Source of the DNA: a virus
Lineage: Duplodnaviria > Heunggongvirae > Uroviricota > Caudoviricetes
DNA length: 24,505 nucleotides
Virus record (IMG/VR): IMGVR_UViG_2548876862_000002
Coordinates: 1 to 24,505 of that record
Direction: 5' to 3' (one strand)
In this document: positions 1-24,505 of the stretch, piece by piece
Layout: every line of letters begins with the position of its first letter
How positions within the stretch are numbered: position 1 is the stretch's first letter
Notes under the pieces: generated by a model
What the model was told of the DNA's origin: nothing
Seen by the model: only the letters and a program-made list of their open reading frames with translations
The model's database searches: none
Program-made: the position numbers and the translations under genes

Positions 1-953
1 ACTTTACAATCTGACCATTCCACTCGCTTCATGCGAATAGGGTTTCGGTTGAGGATAGCCTGCTTAGCCAGGTAATCCACCTCTCCACCGGTTGTTGTGA
101 AATTAAGATGGGAAAACTCAAAAGTGCATTCACCTTCAAACTTCAGCGACTTATAAAGCGAGTAAAGATCGCTGTCGAATTTAAGAATGACGTTTTTATC
201 AACGATTACACGGGAGTTTTGCAGATTTCCTGCCTGTGAGGCCGTTCCTGGTATTGTATAAGTTTTCTTTGTTGCAGAGTGGCAAGGGAAATAAACATAG
301 CCATAGAGATTTACACTCTCCACCCATGCTGCAACAACGTTTGATTGATTGTAAGATGGCATAACGGTGATTGGTATCGGCTCAAATTTATCCACGCCAC
401 CGATCTTTTTCCATCCGTCAGGCTGAGCAAGAAGAATCAGCACTTCACTGGCAGAAGCACTCGGAGGGAGAATGGCTATAGGCTGCCCACTGTCATCCCA
501 GCCAAAAATCATATTCCGGCGACTTGATACCTTTGGCACCAGGTTTACACTGTTTTCAGGAACCCTAAGCGTATTTCTCTGAAGAGCACCGATGTTGAAC
601 ATCGCATGCTGAATAAGCATGGTCAGGTAGTCGAATGCATCCTCATGGACCTCTGCAAAAAATTTCCCCTGATTTCTTAAATCAGTTTCCTGCACTGCTG
701 GAAGGTTACGAGTGATTGATATTGTAATGCCTGGCAAAACAGGAGATGACGTAATAACGCTTCCACCGGAAGATAAGCCAGCACCTGTAACCATGTAATC
801 TGTCCCCAGGATCATTGGAGAAACAAGACCGTCAGCGGTTATTGTGCTTACATCAAGATCTGTGTCTTTAAAAATTCTGAAAGTATATGGGAATGATGTC
901 GTGACTCCATTCCCGAGATACTCATTGTGGCTGATTTCGGTTGAGACTGTCAT
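1..953 (-). CDS. Tailspike / tail fibre protein, N-terminal (virion-binding) part; 5' partial gene running off the left edge
   Basis: ATG at 953-951 preceded by GGAG (spacing about 9). Open frame to position 1, confirmed by manual translation (MTVSTEISHNEYLGNGVTTSFPYTFRIF...DLRNQGKFFAEVHEDAFDYLTM...). Not in the ORF track because there is no stop in the window. The N-terminal motif resembles conserved N-terminal domains of enterobacterial podovirus tailspikes (from memory). Confidence 0.55.
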   Translation of the reverse strand, partial: MTVSTEISHNEYLGNGVTTSFPYTFRIFKDTDLDVSTITADGLVSPMILGTDYMVTGAGLSSGGSVITSSPVLPGITISITRNLPAVQETDLRNQGKFFAEVHEDAFDYLTMLIQHAMFNIGALQRNTLRVPENSVNLVPKVSSRRNMIFGWDDSGQPIAILPPSASASEVLILLAQPDGWKKIGGVDKFEPIPITVMPSYNQSNVVAAWVESVNLYGYVYFPCHSATKKTYTIPGTASQAGNLQNSRVIVDKNVILKFDSDLYSLYKSLKFEGECTFEFSHLNFTTTGGEVDYLAKQAILNRNPIRMKRVEWSDCK

Positions 954-1111
954 GTTAATTCTCCAGATAGTCGCAGCACCCGTTGCGCCGCATATCCGGT
1001 TATTCTATTACCCGAAAAACCACATATGGATAGACAACCCATAAATACGAACAGATATTACCTTTCAGGTGATTCGCAAAACGTGCTGGATAGCAAACAA
1101 ATTATTTGCTA

Positions 1112-1127
1112 CTGTATAAATATACAG
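1112..1127 (+). promoter_or_regulatory. LexA (SOS) box CTGTATAAATATACAG, overlapping a TATAAA -10-like hexamer
   Basis: Exact fit to the CTGT-N8-ACAG LexA operator pattern with an AT-rich centre; the flanks (TA CTGT...ACAG TT) are close to the TACTGTATATATATACAGTA consensus. It lies 21 nt upstream of the ATG at 1149. Confidence 0.7.
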
Positions 1128-1148
1128 TTATTGCATGGAGAAGATAAG

Positions 1149-1406
1149 ATGCAGCAGTATCACTATCCACTGGAAGACGGATTTACCGAAAGGATTCACA
1201 CGCCGGGAGGCGTCAGGTCACTGGTGGAGGGATCGCACTTGATGAAATTACTCCGGGATCTCGATAAGGATGGATTTAATGTCGATGGCCCACTTGCCGA
1301 ACTGACTGCACTGATTAACTACGTCACCAGCTCGCAGATGTCTATGCAGGATCTGCAAACACATCTCGACTATTGTGCCGAACAATTACGAAAACAAACC
1401 AGATGA
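1149..1406 (+). CDS. Hypothetical 85-aa protein, putatively SOS-regulated; no family recognised
   Basis: Internal ATG (M42) of track ORF 1026..1406 with SD GGAG 8 nt upstream; the LexA box sits immediately upstream. Orientation is opposite to the phage late genes. Confidence 0.6.
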   Translation: MQQYHYPLEDGFTERIHTPGGVRSLVEGSHLMKLLRDLDKDGFNVDGPLAELTALINYVTSSQMSMQDLQTHLDYCAEQLRKQTR

Positions 1407-1424
1407 GGTTTGAAATTACCAAAT

Positions 1425-1508
1425 GGAGTGCTTATATTTACCTTTGCGGTAAATTTACATCGCACTCCTCTTGTGCCATAGTAATCGGGCACTGGCAAAA
1501 TCCAGTGC
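1425..1508 (+). repeat. Two stem-loops in the intergenic spacer: a nested inverted repeat (1425-1468) and a perfect 7-bp hairpin (1489-1508)
   Basis: GGAGTGC(1425-1431)...ATTTACC(1436-1442)-tttgc-GGTAAAT(1448-1454)...GCACTCC(1462-1468); GCACTGG(1489-1495)-caaaat-CCAGTGC(1502-1508). No U-tract follows either, so they are not classical terminators. Confidence 0.45.
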
Positions 1509-1593
1509 TGGGATTGGTCTCCCGGATTACTACAGAGTTAGTGCTACACTCATTGACGCCACATTGAGGTGGCTTATAGATGGAAATTTCACA

Positions 1594-1755
1594 ATGAAAA
1601 AAGCATTTGCTGCACTGTTCGTTTTGTTGTCTCTGGTAGCTTCAACTCAGGCCTTTGCCGGTAGTTGTCAGCACGACAGCGACACTGCTGCTGACGGCTC
1701 CCGCTGCGGTGGGCGTTCTGCGGATTCCCGCCCTGGCGGCGGTGGTATTCGTTAA
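1594..1755 (+). CDS. Small secreted peptide precursor (53 aa) with a predicted Sec signal peptide and a Cys/Gly-rich mature part of about 31 aa
   Basis: In-frame ATG (M42) of track ORF 1471..1755. N-terminus MKKAFAALFVLLSLVASTQAFA has a basic n-region, a hydrophobic core and an AxA cleavage motif. SD is weak (GGAAA). Stop TAA at 1753-1755 lies directly before the terminator hairpin. Confidence 0.4.
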   Translation: MKKAFAALFVLLSLVASTQAFAGSCQHDSDTAADGSRCGGRSADSRPGGGGIR

Positions 1756-1778
1756 AAACAAGGCCGCGAAAGCGGCCT
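1752..1778 (-). terminator. Intrinsic terminator shared by convergent transcripts; strongest on the minus strand
   Basis: GGCCGC-gaaa-GCGGCC hairpin (1762-1777). On the minus strand it is followed by TTGTTTTTAAC. On the plus strand it follows the 1594..1755 stop by 6 nt but lacks an immediate U-tract. Confidence 0.55.
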
Positions 1779-1786
1779 GTGACATG

Positions 1787-2083
1787 TCACGTTCCTTTTC
1801 TGAATGATAGCCGTTCGAAAAATGATGACATTCCACCGCAGACAATAGCAAAGATGATCCCACCAAAGAAGAGAAGGCCAGCCTGCCACCACTCCCACCG
1901 CCATACATCCACAGCGCCAACCATACCAACAATCGCTCCAACAAATGGAATATAGCTCACGATGAAAGCAATGGGGGCTGCAATTATCCAGTGCAATCCC
2001 CACCATGATTCAAGCCCAGCCATAATTGCTGCCAACTGAAAAAGACCAACGACGATATAAACAATGAATCCTATAGCTTGCAT
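1787..2083 (-). CDS. Small integral membrane protein (98 aa, about 3 predicted TM segments); holin-like or moron membrane protein
   Basis: ATG at 2083 with SD AGGTGA at spacing about 6. Sequence is dominated by hydrophobic stretches with a W-rich loop. It is the last gene before the minus-strand terminator. Confidence 0.6.
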   Translation of the reverse strand: MQAIGFIVYIVVGLFQLAAIMAGLESWWGLHWIIAAPIAFIVSYIPFVGAIVGMVGAVDVWRWEWWQAGLLFFGGIIFAIVCGGMSSFFERLSFRKGT

Positions 2084-2095
2084 GTAGTCACCTAT

Positions 2096-2269
2096 TTACC
2101 CAGTAAAAATCAGAGGCCTCCCCTCAATAAGGCTTGCAACAAGAACTATTCCCTGCACAACAAAGATGAACCAGCAAATAGCTTGAGTCTGAGGGTTAAG
2201 AAAATATTTGTAGCGGTCAATAAATAACAACCCACCAGAAATTATCACACTCAAAATAATTAAAAACAC
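2096..2269 (-). CDS. Candidate small hydrophobic protein (57 aa, GTG start) with two hydrophobic segments
   Basis: Hand-translated, not in the ORF track (under 60 aa). GTG at 2269-2267 with AAGGAAG upstream. Frame MFLIILSVIISGGLLFIDRYKYFLNPQTQAICWFIFVVQGIVLVASLIEGRPLIFTG, stop TAA at 2098-2096. It is in the same frame as, and 3 codons downstream of, the stop of the 824-aa gene. Confidence 0.25.
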   Translation of the reverse strand: MFLIILSVIISGGLLFIDRYKYFLNPQTQAICWFIFVVQGIVLVASLIEGRPLIFTG

Positions 2270-2278
2270 AACACTTCC

Positions 2279-4753
2279 TTATTGCGGAGTGACATCCTGA
2301 GGTCGCCACCAGTATGTCTGATTAAACTCTTTCTTCGAACGTTGCTCCATTTTACGCAAATAGCCTGGTGAAAAATACTCCTGCATCTGGTTAAAGATCA
2401 TATGATCGAGAGCCGCCTTTAAGTACCAGAGATTCGCACCTGGCATCAAACCTTTCCCCAGCTTCACCAGATCACCACCAGTCTGCTCACTCTTCCCTTC
2501 CACAGCATTTAACGGTATGCCCTGAGCAATCTTCACTACGTCATCAACCAGACCAGCTACCGGGCCAAGCATCGACGCCAGTGCGCCGCTTCCGTACCTA
2601 GTGTGATCTGACAATAAAAAGTCACCGTAAAGGCCAAGACCACCACCTTTCAGTAGAGCACCAAGCCAGAATTTTGCGGCATCTTCTCCTGTCATCTCTC
2701 GAGGATTACGACCAGACGCAAGGTCGTTAAGTTGCTGCGACAAAGCGCCAAGAATGGTCGTACTGGCAATAAACGTCGCAATATATGCCGCACGACCACC
2801 AGCAGACGGCATACCCATAGCGCGTGACCAGTGACGCATAACCACCGAGATAGGGAACGATTTAAACAGGAAAACACTTCTCGTTAATTCACCTTTCCAT
2901 GTTCCACGCTGAATACCAGAACCGGTTATCAGTTGCTCACGTGCTCCCGGTGTAATAACAGCCATATCAACTTCTTCAGTTACGGCACCGAGCAGTTTAC
3001 GCATTGCCTCAAATTTCACGCGTTCAGGCTCACCAAGATGTTTAACTGCTGAATCAGGGATACGCATAATGCTTTCTGGTGTCAGCATCGTATTATTGCC
3101 GTTCCCCCAGTCCTCCTGTTGCGCCAGCTTCCATACGCTCCAGTCTGTGTCAGTAATCCCTTTGCTTTTCAGGATGCGAAAATCAGAATCATCGAGGCTA
3201 CGAAGGTCTGGTGTCCGTGACACTACTTCTCCCAGGCTTCCCATCATGGTTACGCCATAGGCGCGCTTGTGCGCATCTGACCATGCTGTAAGCCCACTGG
3301 CACGCATTACCGCCGTTGCAGCCCAACGAGACACAGACGGCCCCATATTATCCATCGCCCAGCGGTTAACGCTGCCAAGTAGAGATTCCATCGCCAGACC
3401 AGCGCGGCGCGCCCGTGCAAGTTCTGTACGGTTCGTTGGGTCCATAGCTTCAAGCTGGTTGCGGAATAACTGGTTCATTGGAAGGTTGGTAACCTTCGCA
3501 GACAGATACATGGTTCCAAGATCAGAGAACGATGACAGCAACGCGGATCCGAGTCTGCTGGCAACCAACCAGTTGCGGATATTGTCAGACCATCGCGCGA
3601 TGTGCGGATTCGCTACAGGCTGTGTCTTTCCGGAAATAAAGTTGTACAGATTCTCTGTGTTGTTCGCCAGCCGCTCGACTTTACCGGTTTTACTCGGGTT
3701 AGCTGTTGCCGTTTCTGCCTTCACCTGATCAAGAAGAGAGCGGAAAACATGATCGGGGTTTGGGCCATATGTTTCGACCAGTGCAATATCTTTACTGATA
3801 CCTTCAAGGTGACCGACCATGATTTCCCATAGAGAGCGATCGCCATAAAGTTGCTGATATTGCAGATAGGAATCTGCATCTTTGAAATGTATCTGTCGTG
3901 ATGCATTACCACGGTTAGCACGTGCGCCGGAAATTCGCATTCCGGTATCAGTAAGCTTATTCAGCCCACCAGTAGCGATCGTGTTATAAGCCTCTCCAAG
4001 AAATGCAGACAACTCGGCATCGTTCATCAGTTGTCCATCGGCTCGGGTATAATATTTGCGATCCAGCTTACCTATAACATCGCTAACCCATTTATCTTTT
4101 GATACCGCCCCAACCTTTTCCATAGAATGATGTTGAGGGATCCCCCAGTTTTCGAGATAGCCAATGTCCCCACCAGCATCATTAAACCGGCGGCGAAGTA
4201 GATCTGTCACTTCTCTCCACGCCTTAGCACCTTTTCTTGCTTTAGCATTGCCAGTATTTTGCCCTCGCATTTCATATACCAGGTCACGCACGCCCGCTTC
4301 ATCTTCAAACAGGCCAAAAAAGCGAGGATCAACTGCTTCAAATGCCTCCTGCAATTGACTCAATGCATAATCACGAGTGGCTTTTGTTCTGGATTCAACA
4401 GAGAGGAAATTCGATTTACCGTCTGCATTAAAAGCAATAGTACGGTTAAGAGCGCCAAGTTTCCCATCAGCCCCTTGATAGCTATTGATAAATTTATCCA
4501 ATCTCTGACGTGCGGCTATAGTGAGGGCCACACGACGTTTCTTTAATGCCGCTTCTCGCTGTAATTCTTCAGATGCCAATTGTGCTGCACGATACAACCG
4601 TTCTGATTCGGAAAGTTGTCGCCACGACATCGGGTCATCACGAGCAATGGAGCGCATATTTCGATAAATGCGGTCTTCAATGTTCTGTATTTCTCGCGCC
4701 GTTAACGTGCGCTGCGCCGCCTGCTGGACCGCTTGTATACATTCCTGTCTCAT
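2279..4753 (-). CDS. Internal virion / ejection (core) protein, 824 aa
   Basis: ATG at 4753 with SD GAGAGG 9 nt upstream. It is the last large gene of the virion operon, in the position of the C-terminal part of a T7 gp16-like ejection protein. Function is inferred from position and size only. Confidence 0.6.
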   Translation of the reverse strand: MRQECIQAVQQAAQRTLTAREIQNIEDRIYRNMRSIARDDPMSWRQLSESERLYRAAQLASEELQREAALKKRRVALTIAARQRLDKFINSYQGADGKLGALNRTIAFNADGKSNFLSVESRTKATRDYALSQLQEAFEAVDPRFFGLFEDEAGVRDLVYEMRGQNTGNAKARKGAKAWREVTDLLRRRFNDAGGDIGYLENWGIPQHHSMEKVGAVSKDKWVSDVIGKLDRKYYTRADGQLMNDAELSAFLGEAYNTIATGGLNKLTDTGMRISGARANRGNASRQIHFKDADSYLQYQQLYGDRSLWEIMVGHLEGISKDIALVETYGPNPDHVFRSLLDQVKAETATANPSKTGKVERLANNTENLYNFISGKTQPVANPHIARWSDNIRNWLVASRLGSALLSSFSDLGTMYLSAKVTNLPMNQLFRNQLEAMDPTNRTELARARRAGLAMESLLGSVNRWAMDNMGPSVSRWAATAVMRASGLTAWSDAHKRAYGVTMMGSLGEVVSRTPDLRSLDDSDFRILKSKGITDTDWSVWKLAQQEDWGNGNNTMLTPESIMRIPDSAVKHLGEPERVKFEAMRKLLGAVTEEVDMAVITPGAREQLITGSGIQRGTWKGELTRSVFLFKSFPISVVMRHWSRAMGMPSAGGRAAYIATFIASTTILGALSQQLNDLASGRNPREMTGEDAAKFWLGALLKGGGLGLYGDFLLSDHTRYGSGALASMLGPVAGLVDDVVKIAQGIPLNAVEGKSEQTGGDLVKLGKGLMPGANLWYLKAALDHMIFNQMQEYFSPGYLRKMEQRSKKEFNQTYWWRPQDVTPQ

Positions 4754-4758
4754 TTAAT

Positions 4759-6561
4759 TTAACCTCTCAAGAAACACGCCACAGCAACATCAAACAGGCT
4801 GGAATCCTGTATTGCCTGCTCACTTTCCCTGTTCGCTTCATCCAGTACTTCACGCGCACTGCGCGATTGTGGATTACCATCATCATCCAGCACGGTGATT
4901 ATCATGTCCGGAGATTCAAGCAGCGAGTCTTCAGCTATACGCAGATCAATATCTCCTGCCGGATCTGCCATCATTTTTTGTTCTGTCTGTTGCAATATCT
5001 TACCGGGCTCAAAAGGAGCTACTTCGTCTGGCGTCCTGACCTCTGCTGTTTTATAGAATGAAACAGCCTGAGCATTAAGTTCACTTTCTGCCTGCTGTCG
5101 CCGTGCCAGTTCTGCTCGAGCTTCAAAAAACTGACCTCCAGGCTCGTGCGGCGCCAACGCGTTACGGGAAAATTCCAGGCGTTCTTGTGCCTGCCGGATT
5201 CGTTGGTCAATATCGCGAATTCTGGCCTGTTTATCTGATCGAGCACGAGACAAAGCTTTACCGCTACCAGTTGGCTCTTCTGCAAGAATTTGTGCGCGCT
5301 GTTCAGTGAGATTGTCGATAATTCGTTGGCTATTAGCGATTTCAGACTGGTAAACCTGTCTATCGCCACGCGGCAAAAGCTGCGCAGCCTGTTCTTCAAG
5401 CAACCGATTTTCGATAGCGCGCGCCGTTACTCCATCATCTACAGATGACAGAGCCTCATTAACTGCCTGAGACAGCAGATTCTTGCGCCCAGGAATTTCA
5501 CTGAAAGATGCAGACTCAACAATGCTGGCAACGTCTACAGGTCTCCCCTGGCTAACATCAGACATAGCTTTTCGCAGAGCCTGAATGTGAGAATTGCGCG
5601 AAAGCACGTTGATCGGCACGCCGGGAGCAATATCAATTTCAGCATGATGAGCGGCATTCGCCGCCAGTGCAGCATCGATATCAACTGGTGAAAAGTTTGG
5701 TGCGTTTGTAGACTCGCCGCGAGAGTTAATAAATCTGCCGACTCCACCAAAAGCCACCCCAAGAACAGCATCAATAGCAATTGCCTGTCGATCCAACACA
5801 TCATACTGGTTAGCCATTTCGCTATAGCCACCATCACGAAGCGTTTTTGCAGTAAGCCCGCGCTGTGCCATACCGAACGCAATATTTGTACCTGCGGCAT
5901 AGGCAATATCTGGCGTTGCACGTACTGCTGTTGCCGCGGCGCGTCGCACTGAACTTTCACCCGTCCGCGCAAGCTGAGCCGCCACACCTTCCGCTAGCGC
6001 ACCACCAGCACGTAACCCGAGACTCATAGGGATCAGTGTTCCGGCACCAGCAGTAATACCCTGCACTAATCCCGCTTCCTGCGCCGTCCTGAAATCAACC
6101 CCCTGCGCTGTCAGTCGTTCAAACTCAGAAAAACCCTGTAGCGAAGTTACCGCCGCAGCACCTCCGACCGGACCACCGAGCGTTGTACCGACAACAGCCT
6201 GCCCGCCCATATCGAACAACCCATAAAGAACCTGCCCTGCGGTTCCGGTTGTCGCGGCATCAGGCGTCAGCCGCTTAACCTGCTGCTCTGCTAGTTTTCT
6301 CTGCTCGGCAATGTATGAAACTGAAGTGTCATTGAGCGAGGTGTTTTCGTTAACAAACTGAGCAATCGGGGATACGATTTTATCCATCCCTGCCCATAGC
6401 AACTGATCTGGCTTTGCCACCAGCCCGGAGTACAAACCAGACAATGCCGCTCCTACAGCATTGTCGAAAAAACCAACATCGCTGTTAAAGCCAGCTGGAT
6501 TTGATGCTGCTTCGTCAAGCTGCTGATTCTGGTTTACTGGATTAAGGCCAAAGTAACTCAT
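4759..6561 (-). CDS. Internal virion / ejection protein, 600 aa (Ala/Gly-rich N-terminus, coiled-coil-like C-terminus)
   Basis: ATG at 6561 overlapping the upstream stop (ATGA). Positional inference. Confidence 0.6.
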   Translation of the reverse strand: MSYFGLNPVNQNQQLDEAASNPAGFNSDVGFFDNAVGAALSGLYSGLVAKPDQLLWAGMDKIVSPIAQFVNENTSLNDTSVSYIAEQRKLAEQQVKRLTPDAATTGTAGQVLYGLFDMGGQAVVGTTLGGPVGGAAAVTSLQGFSEFERLTAQGVDFRTAQEAGLVQGITAGAGTLIPMSLGLRAGGALAEGVAAQLARTGESSVRRAAATAVRATPDIAYAAGTNIAFGMAQRGLTAKTLRDGGYSEMANQYDVLDRQAIAIDAVLGVAFGGVGRFINSRGESTNAPNFSPVDIDAALAANAAHHAEIDIAPGVPINVLSRNSHIQALRKAMSDVSQGRPVDVASIVESASFSEIPGRKNLLSQAVNEALSSVDDGVTARAIENRLLEEQAAQLLPRGDRQVYQSEIANSQRIIDNLTEQRAQILAEEPTGSGKALSRARSDKQARIRDIDQRIRQAQERLEFSRNALAPHEPGGQFFEARAELARRQQAESELNAQAVSFYKTAEVRTPDEVAPFEPGKILQQTEQKMMADPAGDIDLRIAEDSLLESPDMIITVLDDDGNPQSRSAREVLDEANRESEQAIQDSSLFDVAVACFLRG

Positions 6562-9071
6562 TGCGGAATATCTCCGGAGAATCTCTGACGCTTCTGTGTC
6601 AGATCAAGAACAACAGGAGAACCATCATCCTTCAGCAGATATCCAGTCCCAAGTTTTACCAGGTACTGACTATCGCCGTAACTTTGCAAACCATACTGAC
6701 CAGGCGGTGTTTTTATCCCTGTGCCGACAACTTGTTCATTCCAAGCCTGATTAACCTGCTTATCGAATTGCTCTGCAGACATTCCCCACGGCAAAAGAAC
6801 ATTCCCCATTCCGTTATAGTCATGCACGCCACCTGTAGCTACGTTAACAGCCTGTTTCCAGATATCATTGTCAATTTCGCCTGATACCACGCCTTTTTTC
6901 GCCATCACACCAGCGTAATAGTCCTTTGCGATCTCGTATGCCATTGATGCCCCCTGAGCATCACCAGCAAATGCATCCTTCACCATGTCAGAAAACTCAA
7001 GGCGAAGATCAGCATCTTTAGGCATCGGAATACCTTTCGCATCATCAGTACCTTTACGAGCCGCCGCGCCAGCAAGAATTGTCTGCGCAGCGGTTTCAGG
7101 AGACACGGAAACATCCGGATTAAACCAGTTTTTTTCTGCCAAAATACCACCAGGCTTATCCATCAGTATCCCGGCAACGGCAGCAGATGGAGCGTTGGCA
7201 CTGATCTGCTGTAGTGCTGACATATACACCTGCCCACCGCCAGTGCTTTGCCTGATGGTATCGAGATATGCTGCCTGTTGGGAAACGGGCGCATCACGAA
7301 AGAAAACACCGATCTGATTGGCCTCGTCTTTGGAAAAGAACGTCAGTGGAGTGCCATATGACTTGGCAAGGTCACTGACCTGAGCGGCACGCAAGGCAAC
7401 GCTCTGTCCAAAGTTATCCTTATTGCTCATGTCGATAGGCTTTGCCTGTCCGGCGGCAAGAGAGAACTGCACAGGATCCGATTGCCGCTGCTTTATCACC
7501 TGATTTGCAGCCGAAACAACGTTGTCATAAAGAGCTGCGCGTGCAGCATACCCCTCCCCTGTCTCACCAGTATCCGGGCGTAATTGCTCAACATATGCTG
7601 TAATGCTGCTTGTCGGCATGTTGCGGAAAGAACCTATATACTGTCCGGCGATCTGCGTATTCTTAAACTCGGTATATCGCAGGTTTCCTTCTCTGACACC
7701 ATAAGCTGCAATAAAATCATCCTCACCAGGTGGGTTAGGAAATTCAACGCCACGCATATACGCAGCTGTCGCATCACGAACCTGGCTGTCAATCATCGTT
7801 TTATATTCAGCCTGCTGCTGCCGACGCAGTTGATCCGCCTGTCGCATAAAACTTGCCTGAGCCTCAGGAGATGCCGCATCGAATGCTGCATTACCGGTAT
7901 AGCGTTTGGTGTTGGTTGGAATTGTTGATAAACCAAGTGCTGCACTGACACCAGCAGTTAACTGCTGATCACTGTATGGCTGACTACCGTTCTCATGATG
8001 GATAATGGCTGCACAAAGCGCCTTCAGGGTATCAGGATTTGATGCATCGAGAGGCTCATCAGCAGAAACGCCAAGTTGTTCGCACACTGCTTTGATATAC
8101 GACATAGTGTCATTTTTATCAGTAGGCGGTGCCCAGCGATTAATTATCTCGCTGACGGTATCGATACCCTGCCGCTGATACGACATCAGGTTACGCCCTA
8201 ATGCACGAATCCCGTGCTCAGGTGTTTCGAATTTAGCAAATCGACCATCATCACCGGTCTGGCCTACCCACGGATTAGTTTTGCTGTATTCGAGATTTCC
8301 TGGGTTATTGTTGCGTATGCCACGGGCACGCTCGGAAGAGTCATTATCTGCTACAGCACGGCGAGCTCCAGCAGCAGTATCACTTAACTCGCCATTACTT
8401 TGGATGAATGCGGTCGCATTGCTTGCCGACCACTGGGACAATGCGGCATCAGCAACCTTCTCTTTAAACTCGATTTTCTTGGCCTGTATTTGCTCGTCGC
8501 TCCAGCCATGCGCAACGCCGTAATCCTCAATTTGCTGGAAAGTTTGCTTATTAGCCAATACGTATGCGGCGTTGTCGCCATACAATGCTGCGGCATTTTT
8601 ACCATTGTTCAGCAGCGTCGCCTGAAGCTGGCCTTCTTCGTAGGCATTTATTTGCCCTATCTCGTGCCGCCCGGCCTGCGTAGTGAACTGAATACGCTGC
8701 TGCTGCGCCTGTTGCATGAAAGCATTACGAGCCTGTTCATCCGGCAGCGACATAGCCAGTTGTTCGATCTGAGCATCAAACTGCTGCGTATACTCCTGAC
8801 CTTTTCCAATAGCATTTTTCCCTTTCAGGTTAAGCAAACCTGTTTCAGGGTTATTCAACAGATCGCTGCTTATCTGGCTTAAGCTAAGAGAAGCATCCTG
8901 AGCCATAGCAACATTCGCACGCTGTTTTGCCTGCGCAACAATACCTGCATATTGCTCTGCAACATCGCCAAGTACATCACCGACATTTGGTGTCTGAAAC
9001 GATGAGAATCCCTGAGTCGAAATCCCTCTGCTCTGAACCTGACGGCCCGATGTTGTTGGTACAACTGGCAT
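6558..9071 (-). CDS. Internal virion protein, 837 aa, with a conserved RNNNPGNLEY...WAPP...NDT motif region (possible cell-wall-active domain)
   Basis: The track ORF runs to 9146, but the ATG at 9071 has SD GGAGG at spacing about 7 and overlaps the upstream TAA (TAATG), so 9071 is the preferred start. It sits in the T7 gp15/gp16-like position. Confidence 0.6.
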   Translation of the reverse strand: MPVVPTTSGRQVQSRGISTQGFSSFQTPNVGDVLGDVAEQYAGIVAQAKQRANVAMAQDASLSLSQISSDLLNNPETGLLNLKGKNAIGKGQEYTQQFDAQIEQLAMSLPDEQARNAFMQQAQQQRIQFTTQAGRHEIGQINAYEEGQLQATLLNNGKNAAALYGDNAAYVLANKQTFQQIEDYGVAHGWSDEQIQAKKIEFKEKVADAALSQWSASNATAFIQSNGELSDTAAGARRAVADNDSSERARGIRNNNPGNLEYSKTNPWVGQTGDDGRFAKFETPEHGIRALGRNLMSYQRQGIDTVSEIINRWAPPTDKNDTMSYIKAVCEQLGVSADEPLDASNPDTLKALCAAIIHHENGSQPYSDQQLTAGVSAALGLSTIPTNTKRYTGNAAFDAASPEAQASFMRQADQLRRQQQAEYKTMIDSQVRDATAAYMRGVEFPNPPGEDDFIAAYGVREGNLRYTEFKNTQIAGQYIGSFRNMPTSSITAYVEQLRPDTGETGEGYAARAALYDNVVSAANQVIKQRQSDPVQFSLAAGQAKPIDMSNKDNFGQSVALRAAQVSDLAKSYGTPLTFFSKDEANQIGVFFRDAPVSQQAAYLDTIRQSTGGGQVYMSALQQISANAPSAAVAGILMDKPGGILAEKNWFNPDVSVSPETAAQTILAGAAARKGTDDAKGIPMPKDADLRLEFSDMVKDAFAGDAQGASMAYEIAKDYYAGVMAKKGVVSGEIDNDIWKQAVNVATGGVHDYNGMGNVLLPWGMSAEQFDKQVNQAWNEQVVGTGIKTPPGQYGLQSYGDSQYLVKLGTGYLLKDDGSPVVLDLTQKRQRFSGDIPQ

Positions 9072-9616
9072 TATAATCCTCCGGGTAATCTGGTTCCTGC
9101 TGCTGCCCCGATTGGCGCAGGAGTGCTTTGAGTAAACGGACTCCACGTCCCACCAAACATCTGGTACGCACCGTATGCCTTCAGAGGCGCAGTGAGCAAT
9201 GTTGTTGCTGCTCCCACATTCCCCTGTTTACGGGCTGAACTGGCTTCTGCTTTATAGTTGGCAGCCTGAACCTGATAACCGTAAGCCTCGCGTTGCGCGT
9301 TATTCACCGTCGTCAGCGAATCAAGAGCGCCAAACTGGGCAGTGTCGCCAAATATATCCAGCGCGTTACCTGTAGATAAATCAGCGCCGGTAGCCCCCAT
9401 TGTCGCCGCCTGTGTACCAAGCCGCTGTCGGGTCTCTCTGCGCCGTTGCTCAGCTTCAGCGTTACCTCTGTTTATTGCATCATTTGCCTGAGCTGTGGCT
9501 ATATCTGCGTTCGCTTCTGCAACCTTCGAGGCATACTTTCCCTGTTGGTACTGGGTGTATGCCTGAATGCCACTCATGGCGAGCATTGCGCCACCAGCAA
9601 TAACCGGATCGCACAT
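9071..9616 (-). CDS. Internal virion protein (gp14-like position), 181 aa, Ala/Gln-rich
   Basis: ATG at 9616 overlapping the upstream stop (TAATG). Size and position match a T7 gp14-like protein. Confidence 0.55.
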   Translation of the reverse strand: MCDPVIAGGAMLAMSGIQAYTQYQQGKYASKVAEANADIATAQANDAINRGNAEAEQRRRETRQRLGTQAATMGATGADLSTGNALDIFGDTAQFGALDSLTTVNNAQREAYGYQVQAANYKAEASSARKQGNVGAATTLLTAPLKAYGAYQMFGGTWSPFTQSTPAPIGAAAGTRLPGGL

Positions 9617-10080
9617 TATTTTCTCTCCATGTGAAATCTGTGGAAATTAAGACCAAGAGCACCATAAGGCGCGGCTTCTTCAAGCCTGAATCCAAGCCAG
9701 TGCAGCCATGCTTTGGCAACATGGTTTCGCTCGTCAACGTAGTTTTCCAGGCGCGGATAAACTGCCAGCATCAGCTGCAATACAGGGCGGCAGTGGCGAA
9801 GAAATGTCTTCTGATATTTTTCAATACGGCTGGTTCCGACCAGCCAGGGTGTACCATTGCCACCGATCATTGACGCCGGAGATACACCAAACATGGTTAC
9901 CAGTTCTCCGTTCGCGAACCCTGACCAGGCCATAGTCGCAGTGCGAAGACCAACACGCAGCGCATCTTCGGTAGTCATCAGTGATACCGCATACAGTTCG
10001 TCAATATCAGCCTGACGAACATCCGGCAAAATCATCTGAAGATGCTCTTCGGTAGCGGGAATAATTTGAACATCGATCAT
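9616..10080 (-). CDS. Small internal virion protein (gp13-like position), 154 aa
   Basis: ATG at 10080 overlapping the stop of the upstream gene (TGATG). Positional inference. Confidence 0.5.
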   Translation of the reverse strand: MIDVQIIPATEEHLQMILPDVRQADIDELYAVSLMTTEDALRVGLRTATMAWSGFANGELVTMFGVSPASMIGGNGTPWLVGTSRIEKYQKTFLRHCRPVLQLMLAVYPRLENYVDERNHVAKAWLHWLGFRLEEAAPYGALGLNFHRFHMERK

Positions 10081-12551
10081 CAGAATCCCCCAACAGTAAG
10101 GCGAGGAATAACGGCAAGAACAGACAGCGGCAACGGGTCAAGCTGACGGATTCTTACACGTCCGTTTTTGCCCCAGTTACTGTCCAGTTTCACTTCTACT
10201 TTTCCGGTAGCGTCATCAACAGGATCATCGTAGAACTCGAATTCACGCTGTGGATATTCGTACCATTTACCGCCAGGCGTAGTCGCCCAGATGCCGCGAC
10301 TGGCATTCACAACCAGAGTAACGGAGGGGATCACCTGTTTTTTGTCCAGCAGAGTTTCCTGTCCGTTAATGTTGATATCCAGTGTTTCGAATTCAGCAGT
10401 TATTGGCAGGCCGATGTGCACTACAGCCCCCGGATATTCCAGTGTGACGGCACCTCCGGAAACAACTTTCTGTGGCTCAACATTCGCATCAGAAAGAATG
10501 TTTACGGTCTGGCCCTCAAGATGAGACAGGCCTCCAAATATCCGGCGCGCCATCTGCCAGTTCGTGGTGTCCACATTCCTGAGGGATGGCGGGACGTTCC
10601 TGTTAGCACGAACCACTACAGCGGTATTGCTGGTTACAGAAATAATGTCGCAACGTAATTTTTTTGACACTTCATCGCCAGTATCAGGATCGGTTCCGGT
10701 ATAAGGAAACTGTAGTTGCGCACCAACATCACTACTGGTGAAGTACGCACCACCAGAAACACTGATTGTATATTCCGCGCGGTAATCCCATTCGCCAGAA
10801 CCACCAGTGATGATCATCGTTCTGTCAGACGTATTTCTTCCATCATAGCTAAGGCCAGAATCAACAAAGAAAGCATCTTCATCGCTGGTAAATAAACGGC
10901 TGGACAGTCGCTCGATGTATCTCACTGTTTGCCCGTTAACGGTTCGGTTAACGACGAAATACACCGCATCTTCATTGCCTTCGCTGATACTGCACGTGCT
11001 TTCATATTTTCCGGTACTGGACTGTGGTGCCCATGCAAAAACCTGTTGATCACGCAAATAGGTCATCACCAGTAATTTACCGTCATCACGAATGCAGAAG
11101 GCGCTGGAGTAAGGGACAATCGAGAAGCACCAGTCAACAATGCTGTGCTTCTGAAAAAGATGATTGGCAAGGATGGTCAGGTCGTTCCCCTGATAGCCGT
11201 CAACATCGAATGAGTAGGCCAGATCACGGACAACACTGCCTTTCTCCTGGACGAACAGAGCAATATTCGCCACGGCAATTGGTGGGACATTGCTCGAGCC
11301 ATTTGATCCCTGAGAGCTGAATGCAAATGATGATGGGGTTAATACTTTGTTCTGGTCGCCGGTGATGACGTACTCACCTCCGGAAGTCAGCGCCACCAAC
11401 GAACCAACATCAATCAGGTGGCGGATCTCATTAACCTGACGCCCGGCATAGGTGTAGATAATTCTGTCGTCATCCTGCGTAGGATTGCTTTTGCCAAAAT
11501 CCTTATAATCCCCAGTACGGCTGGCCCAGATAGTCTGAGGGAACGCTGTCGATGCGGCGAAGTAAAGACGTTGTTGATAATAAACAACAGTGCCAGGATA
11601 ACCGTTAACACTATTCCAGGCATATTTAGCCCATTTATAGCTGGCATTATCCTCGCCAACTACCTGCGAAGGGATATAGGAAATCACCTCAGCAGTTGCA
11701 GTAGTTCCATTTGCAGCAGAGATACGGGCAATGCCAAAACCACTGTGCAGATACTCCCACTCAATGCCAGTATCATCATCACCGGATCCGCCCCAGCCAT
11801 CCCATGATGTTCCTTCTGTATGCGAAGGGCGCAAAGTGCCTGTTTTGCCTGCTGTAACGGCGCGATAGTAGTTACTGTCTGCACGGCGAATATCGCCAAT
11901 CGACGTACTCTTACTGGTTTCCCATACCGGCACTGAATCCACTGCAGGCTGTTCCAGATAGAACAATTTGCCTACCTGCTCCGCGCCAAAAATAGAGGCG
12001 CTTGCCGTTAACGTAATTGTCCCGGTGCTGTCGCTGGCATAAACCGTCACTGACTCGTCAATATTGATATCTTCAAATGGCCCGTTCTTCGTTACCACAT
12101 CAACCAGTTGCCAGTTGTCATGCGCATAGCGGCGCAACTCTTTCGGCGGGTATGCCGGGTGAACCAGCGTAAGAACGTCGGCGCTTTGCGTGAATTTAAT
12201 TCGGAACAGATCGGCTTCAGTATATGGCGTGGCAATTTCATAAATAACATTGCTGCTGTTCAGCACCAACGCACCATCTTTGATAACGCGCATGTACTGG
12301 TGTCCGAACTCCAGAGCATAGGTCTGAACAGTCGAGAACTGGAACGGGATCAGGCGGCATTTCCGATTTGGGTATTTGGCGGCACCGACAAAACGCGTAC
12401 CAGGTCGATTCTCAACGCCGCCATACTGCCGCACGATAAAGTTATCGCACTTGCGCAATGCCACCTGGTACTTCGCCATGTCGATACGACCGTACAACGA
12501 CGGTCCAATCTCACCACCGGCAAAGCTGGGCTGGATCCAACTGATAGCCAT
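10080..12551 (-). CDS. Tail tubular protein B-like (nozzle), 823 aa
   Basis: ATG at 12551 overlapping the upstream stop. A large protein immediately after the tail tubular A-like gene, matching T7 gp12 in size (about 800 aa) and position. Confidence 0.6.
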   Translation of the reverse strand: MAISWIQPSFAGGEIGPSLYGRIDMAKYQVALRKCDNFIVRQYGGVENRPGTRFVGAAKYPNRKCRLIPFQFSTVQTYALEFGHQYMRVIKDGALVLNSSNVIYEIATPYTEADLFRIKFTQSADVLTLVHPAYPPKELRRYAHDNWQLVDVVTKNGPFEDINIDESVTVYASDSTGTITLTASASIFGAEQVGKLFYLEQPAVDSVPVWETSKSTSIGDIRRADSNYYRAVTAGKTGTLRPSHTEGTSWDGWGGSGDDDTGIEWEYLHSGFGIARISAANGTTATAEVISYIPSQVVGEDNASYKWAKYAWNSVNGYPGTVVYYQQRLYFAASTAFPQTIWASRTGDYKDFGKSNPTQDDDRIIYTYAGRQVNEIRHLIDVGSLVALTSGGEYVITGDQNKVLTPSSFAFSSQGSNGSSNVPPIAVANIALFVQEKGSVVRDLAYSFDVDGYQGNDLTILANHLFQKHSIVDWCFSIVPYSSAFCIRDDGKLLVMTYLRDQQVFAWAPQSSTGKYESTCSISEGNEDAVYFVVNRTVNGQTVRYIERLSSRLFTSDEDAFFVDSGLSYDGRNTSDRTMIITGGSGEWDYRAEYTISVSGGAYFTSSDVGAQLQFPYTGTDPDTGDEVSKKLRCDIISVTSNTAVVVRANRNVPPSLRNVDTTNWQMARRIFGGLSHLEGQTVNILSDANVEPQKVVSGGAVTLEYPGAVVHIGLPITAEFETLDININGQETLLDKKQVIPSVTLVVNASRGIWATTPGGKWYEYPQREFEFYDDPVDDATGKVEVKLDSNWGKNGRVRIRQLDPLPLSVLAVIPRLTVGGF

Positions 12552-13156
12552 CAGGACAACCTCGCAATGGTAAACTCGTCAACCGGTGGCTGTGGTTCCT
12601 GTGATTCATTCTGGCTATGCGAGCCAGCACTAAGAATCACGCGATTGTACATATTGAGGGCAAACGTACCGAGGTCTGCATTCCCAGTCAGCGCCATGTT
12701 AATAGCTGCCGCAAGACGCCAGGCCAACGCCTCCATAAAAATGGCATCAAACATGTTCACATCTGAAACGCGAGATACATACTTGAGCCATGCCTGCGGC
12801 TGGTCTGTGTAGATCAACTTTCCTGTTCCGTTGGTGTCTGCACCAACTTCGTACTGAACGCGCATTGCTGCTGTTGGATTGCGTACACCAGGAAGCATAA
12901 TTTCAGTAATGCGCAGACAATCGGACGGGTACTGGTACGCATATTCCCAGTCAGGCGGTGGATTGCTCGTATCTGCAAGCGCCACGCGTTTGGTAGCAAA
13001 GTTCCAGTCAAAATCAGAAAGCACAGCATCACGGCAGGCCTCAAAGTGCAGCGAACATTCCCCCGCTTCCTTGCTGGCTTCCGTCAGGCTGTTAATGCTG
13101 CGGCTGTTGCCAATATTGGACAGCGCACGATTGCAGATCTCTACTACAGAGGCCAT
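12551..13156 (-). CDS. Tail tubular protein A-like (gatekeeper/adaptor), 201 aa
   Basis: ATG at 13156 overlapping the upstream stop (TAATG). Size and the N-terminal pattern (ALSNIG...) are similar to T7 gp11 as recalled from memory. Confidence 0.5.
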   Translation of the reverse strand: MASVVEICNRALSNIGNSRSINSLTEASKEAGECSLHFEACRDAVLSDFDWNFATKRVALADTSNPPPDWEYAYQYPSDCLRITEIMLPGVRNPTAAMRVQYEVGADTNGTGKLIYTDQPQAWLKYVSRVSDVNMFDAIFMEALAWRLAAAINMALTGNADLGTFALNMYNRVILSAGSHSQNESQEPQPPVDEFTIARLS

Positions 13157-13479
13157 TACTCACCCCCATTGCCGTACAGAGTTTCAGCCGCTGATTTTTC
13201 TACATCACCGGAAACAGGAGCGATTGCCATATCAGTGATCTGCAGATCGGCGCTGCGATTAACACCATCGTCAGTTTCTCTGGCAGACAGGCCTCGAATA
13301 ACAGCCTTTGCAGTTATCATCACTTCTGTTCCGACGCCCTGAGGTTGCGCCTTCAGCTTATTCAATGTGTCGTTATTCAGCGTGATGCACAGCCCCCACG
13401 GGTATTCATCGCGAGTTCTGGTTTCCCCGCTCTCATCCTGGTAGCTGTCAGTGCCGGTTTTGAGGTTTACGAGTTCCAT
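13156..13479 (-). CDS. Hypothetical virion protein (about 107 aa), possibly head-tail joining
   Basis: The track start at 13485 is GTG; the ATG at 13479 has SD AGGAG at spacing 6. Acidic protein. Confidence 0.5.
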   Translation of the reverse strand: MELVNLKTGTDSYQDESGETRTRDEYPWGLCITLNNDTLNKLKAQPQGVGTEVMITAKAVIRGLSARETDDGVNRSADLQITDMAIAPVSGDVEKSAAETLYGNGGE

Positions 13480-13529
13480 ATACACTCCTGCAATAAAGGG
13501 GCCGAAGCCCCTTGTCTGATTCGCGAGGC

Positions 13530-13865
13530 TTACACGCCCAGTTCTTTACGCTTATCTGCGATCTTCTCGCGGAGCGTTTCGGCTTTGGCGTTATGGTGTG
13601 GCCTCTCGTTAAAGAGCAATTCGTACTCTTCACGGAGCTTATCCAGTTCACCATCATCTGACACATCGTTGATGATTTTGGTGCTGGTTGCTGCCATTGA
13701 CACCTTTCCTGCAACTTTTGCTTTTGCCTGTCTGGCTGCATCGTTAACAGGTTCCAGTGCGCTACCAGGCTCACCTTCGTATTCGATTTCTGCCCCCTCC
13801 GGCCACAGAGTGTTATGGATATGAGAGAGGCGCAGAACGCGGTATCTTGGTTTCTCACCTGACAT
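13530..13865 (-). CDS. Hypothetical virion protein (about 111 aa), charged, helix-rich C-terminus
   Basis: The track start at 13874 is GTG; the in-frame ATG at 13865 has SD AAGGTGA at spacing about 7. Confidence 0.5.
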   Translation of the reverse strand: MSGEKPRYRVLRLSHIHNTLWPEGAEIEYEGEPGSALEPVNDAARQAKAKVAGKVSMAATSTKIINDVSDDGELDKLREEYELLFNERPHHNAKAETLREKIADKRKELGV

Positions 13866-13875
13866 CAATATCACC

Positions 13876-14313
13876 TTAACTAGTTACTTTTGAGCGGATC
13901 GGATACGGCGTATTGGCATCAACATCAAGACTGATACCCGCAGTGAATTCGCCAGCCGTTAGTGGGCCAGTTGCGACGGAGTAGTTAACACGCAGATATC
14001 GCTGAACACCGGCAGGCACCTTTGCAGAAACAACTCGTTTACCTGCTGTCAGGGCGGTCTTTGCCAGTGCGCCACTATCATAAATAGTGGTCCATGAGCT
14101 GTTATTCTCACTCGTCTGCAACTGGATGTTTACAGTTGCATCACCGCTTGCCGCGGCGGCTGTGTTAACCAGCGCCCAAAACTCAAGCGGGTAACCCACG
14201 CCGATATCACGACGTTTTCCGTCAATTGGACCGAGATCGATTACGTCAGTAGAAGCCGCGGTATCAGTTACCGCCTGTGCTTCGGAGAACATCAACAGTT
14301 TGTCGGTGATCAT
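13876..14313 (-). CDS. Putative capsid decoration / cement protein, 145 aa
   Basis: ATG at 14313 with SD GGAG at spacing 8. It lies immediately downstream of the major capsid gene. Ala/Thr/Val/Gly-rich composition. Function is inferred from position only. Confidence 0.45.
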   Translation of the reverse strand: MITDKLLMFSEAQAVTDTAASTDVIDLGPIDGKRRDIGVGYPLEFWALVNTAAAASGDATVNIQLQTSENNSSWTTIYDSGALAKTALTAGKRVVSAKVPAGVQRYLRVNYSVATGPLTAGEFTAGISLDVDANTPYPIRSKVTS

Positions 14314-14364
14314 CTTCTTTCTCCATTAGTGGGTCTGTTACGACCCACAGGTTAATAACAGGCG

Positions 14365-15357
14365 TTACACCACGCGGGCTTCTGTTTCCAGGAGCGCATC
14401 AGTTTCACGGATTGGTACACCACGGACTGAAGTCCACCACTCGCCTTCAGTCTCTTTTACGCTGATAGCCAGAGATGTTTTCTCCAGAGATTGCAGATCA
14501 AGAGCCTCGCCTACAGTGCGGTTCATGTAGAACACCGGGCGACCCATGCCACGGTTTGGGATGCGATGCAGTGCTTTAACCATCAACTTCGCAATATTTG
14601 CGGCAGAGGAAGGTTCTGAAAGATTGCTGACATCGATGTTTGCAATGCGAACAACATAACGCCAGTCACGCAGAGCAAGTCCGTTGTCCCATTTGTAATG
14701 GGTACGGTAGCCTTCGTACTTGCCGCCATTCACATCTTCCAGTGTCACCTGGCCTTTATCTTCCATCTGGATGCCAGCCTTCTGCCCTTTCGGGAAGATG
14801 CCATGCACGGTGTTTTCGCCCCACACCACTAACCAGATTGAGGTGTTATCTGTACCCGTGCCACCAGCATCAATGATGTTCTGAGCATTACCCGCAGACA
14901 GGCTGGAATAGCGGGAGGACAGTCCCATAAACTGCTGAGGGTTAACGCTGGAATCACCATAAAACAACGTCTGCGCCATCTGTTGATTCATCGCTTCAAT
15001 AAATGCGCGGTCTTCAGACAGGCGGAATTCGGCGGTATTACCGTTCAGATCAGCCAGTGACTTATCGACTTCAGCATAGGTTTCCAGCATTCCAACGGAA
15101 TCGGTGACCTGCACTGTGGTTGATTTGCTTGGCTGTACGCCATAGTTCAGCAAACGCCAGGTGGCTGAAGGTAAACCAGAACGAATGGTGGTTCGGTGTC
15201 CGGTAGGAAGGTTCCCTTCGACAAAAGGCATATCCTGAAGGATCGGGTTAGTTTGACCGAGAAGCTCGATAATCTTATCGACTTTCCCGTTTGGATCGAC
15301 GCGCTTACCCCAGTCAGCCAGCGTTAGCGCAGTTAAGCCTTTAACAGCCATTGTCAT
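14365..15357 (-). CDS. Major capsid protein, 330 aa
   Basis: ATG at 15357. Follows the scaffold gene and precedes the decoration-like gene. Size is typical for podovirus major capsid proteins. Confidence 0.7.
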   Translation of the reverse strand: MTMAVKGLTALTLADWGKRVDPNGKVDKIIELLGQTNPILQDMPFVEGNLPTGHRTTIRSGLPSATWRLLNYGVQPSKSTTVQVTDSVGMLETYAEVDKSLADLNGNTAEFRLSEDRAFIEAMNQQMAQTLFYGDSSVNPQQFMGLSSRYSSLSAGNAQNIIDAGGTGTDNTSIWLVVWGENTVHGIFPKGQKAGIQMEDKGQVTLEDVNGGKYEGYRTHYKWDNGLALRDWRYVVRIANIDVSNLSEPSSAANIAKLMVKALHRIPNRGMGRPVFYMNRTVGEALDLQSLEKTSLAISVKETEGEWWTSVRGVPIRETDALLETEARVV

Positions 15358-15365
15358 TTCCTCTC

Positions 15366-16061
15366 TTATTTGCCATAGAGCACTTCGGCCGCACTACGCT
15401 GGCCTTCATTACCACCGGTGACCATGCCATCTTCAGACATCGCCTTTCCGATTTTCACGAACGTTTTGACCAGATCAGGGTGATTACCCAGCCCGGTGGT
15501 GTTCAGATATTCTTTGAGTTCAGGTGTCCCGAACTGGTCAAGCGCACGCTGTGCGGCGCTAAGGTTAGAAATCAACTTGTCGCCACCGATTTCTTTGTCA
15601 GCTTTTACATCAGCAGCCCACTGCTCGGTTGTTTTCTGCCAGGCTTCTGCCTGGCGCTGCTGAACACCTGCCAGAATCTTCGGATAAGCATCAACCAGCT
15701 TTTGCGCTTGCTCGTTGGTCAGGTTAAGTTCTCGCGCCACCGGCTCGAATTCCTTCAACGCTTCTGTATCCAGCTCTACGCCTTCGGCAGCCTGAAACTC
15801 GTACTTCTCAGGCGCACCCTCTGGTTTATCGCCGCCCTTTTTTTCATCCTGCTTATCGTTTTCAGGCTTTTTGTCATCAGCAGGTTTATCGCCATCAGCA
15901 ACAGGTTGTGGCTTATCGCCTTCCTGTTGTGATGGTTCACCAACTGGAGCAGGGGTATCACCTGCAGGCGCTGACGGTTCTGACGCAGCCGGAGCTGCTC
16001 CACCATCGACTGGTTGCTCATTGCAAAGACGGCGATACAGCAAACGCTCAAATAAATTCAT
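15366..16061 (-). CDS. Scaffolding protein (about 231 aa), with a Pro/Ala/Asp/Lys-rich low-complexity region and helical C-terminus
   Basis: The track start at 16067 is GTG; the ATG at 16061 has SD AGGAG at spacing 7. Located between portal and capsid genes. Acidic and low-complexity. Confidence 0.55.
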   Translation of the reverse strand: MNLFERLLYRRLCNEQPVDGGAAPAASEPSAPAGDTPAPVGEPSQQEGDKPQPVADGDKPADDKKPENDKQDEKKGGDKPEGAPEKYEFQAAEGVELDTEALKEFEPVARELNLTNEQAQKLVDAYPKILAGVQQRQAEAWQKTTEQWAADVKADKEIGGDKLISNLSAAQRALDQFGTPELKEYLNTTGLGNHPDLVKTFVKIGKAMSEDGMVTGGNEGQRSAAEVLYGK

Positions 16062-16063
16062 GA

Positions 16064-16360
16064 TCACTCCTGTTCACTGGCCTCTTTGGCCATCTTCAAA
16101 TACTGTTCAGGGCAATGCGCCATAACGCGCTGAAACAGTTCCAGCGCCAGATTGCGTTGCCCCTCATTAAATGCCATTGCCATAGCGTCCATCGGTGAGA
16201 TAGCGGAAAACACACGGCCTTTCTCCAGCACCGACCAGACAACGCGACGCCCCTGTTCACTGCTCATGACAAAGCGAATGTCATCAATTTCACGCTGCGC
16301 CATGTCACGTTGCTTACGGGCGTTTTCTTCTTTCAGTTGATCGTCTTCGTAATCTGTCAT
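16064..16360 (-). CDS. Hypothetical small acidic protein, 98 aa (head-assembly associated?)
   Basis: ATG at 16360 overlapping the portal stop (ATGA). Charged, helical composition. Confidence 0.55.
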   Translation of the reverse strand: MTDYEDDQLKEENARKQRDMAQREIDDIRFVMSSEQGRRVVWSVLEKGRVFSAISPMDAMAMAFNEGQRNLALELFQRVMAHCPEQYLKMAKEASEQE

Positions 16361-18036
16361 TGTGATTGCCCACCCTGACCACTAACTGCATTCGCCATAG
16401 CTGACAAAACACTCGGATCCGAAGTTTTAGCTTCGCTTAGCGTCTTGGCACCCTGTGCCGCCGCCATCCCCATCGCCATCATTTGTTGCTGCTGTTGTTG
16501 CTGTGCCCGTTGCTGGCGAGCCTGCTCAACCTGTTCCTGCGGAACAATGACGGTTGGAGACACTCCAGACATATCAGCGAATGCATCGATCGCCTGATCA
16601 ACGTTGAGTTTGTCGAGAGCTTCTGGTTTCGCTTGCGCAAGTTGACCAATGAAGTTGACCGTAGACGCCAGACTGGACAGGCCGATAGACTTCTGCGCCT
16701 GAGCCATGACGGAAATGTATTCGACCTTCAGGGGCATACCTTCCATCGCGTCAGGCGGTGGCGGCAGCATGTTTTTACGCACCATCATCGAGAAAGCGCG
16801 GTCAATGAGAGGATTAAGACATTCGTCGTTCAGACGCTCCAGTACCGGCCCCAACATCAGAAGTTTTTCTTCTTTCATTTCGATCACCGCTTCAACAGGC
16901 ATCGAGCGGGTATTGATGTTCTGCAACATCATGAACAGATCGACAAAGTAGGCGCTGTTAATGATTTGACGAGTGTCCTGAATGTCTGCCACCAAATCTG
17001 CTGTACTGGGGTTAACCAGATAAGCAGGCCTGAAGCCATCCTGACCAGTAATCTGATCGATATACGTGATGTCGCCAGGAAGAAGGGAGGCGCGCTGATT
17101 CTTGAGGGAAGTCGGAGCAACCATCGGCGGATTGGTGGCTTTATCAATCAACTGCGACTTGCGCTTCTGGAGAAGCTGCAATGCCTTAACAGGTCCAAGC
17201 GCCAGCATACCCGGGCATGATGATCCATAAACATCTTCGCCGTTAACTTCCCAGCGCGGAGCCATAATTGGAAACTCATCGAATCCGGACTCACGCAACA
17301 ACTTGTCGTTATCGCCACCAACCTCGTAATAAACCGATTTGAATGGCTTGTTCTTGCTATCCAGCTTCGATGTATCGCGGTCAATGTTCGGGTAAACCGA
17401 ATGCATCACTTCAATCCACTTCTCGTAGGTGCCGCTTTCCCACATGCTTTTTACGGATTCGCTGACGTTATTTAGCCCGAACTCCTGAACAAGCTGACGA
17501 ACAGTCATAGAGAACTTGCGAAAACAAGTGTCCACACTGCCACGAGGTGAGTTAGCCAGGTAGTAACTGCCTATCGGGAATGGCATTGTGCGAATGATGT
17601 CCTCGTCATCCTCCAGCACTGCCATTGCACCAGTGCTGTATGTGCCGAGGCTTCCGTATAACTGCGGCAGCGACTGATAGAGATTCGACTTATTGAACAT
17701 ATCGTTCATGCGGTTCTGCACCGCCTCAAGCCACAACTTAACAGGGCCATAATCCATCATTTCAGGATCTGGCGTAGCCAGGCGAAACCACGGACGCGCG
17801 GGGCTTGTGATGCCTGACATCATGCCGCTGGCGAGAGTGCGCGCCGCCATAGTCCCGGTCGAATCAATAATGCGTGTATTGCGTCGGTCGTTACGGTTGA
17901 CCTCAGAAGTCAGAAAGCGGGAACCACGCAGGTTGATGTAATCACTCAACTCGCGCCAGTGCGGCTCGAACGATTGACGCTCGCTTTCAAGTTGTGCGAA
18001 CTGTTTGTTCAATCGCTCTTTAGTTGTTTCCGCCAT
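16357..18036 (-). CDS. Portal (head-to-tail connector) protein, 559 aa
   Basis: ATG at 18036 with SD GGAG. The C-terminal Q/A/M-rich tail (QQRAQQQQQQQMMAMGMAAAQGAK) and overall size resemble the T7 gp8 portal as recalled. First gene of the structural module. Confidence 0.7.
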   Translation of the reverse strand: MAETTKERLNKQFAQLESERQSFEPHWRELSDYINLRGSRFLTSEVNRNDRRNTRIIDSTGTMAARTLASGMMSGITSPARPWFRLATPDPEMMDYGPVKLWLEAVQNRMNDMFNKSNLYQSLPQLYGSLGTYSTGAMAVLEDDEDIIRTMPFPIGSYYLANSPRGSVDTCFRKFSMTVRQLVQEFGLNNVSESVKSMWESGTYEKWIEVMHSVYPNIDRDTSKLDSKNKPFKSVYYEVGGDNDKLLRESGFDEFPIMAPRWEVNGEDVYGSSCPGMLALGPVKALQLLQKRKSQLIDKATNPPMVAPTSLKNQRASLLPGDITYIDQITGQDGFRPAYLVNPSTADLVADIQDTRQIINSAYFVDLFMMLQNINTRSMPVEAVIEMKEEKLLMLGPVLERLNDECLNPLIDRAFSMMVRKNMLPPPPDAMEGMPLKVEYISVMAQAQKSIGLSSLASTVNFIGQLAQAKPEALDKLNVDQAIDAFADMSGVSPTVIVPQEQVEQARQQRAQQQQQQQMMAMGMAAAQGAKTLSEAKTSDPSVLSAMANAVSGQGGQSQ

Positions 18037-18050
18037 TTCAATGACTCCGG

Positions 18051-18257
18051 TTACTGACCAAGCAGCGTTTTACCGCTGGTATTAGCGGTTGATGTGTCGC
18101 CCTGAGAACCGGTAAGCAGCGTAGAACTACGACCAGCAGCAGCGCGACGGCGACGTGTTTCTTCGTCGCGGGCATCAACAACGGCGGCATCCTGCTCCTG
18201 TGGTGCTGCCTGAACTTCTGGTGTTGCAGGCACTGATGGTGAGCTACCCATGCACAT
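18051..18257 (-). CDS. Hypothetical small Ala/Pro/Arg-rich protein, 68 aa
   Basis: ATG at 18257 with SD GGAG. The translation initiation region is almost identical to that of the portal gene. Low-complexity composition, so coding status is uncertain. Confidence 0.35.
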   Translation of the reverse strand: MCMGSSPSVPATPEVQAAPQEQDAAVVDARDEETRRRRAAAGRSSTLLTGSQGDTSTANTSGKTLLGQ

Positions 18258-18325
18258 ATCAATGACTCCGTACGCAATTAAATTATTACCAATTTAACCA
18301 CATATGATTTATTTATCGTAGATAG

Positions 18326-18354
18326 TTGACATTTAACGCACAAATTATTACCTT
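18326..18354 (+). promoter_or_regulatory. Sigma70-type promoter candidate: perfect -35 TTGACA, 17-bp spacer, -10 TACCTT
   Basis: TTGACA at 18326-18331 and TACCTT at 18349-18354 in an AT-rich, ORF-free region. It points toward the leader and the tRNA. Confidence 0.4.
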
Positions 18355-18684
18355 TTAGGTAACTAAAAAGTTCATTCCGGTTACTAACCTGACTGGCTTG
18401 TCGTTAAATTGAACAGGTGGAGTGAGCTTTTATTTTGAGCAGTACGGCGTATGGCACATGCGCCGATAGCGGTCTGGATACGTTTAAGGGGCACCCTCCC
18501 TTGCTCGAGCAAACGAACCAGGTAGCCGGAATGTGCAAGTCGAGCGGTTTTATTCCGCGCACGGGGATTCACCATCCCGGCGATTCGGTGTGACACCTCG
18601 GAAGAGACGAGGGTGCAACGATGAGAGCATTTATGGAGCTGCGACAAAGTGTGGTGCCTTAACAGGCTAAGTGCTCTCAGCGTT

Positions 18685-18761
18685 GTGGCATTAGCTCAGT
18701 CGGACAGACCAACCGCCTTCTAAGCGGTTGGTCGCAGGTTCGAATCCTGCATGCCACGCCA
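18685..18761 (+). tRNA. tRNA-Arg (anticodon UCU), argU-like, prophage-encoded
   Basis: Cloverleaf by hand: acceptor GTGGCAT/ATGCCAC (7 bp), anticodon stem ACCGC/GCGGT with loop CTTCTAA, T-arm GCAGG-TTCGAAT-CCTGC, discriminator G and encoded CCA. The D-stem has one mismatch. Strong resemblance to E. coli argU from the D-loop onward. Confidence 0.8.
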
Positions 18762-18804
18762 GAATCACGCCTAAGAACCGTGATGCCAGAAGTTCCAGGT
18801 GCTT

Positions 18805-18847
18805 GGCGGTGATGGTTTCCCTTGAAGGACTATCACCGCCCTTTTTA
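18805..18847 (+). terminator. Intrinsic terminator candidate downstream of the tRNA
   Basis: GGCGGTGAT (18805-18813) pairs with ATCACCGCC (18832-18840), followed by CTTTTT. The loop is long (18 nt). Confidence 0.45.
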
Positions 18848-18924
18848 CAGCAGGACGCCATTGCGATGACTTCATGCTGTAAACCAGTACAGCCACGGAA
18901 GGCATAACTCATTGCTTCCAGTTC

Positions 18925-18948
18925 GCCCGGTTCGCCGGGCATTTTTTT
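18925..18948 (+). terminator. Intrinsic terminator: GCCCGG-ttcg-CCGGGC plus T7 tract
   Basis: GC-rich 6-bp stem with a TTCG tetraloop, followed by ATTTTTTT. Confidence 0.6.
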
Positions 18949-19056
18949 GGCGTGATACGTCACAATTATGATATCGATGCAGATTACGACATACATGAAA
19001 AACATGTCATAGTATCTCCTGAGGTTAATTTCGATTCAAAAAGAGGATGATTTATA

Positions 19057-19404
19057 ATGATTAAAATCAATAACGTACGTGGTGCTAGCGTTAGCGTCAA
19101 CGGAGAAGACTTCACTGGTCATCATATTACGATTAACAATGGAAAAGTGATCGTTGATGGTGTCGAAAAAAATAGCAATCTTGGCGGACAGATTAACGTA
19201 ACAATTAATGGAAGCGTGGAAGGCGTTGAGATTGAAAATGGATCAGTGACTGTAAGCGGTGATGCACATTATGTGAAAACTATGTCTGGTGATGTCCATT
19301 GTTCCAATGTATTGGGAAATGTTAACACTATGTCTGGTGATGTAATCTGCGAAACTGTTGGTGGAAACGCCAGCACAATGTCTGGAAATATTATCAAGAA
19401 ATAA
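19057..19404 (+). CDS. Beta-solenoid-type repeat protein (115 aa), bactofilin-like repeats; moron gene
   Basis: ATG at 19057 with SD AGAGGA at spacing 9, and its own terminator. Internal roughly 60-bp DNA repeats give the protein repeats NTMSGDV...; G-x-V/I-x-G periodicity throughout. No signal peptide. Family assignment is tentative. Confidence 0.6.
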   Translation: MIKINNVRGASVSVNGEDFTGHHITINNGKVIVDGVEKNSNLGGQINVTINGSVEGVEIENGSVTVSGDAHYVKTMSGDVHCSNVLGNVNTMSGDVICETVGGNASTMSGNIIKK

Positions 19405-19410
19405 TTATTT

Positions 19411-19448
19411 AAAAATAAAGCCCGCCAAATGCGCGGGCTTTGTTTTAT
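19411..19448. terminator. Bidirectional intrinsic terminator between the plus-strand moron and the 3' end of the terminase large subunit gene
   Basis: AAAGCCCGC-caaatgc-GCGGGCTTT hairpin with U-tracts on both strands (TTTGTTTTAT on plus; TTTATTTTTAAA on minus). Confidence 0.7.
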
Positions 19449-19489
19449 CCTCACCAGAGGATATCAACGACATTATCCCCACCAGCGGA

Positions 19490-20965
19490 TTAAGCATAGG
19501 GATCGTAATCTGTGATGGCCTTGCCTTGCTGGTTCTGCTGACCGGGAATTCGCAGACGTTTCGACACAGGGAACGCAAACGTCAGCAGTAGCGCATCGCC
19601 TTTACCAGGAGAACGCCCAAGCCGCTCTTTGATATCTTCCTTCGGTTCGATAACGATTTTACCGTCCACTCGAACTTTGTACTCTGCCGCCGACAGGTCG
19701 TCCGCTGTTTCCTGGTCATCCAGCATGCCGCCGAGCCTCAGCCATGTCTTGCATGAGTTGAACATCTCCCCACGCTTGTTAAGCATCTGCGGGTCAGTGG
19801 ACGCACCGCCGAACGGAACAAGTTGCCATGTACGTCCCCAGCCATCACCGATTGACTTCAAACCGGTTCCGTAACCGAAGTCGATGAACACCGCATCAGC
19901 CTGATACTGGTCTTCAAAGTCAGCGATACGCTTCGCCATAATCAGATCGTCAGTGGTCTTGTTGCCGGTCCACAGCACCTTACTATGCAGCCCCTGCCGC
20001 AGGTATATCACAGCGTCATCAACACCGGAGTATGCCGGGTCAACGCCGATTATCACCGGAGCATGTGCCACCTGCGCAGCGGTTATCACCCGTTTCATTG
20101 CCTCGTCAGTAAGTCCGGTAGGGATAAACTGCAATTCAGATGCATCAGGGAATATGCCGCGCACACGGATTTTAACGAAGTCACTGTCTTCCCCGTAGTC
20201 ATCAACCCATTTCTGCAACTGCTGTTTGTTGGTGCCTTCCACCGTCCGGCTGTCAATCTGCGCAGTTTTCCAGCGGTGTTTATACTTGCGGAAACATTCA
20301 CGGAATCGCCCGGTATTACGCGTCGGGTTTCCGAACGCCACCCAAATAATCTCAGTGTCTTCGTCCGTAAGCGCACCCTCGGCAACTTCCCACACCAGAT
20401 CCGCAATGTTCGACGCTTCATCGAATACCACGATGATGCGTTTGCGCTCGTTGTGTAGTCCTGCGAATGCCTCAGTGTTGTGCTCAGACCAGGGGATTGC
20501 GTCAGCTCGCCACCGCTTGTCGTGTCCAGGATCATTGCTGTACATCGCAGTAGCGGTACAGGTAAACCAGTCTTTCGTGATAGCAAGGTTCGACCACTTG
20601 ATAATTTCCGGCCAGGTCTTCGTTCGTAGCTGGTTGTCGGTGTTGGCGGTCACCACGACCTTACAATCCTCGCAAGTGGACATGCCCCAGTTGATCAGCA
20701 TTGAGATGAATGCGGATTTACCAATACCGTGACCAGAAGCGCGTGCCAGCATAAGCGGCTGATAGCGCGTCTCTGGATTCTGCAGGTGATCACGTATCTC
20801 TCGGAACGCATCAGCCTGCCACTGACGTGGGCCGGTAGCATGTGCCAGTTCAGTCCCCTCTTCCCCCCACGGGAACGCATAGAGGGCATAGCCAAGCGGA
20901 TCGTGAGTGAACCCTGCAATATCCTCGATCAACTGCTCTTCAGGAGATAACGCTGTATCTTTCAC
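19490..20965 (-). CDS. Terminase large subunit (ATPase/nuclease), 491 aa
   Basis: GTG start at 20965 overlapping the small-subunit stop (GTGA). Walker A-like GHGIGKS and Walker B-like IIVVFDEAS motifs. Position is immediately after the small subunit. Confidence 0.8.
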   Translation of the reverse strand: MKDTALSPEEQLIEDIAGFTHDPLGYALYAFPWGEEGTELAHATGPRQWQADAFREIRDHLQNPETRYQPLMLARASGHGIGKSAFISMLINWGMSTCEDCKVVVTANTDNQLRTKTWPEIIKWSNLAITKDWFTCTATAMYSNDPGHDKRWRADAIPWSEHNTEAFAGLHNERKRIIVVFDEASNIADLVWEVAEGALTDEDTEIIWVAFGNPTRNTGRFRECFRKYKHRWKTAQIDSRTVEGTNKQQLQKWVDDYGEDSDFVKIRVRGIFPDASELQFIPTGLTDEAMKRVITAAQVAHAPVIIGVDPAYSGVDDAVIYLRQGLHSKVLWTGNKTTDDLIMAKRIADFEDQYQADAVFIDFGYGTGLKSIGDGWGRTWQLVPFGGASTDPQMLNKRGEMFNSCKTWLRLGGMLDDQETADDLSAAEYKVRVDGKIVIEPKEDIKERLGRSPGKGDALLLTFAFPVSKRLRIPGQQNQQGKAITDYDPYA

Positions 20966-21558
20966 TGATTACCATCCTGACGTTCTTTGAGTCGCTTCCT
21001 GGCTGCTGCTATGCGATCAGCAATTGTCACATTCACATTAACATCCAGACGTTCTTTGAACGCGTTGACATCAACATGCTTACCAATCAGCTCAAGGTTC
21101 TTCACCTTGTCAGGCCATTTAATTTTTTTGAGGATTGTCTCTATCGAATCCTCGTTCATGTTCATGATGGTCGATGACAGATCAAAGCCACTAAGCGTAG
21201 TGCGCCAGATTTTCGGCCACTCACGGATTGGTTTAAGGCTCCCATCGTCGTTGAGGATGTCGATCACGTCCATCTGGTCGATCTCCACCAGGCGCATGAG
21301 AACGTAATCAGCACTGACGCGCATTCGTTTGTTGCGCTCCTCCATCAACTCGGCAATCCGTTTTTGAATGCGTTCATCGCGCATCATGACACTGGCTTTA
21401 ACTGCCGCTGTATTTGGGGAGAATCCTGCGTTAATCGCTGCCTGAGTCTGGTTTTCAGGCGTTTTGATGTATGACTGGCAATAAGCCTCCTGCATTGCTG
21501 TTAGTGGCTTAAATTGCGTTGATTTGCGTTTATAGGTTTTAGGTTCAGTAGGCATCAT
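20962..21558 (-). CDS. Terminase small subunit (about 198 aa)
   Basis: The track start at 21636 is TTG and would span the upstream terminator hairpin. The ATG at 21558 (MMPTEPKTYK...) has SD GGTGG. Basic N-terminus and position upstream of the large subunit. Confidence 0.6.
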   Translation of the reverse strand: MMPTEPKTYKRKSTQFKPLTAMQEAYCQSYIKTPENQTQAAINAGFSPNTAAVKASVMMRDERIQKRIAELMEERNKRMRVSADYVLMRLVEIDQMDVIDILNDDGSLKPIREWPKIWRTTLSGFDLSSTIMNMNEDSIETILKKIKWPDKVKNLELIGKHVDVNAFKERLDVNVNVTIADRIAAARKRLKERQDGNQ

Positions 21559-21565
21559 AACCACC

Positions 21566-21594
21566 GTGGTAATAGTTACCGTTGTGGTAATAGT
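21566..21594. repeat. Tandem direct repeats GTGGTAATAGT(T)ACC x2 immediately upstream of the terminase small subunit start
   Basis: Copies at 21566-21576 and 21584-21594, identical over 11 bp, 18 bp apart. Confidence 0.5.
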
Positions 21595-21600
21595 ACCATG

Positions 21601-21627
21601 CAAAATAAAGCCGCCATAGTTGGCGGC
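21601..21627 (-). terminator. Intrinsic terminator candidate on the minus strand upstream of the terminase genes
   Basis: On the minus strand: GCCGCC-aactat-GGCGGC followed by TTTATTTTG. Confidence 0.5.
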
Positions 21628-21676
21628 AGTATTCAAAACACATCAAATTCATCATGCATAATCTACTCGTGACATG

Positions 21677-22015
21677 TCACACTATTAATTTCGTTTCATG
21701 CCAGCCTTTAGTCACCCAGCATTGCGAGTCACCATTGCACGGGCATGAATTAACTGGAACTCTCTCGCCGCACTTACCGCAACGTTTTCTGCTGATCGAT
21801 TTTATACGCCCGCGCACGCGTGCATCATCCTGGCGGATCAGTGACGCTATATACTCACCAAATTCGTAAGGCGCACGCCCGGGGCGACGCGTGGCACAGT
21901 TACGCTCTAGCATTTCAATTTCCTGAGCATCAAGCACAATCTCCAGCTTACGCACACCAGATGCAGCTTGTCTGGCTCTCTGAGCGGCTTTGCGCTCTGC
22001 TGCTGATTTAGCCAT
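21677..22015 (-). CDS. Hypothetical Cys-rich (zinc-ribbon-like) protein, about 112 aa
   Basis: The track start at 22018 is TTG; the ATG is at 22015. C-terminal CGKCGE...CPCNGD motif. Basic N-terminus. Confidence 0.5.
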   Translation of the reverse strand: MAKSAAERKAAQRARQAASGVRKLEIVLDAQEIEMLERNCATRRPGRAPYEFGEYIASLIRQDDARVRGRIKSISRKRCGKCGERVPVNSCPCNGDSQCWVTKGWHETKLIV

Positions 22016-22289
22016 CAATATTTACCTTTATCGCGAACACCTTTACCGGTTTATCGCCGAAGTGCGGATGTGTGATTGTCTTGATTTCATATCCGTCATA
22101 CGGGACGTCAATTCTGCGACTGAAGTCGTCGCGCTTCGGATATCCCTTTGTGATAATCAGGCGGTCATACTTACGGTTAACGAAGCGCTTATTCCAGTAG
22201 TCATTACACAGGCGATATTCTTCTGTTTTCTCTCCACGAATCATGGCATCGAAGTATTCACCTTTGACGGCAAGTTGCAGGTTAGCCAT
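22008..22289 (-). CDS. Hypothetical protein (93 aa), possibly ASCH/DUF3850-like
   Basis: The ATG at 22289 has strong SD GGAGGTGA and overlaps the upstream stop (TAATG); the track version starts at 22310. Domain guess from the KGEYFDAMIRGEKTEEYR motif, low certainty. Confidence 0.5.
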   Translation of the reverse strand: MANLQLAVKGEYFDAMIRGEKTEEYRLCNDYWNKRFVNRKYDRLIITKGYPKRDDFSRRIDVPYDGYEIKTITHPHFGDKPVKVFAIKVNIDG

Positions 22290-22549
22290 TACCTCACCTC
22301 CAGTCTCCATACCGCCTGACCAATCCGGCTGGCATGGGTATCTTTGGATACTGTTCCGTCTTTAGCCAGCTCCATAAGAATTTTGCGCAAATCTGCCGAA
22401 CGCCATTCTTCATCAGGAAATTCCTTCTCCATTGCCAACCGCAGATTCCAGGTTGCCATCCTGAATGGATATTCCCCGCCGAGAGCTTTATCTTGCAGGG
22501 CAGCCCGGGAACGCATCACCTGCAAAACCTTCTCTTTTACATCCATCAT
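22289..22549 (-). CDS. Hypothetical protein, 86 aa
   Basis: The ATG at 22549 has SD AGGAGG at spacing 5 and overlaps the stop of the 329-aa gene (ATGA). The 134-aa track ORF is an upstream extension overlapping the previous gene. Confidence 0.5.
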   Translation of the reverse strand: MMDVKEKVLQVMRSRAALQDKALGGEYPFRMATWNLRLAMEKEFPDEEWRSADLRKILMELAKDGTVSKDTHASRIGQAVWRLEVR

Positions 22550-23535
22550 TTCGCCTCCTGCGGCGGTTCTGGTAGCGGCATCCAGAACAAGGCGTTCCCT
22601 AACCACGATAAAGTGCCGTCGCTCAACTCCACGTATTCCCCTTGTACCTGTCCTGCCATATACTCGCCGTGCTTTGAATAAATTAAAATCCAATCATCTT
22701 GAGCGGGCATTCGCTCACTACAGCTTATCCAACCATCCGGAGTTACCGGAAGCGAGAACGGCAGCACATCTCTGTGAACAAGTTTTTGCTGTGACAGGTT
22801 ATCCAGAACTTTCTGTACTGCTGCATCACCGAATACACCAAGCGCATCTGCCATAACTCCTACAACCTGATAAGCCTCAGCGCATACCGTGGATAAACCA
22901 TCCGGAGTTACCGGAGAGTTGCCATTTACCAAGTCAGCTCGAACATATAGCGTGTCATCATGGTGCTGATTGTGGCCGCACCACGTTAATTCGCTTAACT
23001 CGCCATCTTCTGGCCATACTCCAGCCGTTTGCAGCCAGATATGGGCTGGCGCATCCTGGCAAGGTGTATTAACTGGCAACTTGTAAGTTTGGCTTACAGG
23101 CTGGCTACCCTGAAGCATGGCGGCGCGGCAGGCGTTCCAGCCTCTAACCTCTGCAATAGCGGCAACAGCATCAACCGCGTACATGCTAAGAGGATTAGGC
23201 ATTGGTTTTTCTTCCGGTACTACTGGCACTGGAGGGGTGGCGTAGAGTGGAACTCCTCCCCCTCCACCAGAAAATTCATTGCGAGCGTTATACTCACGAC
23301 CATCTGCGTCATCACGCATCCACGCCGCCGGCTCTGCTTCCAGCGATGCCAGCACGATACGCGCCAGCTCACGCACAACTTCCGGCGGCGCGTAACGGTC
23401 ATTCAGGTCATCCCACAGACGTAGCATGTTATCGCTACCAGGGTGAACATCCTCGTTAGTTCCGGCAAGCGCACTAATAACCTCATCGGCTGCCTCAATA
23501 ATTTTCAGAGCTTGTTCTCTGGTAATAGTGGTCAT
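22546..23535 (-). CDS. DUF551-like domain protein, 329 aa, with Gly5 linker and C-terminal WMPLPEPP motif
   Basis: ATG at 23535 with SD GAGGA, overlapping the upstream stop (ATGA). The C-terminal ...LFWMPLPEPP is characteristic of phage DUF551 proteins (from memory). Confidence 0.6.
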   Translation of the reverse strand: MTTITREQALKIIEAADEVISALAGTNEDVHPGSDNMLRLWDDLNDRYAPPEVVRELARIVLASLEAEPAAWMRDDADGREYNARNEFSGGGGGVPLYATPPVPVVPEEKPMPNPLSMYAVDAVAAIAEVRGWNACRAAMLQGSQPVSQTYKLPVNTPCQDAPAHIWLQTAGVWPEDGELSELTWCGHNQHHDDTLYVRADLVNGNSPVTPDGLSTVCAEAYQVVGVMADALGVFGDAAVQKVLDNLSQQKLVHRDVLPFSLPVTPDGWISCSERMPAQDDWILIYSKHGEYMAGQVQGEYVELSDGTLSWLGNALFWMPLPEPPQEAK

Positions 23536-23741
23536 TTGTTAATCCTCAAAACTTTATGCCCGGGCGCAAAAGCACGCGTTTTGTCTTTGCTTATTCGCCA
23601 CCCATCTTTACGTGCCTCTTTTGCACAGCCAGCCCATGACGTACCGATATACTCACCAAAATCTGGCGACTGATATTTGCCATCCGTACACTGGCGGCAA
23701 TCACAATAGAGATGCATGGTGTAACTTGCGGCAATACTCAT
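23532..23741 (-). CDS. Hypothetical small Cys-containing protein, 69 aa
   Basis: ATG at 23741 with SD AGGAGG at spacing 5. Contains a CDCRQC...C pattern. Confidence 0.5.
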   Translation of the reverse strand: MSIAASYTMHLYCDCRQCTDGKYQSPDFGEYIGTSWAGCAKEARKDGWRISKDKTRAFAPGHKVLRINK

Positions 23742-24101
23742 TCAGCCTCCTTTGATGCCTGTGTTTACAACCAGGCAGGCTTCCTTGAGTAGCCAGTCAA
23801 TAGCGTCTTTCCATGCTCCGGTTTCAACTGGCGGATTCTCACGCCGTACCTGTTCATAAAAGCGCACAGCTTTAACCAGCCCTTCTGATGACACCGGGGC
23901 TGGCGGGGCCGTGAATAACGCCTGAATTTCATAGTTCGGTCTGTCGTTACAATCTTCTTTTGTCGGGGCATATTTCCAGTCACCAAACCACGACTTACCC
24001 TGAGAGTCCGTAACGCCTTTTTTCACGTAGCGATACCGCCATGCAACTGGTTTTGCCTGCCCTGCCGTTTCATGCCCTTCCTGATAATTAATCTCACTCA
24101 T
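23742..24101 (-). CDS. Hypothetical protein, 119 aa
   Basis: ATG at 24101 overlapping the stop of the upstream 58-aa ORF (ATGA). Confidence 0.5.
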   Translation of the reverse strand: MSEINYQEGHETAGQAKPVAWRYRYVKKGVTDSQGKSWFGDWKYAPTKEDCNDRPNYEIQALFTAPPAPVSSEGLVKAVRFYEQVRRENPPVETGAWKDAIDWLLKEACLVVNTGIKGG

Positions 24102-24274
24102 TCATCGCCCCACTCATCACAATATGCTTCGACCGGAGTTTTTCCTGCTTCATAATCATCACGCCATGCTTCAGCATCAGCGGCACTTCCACCGCGTAAC
24201 TCTGCATAATCCATTAACAGTTCATGCCATTCTTCAAAACTGGCGTTATATTTAGTTGAACCAAAATCAGCCAT
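24098..24274 (-). CDS. Hypothetical small acidic protein, 58 aa
   Basis: Hand-translated (under 60 aa, not in track): MADFGSTKYNASFEEWHELLMDYAELRGGSAADAEAWRDDYEAGKTPVEAYCDEWGDE. ATG at 24274; stop overlaps the next start. Confidence 0.35.
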   Translation of the reverse strand: MADFGSTKYNASFEEWHELLMDYAELRGGSAADAEAWRDDYEAGKTPVEAYCDEWGDE

Positions 24275-24449
24275 TTTGCTCTTCCTCTTCGTCTTTTATT
24301 TCGTGATATGAGTAATTGCAGTAGTTAAAGAAAATTTCTTTTGCTTCGTCCTTTATTTCATCTGGTGTCGCATCATCATCCACTTCGAATACATCTTCAA
24401 AATCTCCACCAGCTATTCCCGTTTCAATAATTATTTTGAACTTTCGCAT
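24267..24449 (-). CDS. Hypothetical small acidic protein, 60 aa, in an AT-rich segment
   Basis: ATG at 24449; Asp/Glu-rich; local GC clearly below the window average. Confidence 0.4.
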   Translation of the reverse strand: MRKFKIIIETGIAGGDFEDVFEVDDDATPDEIKDEAKEIFFNYCNYSYHEIKDEEEEQNG

Positions 24450-24505
24450 TTCATTACCGCCCTTTCGGGCGGCCTCCTGACATTAATCGTTGTGATAACT
24501 CATAG

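Follow-up and report, generated by a model that had tools for sequence, protein, structure and literature searches.

A small gene behind an SOS operator, lying antisense to the virion genes, raises two questions at this phage locus: what the gene does, and whether the sequences behind it belong to the same unit. The first-pass annotation of the window (the whole stretch of 24,505 nucleotides analysed here) had proposed a LexA-controlled two-gene cassette inserted into the virion operon, in which an 85-aa ORF of no recognisable family is followed by a structured spacer and a signal-peptide mini-ORF. Our analysis leads to a different reading, in which positions 1110-1406 very probably form the SOS-controlled antirepressor switch of an epsilon15-like E. 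coli prophage and positions 1405-1752 are separate cargo.

Three Uetakevirus phages, phiV10, TL-2011b, and ZX5, match the window, and the 1.3-kb locus (window 1000-2300) is 99.6% identical to a 38.7-kb circular phage record, L012, from E. coli NADC1036. These similarities identify the window as E. coli prophage DNA of the epsilon15-like type (Uetakevirus). On the minus strand, the tail gene begins at 953 and the genes for internal/ejection-type proteins of 824, 600, and 862 aa run from 2279 onward; the strands confirm that the 85-aa gene, ant, lies antisense between the tail gene and the ejection-protein genes. At 1761-1778, the hairpin AGGCCGC-GAAA-GCGGCCT carries a T-run on the minus strand and none on the plus strand, so we regard it as the intrinsic terminator that ends the late (virion) operon; it is kept in relatives. 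The ant gene diverges from the tailspike gene and runs towards the end of the late operon.

The LexA box and the ant gene

The sequence TACTGTATAAATATACAGTT at 1110-1129 is a near-consensus LexA (SOS) box with 18 of 20 consensus matches, and it contains the palindrome CTGT-N8-ACAG at 1112-1127. The loose pattern CTGT-N8-ACAG occurs 3 times in the window (0.42 expected) and is not decisive alone. With the 20-mer consensus TACTGTATATATATACAGTA at no more than 3 mismatches, the 1110-1129 site (2 mismatches) is the sole match in the window, with 0.00 expected. The box is kept in 10 related phages from four genera, among which its centre is variable. The CTGT-N8-ACAG palindrome with its AT-rich centre has the form of an operator of the E. 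coli LexA regulon, and LexA binding is predicted. The canonical SOS operator described 21 nt upstream of the 85-aa ORF (1149-1406) is thus upheld, and the sequence supports probable SOS/LexA control of this gene. Over the LexA-box region, only one base separates Salmonella phage SPC32N from SPC32H: the C of the ACAG half-site, at the equivalent of window position 1125, is an A in SPC32N; this operator mutation reportedly renders the antirepressor Ant constitutive.

The Shine-Dalgarno sequence GGAG of ant (1137-1140, plus strand) lies 8 nt before the ATG at 1149 and is identical across 10 phages. A candidate -35 region of the ant promoter is the block TGCTGGATAG at 1084-1093 (plus strand), which would give TGGATA, 17 nt, then TACTGT; its core CTGGA.A is invariant in the 10 phages. 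The consensus promoter scan gave no sigma-70 match of at least 9/12 overlapping the LexA box or at 1084-1093. The TATAAA at 1115-1120, which falls within the LexA box, was not adopted as the ant -10, given the null scan and its replacement in SPC32H (TATGTT) and loss in phiV10. We infer the promoter hexamers of the ant and spacer region from their sequence.

The well-initiated ORF at 1149-1406 (plus strand) encodes 85 aa, for which a phmmer search of the PDB returned chain E of 5D50, 'Anti-repressor protein' (E=4.1e-47, residues 2-84). The protein is 88% identical to Ant of phage SPC32H (tblastn). Among PHROG families, phrog_450 matches best (E=9e-48), and phrog_1760, 'anti-repressor', is a further match over residues 27-75. 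By tblastn, ant is present in all 35 matching phage records, and the SPC32H and SPC32N records label the gene 'ant: anti-repressor protein'. Together with the locus position, these matches identify the gene as an orthologue of SPC32H Ant, an antirepressor already characterised and of solved structure (PDB 5D50), so the ORF does have a recognisable family. A longer ORF of 126 aa from the ATG at 1026 was rejected, as the orthologues and the crystallised chain begin at the codon equivalent to 1149; the solved SPC32H chain has 86 aa, its alignment begins at residue 2 of the 85-aa form, and the region upstream of 1149 aligns with indels among relatives.

This assignment bears on the proposal that the locus is an accessory module, induced by DNA damage and inserted in the virion operon, with a toxin/immunity, bacteriocin-like, anti-phage, or host-modulating function. 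A gene pair antisense to the late operon behind a LexA box resembles the arrangement of colicin and some toxin genes, neither protein matches a Pfam or NCBIfam family (searches with four small proteins gave sub-threshold noise only: DUF724, LT-IIB, UpsF, and MarB), and the family of the mini-ORF, phrog_14503, belongs to the category 'moron, auxiliary metabolic gene and host takeover'. However, an antirepressor known from both its structure and its genetics shares 88% identity with the 85-aa protein, no toxin or defence family was matched in Pfam, PHROGs, or NCBIfam, and ant occurs with its LexA box at the same position in all ten relatives whose locus was examined and co-occurs with homologues of the phage repressor Rep. 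We therefore consider an accessory module extremely improbable. Comparison with related prophages, proposed earlier to separate an insertion from a conserved structural gene, showed that the gene is conserved but is regulatory rather than structural. Because it lies at the same locus in ten relatives and is present in 35 phage records, ant is best classified as a core gene of the lysis-lysogeny switch and not as an inserted cassette.

Of 5426 complete E. coli genomes, 529 carry the ant gene with its LexA box; among the matches listed, every E. coli copy is annotated 'hypothetical protein', although a solved structure and published genetics exist for the 88% identical orthologue. The switch itself is already known and ordinary, and the value of the assignment is mainly that of an annotation correction: naming ant identifies the route by which DNA-damaging antibiotics induce the common podoviral prophages associated with O157, O26, and O103.

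Putative Rep operators and the proposed induction switch

A Rep-operator-like inverted repeat, TTACCTTTCAGGTGA, lies at 1058-1072 between the start of the tail gene (953, minus strand) and the ant promoter; its counterpart in the epsilon15 record is labelled 'protein_bind repressor'. Sites of the form TTACC-N5-GGTAA with at most 1 mismatch number 5 in the window (0.29 expected), 13 in the near-identical phage L012 (0.55 expected), and 18 in SPC32H (0.52 expected), where three fall in the rep-cro intergenic region, in which such sites cluster. From this distribution and the annotation of the epsilon15 record, on which the identity of the Rep operator rests, we infer that these sites probably bind Rep. 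The rep gene lies outside the window; L012 encodes a 194-aa HTH protein (WP_000836290.1) that shares 42% identity with SPC32H Rep along its entire length, and homologues of Rep and Ant occur in essentially the same set of phage records.

In the published scheme, LexA self-cleavage allows Ant to be made, and Ant inhibits the repressor by protein-protein interaction (PMC7380047, citing Kim & Ryu 2013). For SPC32H, and for SPC32H only, a summary states that Ant binds Rep and frees it from DNA, and that Rep is not cleaved through RecA (PMC9638917). In a lysogen of the present phage, host LexA bound to the 1110-1129 box would silence ant, as the literature on the orthologue indicates for LexA repression. 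DNA damage would activate RecA, leading to LexA self-cleavage and ant transcription. The 85-aa Ant would then bind the C-terminal domain of Rep; in the SPC32H system, according to the orthologue literature, the Ant tetramer splits the Rep tetramer into dimers. Rep would leave its TTACC-N5-GGTAA-type operators scattered over the genome, and lytic growth would follow. Binding of Ant to Rep in the E. coli prophage is an extrapolation, because Rep is 42% identical to its SPC32H counterpart versus 88% for Ant.

The variable slot between ant and the late-operon terminator

Relative to relatives with an empty slot, only 1405-1752 (348 bp) is extra. This segment fills a slot for variable cargo that lies outside the switch, with ant on one side and the late-operon terminator on the other. 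Across relatives, the slot is empty or holds a full IsrK-C4-Bro-N module, a truncated module, or a mini-protein gene. In the window, the structured spacer and the signal-peptide ORF noted in the first-pass annotation are both present.

The spacer opens with a promoter-like site, TTGAAA-17-TATATT (1410-1438, plus strand; 10/12), which is the best match in 900-2350, is kept in cargo-bearing relatives, and abuts an operator-like site. The latter, TTACCTTTGCGGTAA (1438-1452), resembles the Rep operator, with half-sites conserved and a centre that varies among relatives, and is enclosed in an extended palindrome or hairpin, GGAGTGC...GCACTCC, at 1425-1468. In phiV10, this element is a perfect palindrome with 18-bp arms (-32.1 kcal/mol versus -19.0 in the window). 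Possibly, the hairpin also serves as a weak terminator for ant. A second promoter-like site, TTTACA-17-TGcCATAGT (1454-1482, plus strand; 9/12, TG present), is kept in Tyrion and in Klebsiella ST11-OXA245phi3.2; its expected start, at about 1489, is where the Rfam isrK match begins.

At gathering score, an Rfam search of the whole window returned tRNA only, and two further matches surfaced only under an E-value threshold: isrK (RF01394) at 1489-1554, with 42.1 bits against a gathering score of 50, and c4-a1b1 (RF03163) at 1476-1528, with 31.5 bits against 46.7. The isrK model aligns with stems 1 and 2 only of its three stems and skips the terminator with its U-tail. We annotate a truncated IsrK/c4-a1b1-type RNA at 1476-1537 (plus strand), in which both 5' hairpins are kept and the terminator stem, C4 RNA, and Bro-N antirepressor are lost. 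The C4 RNA and the Bro-N antirepressor gene are absent from the window and present in phiV10, phiv142-3, Tyrion, and Klebsiella phages; in relatives, isrK scores 68-80 bits and C4 61-78 bits, and the complete module runs in the order promoter, isrK, C4, and Bro-N antirepressor. Comparison with the phiv142-3 record (L005) places a deletion or recombination junction at 1532-1538: window 1001-1532 corresponds to L005 1202-1733 and window 1536-2299 to L005 3344-4108, leaving ~1.6 kb missing. This ~1.6-kb deletion removed the IsrK terminator, the C4 RNA, and the Bro-N antirepressor. Of the 5426 complete E. coli genomes, only 2 carry the fused junction. The spacer is thus the 5' stump of a module of the P1-immI/Gifsy-1 isrK type, a broken remnant. 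A tRNA-like reading of the three-way junction at 1483-1531 was rejected, as ARAGORN finds nothing.

We also considered whether the spacer, instead of being a dead remnant, encodes a still-functional regulatory RNA of the IsrK/C4 family. The two 5' hairpins are intact, with family-typical loop sequences, the fold is more stable than that of shuffled sequence (z = -3.4), and the upstream promoter-like and operator-like sites are retained. Against this, the stump scores below the isrK gathering score and has no terminator or poly-U stem, and neither a C4 RNA nor a Bro-N target gene is left in the window. Its pairing with the translation-initiation region of the mini-ORF gives no signal (-16.4 kcal/mol versus -19.7 +/- 3.7 for shuffles), and the rarity of the configuration also weighs against function, making a functional RNA quite unlikely.

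The 53-aa protein encoded by the mini-ORF at 1594-1755 (plus strand) carries at its N-terminus a signal-peptide-like segment, MKKAFAALFVLLSLVASTQAFA, followed by GS. The product is a predicted secreted or membrane-anchored mini-protein, a moron, with a signal peptide and a 31-aa mature part carrying two Cys. Its whole 53 aa match phrog_14503 (E=3.9e-39), to which it belongs, and 57 homologous protein clusters across Enterobacterales are named 'transmembrane anchored protein'. The E. coli and Klebsiella versions differ in codons by 21 synonymous and 10 non-synonymous changes. A lipoprotein reading was set aside from the sequence, in which FAGSC misfits the L-[AS]-[GA]-C lipobox and AFA before G resembles a signal peptidase I site. 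Upstream lies a candidate extended -10, TGcTACACT (1542-1550, plus strand), which may be the promoter of the mini-ORF itself. The hexamer keeps its first T, the following A, and the final T at the E. coli, Klebsiella, Cronobacter, and Pectobacterium loci (TACACT, TACAAT, TAAAAT, and TACGAT). The minimum-free-energy fold contains a 5'-UTR hairpin, GCCAC-ATTGAG-GTGGC (1558-1573, plus strand), whose stem is kept in Klebsiella and Cronobacter with different loops.

These features can be weighed against the view that a single bicistronic transcript under LexA control covers ant and the mini-ORF, with the mini-protein as an SOS-induced partner of Ant. The two genes share a strand, no intrinsic terminator with a proper T-run lies between them, the intervening IsrK terminator has been deleted, and in a Cronobacter prophage the mini-ORF begins only 72 nt after ant. 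However, ant stands without the mini-ORF in SPC32H, epsilon15, BUCT554, YDC107_2, and apparently most E. coli prophages, and the mini-ORF is also found without ant in an unrelated Pectobacterium prophage. In TL-2011b, the mini-ORF sits behind a terminator located just upstream of its -10. Moreover, the mini-ORF keeps its own conserved -10 hexamer and 5'-UTR hairpin, the genes are separated by what is left of another module, with its Rep-operator-like site, and the exact fusion is restricted to the same 2 of 5426 E. coli genomes. A single bicistronic unit is therefore unlikely, and the two-gene cassette does not stand as one unit. Some LexA-dependent read-through from ant into 1594-1755 is possible, because no strong plus-strand terminator separates the two genes. 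The mini-ORF is an autonomous small-protein moron with its own candidate -10, whose mode of expression we deduce from these features.

The variable slot behind ant offers a modest lead for prophage cross-talk. It is conceivable, if very unlikely, that the deletion left a working part, either the IsrK stump itself or a stump driving the secreted 31-aa two-cysteine peptide, and that full-length relatives operate a two-stage cascade. If so, the promoter, the operator-like site, and the two a1/b1 hairpins would still be transcribed once Ant removes Rep. Acting in trans, the stump RNA could then serve as a decoy for, or an activator of, the IsrK/C4-controlled Bro-N modules of co-resident prophages, coupling the SOS induction of this phage to theirs; alternatively, the stump would drive induction-timed expression of the secreted peptide. 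In the full-length relatives, LexA would release Ant, Rep would be inactivated, and the IsrK/C4-gated Bro-N antirepressor would be released in turn. To our knowledge, such a two-stage LexA-Ant-Rep-Bro-N antirepressor cascade has not been described.

Comparison with known systems

The closest known system is the Ant-Rep pair of the Salmonella epsilon15-like phage SPC32H (Kim & Ryu 2013, J Virol 87:11775; Kim et al. 2016, PNAS 113:E2480; PDB 5D50). As in SPC32H, ant points away from the tailspike gene and lies antisense to the late operon, the LexA box stands at the same distance from the same Shine-Dalgarno sequence and start codon, a Rep homologue is encoded in the near-identical phage L012, and TTACC-N5-GGTAA sites are present. 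In contrast to SPC32H, the host is E. coli, Rep (of L012) is only 42% identical, and the LexA-box centre is ATAAATAT in the window and ATGTTTAT in SPC32H. In SPC32H, ant is directly followed by the late-operon terminator region, whereas the window carries the 348 bp of extra sequence between them.

The LexA-controlled antirepressors of coliphage 186 (Tum) and of Gifsy-1, Gifsy-3, and Fels-type prophages (Lemire et al. 2011, PMC3121763) follow the same logic: LexA represses the gene of a small protein, and this protein inactivates a non-cleavable repressor (PMC7380047). No sequence relationship to these proteins was found, the only PHROG matches being phrog_450, phrog_15539, and the C-terminal part of phrog_1760; moreover, these phages are sipho- and myoviruses, whereas the window phage is a podovirus.

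The P1/P7 immI (c4-icd-ant) and Gifsy-1 isrK-orf45-anrP loci (RF01695, RF03163, and RF01394) resemble the spacer, in which the first two stems of isrK/c4-a1b1 align, and the isrK-orf45-anrP architecture (Hershko-Shalev et al. 2016, PMC4825925) is the module order seen in the relatives. Unlike P1/P7 immI and Gifsy-1, the element in the window is without a terminator, C4 RNA, and antirepressor gene. The upstream control site is an epsilon15-type TTACC-N5-GGTAA palindrome in the window and Op51 in P1.

In phage P22, immI (mnt-arc-ant, with sar RNA) is located between the ejection-protein and tailspike genes. The present phage thus resembles P22 as a temperate podovirus with an antirepressor region between these genes. 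P22 Ant is large, is controlled by Mnt, Arc, and sar, and is dispensable for SOS induction (PMC7380047). In contrast, the Ant described here is small, is predicted to be under LexA control, and is the expected trigger of induction.

The 85-aa protein and its LexA box

All elements of the LexA-box-controlled two-gene accessory cassette described in the first-pass annotation were recovered from the sequence at its coordinates. The 85-aa ORF (ATG at 1149, end at 1406), for which no family had been recognized, is by homology the anti-repressor Ant. A sequence search of solved structures with this protein returned PDB 5D50 chain E "Anti-repressor protein" as the only match (E=4.1e-47, residues 2-84). 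By tblastn, it was matched in 35 phage records, each with at least 80% query coverage, and an 88% identical gene is annotated as "ant: anti-repressor protein" in the Salmonella phage SPC32H, which has a characterized Ant/Rep (antirepressor/repressor) pair, and in Salmonella phage SPC32N. The top PHROG family, phrog_450, is of unknown function, and residues 27-75 have a further match, to the C-terminal part of phrog_1760 "anti-repressor". The failure to place the protein earlier is explained by Pfam, NCBIfam, and PGAP, none of which gives it a name. With the protein identified as Ant, the proposed toxin, bacteriocin, or defense function has no support left and is hardly credible.

The LexA box CTGT-N8-ACAG (1112-1127) lies inside TACTGTATAAATATACAGTT (1110-1129), and the Shine-Dalgarno sequence GGAG (1137-1140) is located 8 nt 5' of the ATG. 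A loose LexA pattern occurred three times in the window, an excess over the expected 0.42 that does not settle the matter; when up to three mismatches to the full 20-mer consensus were allowed, the 1110-1129 site was the sole match in the window (0.00 expected). In an alignment of the tail-gene-to-ant intergenic regions from 10 phages of Escherichia, Salmonella, Enterobacter, and Klebsiella, the box half-sites, the Shine-Dalgarno sequence, and the start codon were retained and the box center was variable. Judged by this alignment, the LexA box is the conserved candidate operator of ant. Within this intergenic region, SPC32H and SPC32N differ by a single base, a C to A change in the ACAG half-site that corresponds to window position 1125. 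This SPC32N operator mutation reportedly makes Ant constitutive, and SPC32N is said to establish no stable lysogeny. A consensus promoter scan at the LexA box found no match of at least 9 of 12 positions. The -10-like TATAAA proposed earlier reads TATGTT in SPC32H, and the promoter hexamers are not assignable by sequence alone; the conserved block TGCTGGATAG (1084-1093) contributes to a candidate promoter in which TGGATA and TACTGT, 17 nt apart, would be the ant hexamers.

Phage context and candidate Rep operators

The region matched the Uetakevirus phages (epsilon15-like podoviruses) phiV10, TL-2011b, ZX5, and phiv142-3 of E. coli, and the queried 1.3-kb locus (window 1000-2300) shares 99.6% identity with a circular 38.7-kb phage record from E. 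coli NADC1036. On that record, the window extends from inside the tail gene (start at window 953, minus strand) through the whole virion operon (minus strand) to approximately 3 kb past the small terminase gene. The rep gene is absent from the window; in the NADC1036 phage, an HTH protein of 194 aa (31304-31888 of its record, L012) is 42% identical to SPC32H Rep over the full length, and the set of phage records with a Rep homologue is essentially that in which Ant occurs.

In its distribution, the inverted repeat TTACC-N5-GGTAA resembles a Rep operator, and it provides candidate Rep sites. SPC32H has 18 copies versus 0.52 expected, three of them in the interval separating rep from the divergent early gene and another three immediately downstream of rep, and there are 13 copies in the NADC1036 phage and five in the window. 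In the epsilon15 GenBank record, the equivalent of window 1058-1072 is annotated as a repressor-binding site. The late region has three further palindromes of this type, one (18348-18362) close to the tRNA and the portal end and a pair (21558-21572 and 21576-21590) shortly upstream of the small terminase gene, with SPC32H counterparts at 12-26 and 3175-3189; their positions suggest that the late promoters may also be under direct control of the phage repressor. The tRNA-Arg gene (anticodon TCT; 18685-18761), also a feature of SPC32H, is on the plus strand, opposite to the virion operon, and is adjoined by an antisense 115-aa ORF (19057-19404, plus strand) whose NADC1036 equivalent is annotated as a hypothetical protein. 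Between the E. coli and Salmonella phages, Ant is 88% identical versus 42% for its presumed target Rep, and the TTACC/GGTAA half-sites are common to both. The surface that Ant recognizes may thus be small and conserved, and Ant could act on different immunity types.

The best-supported reading, which we consider very probable, is the known induction switch, in which the SOS response would act through LexA on Ant and through Ant on Rep, followed by unrelated cargo. Published summaries of the mechanism have self-cleavage of LexA give rise to an Ant that inhibits the repressor by protein-protein interaction (PMC7380047) and, for SPC32H, have Ant bind Rep and release it from DNA (PMC9638917). Genetic and structural descriptions of this system already exist for an 88% identical orthologue, and the window copy is ordinary. 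Of 5426 complete E. coli genomes, 529 carry the ant and LexA-box region, with ant called a "hypothetical protein" in every copy listed, and the main value of the analysis is the correction of this annotation.

The mini-ORF and the end of the late operon

The 53-aa mini-ORF (1594-1755) has a signal-peptide-like N-terminus and belongs to phrog_14503. Its E. coli and Klebsiella versions differ by 21 synonymous and 10 non-synonymous codons with an invariant core, CQH..DTAADGSRCGGRSADSRPGG, a pattern by which it is a real gene. Its family, a small one of 57 clusters within Enterobacterales, is called "transmembrane anchored protein" by the sources, and no Pfam domain was found in it. An AFA|G site suggests cleavage by signal peptidase I, which would release a 31-aa peptide with two cysteines.

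The earlier view of ant and the mini-ORF as a two-gene unit is not supported, as their pairing is not conserved. In a Cronobacter prophage, ant is followed after 72 nt by the mini-ORF, and TL-2011b has a terminator just upstream of the mini-ORF. In an unrelated Pectobacterium prophage, no ant is found near the homologue, which is placed antisense between the gene for a 2785-aa LPD/MuF protein and the tail genes (L014 5001-5168); the mini-ORF thus recurs antisense in virion modules. The -10-like hexamer preceding it (1545-1550 in the window) keeps T, A, and the final T across loci (TACACT, TACAAT, TAAAAT, TACGAT), and the stem of its 5'-UTR hairpin (1558-1573) is conserved across the compared loci. 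The mini-ORF appears to behave as an autonomous moron. A LexA-driven bicistron of ant and the mini-ORF, arising as partial read-through, is compatible with the lack of a good plus-strand terminator between them, but is unlikely given that they are not a conserved pair.

The T-run of the GC-rich hairpin at 1761-1778 is on the minus strand, and the hairpin therefore terminates the virion operon. Directly after it, a perfect 12-bp palindrome, GTGACATGTCAC (1779-1790), overlaps the stop codon of a 98-aa minus-strand ORF and is kept in the Cronobacter and Klebsiella loci. This small hydrophobic ORF (1787-2083; phrog_3075), whose product has a weak, sub-threshold Pfam holin-family match (E=0.027), and a second one of 57 aa (2096-2269, minus strand) follow the 824-aa ejection-type gene at the end of the late operon. 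The slot varies among relatives; it encodes 46 aa in SPC32H, against 64 aa in epsilon15.

The spacer and its relation to antirepressor modules

An Rfam search of the spacer at permissive thresholds detected isrK at 1489-1554 (42.1 bits versus a gathering score of 50, E=8e-8) and c4-a1b1, the a1/b1 target element of C4 antisense RNAs, at 1476-1528 (31.5 bits versus 46.7). The alignment is restricted to the first two hairpins; the window lacks the terminator stem. Upstream of the RNA, the palindrome GGAGTGC...GCACTCC (1425-1468; perfect with 18-bp arms in phiV10) encloses an operator-like site (1438-1452) and is flanked by the promoter-like sites TTGAAA-17-TATATT (1410-1438) and TTTACA-17-TGcCATAGT (1454-1482), the latter of which would start transcription at ~1489, the beginning of the IsrK model. 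Persistence of the stump as an active RNA is quite improbable: the stump lacks two features by which the family is defined, its cis targets are gone, and no pairing with the mini-ORF initiation region was detected.

By BLAST comparison with phiv142-3 (L005), the junction of a deletion lies at 1532-1538: positions 1202-1733 of that phage correspond to window 1001-1532 and its 3344-4108 to window 1536-2299, so that ~1.6 kb are missing in the window. Of 5426 complete E. coli genomes, just 2 have the fused arrangement. In E. coli genomes with any match to the 1405-1760 segment, pieces of it occur at a median of two places, indicating that other E. coli prophages commonly carry the mini-ORF and IsrK-type stumps or modules. 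In relatives such as YDC107_2, SPC32H, epsilon15, and BUCT554, the slot is empty, with the late terminator almost directly after the ant stop codon.

The complete module occupies the same position in phiV10, phiv142-3, Tyrion, and Klebsiella phages, and comprises isrK (68-80 bits), a C4 antisense RNA ~100 nt further on (61-78 bits), and a Bro-N "anti-repressor" gene. The Bro-N gene lies directly behind the LexA-controlled ant in full-length relatives (L001, 4474-5304; L005, 1677-2581; L007, 1825-2777; L011, 1826-2759), preceded in order by a Rep-operator-like site, isrK, and the C4 RNA. The slot behind ant often carries a further antirepressor module, which a Rep-operator-like site and an IsrK/C4-type RNA would gate. 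Such relatives would have two antirepressor systems in tandem, possibly as a feed-forward cascade, and the comparison hints at a two-stage cascade that was lost in this window. The architecture of the complete module is known from P1 immI. It is likewise that of the isrK-orf45-anrP locus of Gifsy-1 (PMC4825925).

What the first reader, a model, noticed from the sequence alone, without database searches (positions are those of the whole stretch)
1594..1755. Predicted secreted Cys/Gly-rich mini-protein downstream of the SOS-regulated gene
The ORF encodes a classical Sec signal peptide (MKKAFAALFVLLSLVASTQAFA, AxA site) followed by only about 31 residues containing two Cys and a Gly-rich tail. 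Small exported peptides under SOS control are reminiscent of bacteriocin/microcin-type or envelope-acting effectors. However the SD is weak and the peptide is short, so it could be non-coding.
Basis: partly seen in the sequence, partly recalled or inferred. Interest (0 to 1): 0.5.

Follow-up and report, generated by a model that had tools for sequence, protein, structure and literature searches.

The report
Prophage gene for exported mini-protein
The 53-codon ORF is a real, strongly conserved prophage accessory gene whose product is predicted to be exported and trimmed to a roughly 31-residue peptide with one likely disulfide; it belongs to a large, already catalogued family of unknown function, and its position behind an SOS-controlled gene is peculiar to this phage variant.

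Summary
Window 1594-1755 (+) encodes a 53-aa protein with a canonical Sec signal peptide (AFA|GS) and a 31-aa, two-Cys mature part. It is a real gene. Across 17 Enterobacterales/Tolumonas loci synonymous sites are saturated, while dN/dS is 0.07 for the mature part and 0.16 for the signal peptide. The identical protein is RefSeq WP_000708858.1 and matches PHROG 14503. About 8% of complete E. coli genomes carry the gene. It belongs to a large family (at least 611 clusters at 50% identity) in Enterobacterales, Rhizobiales, cyanobacteria and others, mostly in prophages. The family is defined by the module C-x4-D-x-A-x-D-G-S-R-C-G-x-R-x4-R-P-G-G. It has no Pfam or NCBIfam model, no solved structure, and I found no literature.

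The bacteriocin reading is not supported: no lipobox, no immunity or export partner, no bacteriocin family match. The SOS link is incidental. The upstream gene is the LexA-controlled Ant antirepressor of SPC32H-type phages. In most genomes 2-3.5 kb of other genes and an intrinsic terminator separate it from the mini-gene. The mini-gene also carries its own conserved -10-like box, 5' hairpin and terminator, as a moron does. In this rare deletion variant, SOS read-through is possible but untested. Function remains unknown.

The parts
1594..1755 (+). Mini-protein CDS (53 codons plus TAA), identical to RefSeq WP_000708858.1. Family is PHROG 14503, named 'transmembrane anchored protein' by NCBI.
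   Evidence: purifying selection.
1594..1659 (+). Signal peptide, residues 1-22 (MKKAFAALFVLLSLVASTQAFA). Predicted signal peptidase I cleavage after A-F-A.
   Evidence: In 120 family members, position -5 to the first Cys is A/S/V in 109 and position -3 is A/S in 106, which fits the -3/-1 rule. 115 of 120 have K/R in the first 6 residues plus a hydrophobic core. The AF2 model shows a helix at residues 2-16. Cleavage itself is inferred.
1660..1752 (+). Mature 31-aa peptide GSCQHDSDTAADGSRCGGRSADSRPGGGGIR. It holds the family module C25-x4-D30-x-A32-x-D34-G35-S36-R37-C38-G39-x-R41-x4-R46-P47-G48-G49. Cys codons are at 1666-1668 and 1705-1707.
   Evidence: Invariant and near-invariant columns in alignments A1-A3; dN/dS 0.07. 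The disulfide is inferred from two invariant Cys in an exported peptide.
1543..1550 (+). -10-like box GCTACACT (TACACT at 1545-1550), proposed as the mini-gene's own promoter element.
   Evidence: A TAnnnT box sits in the same aligned column in most of 15 divergent Enterobacterales loci. In TL-2011b it follows the upstream gene's terminator. The two-hexamer scan did not report it. Function is inferred.
1558..1573 (+). 5-bp hairpin GCCAC-ATTGAG-GTGGC in the proposed 5' UTR.
   Evidence: RNAalifold on 15 loci shows double-sided changes that keep the pair at all 5 pairs, for example AU:6 / GC:6 at one pair. A role as a 5' stabiliser is inferred.
1582..1584 (+). Weak Shine-Dalgarno element (GGA), 9 nt before the ATG.
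   Evidence: Read from the sequence. A purine-rich patch is kept at this position in homologues.
1761..1778 (.). GC-rich hairpin AGGCCGC-GAAA-GCGGCCT between the mini-gene and the convergent minus-strand gene 1787-2083. The T-run is on the minus strand. A second small palindrome plus T-rich tract (about 1780-1800) follows on the plus strand.
   Evidence: The hairpin is conserved together with the mini-gene in E. coli and Klebsiella phages.
1112..1127 (.). Context: LexA box CTGTATAAATATACAG in front of ant.
1149..1406 (+). Context: the 'SOS-regulated gene'. It is the Ant antirepressor, 88% identical to the annotated ant of Salmonella phage SPC32H.
   Evidence: KC911856.1, 'ant: anti-repressor protein'; PHROG 450 and 1760.
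1489..1536 (+). Context: two-hairpin core of a C4/IsrK-like antisense RNA that has lost its own terminator. The deletion junction to the mini-gene cassette is at about 1536/1537.
   Evidence: Rfam isrK 42.1 bits (E 2e-7, below the gathering score of 50) and c4-a1b1 31.5 bits. Compared with phiV10, which keeps the terminator and a BRO-N gene. BLAST pieces break at query 537/538.

Best explanation
The ORF is a functional accessory gene (a 'moron') of an epsilon15/phiV10-like (Uetakevirus) prophage.

Proposed mechanism:
1. The 53-aa precursor is exported by the Sec pathway and cut by signal peptidase I after Ala22.
2. This releases a peptide of about 31 residues into the periplasm. Cys25 and Cys38 close a 14-residue loop around the invariant D-x-A-x-D-G-S-R stretch.
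3. That 27-residue module is the functional unit. It is the defining feature of a large, uncharacterised family of extracytoplasmic mini-proteins that ride mainly on prophages of Proteobacteria and also occur in cyanobacteria.
4. I infer that it acts by binding a widely conserved envelope or periplasmic ligand. The most plausible use for a phage is changing the envelope of the lysogen or induced cell, for example exclusion of superinfecting phage.

Expression: the gene is an autonomous cassette with its own -10-like box, a 5' hairpin and a terminator. In this window a deletion has placed it 187 bp behind the LexA-controlled ant gene and a terminator-less C4/IsrK-like RNA. SOS-driven read-through may therefore add to its expression here, but that is not a general feature of the gene.

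Shown: coding status, selection, family membership, distribution, signal-peptide features, cassette anatomy.
Inferred: cleavage, disulfide, promoter activity, periplasmic target and biological role.
For: Coding and selection: dN/dS is 0.07 (mature part) and 0.16 (signal peptide) with saturated synonymous sites.

Family: PHROG 14503 at E 3.9e-39; at least 709 clusters at 90% identity; 611 clusters at 50% identity; 57 loci in species-representative genomes across Enterobacterales, Rhizobiales, cyanobacteria, Vibrio and Bacteriovorax. Invariant residues are C, A, D, G, S, C, G, R, G, G.

Export: the A-x-A|G-N-C pattern and the n/h regions are conserved in 115 of 120 members.

Module is extracytoplasmic and self-sufficient: it occurs as signal peptide plus module only, as tandem modules, as lipoprotein plus module, and as module plus TM helix plus a cytoplasmic helical domain.

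Moron behaviour:
- Present or absent between the same flanking genes in related phages.
- Present in an unrelated myovirus-type prophage end.
- Present in alphaproteobacterial prophages next to tail-fibre or lysis genes.
- Terminators on both sides in TL-2011b.
- Conserved -10-like box and a covarying hairpin.

SOS context: the upstream gene is SPC32H Ant, and no plus-strand terminator is predicted between the LexA box and the ORF in this window.
Against: There is no experimental or homology-based clue to function. Pfam, NCBIfam and PADLOC gave nothing. PDB gave nothing by sequence or by Foldseek, and BFVD gave one non-significant match at E 0.21.

The AF2 model is only moderately confident (pLDDT 75) and mostly coil in the mature part.

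The proposed promoter has no convincing -35 and was not picked up by the two-hexamer scan. The SD is weak.

No conserved neighbour points to a partner or target. The databases call the protein 'transmembrane anchored', so an uncleaved signal anchor cannot be excluded without experiment. The superinfection-exclusion idea is analogy only.
Confidence: 0.6

Rival explanations
1. One reading: an SOS-induced bacteriocin, microcin or colicin-lysis-type envelope effector, co-expressed with the LexA-controlled gene and released or active on DNA damage.
For: A perfect LexA box at 1112-1127 lies 466 nt upstream of the ATG, with no predicted plus-strand terminator in between. The precursor size (53 aa) and its position at the 3' end of the unit resemble colicin lysis genes (my own knowledge). 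Buttiauxella locus L016 also has a LexA box about 0.4 kb upstream of the ATG.
Against: There is no lipobox: N or P precedes the first Cys in 90 of 120 members. There is no Lysis_col, bacteriocin or microcin family hit even at E<=1-10. No toxin, immunity or ABC-exporter neighbour is conserved. In TL-2011b, UMNK88 and EC24 the LexA box is 2.2-3.5 kb away, and a terminator, scanned in TL-2011b and visible in the other two, lies just before the mini-gene. 13 of 20 loci have no strict LexA box within 4 kb. The module also occurs inside larger membrane proteins.
Confidence: 0.05
2. The signal sequence is not cleaved. The product would be a tiny N-terminally anchored inner-membrane protein displaying the 31-residue module on the periplasmic face, as the database name 'transmembrane anchored protein' implies.
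For: The naming in TL-2011b, Klebsiella phages and NCBI records. Relatives exist in which the module is held at the membrane by a lipobox or a C-terminal TM helix, so membrane proximity is compatible with function.
Against: Small residues at -3/-1 (A-x-A) directly before G-N-C are conserved in about 90% of members, as expected for a used peptidase site. The hydrophobic core is only about 13 residues, which is short for a stable anchor. The name is an automatic label and not a tested property.
Confidence: 0.15
3. It is a secreted pro-peptide for a short diffusible signal, in the style of arbitrium AimP or Phr peptides. Only the conserved C-terminal ...SRPGG(x) end would be the active product.
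For: The layout is signal peptide plus short tail, it is phage-borne, and the C-terminal R-P-G-G is nearly invariant.
Against: The whole 27-residue module including both Cys is conserved, not just the tail. The module occurs internally, followed by a TM helix, and in tandem copies. No receptor or oligopeptide-sensor gene is a conserved neighbour. Most hosts are Gram-negative, where a Sec product ends up in the periplasm.
Confidence: 0.05
4. The ORF is spurious or non-coding, and the conserved sequence is an RNA or DNA element.
For: Weak SD and short length. The antisense strand and another frame also show open frames over the same DNA (1642-1944 minus strand, 1655-1807 plus strand).
Against: Variation falls on third codon positions in this frame only (32 of 33, against 13 and 12), and dN/dS is 0.07 with saturated dS. 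Protein-level homologues reach down to about 40% identity in other phyla where DNA similarity is gone.
Confidence: 0.02

Closest known systems
PHROG 14503 / phrog_3117; NCBI 'transmembrane anchored protein' (e.g. WP_000708858.1; AEW24557.1 of phage TL-2011b)
   Same: This is the same family. The profile match covers the full length (E 3.9e-39), and the protein is identical to a RefSeq entry found in hundreds of E. coli genomes.
   Different: Nothing differs in sequence. The family has a label but no tested function, no Pfam or NCBIfam model and no structure. The 77-aa versions (phrog_3117) start at an upstream codon that reads through a terminator hairpin, so they are probably mis-called.
Phage morons (autonomous accessory cassettes such as lambda bor/lom or the HK97/HK022 morons)
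   Same: A small gene inserted between conserved phage genes, present or absent among close relatives, flanked by terminators, carrying its own promoter-like element and encoding an envelope-directed product.
   Different: Promoter activity and lysogen expression are untested. No phenotype is known. The product is far smaller than Bor or Lom and unrelated in sequence.
Periplasmic or envelope superinfection-exclusion and anti-lysozyme proteins of phages (T4 Spackle, T5 Llp, Cor)
   Same: Phage-encoded, exported by a signal peptide, and acting in the periplasm or envelope. This is the working analogy for function, drawn from my own knowledge.
   Different: No sequence or fold similarity. The only Pfam T4_Spackle hit was E 0.065, confined to the signal peptide of one homologue. 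The mature size (31 aa) is much smaller. No exclusion phenotype has been tested.
Colicin lysis (bacteriocin release) lipoproteins
   Same: Precursors of about 50 aa, a mature part of about 30 aa, and the last gene of a LexA-controlled unit (my own knowledge).
   Different: No lipobox, no family match, no colicin or immunity genes, and the SOS linkage is not conserved.
Excalibur extracellular Ca-binding domain (DxDxDGxxCE motif)
   Same: An extracytoplasmic Cys-bracketed loop. D-x-A-x-D-G-S-R-C-G has the same spacing as D-x-D-x-D-G-x-x-C-E (comparison made from memory of the motif).
   Different: The central Asp ligand is an invariant Ala and the final Glu is Gly. The loop is about half as long. 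No Pfam Excalibur hit was found for any of 12 members even at E<=10. Not a member.

Membership tests
PHROG 14503 / 'transmembrane anchored protein' mini-protein family | Full-length profile match | tested here: met
   phrog_14503 at E 3.9e-39 over 1-53/53; phrog_3117 at E 3.2e-35. Identical to WP_000708858.1.
PHROG 14503 / 'transmembrane anchored protein' mini-protein family | Core module C-x4-D-x-A-x-D-G-S-R-C-G-x-R-x4-R-P-G-G directly after a signal peptide | tested here: met
   All invariant columns of A2 and A3 are present in the window protein.
Sec / signal peptidase I substrates | Basic n-region, hydrophobic h-region, small residues at -3 and -1 | tested here: met
   K2 and K3, a 13-residue core, and A20-x-A22. 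The pattern is conserved in the family. This was a rule-based check, since no SignalP tool was available.
Sec / signal peptidase I substrates | Actual export and cleavage | not testable with these tools
   Needs PhoA fusions or mass spectrometry.
Phage moron | Variable presence between conserved flanking genes in related phages, and occurrence in unrelated phages | tested here: met
   Absent in phiV10 and the O26-type prophages, present in TL-2011b, UMNK88, EC24 and Klebsiella phages. Also at a myovirus-type prophage end and in alphaproteobacterial prophages.
Phage moron | Own promoter and terminator | tested here: inconclusive
   Terminators are predicted on both sides in TL-2011b. A conserved TAnnnT box and a covarying hairpin are present. 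There is no good -35 and no transcript data.
SOS (LexA) regulon | LexA box in the promoter that drives the gene | tested here: inconclusive
   In this window the box at 1112-1127 belongs to ant, and read-through is possible because no terminator is predicted. Across 20 loci the box is absent within 4 kb in 13 and more than 2 kb away in 5.
Colicin lysis / bacteriocin release lipoproteins | Lipobox (L-x-[GAS]-C) and a Lysis_col family match | tested here: not met
   The window has A-G-S-C. The family has N or P at -1 in 90 of 120 members. No Pfam or NCBIfam hit.
Microcins / class II bacteriocins | Dedicated leader with adjacent immunity and exporter genes | tested here: not met
   It has a Sec signal peptide instead. 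No conserved neighbours in 66 loci. No family hits.
Excalibur Ca-binding domain | DxDxDGxxCE motif and a Pfam PF05901 match | tested here: not met
   The middle Asp is replaced by an invariant Ala and the Glu by Gly. No Pfam hit at E<=10.

The most novel reading that the evidence does not exclude
The 27-residue module (C-x4-D-x-A-x-D-G-S-R-C-G-x-R-x4-R-P-G-G) is a previously undescribed, self-folding extracytoplasmic mini-domain. It would recognise one specific, widely conserved envelope ligand (a cation, a peptidoglycan or LPS feature, or a conserved periplasmic protein). Temperate phages from Enterobacterales to Rhizobiales would spread it as a stand-alone moron to alter the envelope of their lysogens, for example to block superinfection.
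Probability: 0.3. Interest if true: 0.6.

Novelty: new member of a known kind. Interest (0 to 1): 0.38.

Why it matters
For this window it settles the annotation. The ORF is a true gene for an exported mini-protein and not an SOS bacteriocin, and its closeness to ant comes from a local deletion.

More broadly, it points to a very widespread family. About 8% of complete E. coli genomes carry it, as do many Klebsiella contigs (individual variants on up to 916), Rhizobiales prophages and cyanobacteria. The family is under strong constraint, yet it has no domain model, no structure and no literature that I could find. A 31-residue peptide with a probable single disulfide could be made by chemical synthesis and studied by NMR, so it would be a cheap entry point into what small phage-borne periplasmic proteins do.

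Tried and rejected
- Pfam, NCBIfam and PADLOC scans of the protein, distant homologues, neighbours and fused variants gave only sub-threshold noise.
- PDB by sequence profile gave 0 hits at E<=10.
- Foldseek of the AF2 model found no PDB match and one non-significant BFVD match at E 0.21. The afdb50 library was not available.
- Literature searches for the motif 'DGSRCG' and for 'transmembrane anchored protein' found nothing relevant. The SPC32H Ant paper (Kim & Ryu 2013) is not held; I cite it only through reference lists and a discussion in another paper.
- Neighbour clustering over 66 loci found no universally linked partner gene. The DUF2335/'YafO-like' 181-aa gene often precedes the mini-gene in E. 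coli and Klebsiella, but where checked (TL-2011b and similar loci) an intrinsic terminator lies between them, and it is absent elsewhere.
- A search for alphaproteobacterial general-stress (EcfG-type GGAAC-N-CGTT) promoters upstream of family members found none.
- A test of whether the C4/IsrK-like RNA loops have a complementary target at the mini-gene RBS found none.

Full report
**1. What is there**

Window 1594-1755 (+) is an ORF of 53 codons: MKKAFAALFVLLSLVASTQAFA|GSCQHDSDTAADGSRCGGRSADSRPGGGGIR.

**2. Where the window comes from**

The window is the structural arm of an epsilon15/phiV10-like podovirus prophage (Uetakevirus) of E. coli. The tailspike gene start lies at 1-952 (-) and the ejection-protein genes begin at 2279 (-). 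Between them, on the + strand, sit an 85-aa gene (1149-1406) and the mini-ORF.

RefSeq annotates the mini-ORF as WP_000708858.1, 'hypothetical protein'. In phage TL-2011b and in Klebsiella phages the same gene is labelled '(putative) transmembrane anchored protein'.

**3. It is a real gene**

- It matches PHROG 14503 over its whole length ('membrane associated protein', moron category) at E 3.9e-39, and also phrog_3117.
- Close homologues occur in E. coli, Shigella, Klebsiella, Citrobacter, Cronobacter, Salmonella, Pectobacterium and Dickeya.
- In the alignment the signal peptide drifts while staying hydrophobic. The mature part is almost invariant.
- Codon analysis used 17 loci: the window, three phage records, 12 Enterobacterales species and Tolumonas. 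Synonymous differences are saturated (pS about 0.70). Non-synonymous differences are low (pN 0.13 for the mature part, 0.23 for the signal peptide). This gives dN/dS of about 0.07 and 0.16.
- In the mature part 32 of 33 third positions vary, against 13 first and 12 second positions.

This excludes a non-coding element. It also identifies the overlapping frames (1642-1944 minus strand, 1655-1807 plus strand) as artefacts.

The gene with its flanks is present at 93% identity or more over 80% or more of a 254-nt query in 422 of 5,426 complete E. coli genomes. The exact protein sits on at least 135 contigs, and Klebsiella variants on hundreds more.

**4. The family is much larger than the phage context suggests**

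A pattern scan of one genome per species found 57 loci. They include 12 Enterobacterales, Tolumonas, Vibrio, about 30 Alphaproteobacteria (Mesorhizobium, Rhizobium, Agrobacterium, Devosia, Methylobacterium, Bradyrhizobium and others), 9 cyanobacteria, Rhodoferax, Bacteriovorax and a Polyangiaceae MAG.

A profile search returned at least 709 clusters at 90% identity. An exhaustive HMMER search returned 611 clusters at 50% identity with E<=1e-3.

The invariant core is C25, A32, D34, G35, S36, C38, G39, R41, G48, G49. D30, R37 and R46 are present in 90% or more of members. Written out, the module is C-x4-D-x-A-x-D-G-S-R-C-G-x-R-x4-R-P-G-G.

Most members are just a signal peptide plus this module, 46-55 aa long, ending one residue after PGG. 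The E. coli form has a GGIR extension.

Across 120 members:
- Position -5 to the first Cys is A/S/V in 109.
- Position -3 is A/S in 106.
- Position -2 is G in 100.
- 115 have a basic N-terminus plus a hydrophobic core.

That is a conserved A-x-A|G-N-C signal peptidase I site, so the predicted mature peptide is 28-33 residues. N or P directly before the Cys in 90 of 120 members rules out a lipobox for the family as a whole. A few cyanobacterial and Beijerinckiaceae members do have a separate upstream lipobox.

The module also occurs in other arrangements:
- Tandem copies (P0136, P0138, P0158).
- C-terminal to larger secreted regions (Nostoc, Bacteriovorax).
- As the N-terminal extracytoplasmic part of 210-290-aa proteins, followed by a TM helix and a cytoplasmic helical domain.

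So the module is a portable extracytoplasmic unit.

**5. What it resembles**

Nothing described.
- No Pfam or NCBIfam family was found for the window protein or for 14 diverse relatives.
- No PADLOC hit.
- No PDB relative by profile.
- AF2 with an 89-sequence alignment gave pLDDT 75. It shows a signal-peptide helix and a mostly irregular mature part with one beta-bridge at residues 31 and 37.
- Foldseek found nothing in PDB and one non-significant match in BFVD.
- Full-text searches for the motif and for the database name found no relevant paper.

The spacing D-x-A-x-D-G-S-R-C-G recalls the Excalibur motif D-x-D-x-D-G-x-x-C-E, which I compare from memory. The middle ligand is an invariant Ala, however, and no Excalibur hit appears even at E<=10. 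I therefore do not file it there.

**6. Genomic behaviour: a moron**

In related Uetakevirus prophages the stretch after the 85-aa gene varies:
- Nothing (O26-type prophages).
- A BRO-N antirepressor only (phiV10).
- BRO-N, other genes, a 181-aa DUF2335/'YafO-like' gene and then the mini-gene (TL-2011b, UMNK88, EC24, Klebsiella BUCT711).
- The mini-gene alone. This is the window's layout. Only strains HN257 and NADC1036 match it at 100% coverage, which is 2 of 5,426 genomes.

The DUF2335 plus mini-gene pair also sits at the end of an unrelated myovirus-type prophage next to pinE.

Alphaproteobacterial members lie in prophages beside terminase/portal genes, tail-fibre genes or lysis genes. One lies in a Rhizobium prophage that carries a homologue of the window's 824-aa ejection protein. 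One Mesorhizobium locus looks chromosomal. No neighbour is conserved across the family.

**7. How it is expressed**

Upstream regions from 20 Enterobacterales/Tolumonas loci (15 were aligned) share a recurring layout:
- The terminator of the preceding gene, for example AGCCCGCAGCGCGGGCTTTTTT in TL-2011b.
- About 20 nt later, a TAnnnT box (GCTACACT in the window at 1543-1550; TACAAT in Klebsiella).
- 7-8 nt later, a 5-bp hairpin (1558-1573) that covaries at all five pairs.
- Then CTACACA and a purine-rich patch before the ATG.

A GC-rich hairpin shared with the convergent gene follows the stop codon (1761-1778).

I read this as a self-contained transcription unit whose mRNA begins at a protective 5' stem-loop. 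The GC at -14/-13 is reminiscent of sigma-S-type -10 elements. Both points are inferences from memory, and no transcript data exist. The -35 is poor (TGGACG-like) and in the window it has been replaced by other sequence.

**8. The SOS question**

The 85-aa gene is 88% identical to the annotated ant antirepressor of Salmonella phage SPC32H. A perfect LexA box at 1112-1127 precedes it. That this Ant is LexA-controlled is my recollection of Kim & Ryu 2013, which I could not open; another paper describes the Ant/Rep mechanism.

Between ant and the mini-gene lies the two-hairpin core of a C4/IsrK-like antisense RNA at 1489-1536. It scores 42.1 bits against Rfam isrK (E 2e-7, below the gathering score of 50) and 31.5 bits against c4-a1b1. 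A promoter-like TTGAAA-17-TATATT sits at 1410-1438.

phiV10 has the same RNA complete with its own terminator, followed by a BRO-N antirepressor. That layout resembles phage P1 immI.

In the window the RNA's terminator and the BRO-N gene are gone. The BLAST pieces break at 1536/1537. No plus-strand terminator is predicted between the LexA box and the mini-gene. Read-through from P_ant, or from the small-RNA promoter, is therefore plausible here.

Elsewhere it is not a feature of the gene. Of 20 loci, 13 have no strict LexA box within 4 kb, 5 have it 2.1-3.6 kb away, and only the window and Buttiauxella have it within 0.6 kb.

**9. Verdict**

- 'Exported mini-protein' is supported by sequence features and family conservation, though export and cleavage are untested.
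- 'SOS-controlled' applies at most to this rare deletion variant.
- 'Bacteriocin/microcin-like' is not supported.

The best-supported model is a Sec-exported periplasmic mini-protein of about 31 residues, probably stapled by a disulfide, encoded by an autonomous moron. It most likely acts by binding a conserved envelope component. A role in superinfection exclusion or envelope conditioning is my preferred guess, at about 0.2-0.3, and remains untested.

The gene is already catalogued and is a member of a known kind (a phage moron encoding a small exported protein), so novelty is modest. The residual interest is the size and conservation of a family for which I found no function, structure or domain model.

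Noticed in passing
window 1407-1556: A truncated C4/IsrK-like antisense RNA lies directly behind the LexA-controlled ant gene. Rfam isrK scores 42.1 bits (E 2e-7) and c4-a1b1 31.5 bits, both below gathering. The two hairpins are at 1489-1536. A promoter-like TTGAAA-17-TATATT at 1410-1438 sits inside a long hairpin (1425-1468). The 201-nt region folds with z = -4.0. phiV10 keeps the RNA's terminator and a BRO-N antirepressor behind it, which gives a P1 immI-like second antirepressor module in Uetakeviruses.
   Followed up: partly
window 1149-1406 with LexA box 1112-1127: The 'SOS-regulated gene' is the small Ant antirepressor of SPC32H-type epsilon15-like phages: 88% identity to KC911856.1 ant and 84% to epsilon15 gp19. 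Most phage records still annotate it as 'hypothetical protein'.
   Followed up: yes
L003 3363-3908, L005 3364-3909, L068 4417-4962, L069 4411-4962: A 181-aa gene frequently precedes the mini-gene in E. coli and Klebsiella prophages of different types. It is annotated either as a DUF2335 membrane protein or as a 'YafO family toxin'. In the E. coli loci an intrinsic terminator lies between it and the mini-gene. No PADLOC hit. It is absent from this window.
   Followed up: partly
window 1787-2083 (-) and 2096-2269 (-): Two small hydrophobic ORFs converge on the mini-gene. The 98-aa one is phrog_3075, with a weak holin-like Pfam hit at E 0.027. The 57-aa one has no significant match. RefSeq annotates only the 98-aa one.
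   Followed up: no
NZ_CP076267.1 (38,709 bp record of E. coli NADC1036), hit H21: The same 1.3-kb stretch is present at 99.6% identity both in the chromosome and in a separate 38.7-kb record of strain NADC1036. This suggests the prophage was also assembled as an excised circular genome.
   Followed up: no
proteins P0161, P0164, P0166, P0185, P0192, P0198, P0200 (alignment A6); locus L073 979-1677: A subfamily of 210-290-aa proteins has a signal peptide or lipobox, the CDYPDDRAxDGSRCGDRAASVRPGGRNPDTDW module, a TM helix, a low-complexity linker and a C-terminal five-helix domain. That domain is predicted at pLDDT about 98 and has no Pfam or PDB match. It sits among small unknown genes and an H-NS-like gene.
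   Followed up: partly
window 1425-1468 vs L002 (phiV10) equivalent: The inner hairpin TTTACC-TTTGC-GGTAAA in the window reads TTTACC-GCAAA-GGTAAA in phiV10. The loop is exactly reverse-complemented while the stem is kept.
   Followed up: no

Follow-up and report, generated by a model that had tools for sequence, protein, structure and literature searches.

A structured RNA core conserved among enterobacterial phages and its possible action as a put-like leader

Early gene expression in lambdoid phages is the textbook example of anti-termination, and many lambdoid phages lack N. Beyond the small put family, we know of no means by which N-less lambdoids read through their early terminators. Among orphan phage RNAs of other kinds, GOLLD and ROOL often adjoin tRNA genes. 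[quoted passage not shown] They act over at least 10 kb, and tethering to the nascent transcript is not needed (PMC9378689). A survey from 2025 speculates that phage LLS, an N-less lambdoid, may rely on a mechanism mediated by put RNA (PMC12315714).

The locus described here lies in a stretch of 24,505 nucleotides (the window) from a phiV10/epsilon15-type podovirus of the genus Uetakevirus; a 261-nt test stretch of it matches a 38.7-kb E. coli NADC1036 record at 100% identity. A short plus-strand unit, opposed to the late genes, is located between the small gp3 gene and the large terminase gene (Table 1). The first-pass annotation had described a promoter followed by a long ORF-poor leader upstream of a tRNA gene and had proposed that the leader is a structured non-coding RNA. 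Our analysis confirmed the observation and supported the proposal.

Table 1. Coordinates of the plus-strand unit, its structural elements and the flanking genes in the window
Feature	Position	Strand	Basis
Portal gene	16357-18036	-	ORF list/homology
Small gp3 gene	18051-18257	-	
Putative sigma-70 promoter: -35 TTGACA (18326-18331), 17-nt spacer, -10 TACCTT (18349-18354)	18326-18354	+	Sequence
Operator-like palindrome TTACCTTTTAGGTAA, overlapping the -10	18348-18362		Motif count and epsilon15 counterpart
Lineage-specific 5′ leader hairpin L0	18367-18430	+	MFE helix; Uetakevirus only
Conserved structured core RNA, about 175 nt, five helices and a pseudoknot	18443-18616	+	Alignment, pair counts, covariance model
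Helix P1, CGGCGUAUG-GCA-CAUGCGCCG	18445-18465	+	
J, conserved AGCGGUC region	18466-18472	+	
P2 base, covarying, variable interior	18473-18476 with 18519-18522	+	
Near-invariant 19-mer GGUAGCCGGAAUGUGCAAG	18521-18539	+	
P3, variable	about 18544-18558	+	
P4, GGGA/UCCC	18564-18567 with 18575-18578	+	
Pseudoknot PK2, P4-loop CACC with GGUG	18570-18573 with 18587-18590	+	
P5, CCUCG-GAAGAGA-CGAGG, loop GAAGAGA	18596-18600 with 18608-18612	+	
H6 closing hairpin, AACGAUGAGAGCA...UGCUCUCAGCGUU, 14 bp with one A.G, variable tip	18617-18684	+	Sequence and variants
tRNA-Arg(UCU), encoded CCA, in the swappable 3′ payload slot	18685-18761	+	ARAGORN; Rfam tRNA 62.5 bits
Post-payload hairpin AUCACG...CGUGAU, conserved	18764-18784	+	Sequence; relatives
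Intrinsic terminator T1, 14-bp stem, CUUUUU	18805-18850	+	Terminator scan
Intrinsic terminator T2, GC-rich 6-bp stem, U7	18925-18948	+	Terminator scan
115-aa ORF (ORF115), downstream of T1/T2	19057-19404	+	ORF list
Large terminase gene	19490-20965	-	

Promoter, conserved core and fold

The perfect -35 and its 17-nt spacing to TACCTT were read as reported before, and transcription is predicted to start near 18361. The word strong, by which the promoter had been qualified, was not borne out. The -10 matches TATAAT at only three of six positions (T1, A2 and T6), which is why a consensus promoter scan of 18000-19200 made no call here or elsewhere in that interval. Judged by its sequence, the promoter looks repressor-controlled. 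The TTACC-N5-GGTAA motif of the palindrome overlapping the -10 occurs in five copies in the window, versus 0.29 expected, and the homologous site in epsilon15 is annotated as repressor-binding. Furthermore, seven Uetakevirus relatives all share the TTGAC and TTACC..GGTAA blocks without change. The L0 hairpin that follows is partly conserved in Uetakeviruses and missing from other loci (L262, L302, L307 and L279 among them); in lineages without it, the core begins about 5 to 10 nt past the predicted start site.

About 324 nt separate the promoter from the tRNA, so that the leader is indeed longer than an ordinary tRNA leader. All ORFs in this interval are short (52 and 45 aa on the plus strand, 87 and 52 aa on the minus strand). 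In relatives the core is 148 to 180 nt long, with lengths in all three classes modulo 3, and therefore it holds no conserved reading frame. Thus, the earlier statement that the leader lacks a credible long ORF stands, only frames of 45 to 87 aa being present and none of them being conserved.

Absence of conservation of 18360-18680 in related prophages had been named as evidence against an RNA; conservation is clear. In BLAST searches with 18444-18684, identity was 97 to 99% in phiV10-like phages, about 82% in the lambdoids mEp460, cdtI, Ayreon and 2H10 and in Stx2c- and Stx2a-converting phages, about 80% over the core in P1, P7, D6 and SJ46, and 70 to 75% in phages of Klebsiella, Salmonella and Enterobacter. 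Each phage record carries the core at one place. Carriers include Stx2a-, Stx2c- and Stx2k-converting phages, the much-used laboratory phage P1 and O157 typing phages. Matches were present in 1,837 of 5,426 complete E. coli genomes (about a third), 1,472 of them at a coverage of at least 80%. Among the E. coli matches listed, the element itself was unannotated, the underlying feature being the adjacent tRNA-Arg or nothing. The single copy from a "Stenotrophomonas phage" is near-identical to Klebsiella-type copies. Genome contigs were also scanned with the pattern TGGCACATG-N6-7-AGCGGTC, which has 16 specified bases and for which about 550 chance matches are expected in the 596 Gb covered; about 10 of the first 100 loci were confirmed by a covariance model, and those named belong to Enterobacterales.

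Hairpins are present in the leader, as had been noted, and single-sequence folding is only modestly better than that of shuffled sequences. The z scores on the two strands were -3.1/-2.0 for 330 nt and -2.2/-2.4 for 242 nt, which do not distinguish the strands. Far more telling was the folding with homolog covariation that the first-pass annotation had called for. The core was aligned with MAFFT, a structure-blind method, using 31 representatives that are <93% identical and 148 to 180 nt long. In the core model, 94.1% of paired cells hold a pair, versus 29 to 52% when the partners are slid by 1 to 3 columns. Compensatory double changes were found in ten core pairs, and none of 500 column shuffles reached the observed covariation score. 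Together with the 70 to 98% identity in unrelated phage backbones, these changes support a structured non-coding RNA. A covariance model built from the core alignment (R1) matched the window at 18443-18616 with 144.6 bits (E 7e-41). The loop and junction nucleotides of the core are nearly invariant. In a second viral scan, whose pattern excluded the 19-mer GGUAGCCGGAAUGUGCAAG, this 19-mer was again almost invariant, and additional compensatory variants of helix P1 were recovered. RNAalifold further suggested a possible second pseudoknot, between the P1 loop GCACAU and AUGUGC of the 19-mer; both sides hardly vary, and the few single changes seen there are uncompensated. A long-range helix, GGCACCCUC/GAGGGUGC, of the single-sequence MFE structure was rejected, as it is unconserved and clashes with the covarying P5.

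G.U pairs make up about 105 of the 836 paired cells (about 12.6%) and would be A.C on the other strand. Since about one in eight paired cells is G.U, the core was assigned to the plus strand. This bears on the idea of a minus-strand feature, either a small protein gene or a place where RNase III would cut the late mRNA, between its terminase and portal segments. In epsilon15, an RNase III site is annotated at this place on the strand of the late genes, the minus strand folds about as well as the plus strand, and an 87-aa ORF is found on it. Against these points stand the G.U pairs, which become mismatches on the minus strand, the lengths differing by non-multiples of 3, and the fact that epsilon15 itself retains only a truncated stump of the core. 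Moreover, in phage P1 and the lambdoids the core is co-directional with the flanking genes on its own strand. A minus-strand feature is thus scarcely credible to us as an explanation of the core.

The Rfam covariance-model search that had been proposed for the leader did not yield a family. Searching the window against Rfam 15 identified only the tRNA at the gathering threshold and nothing over the core at E<=10; the nearest listing was a chance-level STnc300 at 18312-18439 (21 bits versus a gathering threshold of 80, E 3.5), which covers the promoter and the leader. In 12 homologous loci searched at E<=0.1, nothing was found over the core or the payloads, while C4, IsrK, int-alpA and tRNAs were detected elsewhere in the same loci. 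No description of the core was found in the full-text literature, in which the exact 19-mer GGUAGCCGGAAUGUGCAAG was searched in both orientations. As far as could be determined, the core RNA represents an undescribed class of structured phage RNA. Likeness to Y RNA, tmRNA or RNase P RNA and a role as a CsrA sponge (from GGA motifs) were considered and dropped as unsupported.

Exchangeable 3′ modules and conserved terminators

The core is followed in the window by H6, whose final base is position -1 of the tRNA-Arg. At least 13 bp form between the H6 ends in 19 of 22 distinct variants, and differing sequences are used to form them. The end pairs include GAGAGCA/UGCUCUC, AAGAGCA/UGCUCUU, GGUAGCUCAC/GUGAGCUAC and AAAAGGCG/CGCCGUUU, and the helix is maintained by at least eight different sequence solutions.

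What lies beyond H6 is exchangeable. A tRNA-Arg(UCU) at a fixed distance is present in 29 of 143 loci, and 17 others (P1-like) have a tRNA(CAU) immediately before the core; 96 lack any tRNA. In tRNA-less loci, the slot after H6 is bounded by GUUGUGG and CCACAAC and holds other modules, and in all payload types an acceptor-like stem is kept at the conserved junction GUU|GUGG. The commonest alternative (type A) resembles a tRNA in shape: its scaffold combines an acceptor-like stem with D-like and T-like arms whose loops are complementary, and a hypervariable insert stands where the anticodon arm would be. Tandem H6-payload units occur in SopranoGao, PAT1 and mEp390, and CCGG-GAAAGA-CCGG hairpins are repeated in relatives. 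The AUCACG...CGUGAU block also follows non-tRNA payloads in Klebsiella phage loci. Some phages have neither H6 nor payload, and their core is followed by a convergent moron and a bidirectional terminator or by an RBS and an ORF; in some payload-less variants, a terminator is positioned within about 15 to 30 nt of P5. Phage P1 carries the core only. Since the tRNA, H6 and the payloads are all optional, we regard the core as the conserved unit, an accessory element that, from its distribution in sequence, would move between phage backbones.

These data argue against the core being an ordinary pre-tRNA 5′ leader, which is short, poorly conserved and tRNA-dependent; the core is conserved in 96 of 143 loci without a tRNA. 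Accordingly, two earlier characterizations needed revision: the element is not a tRNA-like fragment, and it is not a tRNA-bound leader, most of its copies having no tRNA. A more specialised pre-tRNA leader, serving as a scaffold for expression, folding or processing of the downstream tRNA or tRNA-like RNA and aiding its maturation or stability, would account for the fusion of the core to a tRNA in the Uetakeviruses, for its location beside tRNA(CAU) in P1-like phages and for the stacking of H6 on the acceptor stem. It is difficult to reconcile with the tRNA-less copies, several of which have no payload at all, and with phage P1, where the tRNA is upstream of the core rather than downstream. 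Other phage and host tRNAs do not need such a leader either, and we consider this explanation unlikely.

The swapping of payloads between identical flanks raises the alternative of a cassette acting at the DNA level, in which loosely attC-like recombination sites would be formed by H6 (CAAC...GUUG) and by GTTGTGG/CCACAAC at the payload boundaries, and the RNA fold would be secondary. Tandem H6-payload units point the same way, and GGTTGTAAC looks like an emptied junction. The attC consensus has R''/R' boxes RYYYAAC/GTTRRRY and a linked tyrosine integrase, IntI. The boundaries here, (C)CACAAC/GTTGTGG, misfit that consensus, and no IntI was found among the neighbouring ORF clusters. In addition, G.U pairs and compensatory changes indicate selection on RNA, and the core would be left unexplained. 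We therefore regard recombination sites as a very improbable basis for the element.

The junction of H6 and payload is reminiscent of RNase P-matured RNAs, namely, C4 of P1/P7, CI of P4 and MALAT1-mascRNA, in which a tRNA or tRNA-shaped module likewise directly follows a hairpin-ended RNA. Because H6 abuts such a module, a single RNase P cut would make both ends, and the earlier suggestion that the leader is a processing substrate remains a live sub-hypothesis. The core itself is not matched by the C4 model (RF01695), C4 is found elsewhere in the same lambdoid genomes, and no antisense target is evident. Like GOLLD and ROOL, the core is phage-borne, ornate, orphan and sometimes adjacent or fused to a tRNA; unlike them, it is much smaller, is found in Enterobacterales phages at a fixed promoter-proximal position and has no Rfam match.

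Downstream of the payload, the base of T1 (GGCGGU...ACCGCC-UUUU) is conserved as part of the cassette, and 83 of 141 distinct loci have this motif downstream of the core. A count of perfect-stem terminators did not tell downstream from upstream regions and misses long-loop terminators, and this statistic was discarded. In Uetakevirus relatives, the next ORF begins 15 to 17 nt beyond the U-run of T2, which leaves no room for a promoter. For ORF115 in the window, no promoter-like site was found ahead of it in the scan of 18000-19200, and its product had no Pfam hit. In a Klebsiella relative, the ORF115 slot is filled by a Tad2-like (anti-Thoeris) anti-defence gene. ORF115 is thus likely a cargo of the transcription unit of the core. 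Since terminators precede promoterless ORFs, terminator read-through would be required in every context.

One way to control such read-through is a riboswitch-type attenuator that senses a ligand or a tRNA. The pseudoknotted fold of about 170 nt with near-invariant junctions, in a 5′ leader ahead of terminators, is in keeping with it. The nearest terminator is, on the other hand, about 190 nt away and beyond the tRNA, with no overlapping expression platform. The downstream genes are unrelated between phages, and the features by which riboswitches are recognized were not found. We consider attenuation of this kind quite improbable.

Placement at early promoters and a possible put-like function

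For 135 loci the upstream neighbour was determined: in 64 it is a co-oriented CI-type repressor gene (Peptidase_S24/HTH), directly adjacent, and the portal arrangement of Uetakevirus is found in 39. The neighbouring ORF clusters comprise portal, CI repressors, terminase and DUF2303, and among them no partner protein co-occurs with the core.

Two lambdoid immunity types illustrate the arrangement, both showing the order cI stop, cI terminator, promoter with the phage's own operators, and core. In mEp460, the gap between cI and the core contains the cI terminator and two 15-bp sites 24 bp apart, TTGCATATCTCGCAA and TTGCATAATGCGCAA. Both match an operator-like TTGC-N7-GCAA site in the cI-cro gap, and the second overlaps a promoter, TTGCAT-17-TATCTT. 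An Stx2c phage, whose repressor differs, has the promoter TTGACA-16/17-CATAAT, and an operator of its own type, TGTACC-N5-GATACA, overlaps it. The presence of operators at the promoter before the core suggests that this promoter is the PL/OL of the backbone and that the core would be the first thing transcribed. Except in phage P1, the core starts a few to about 90 nt past an operator-bearing early promoter, and in several lineages helix P1 starts about 5 to 10 nt after the predicted start site. In phage P1, the core lies between tRNA-Ile and ban, mid-way in the ban operon that C1 controls. The feature common to the loci is thus predicted early expression under repressor control. Expression in lysogens, suggested by the location after cI, was considered and rejected, as the promoter bears CI-type operators.

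This is the slot of put in HK022, directly downstream of an operator-controlled early promoter after cI in N-less lambdoids. In O276/HK022, the order is cI, PL -10 (911-916) and putL (932-994), with putL 16 nt after the -10. Both elements are promoter-proximal and structured and precede terminators and a long early operon. In the core-carrying lambdoids, the PL operon spans about 5.8 kb and runs via the cassette terminator and recombination genes to xis and int, and no N gene is annotated in mEp460 or Stx2a_1447. The two elements differ in architecture, put being about 70 nt with two stems and the core being 148 to 180 nt with five helices and a pseudoknot. The core is also found in non-lambdoids (P1-like phages, Uetakevirus and Lastavirus), and H6 and a tRNA or tRNA-like module usually come after it. 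Searching HK022 with R1 revealed no core, and no sequence or structural homology to put was seen. A putL BLAST returned 19 phage records, none of which is among the core carriers listed.

We therefore tentatively propose, at somewhat less than an even chance, that the core represents a new class of leader RNA acting in cis, put-like in action and not put-homologous. Its conservation, fold, strand and placement and the terminators are shown by the sequences; that transcription starts at the predicted promoter, and that the core binds RNA polymerase and counters termination, we infer from anatomy and placement. The segment 18443-18684 (plus strand) would be the 5′ part of a transcript begun at the repressor-controlled early promoter, and, once folded, the nascent core would attach to the host RNA polymerase that is transcribing it. 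The core-bound polymerase would resist terminators, and also Rho on a long untranslated stretch, and could so continue through the tRNA or its tRNA-like substitute, and through T1/T2, as far as the downstream genes. The genes reached would be ORF115 in the window, the early-left operon including xis and int in N-less lambdoids, and ban in phage P1. An element acting on the polymerase fits the exchangeable downstream content, be it a tRNA, a tRNA-like module, a convergent moron, or an RBS and an ORF. Position is the invariant feature, and it is exactly the putL slot. As put works untethered, an RNase P cut at the tRNA would not abolish put-like activity.

Several observations count against a put-like action. 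Homology to put is absent, and the element occurs once per genome, without a counterpart at PR; R1 gave a single match each in mEp460 (24.5 kb searched), Stx2a_1447 (13 kb) and the window, without a putR-like second copy. The cassette has its own conserved terminator, as an ordinary RNA gene would have, and Uetakevirus has only one small ORF downstream. The element is accessory, epsilon15 retaining the stump only. Finally, the mEp phages were collected as Nus-dependent (PMC11893012), in contrast to the factor-independent put.

The same position relative to PL is occupied in lambda by nut, where boxA/boxB and N operate. The P5 loop GAAGAGA and the CCGG-GAAAGA-CCGG hairpins of relatives resemble purine-rich boxB loops. 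Unlike nut, the core is far larger and its carriers have no annotated N. A single-stranded boxA like CGCUCUUA and a boxB with a GAAAA/GAAGA pentaloop were not found, the P5 loop being 7 nt long. The boxA-like UGCUCU is paired in the 3′ strand of H6 and is replaced in covarying variants, and the idea of a boxA in H6 (UGCUCUUU) was dropped as unsupported.

The core might instead be released as a stable, trans-acting early phage RNA of about 240 to 325 nt. Its 5′ end would be the start site, H6 would cap it, and RNase P would generate its 3′ end at tRNA or tRNA-like position +1, the same cut maturing the payload. The released core would bind a conserved host factor for host takeover or anti-defence. 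Several features are consistent with this. H6 ends exactly at tRNA position -1, every payload has an acceptor-like stem at GUU|GUGG, and type A is fully tRNA-shaped. Some payload-less variants have a terminator within about 15 to 30 nt of P5, and the cassette terminator would serve an independent RNA as well. A helix near the 5′ end (P1) and a 3′ hairpin are typical of stable RNAs, the nearly invariant loop and junction nucleotides suggest a conserved binding partner, and the Tad2-like ORF represents anti-defence cargo at the locus in a relative. It is at odds with L075 and phage P1, in which the core runs into mRNA without an RNase P site or a terminator. Furthermore, the core has no promoter of its own and always borrows the operator-bearing early promoter of the backbone, and no partner protein co-occurs with it. 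A trans-acting RNA is in our estimate possible, though on the unlikely side. It is compatible with a put-like action in cis, and the two are not mutually exclusive.

Taken together, the above-described results raise a broader conjecture, to which we give a chance distinctly below even: that protein-independent processive antiterminator RNAs include a new, larger class, represented by the core. Such a class would explain early-left expression in N-less lambdoids, including Stx2a, Stx2c and Stx2k phages, the expression of ban in phage P1 and that of accessory or anti-defence genes in Uetakevirus. The tRNA-shaped modules with hypervariable inserts would then constitute a second, separate RNA class. 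Should the core prove to modify RNA polymerase, enterobacteria would have a second known natural class of RNA with this ability, and the induction and excision of Stx prophages would hinge on an RNA fold. Should it prove to be a stable trans-acting RNA, few orphan phage RNAs in E. coli would be more widespread. In both cases, annotation should drop the spurious ORFs over the core, such as mEp460_037 and Tyrion gp54.

A tRNA-shaped RNA and the junctions around the core

In several phages the payload, the swappable module 3' of the closing hairpin H6, holds a tRNA-shaped scaffold laid out as GUGGUGA-AU-GCGC(AGGCUGAU)GCGC...GCCGG(AGAUCAGCA)CCGG-YCACCAC, in which a hypervariable insert of 40-150 nt replaces the anticodon arm. 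Its D-like and T-like loops are mutually complementary and covary (GCUAAU/AUUAGC in locus L090). The scaffold had no Rfam match and is apparently a second, undescribed RNA.

The stretch directly 5' of the core, the conserved structured RNA, resembles a vestige of the same junctions that delimit the payload modules. At this position P1 and the lambdoid phages carry AUUUGGUUGUAAC, an 'emptied' GUUGUGG..CCACAAC, the Uetakeviruses an H6-like hairpin with the end GGAGUG(A/C)GCUUU..CAGGUGUG, and loci L265 and L280 a small hairpin, GUUGUGA..UCACAAC. Hypothetical-protein ORFs are annotated across the RNA in the deposited records of three phages, and these are probably spurious calls.

Features at the RNA loci and elsewhere in the window
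Feature	Location	Strand	Source or match
tRNA-shaped scaffold, payload region	L003 (mEp460) 2733-2872; also L007, L009, L010, L041, L064, L078, L080		
Junction-relic-like sequence 5' of core	L001 (P1) about 2987-3000; L003 2488-2500; window 18410-18443		
mEp460_037, hypothetical protein	L003 2443-2811	-	deposited annotation
Tyrion gp54, hypothetical protein	L010 1411-1572	+	deposited annotation
mEp390_036, hypothetical protein	L013 1511-1753	+	deposited annotation
Core remnant, epsilon15	L004 2046-2136		
C4 (RF01695) + IsrK (RF01394) pair	L003 206-394 (mEp460); L005 275-463 (Stx2c phage)		
Tad2-like Thoeris anti-defence protein, post-T2 slot	L006 2197-2718 (Klebsiella phage ST512-KPC3phi13.3)		Pfam PF11195, E 4e-26
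115-aa ORF, post-T2 slot	window 19057-19404	+	no Pfam match
TTACC-N5-GGTAA copies	window 1058, 1438, 18348, 21558, 21576		
Tandem TTACC-N5-GGTAA pair	window 21558-21590		

Unusual carriers of the core

The epsilon15 core is reduced to helix P1 and half of helix P2 at a locus that has no tRNA, and the RNase III site annotated on the late strand of that record partly overlaps the remnant. Stenotrophomonas phage vB_SmeS_BUCT708 has a core almost identical to the Klebsiella-type copies, placed directly 3' of its HTH repressor, together with several additional CCGG-GAAAGA-CCGG hairpins; this copy reflects either true spread beyond Enterobacterales or a mis-assigned host.

Neighboring modules and a candidate operator set

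Adjacent C4 antisense RNA and IsrK lie beside the gene for the Rha antirepressor in both mEp460 and the Stx2c phage, and the pair is an RNA-based immunity module, separate from the core, in these same genomes. Small genes differ among Uetakeviruses in the ORF slot 3' of T2, an intrinsic terminator downstream of tRNA-Arg(UCU), where the Klebsiella phage encodes the Tad2-like protein and the window's 115-aa ORF could be an accessory or anti-defence gene that has gone unrecognised.

The window holds five copies of the palindrome TTACC-N5-GGTAA against 0.29 expected, with the tandem pair close to the start of the small-terminase region. The five sites probably constitute an operator set for a single phage regulator.

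Follow-up and report, generated by a model that had tools for sequence, protein, structure and literature searches.

A tRNA-Arg(UCU) gene of phiV10-like prophages and a structured RNA motif at its 5' side

The locus and its tRNA gene

The window analyzed here is a 24,505-nt stretch of phage DNA. Identity of the region to Escherichia phage TL-2011b, to phiV10 and to many E. coli prophages is 97–99.8%, and the window is a Uetakevirus prophage like phiV10 and TL-2011b. The only tRNA that ARAGORN calls in the 24.5 kb is a tRNA-Arg with anticodon TCT at positions 18685–18761 of the plus strand (anticodon UCU at 18719–18721, encoded CCA at 18759–18761). The gene lies between TerL (19490–20965) and the portal gene (16357–18036; PF12236, E = 2e-185), with a small gp3-like gene (18051–18257) between the portal and the tRNA side. 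These three genes occupy the minus strand and, because the long flanking ORFs (TerL and portal) run in that direction, the tRNA is antisense to the late genes. The Rfam model RF00005 matches positions 18685–18758 (62.5 bits, with a gathering score of 29; E = 1.4e-11). A sequence-only reading of the window had proposed a tRNA-Arg(UCU) here, between the terminase and portal genes on the strand opposite the late genes and with one D-stem mismatch relative to a canonical cloverleaf. Each of these points holds, and the check with tRNA tools that it suggested gave an ARAGORN call and an Rfam score far above threshold, with no rejection.

The anatomy read from the sequence is that of a bacterial elongator tRNA. 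The acceptor stem has seven perfect base pairs, the anticodon stem has five and closes the loop CUUCUAA, and the T arm is GCAGG-UUCGAAU-CCUGC, with a T loop (TTCGAAT) that fits the UUCRANY pattern. The cloverleaf scores above threshold, and U8, A14, G18G19, A20, the discriminator G and an encoded CCA are all present. The one non-standard pair in the covariance-model alignment is C11:C24 in the D stem, where the odd base is window position 18709. A fully paired 4-bp D stem with a Y11:R24 pair is therefore missing from the window copy, but relatives have C11:G24 and, on this comparison, the defect belongs to the allele and not to the gene family. The ArgRS identity elements established for E. 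coli are A20, C35, U36 and G/A73. The phage tRNA carries A20, C35, U36 and G73 and, with its UCU anticodon, its sequence is that of an argU-type decoder.

The description of the gene as argU-like is correct for the isoacceptor type, but the gene is not a copy of host argU, with which it shares 62 of 77 bases. The two have in common the anticodon loop CUUCUAA, the D and T arms, the discriminator G and CCA. They differ in the acceptor and anticodon stems, where the changes are compensated, and in the variable loop. They also differ in setting: argU has a near-consensus promoter ∼40 nt upstream and is the attachment site of DLP12, whereas the phage gene has no such promoter (a consensus scan finds no sigma-70 promoter within 50 nt directly upstream) and is not an attachment site. 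A search for a donor, in which genome contigs were scanned with an anticodon-arm pattern, matched chromosomal tRNA-Arg genes of many phyla, the best sharing 64 of 74 bases. No donor can be named because the anticodon arm is a generic sequence across many phyla.

Distribution and conservation in relatives

In phiV10, TL-2011b, Salmonella phage SPN9TCW and Klebsiella phage ST512-KPC3phi13.3, ARAGORN calls this tRNA at the corresponding locus, and 78 of the 80 IMG/VR contigs with a 99–100% identical portal carry it. It is missing from epsilon15 and from Enterobacter phage Tyrion, as well as from one E. coli contig (L088), and is therefore dispensable. Of the 77 tRNA positions, 70 do not vary over three host genera, whereas the sequence directly 5' of the gene cannot be aligned, and the acceptor-stem differences seen among relatives preserve wobble pairing, which argues for purifying selection on a working tRNA. 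This comparison across genera shows a canonical tRNA-Arg under strong purifying selection in a fixed slot opposite the late genes.

The gene is an ordinary accessory gene of phiV10-like prophages that is already annotated in public records. NCBI labels it tRNA-Arg in matching E. coli genome records, among the matches listed. Uetakeviruses with an annotated tRNA-Arg include O157 typing phages 9 and 10, phiv142-3, vB_EcoP_ZX5, SPN9TCW and SPC32H, in addition to RefSeq E. coli prophages. In the phiV10 record the tRNA was missed and the antisense ORF p04 was called in its place. The corresponding frame in the window (18691–19005, phrog_4647) overlaps the tRNA and a second antisense frame (18384–18647) overlaps the RNA motif described below. 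We reject both as genes, as neither has a Pfam or PADLOC match or is called by PGAP. The phiV10- and SPN1S-like genes share locus (TerL to gp3/portal) and strand with the window copy, and those of E. coli relatives are identical to it at 76 or 75 of 77 bases, but they have G at tRNA position 24 where the window has C. The papers covered on phiV10, ZX5, phiv142-3, PAS61 and the O157 typing phages contain nothing on the gene beyond a one-line mention of 'one tRNA' in the ZX5 paper (PMC9782041).

A tRNA-Arg(UCU) resembling this one is present in 1160 phage records, among them Stx phages with their argO genes. The ileZ-argN-argO tRNAs of Stx-converting lambdoid phages are likewise rare-codon tRNAs of temperate coliphages, with 82–84% identity over the tRNA core. 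They are, however, located upstream of stx in the late PR' region and are co-directional with the late genes, whereas the phiV10-type tRNA-Arg is antisense to the late genes and lies behind a structured leader RNA.

The C24 allele

Among 86 loci, C24 is found only in the window and in one IMG/VR contig, all other relatives having the G that gives C11:G24. An exact scan of IMG/VR finds C24 in two contigs plus the window and G24 in at least 120 contigs. The closest complete genomes, NADC1036 and HN257, have G24. The moron cassettes of the three C24 prophages are not the same, and their flanking DNA differs by ∼1.1–1.4%; C24 is therefore a real, inherited change and not a sequencing error, and one that is not obviously lethal to the phage.

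The substitution has a predicted cost in both model score and fold energy. Rfam tRNA scores are 73.3 bits for phiV10, 72.1 for argU and 62.5 for the window copy, a loss of ∼11 bits. Nearest-neighbor energies, which take no account of modified bases or tertiary contacts, put the C24 cloverleaf 14.3 kcal/mol above the minimum-energy fold; the gap is 3.5 kcal/mol for the G24 back-mutation and 0 for argU. With C24 the cloverleaf loses 6.7 kcal/mol of stability and a perfect competing helix of 10 bp arises; the minimum-energy fold is a 10-bp extension of the anticodon stem, in which the 3' strand of the D stem and the variable loop take part. In silico, the C24 copy thus strongly favors a rod-like, non-cloverleaf fold and it may be a weakened tRNA. 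The mismatch lies at the position of the classic Hirsh suppressor change in tRNA-Trp.

These observations bear on the possibility that the window copy is decaying or already non-functional, a pseudogene in the making. The broken Y11:R24 pair, the lost bits and the competing helix would agree with this reading, as would the existence of viable relatives that lack the gene. Among relatives, further singleton alleles alter bases that are universally conserved, A14 and G18 among them, and this points to mutational noise in a gene that the phage can do without. The C24 copy nevertheless scores far above the Rfam threshold, is accepted by ARAGORN and has been transmitted to three prophages with diverged flanks and different cassettes, and single D-stem mismatches can be rescued by tertiary contacts and modifications. 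We regard decay as rather unlikely and view the mismatch as a rare, probably mildly deleterious allele and not a feature of the family. As a natural D-stem mutant with G24 in near-isogenic prophages, it offers a ready pair for gauging how far the phage depends on its tRNA.

A structured RNA motif between a candidate promoter and the tRNA

Conservation in the ∼200 nt before the tRNA exceeds that of the neighboring genes. We find there a structured noncoding RNA motif of five helices on the plus strand (18445–18678). Helix P1 spans 18445–18465 and P2 pairs 18469–18476 with 18519–18526; the segment GGUAGCCGGAAUGUGCAAG (18521–18539) is invariant. P3 pairs 18564–18567 with 18575–18578, P4 (18596–18612) carries the loop GAAGAGA, and P5 pairs 18623–18630 (GAGAGCAU) with 18671–18678 (GUGCUCUC). 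P5 covaries, for example as AAGAGCAU with GUGCUCUU and as GAGAGCGC with GCGCUCCC, and because it reaches 18678 the motif extends to within 6 nt of the tRNA.

The structure was derived with RNAalifold and pair counts over 45 diverse sequences. For four helices comprising 24 pairs, 97% of the cells in these sequences are paired, compared with 28–47% in slid controls. Compensatory double changes affect 11 of the 24 pairs (94 cells), a level not attained in any of 500 shuffles. From several near-invariant G-U pairs, the structure belongs to the strand of the tRNA.

The motif recurs at ∼80% identity in unrelated phages. In P1, P7, D6 and SJ46 it lies between trnI and ban on the same strand. It is also found in lambdoid phage cdtI, Stx2c and some Stx2a phages, as well as in phages of Klebsiella, Enterobacter and Stenotrophomonas. 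In complete E. coli genomes it occurs at 2465 places in 1833 of 5426 genomes (34%) and is never annotated. No Rfam 15 family matches it in window positions 18000–19600 at E values up to 5, where beyond the tRNA there is only terminator-like noise, and two lambdoid motif contexts (L338 and L339) likewise give no Rfam match. We therefore call the motif uncurated, as it has neither an Rfam family nor an annotation; an earlier description may exist beyond the literature covered. Known prophage sRNAs (AgvB, AsxR, Pas, DicF and STnc) were considered and set aside, being located elsewhere, at PR' moron sites, or matching at terminator level only. HK022 put and mEp021 nut show no similarity to the motif.

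Upstream of the motif is a candidate promoter (18326–18362, plus strand) with a perfect TTGACA at 18326–18331, a 17-nt spacer and TACCTT, ∼330 nt upstream of the tRNA. It overlaps the palindrome TTACCTTTTAGGTAA (18348–18362), which is annotated as a repressor operator in the epsilon15 record and whose type occurs five times in the window against 0.29 expected. The candidate is conserved over three genera, with a constant spacer length and a variable spacer sequence, and scores below the threshold of the consensus scan. As no upstream promoter passes that scan, the proposed promoter is a weak candidate.

Hairpins follow the tRNA on the same strand. A 3' trailer hairpin, ATCACG...CGTGAT (18764–18784), comes directly after the CCA; it is invariant in E. 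coli, Salmonella and Klebsiella phages and is also found behind the tRNA-like domains of tRNA-less relatives. Next is an intrinsic terminator-like hairpin (terminator 1, 18805–18846) with a 14-bp stem followed by CTTTTT. Its stem covaries between genera, and the same hairpin stands behind the module in cdtI. A second (terminator 2, 18925–18948) has the stem GCCCGG/CCGGGC followed by ATTTTTTT, and its end is the left boundary of a variable cassette. In several relatives the moron ORF of this cassette starts 14 nt past terminator 2 (CATTTTTTTAAGGTGAAAATCATG), which leaves no room for a promoter of its own. This arrangement leads us to propose a single plus strand unit of promoter, leader, tRNA, terminators and moron.

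The position of the motif invites comparison with the HK022 put RNA and the lambda nut sites, which are cis-acting antitermination RNAs located just after early promoters. In cdtI, cI is followed by a terminator and a near-consensus promoter; the motif comes ∼45 nt after this promoter, with a hairpin of the terminator 1 type further on. The lambdoid motif thus resembles put and nut in lying ∼45 nt after a near-consensus promoter beside cI, upstream of terminators and of genes without promoters of their own; no N-like gene follows it in cdtI. The P4 loop GAAGAGA also resembles the lambda nutL boxB loop, GAAGA. Unlike HK022 putL, to which it has no sequence similarity, the motif is ∼240 nt long with five helices, compared with ∼70 nt and two stems in put. 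The likeness is one of positional analogy and not of membership. We propose, as a working hypothesis, that the motif acts in cis as the leader RNA of early operons under repressor control. It may be a processive antiterminator or be processed by RNase P, and its tRNA-shaped 3' module would be a genuine tRNA-Arg in phiV10-like phages.

A tRNA or a tRNA-like domain behind the motif

The sequence after the motif always starts with GTGG and is either a true tRNA-Arg (59 unique contexts) or a stem-closed domain (34 unique contexts). The latter is 100–135 nt long and ends with CCACCACAAC. Canonical D and T arms occur in some of them, and one matches a tRNA-Sec model weakly (24 bits); ARAGORN calls a tRNA in none of the 34. 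The segment that replaces the tRNA in L088 was set aside as a structured RNA when its single-sequence fold proved non-significant (z = −0.41), and was later reread as a member of the tRNA-like series.

Such substitutions could mean that the role of the tRNA is mainly in structure or processing, as a tRNA-shaped 3' module of the leader RNA for which decoding is a secondary bonus. The close approach of the motif to the tRNA and the presence of GTGG...CCACCACAAC domains in the tRNA position of 34 contexts point in this direction, as does the unusual acceptor stem, GUGGCAU/AUGCCAC, which keeps the GUGG...CCAC closing pairs. In P1-like elements, P1 included, a tRNA-Ile precedes the motif by 15 nt. 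The tRNA-Arg, however, keeps its full anticodon loop, all Arg identity elements and the encoded CCA, and is conserved as a decoder would be; 36 of the 45 diverse motif contexts have no called tRNA, and the tRNA-like reading of the alternative domains depends on minimum-energy folds with non-significant z-scores. A mainly structural role is, in our judgment, unlikely. The same holds for the version in which an RNase P cut at the tRNA 5' end would set the 3' end of the leader RNA, or in which the leader would need the tRNA shape for its function.

Codon demand and decoding

Codons were counted in the NCBI gene calls of a near-identical prophage and in a host set of 42 neighboring genes. AGA occurs 70 times in 11160 prophage codons (6.27 per 1000) and 15 times in 14696 host codons (1.02 per 1000; Fisher P = 1e-13). 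The corresponding counts for AGG are 36 (3.23 per 1000) and 4 (0.27 per 1000; P = 9e-10). The codons read by the tRNA are thus ∼6-fold (AGA) and ∼12-fold (AGG) commoner in the prophage than in these host genes, a comparison that the sequence-only reading had called for and that came out in its favor.

The distribution of these codons within the prophage is uneven. There are none in the major capsid protein, protease, cement protein, Bbp19 or gp3, and ∼2 per 1000 in the portal and TerL genes, whereas tail, ejection and replication proteins and small regulators have 8–40 per 1000. The adjacent 115-aa moron also has none. The suggestion that the tRNA boosts the translation of late or moron genes could therefore apply only to tail and ejection genes, to which early genes are to be added; it fails for the moron, which contains no AGA or AGG, and does not extend to the most abundant head proteins, which have almost none.

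Demand alone cannot explain the presence of the tRNA because the tRNA-less phages epsilon15 and Tyrion carry whole-genome AGA/AGG loads (8.4 and 10.7 per 1000) equal to those of tRNA carriers. A difference is seen in the TerS-to-gp17 module, where AGA stands at 5.2 and 2.6 per 1000 in two carriers versus 1.3 and 1.7 in two tRNA-less phages, while AGG is flat at 2.0–2.3 per 1000 in both. With two phages on each side, the higher AGA usage fits a weaker avoidance of the cognate codon in phages that carry the tRNA. Codon supplementation is a plausible function of the tRNA-Arg, and the best supported one, for tail, ejection and early genes and not for the moron.

A different use for the gene would be counter-defense, in which the phage tRNA replaces, or acts as a decoy for, a host tRNA-Arg hit by anticodon nucleases or other tRNA-targeting immunity. 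Phage tRNAs are documented as evading tRNA-targeting defenses (PMC10264068, PMC11555353), P2 OLD cleaves several tRNAs, Arg species included (PMC12445682), and the anticodon and acceptor stems of the phage tRNA do differ from those of argU. Its 7-nt anticodon loop, however, is identical to that of argU, unlike the loop-mutation pattern described for evasive phage tRNAs. The papers covered on phage tRNAs and tRNA-targeting defenses make no mention of Arg(UCU) or of temperate podoviruses, and we found no defense known to target tRNA-Arg(UCU) specifically. We consider such a role very improbable.

The variable slot and the site of integration

Between terminator 2 and a bidirectional terminator-like hairpin after TerL (19417–19441, annotated as a terminator in phiV10 and forming the right boundary) lies a hypervariable moron slot (18949–19418, plus strand). 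In the window it holds the 115-aa ORF at 19057–19404, which is low in G+C and belongs to phrog_3163, where no function is assigned. This ORF has no Pfam, NCBIfam or PADLOC family, and a resemblance to bactofilin is non-significant (E = 0.88). The cassette of the window is present in 11 of 5426 E. coli genomes. Among phages with 99–100% identical portals, 11 ORF clusters comprising at least eight distinct genes occupy the slot, including genes for a Gp49/Sf6 gp66-like protein, DUF2829, an SPFH-like protein and a coiled-coil protein of 246–310 aa.

We compared the gp3–TerL segment of all loci. Its part from gp3 up to the tRNA has a constant length (426–428 bp at 83 of the 84 loci). Twelve comparisons keep the tRNA module with a different cassette; in each of them homology with the window ends at 18948, and in 10 of the 12 it resumes at 19419–19429. 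The first of these points, 18948, is the last T of the second plus strand terminator and lies 187 nt beyond the tRNA; the second, 19419, falls on the edge of the bidirectional hairpin behind TerL. From these alignments the cassette junctions are the terminators, as in classical morons, and not the tRNA. Relative to the window, epsilon15 lacks 18480–18810, and L088 and Tyrion diverge after 18631, with the segment replaced from 18632; this indel of the tRNA-bearing segment is an event separate from cassette exchange.

The integrase gene is outside the window; in strain NADC1036 it is located 15 kb past the window edge. In this strain the prophage adjoins guaA, and the same element also appears as a separate circular record of 38.7 kb. 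A second copy of the tRNA 3' end is absent from the window with up to three mismatches allowed, so that the earlier observation of no integrase or att-like duplicate nearby stands. In ZX5, attP and attB are located at the 3' end of guaA, where relatives also integrate, with a 17-bp core unrelated to the tRNA (PMC9782041); because of this, we take the tRNA to be unrelated to integration. The proposal that the tRNA gene is an attachment or recombination site behind the variable moron is largely refuted and almost certainly wrong, as the nearness of a hypervariable cassette and the indel or replacement of the tRNA segment in epsilon15, L088 and Tyrion are outweighed by the unrepeated 3' end, integration at guaA and 12 cassette breaks at terminator hairpins (18948 and ∼19419), with none inside or at the edge of the tRNA.

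A model for the tRNA unit and its significance

We think it likely that the gene is an accessory tRNA-Arg(UCU) of phiV10-, TL-2011b- and SPN1S-type Uetakevirus prophages, transcribed as part of a plus strand unit and decoding AGA. In this model a small noncoding unit would carry, in order, an operator-overlapped promoter, a structured leader RNA of ∼240 nt, the tRNA, the trailer hairpin, two intrinsic terminators and the variable moron. Processing by RNase P and 3' exonucleases would free the tRNA from the unit transcript, and the host enzyme would charge it with arginine, as proposed from the presence of A20, C35, U36 and G73. The charged tRNA would then add decoding capacity for AGA and, more weakly, for AGG. 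These codons are 6–12 times commoner in the prophage than in neighboring host genes, and they fall mainly in the tail, ejection, replication and regulatory genes.

A broader reading, which we advance tentatively and would not yet favor, is that the tRNA-Arg is cargo in a tRNA-shaped slot of an uncurated and widespread phage leader RNA, serving both as a decoder and as a processing or structural module. The five-helix RNA of Uetakeviruses, P1-like phage-plasmids and N-less lambdoid prophages may then be a new cis-acting class, in which a leader RNA just downstream of a repressor-controlled early promoter would have a tRNA or tRNA-like domain behind it and terminators after that.

Taken alone, the tRNA adds little, being another example of the commonest kind of phage tRNA and already present in public annotation. 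More weight attaches to the covariation-supported RNA at its 5' side, which is carried by one in three complete E. coli genomes and by model phages including P1, yet has no Rfam family. If the motif controls read-through of early operons, this would account for the expression of the morons that lie behind the tRNA and have no promoter, and would fill a regulatory gap in lambdoid phages that have no N.

A structured RNA and tRNA-like domains at the tRNA locus

The tRNA-Arg(UCU) gene (window 18685–18761, + strand) is preceded by a five-helix RNA motif of ~240 nt with covariation support (18445–18678, + strand), which includes the invariant segment GGUAGCCGGAAUGUGCAAG. Copies are present in P1 (L337, 2501–2669), cdtI (L339, 2497–2745) and Stx2a_WGPS2 (L338, 2501–2687). 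Among 5426 complete E. coli genomes, 1833 contain the motif. Its phage carriers include P1-like, lambdoid and Uetakevirus members, and an early promoter usually lies just upstream of it. The motif is unannotated and no corresponding family was found in Rfam 15.

In relatives that lack the tRNA, a stem-closed tRNA-like domain (GTGGT...CCACCACAAC) fills the exact tRNA-Arg slot. We located copies in L088, a related E. coli contig (cassette coordinates 433–645), Tyrion (L090, 3238–3370), cdtI (L339, 2742–2855) and two further loci, L455 and L407. Canonical D and T arms can be recognized in some copies; ARAGORN made no call on the tRNA-like domains of the tRNA-less relatives, and the tRNA-Sec model scored 24 bits (E 0.64) on the L407 domain. 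An alternative form of the linker between motif and tRNA occurs in SPN9TCW (L007, 3620–3700) and Stx2a_WGPS2 (L338, about 2700–2790), and includes a pair of hairpins that resemble T arms (CTGG-TTCAATT-CCAG and CCG-TTCGATT-CGG). The two may be (i) remnants of further tRNAs or (ii) extra T-loop modules.

The window tRNA has C at position 24, where its relatives carry G. With C24, the 3′ strand of the D-stem together with position 26 (GACCA) can pair with the variable loop (UGGUC) without a mismatch, and in the minimum-energy fold this pairing lengthens the anticodon stem to 10 bp. The Hirsh suppressor mutation of tRNA-Trp also falls at position 24, and an effect of the C24 allele on decoding fidelity is conceivable.

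Open reading frames flanking and overlapping the tRNA

The antisense ORF at 18691–19005 (− strand) is the counterpart of phiV10 p04 and phrog_4647. This 'hypothetical protein' family appears to have been built from ORFs called antisense over the present tRNA-Arg gene and the terminators that follow it, and is probably an annotation artefact. Downstream of the tRNA lies a hypervariable moron slot with terminators at both borders (18949–19418), occupied in the window by a low G+C gene for a 115-residue phrog_3163 protein (19057–19404, + strand) with repeated (T)MSGDV/GNV motifs. Its resemblance to bactofilin is non-significant, and the cassette is found in 11 of 5426 E. coli genomes.

Candidate regulatory sites and possible prophage activity

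In the assembly of strain NADC1036 (L001 and the 38 709-bp record NZ_CP076267.1), the same prophage occurs twice, once inserted at guaA and once as a circular record of its own (38.7 kb), which suggests an active phage that excises or replicates spontaneously.

A conserved block of about 40–60 nt, TTAAATTATTACCAATTTAACCACATATGATTTATTTA, just upstream of gp3 (18275–18320) is 100% identical across E. coli, Salmonella and Klebsiella phages, exceeding the conservation of coding sequence, and could be a promoter or binding site. The palindrome TTACC-N5-GGTAA occurs five times in the window (1058–1072, 1438–1452, 18348–18362, 21558–21572 and 21576–21590), whereas 0.29 copies are expected by chance; copies lie ahead of gp3, where TerS begins, and among the small genes around 1.0–1.5 kb. 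The palindrome matches sites that the epsilon15 annotation designates repressor operators, a correspondence suggesting that the structural operons are under direct repressor control.
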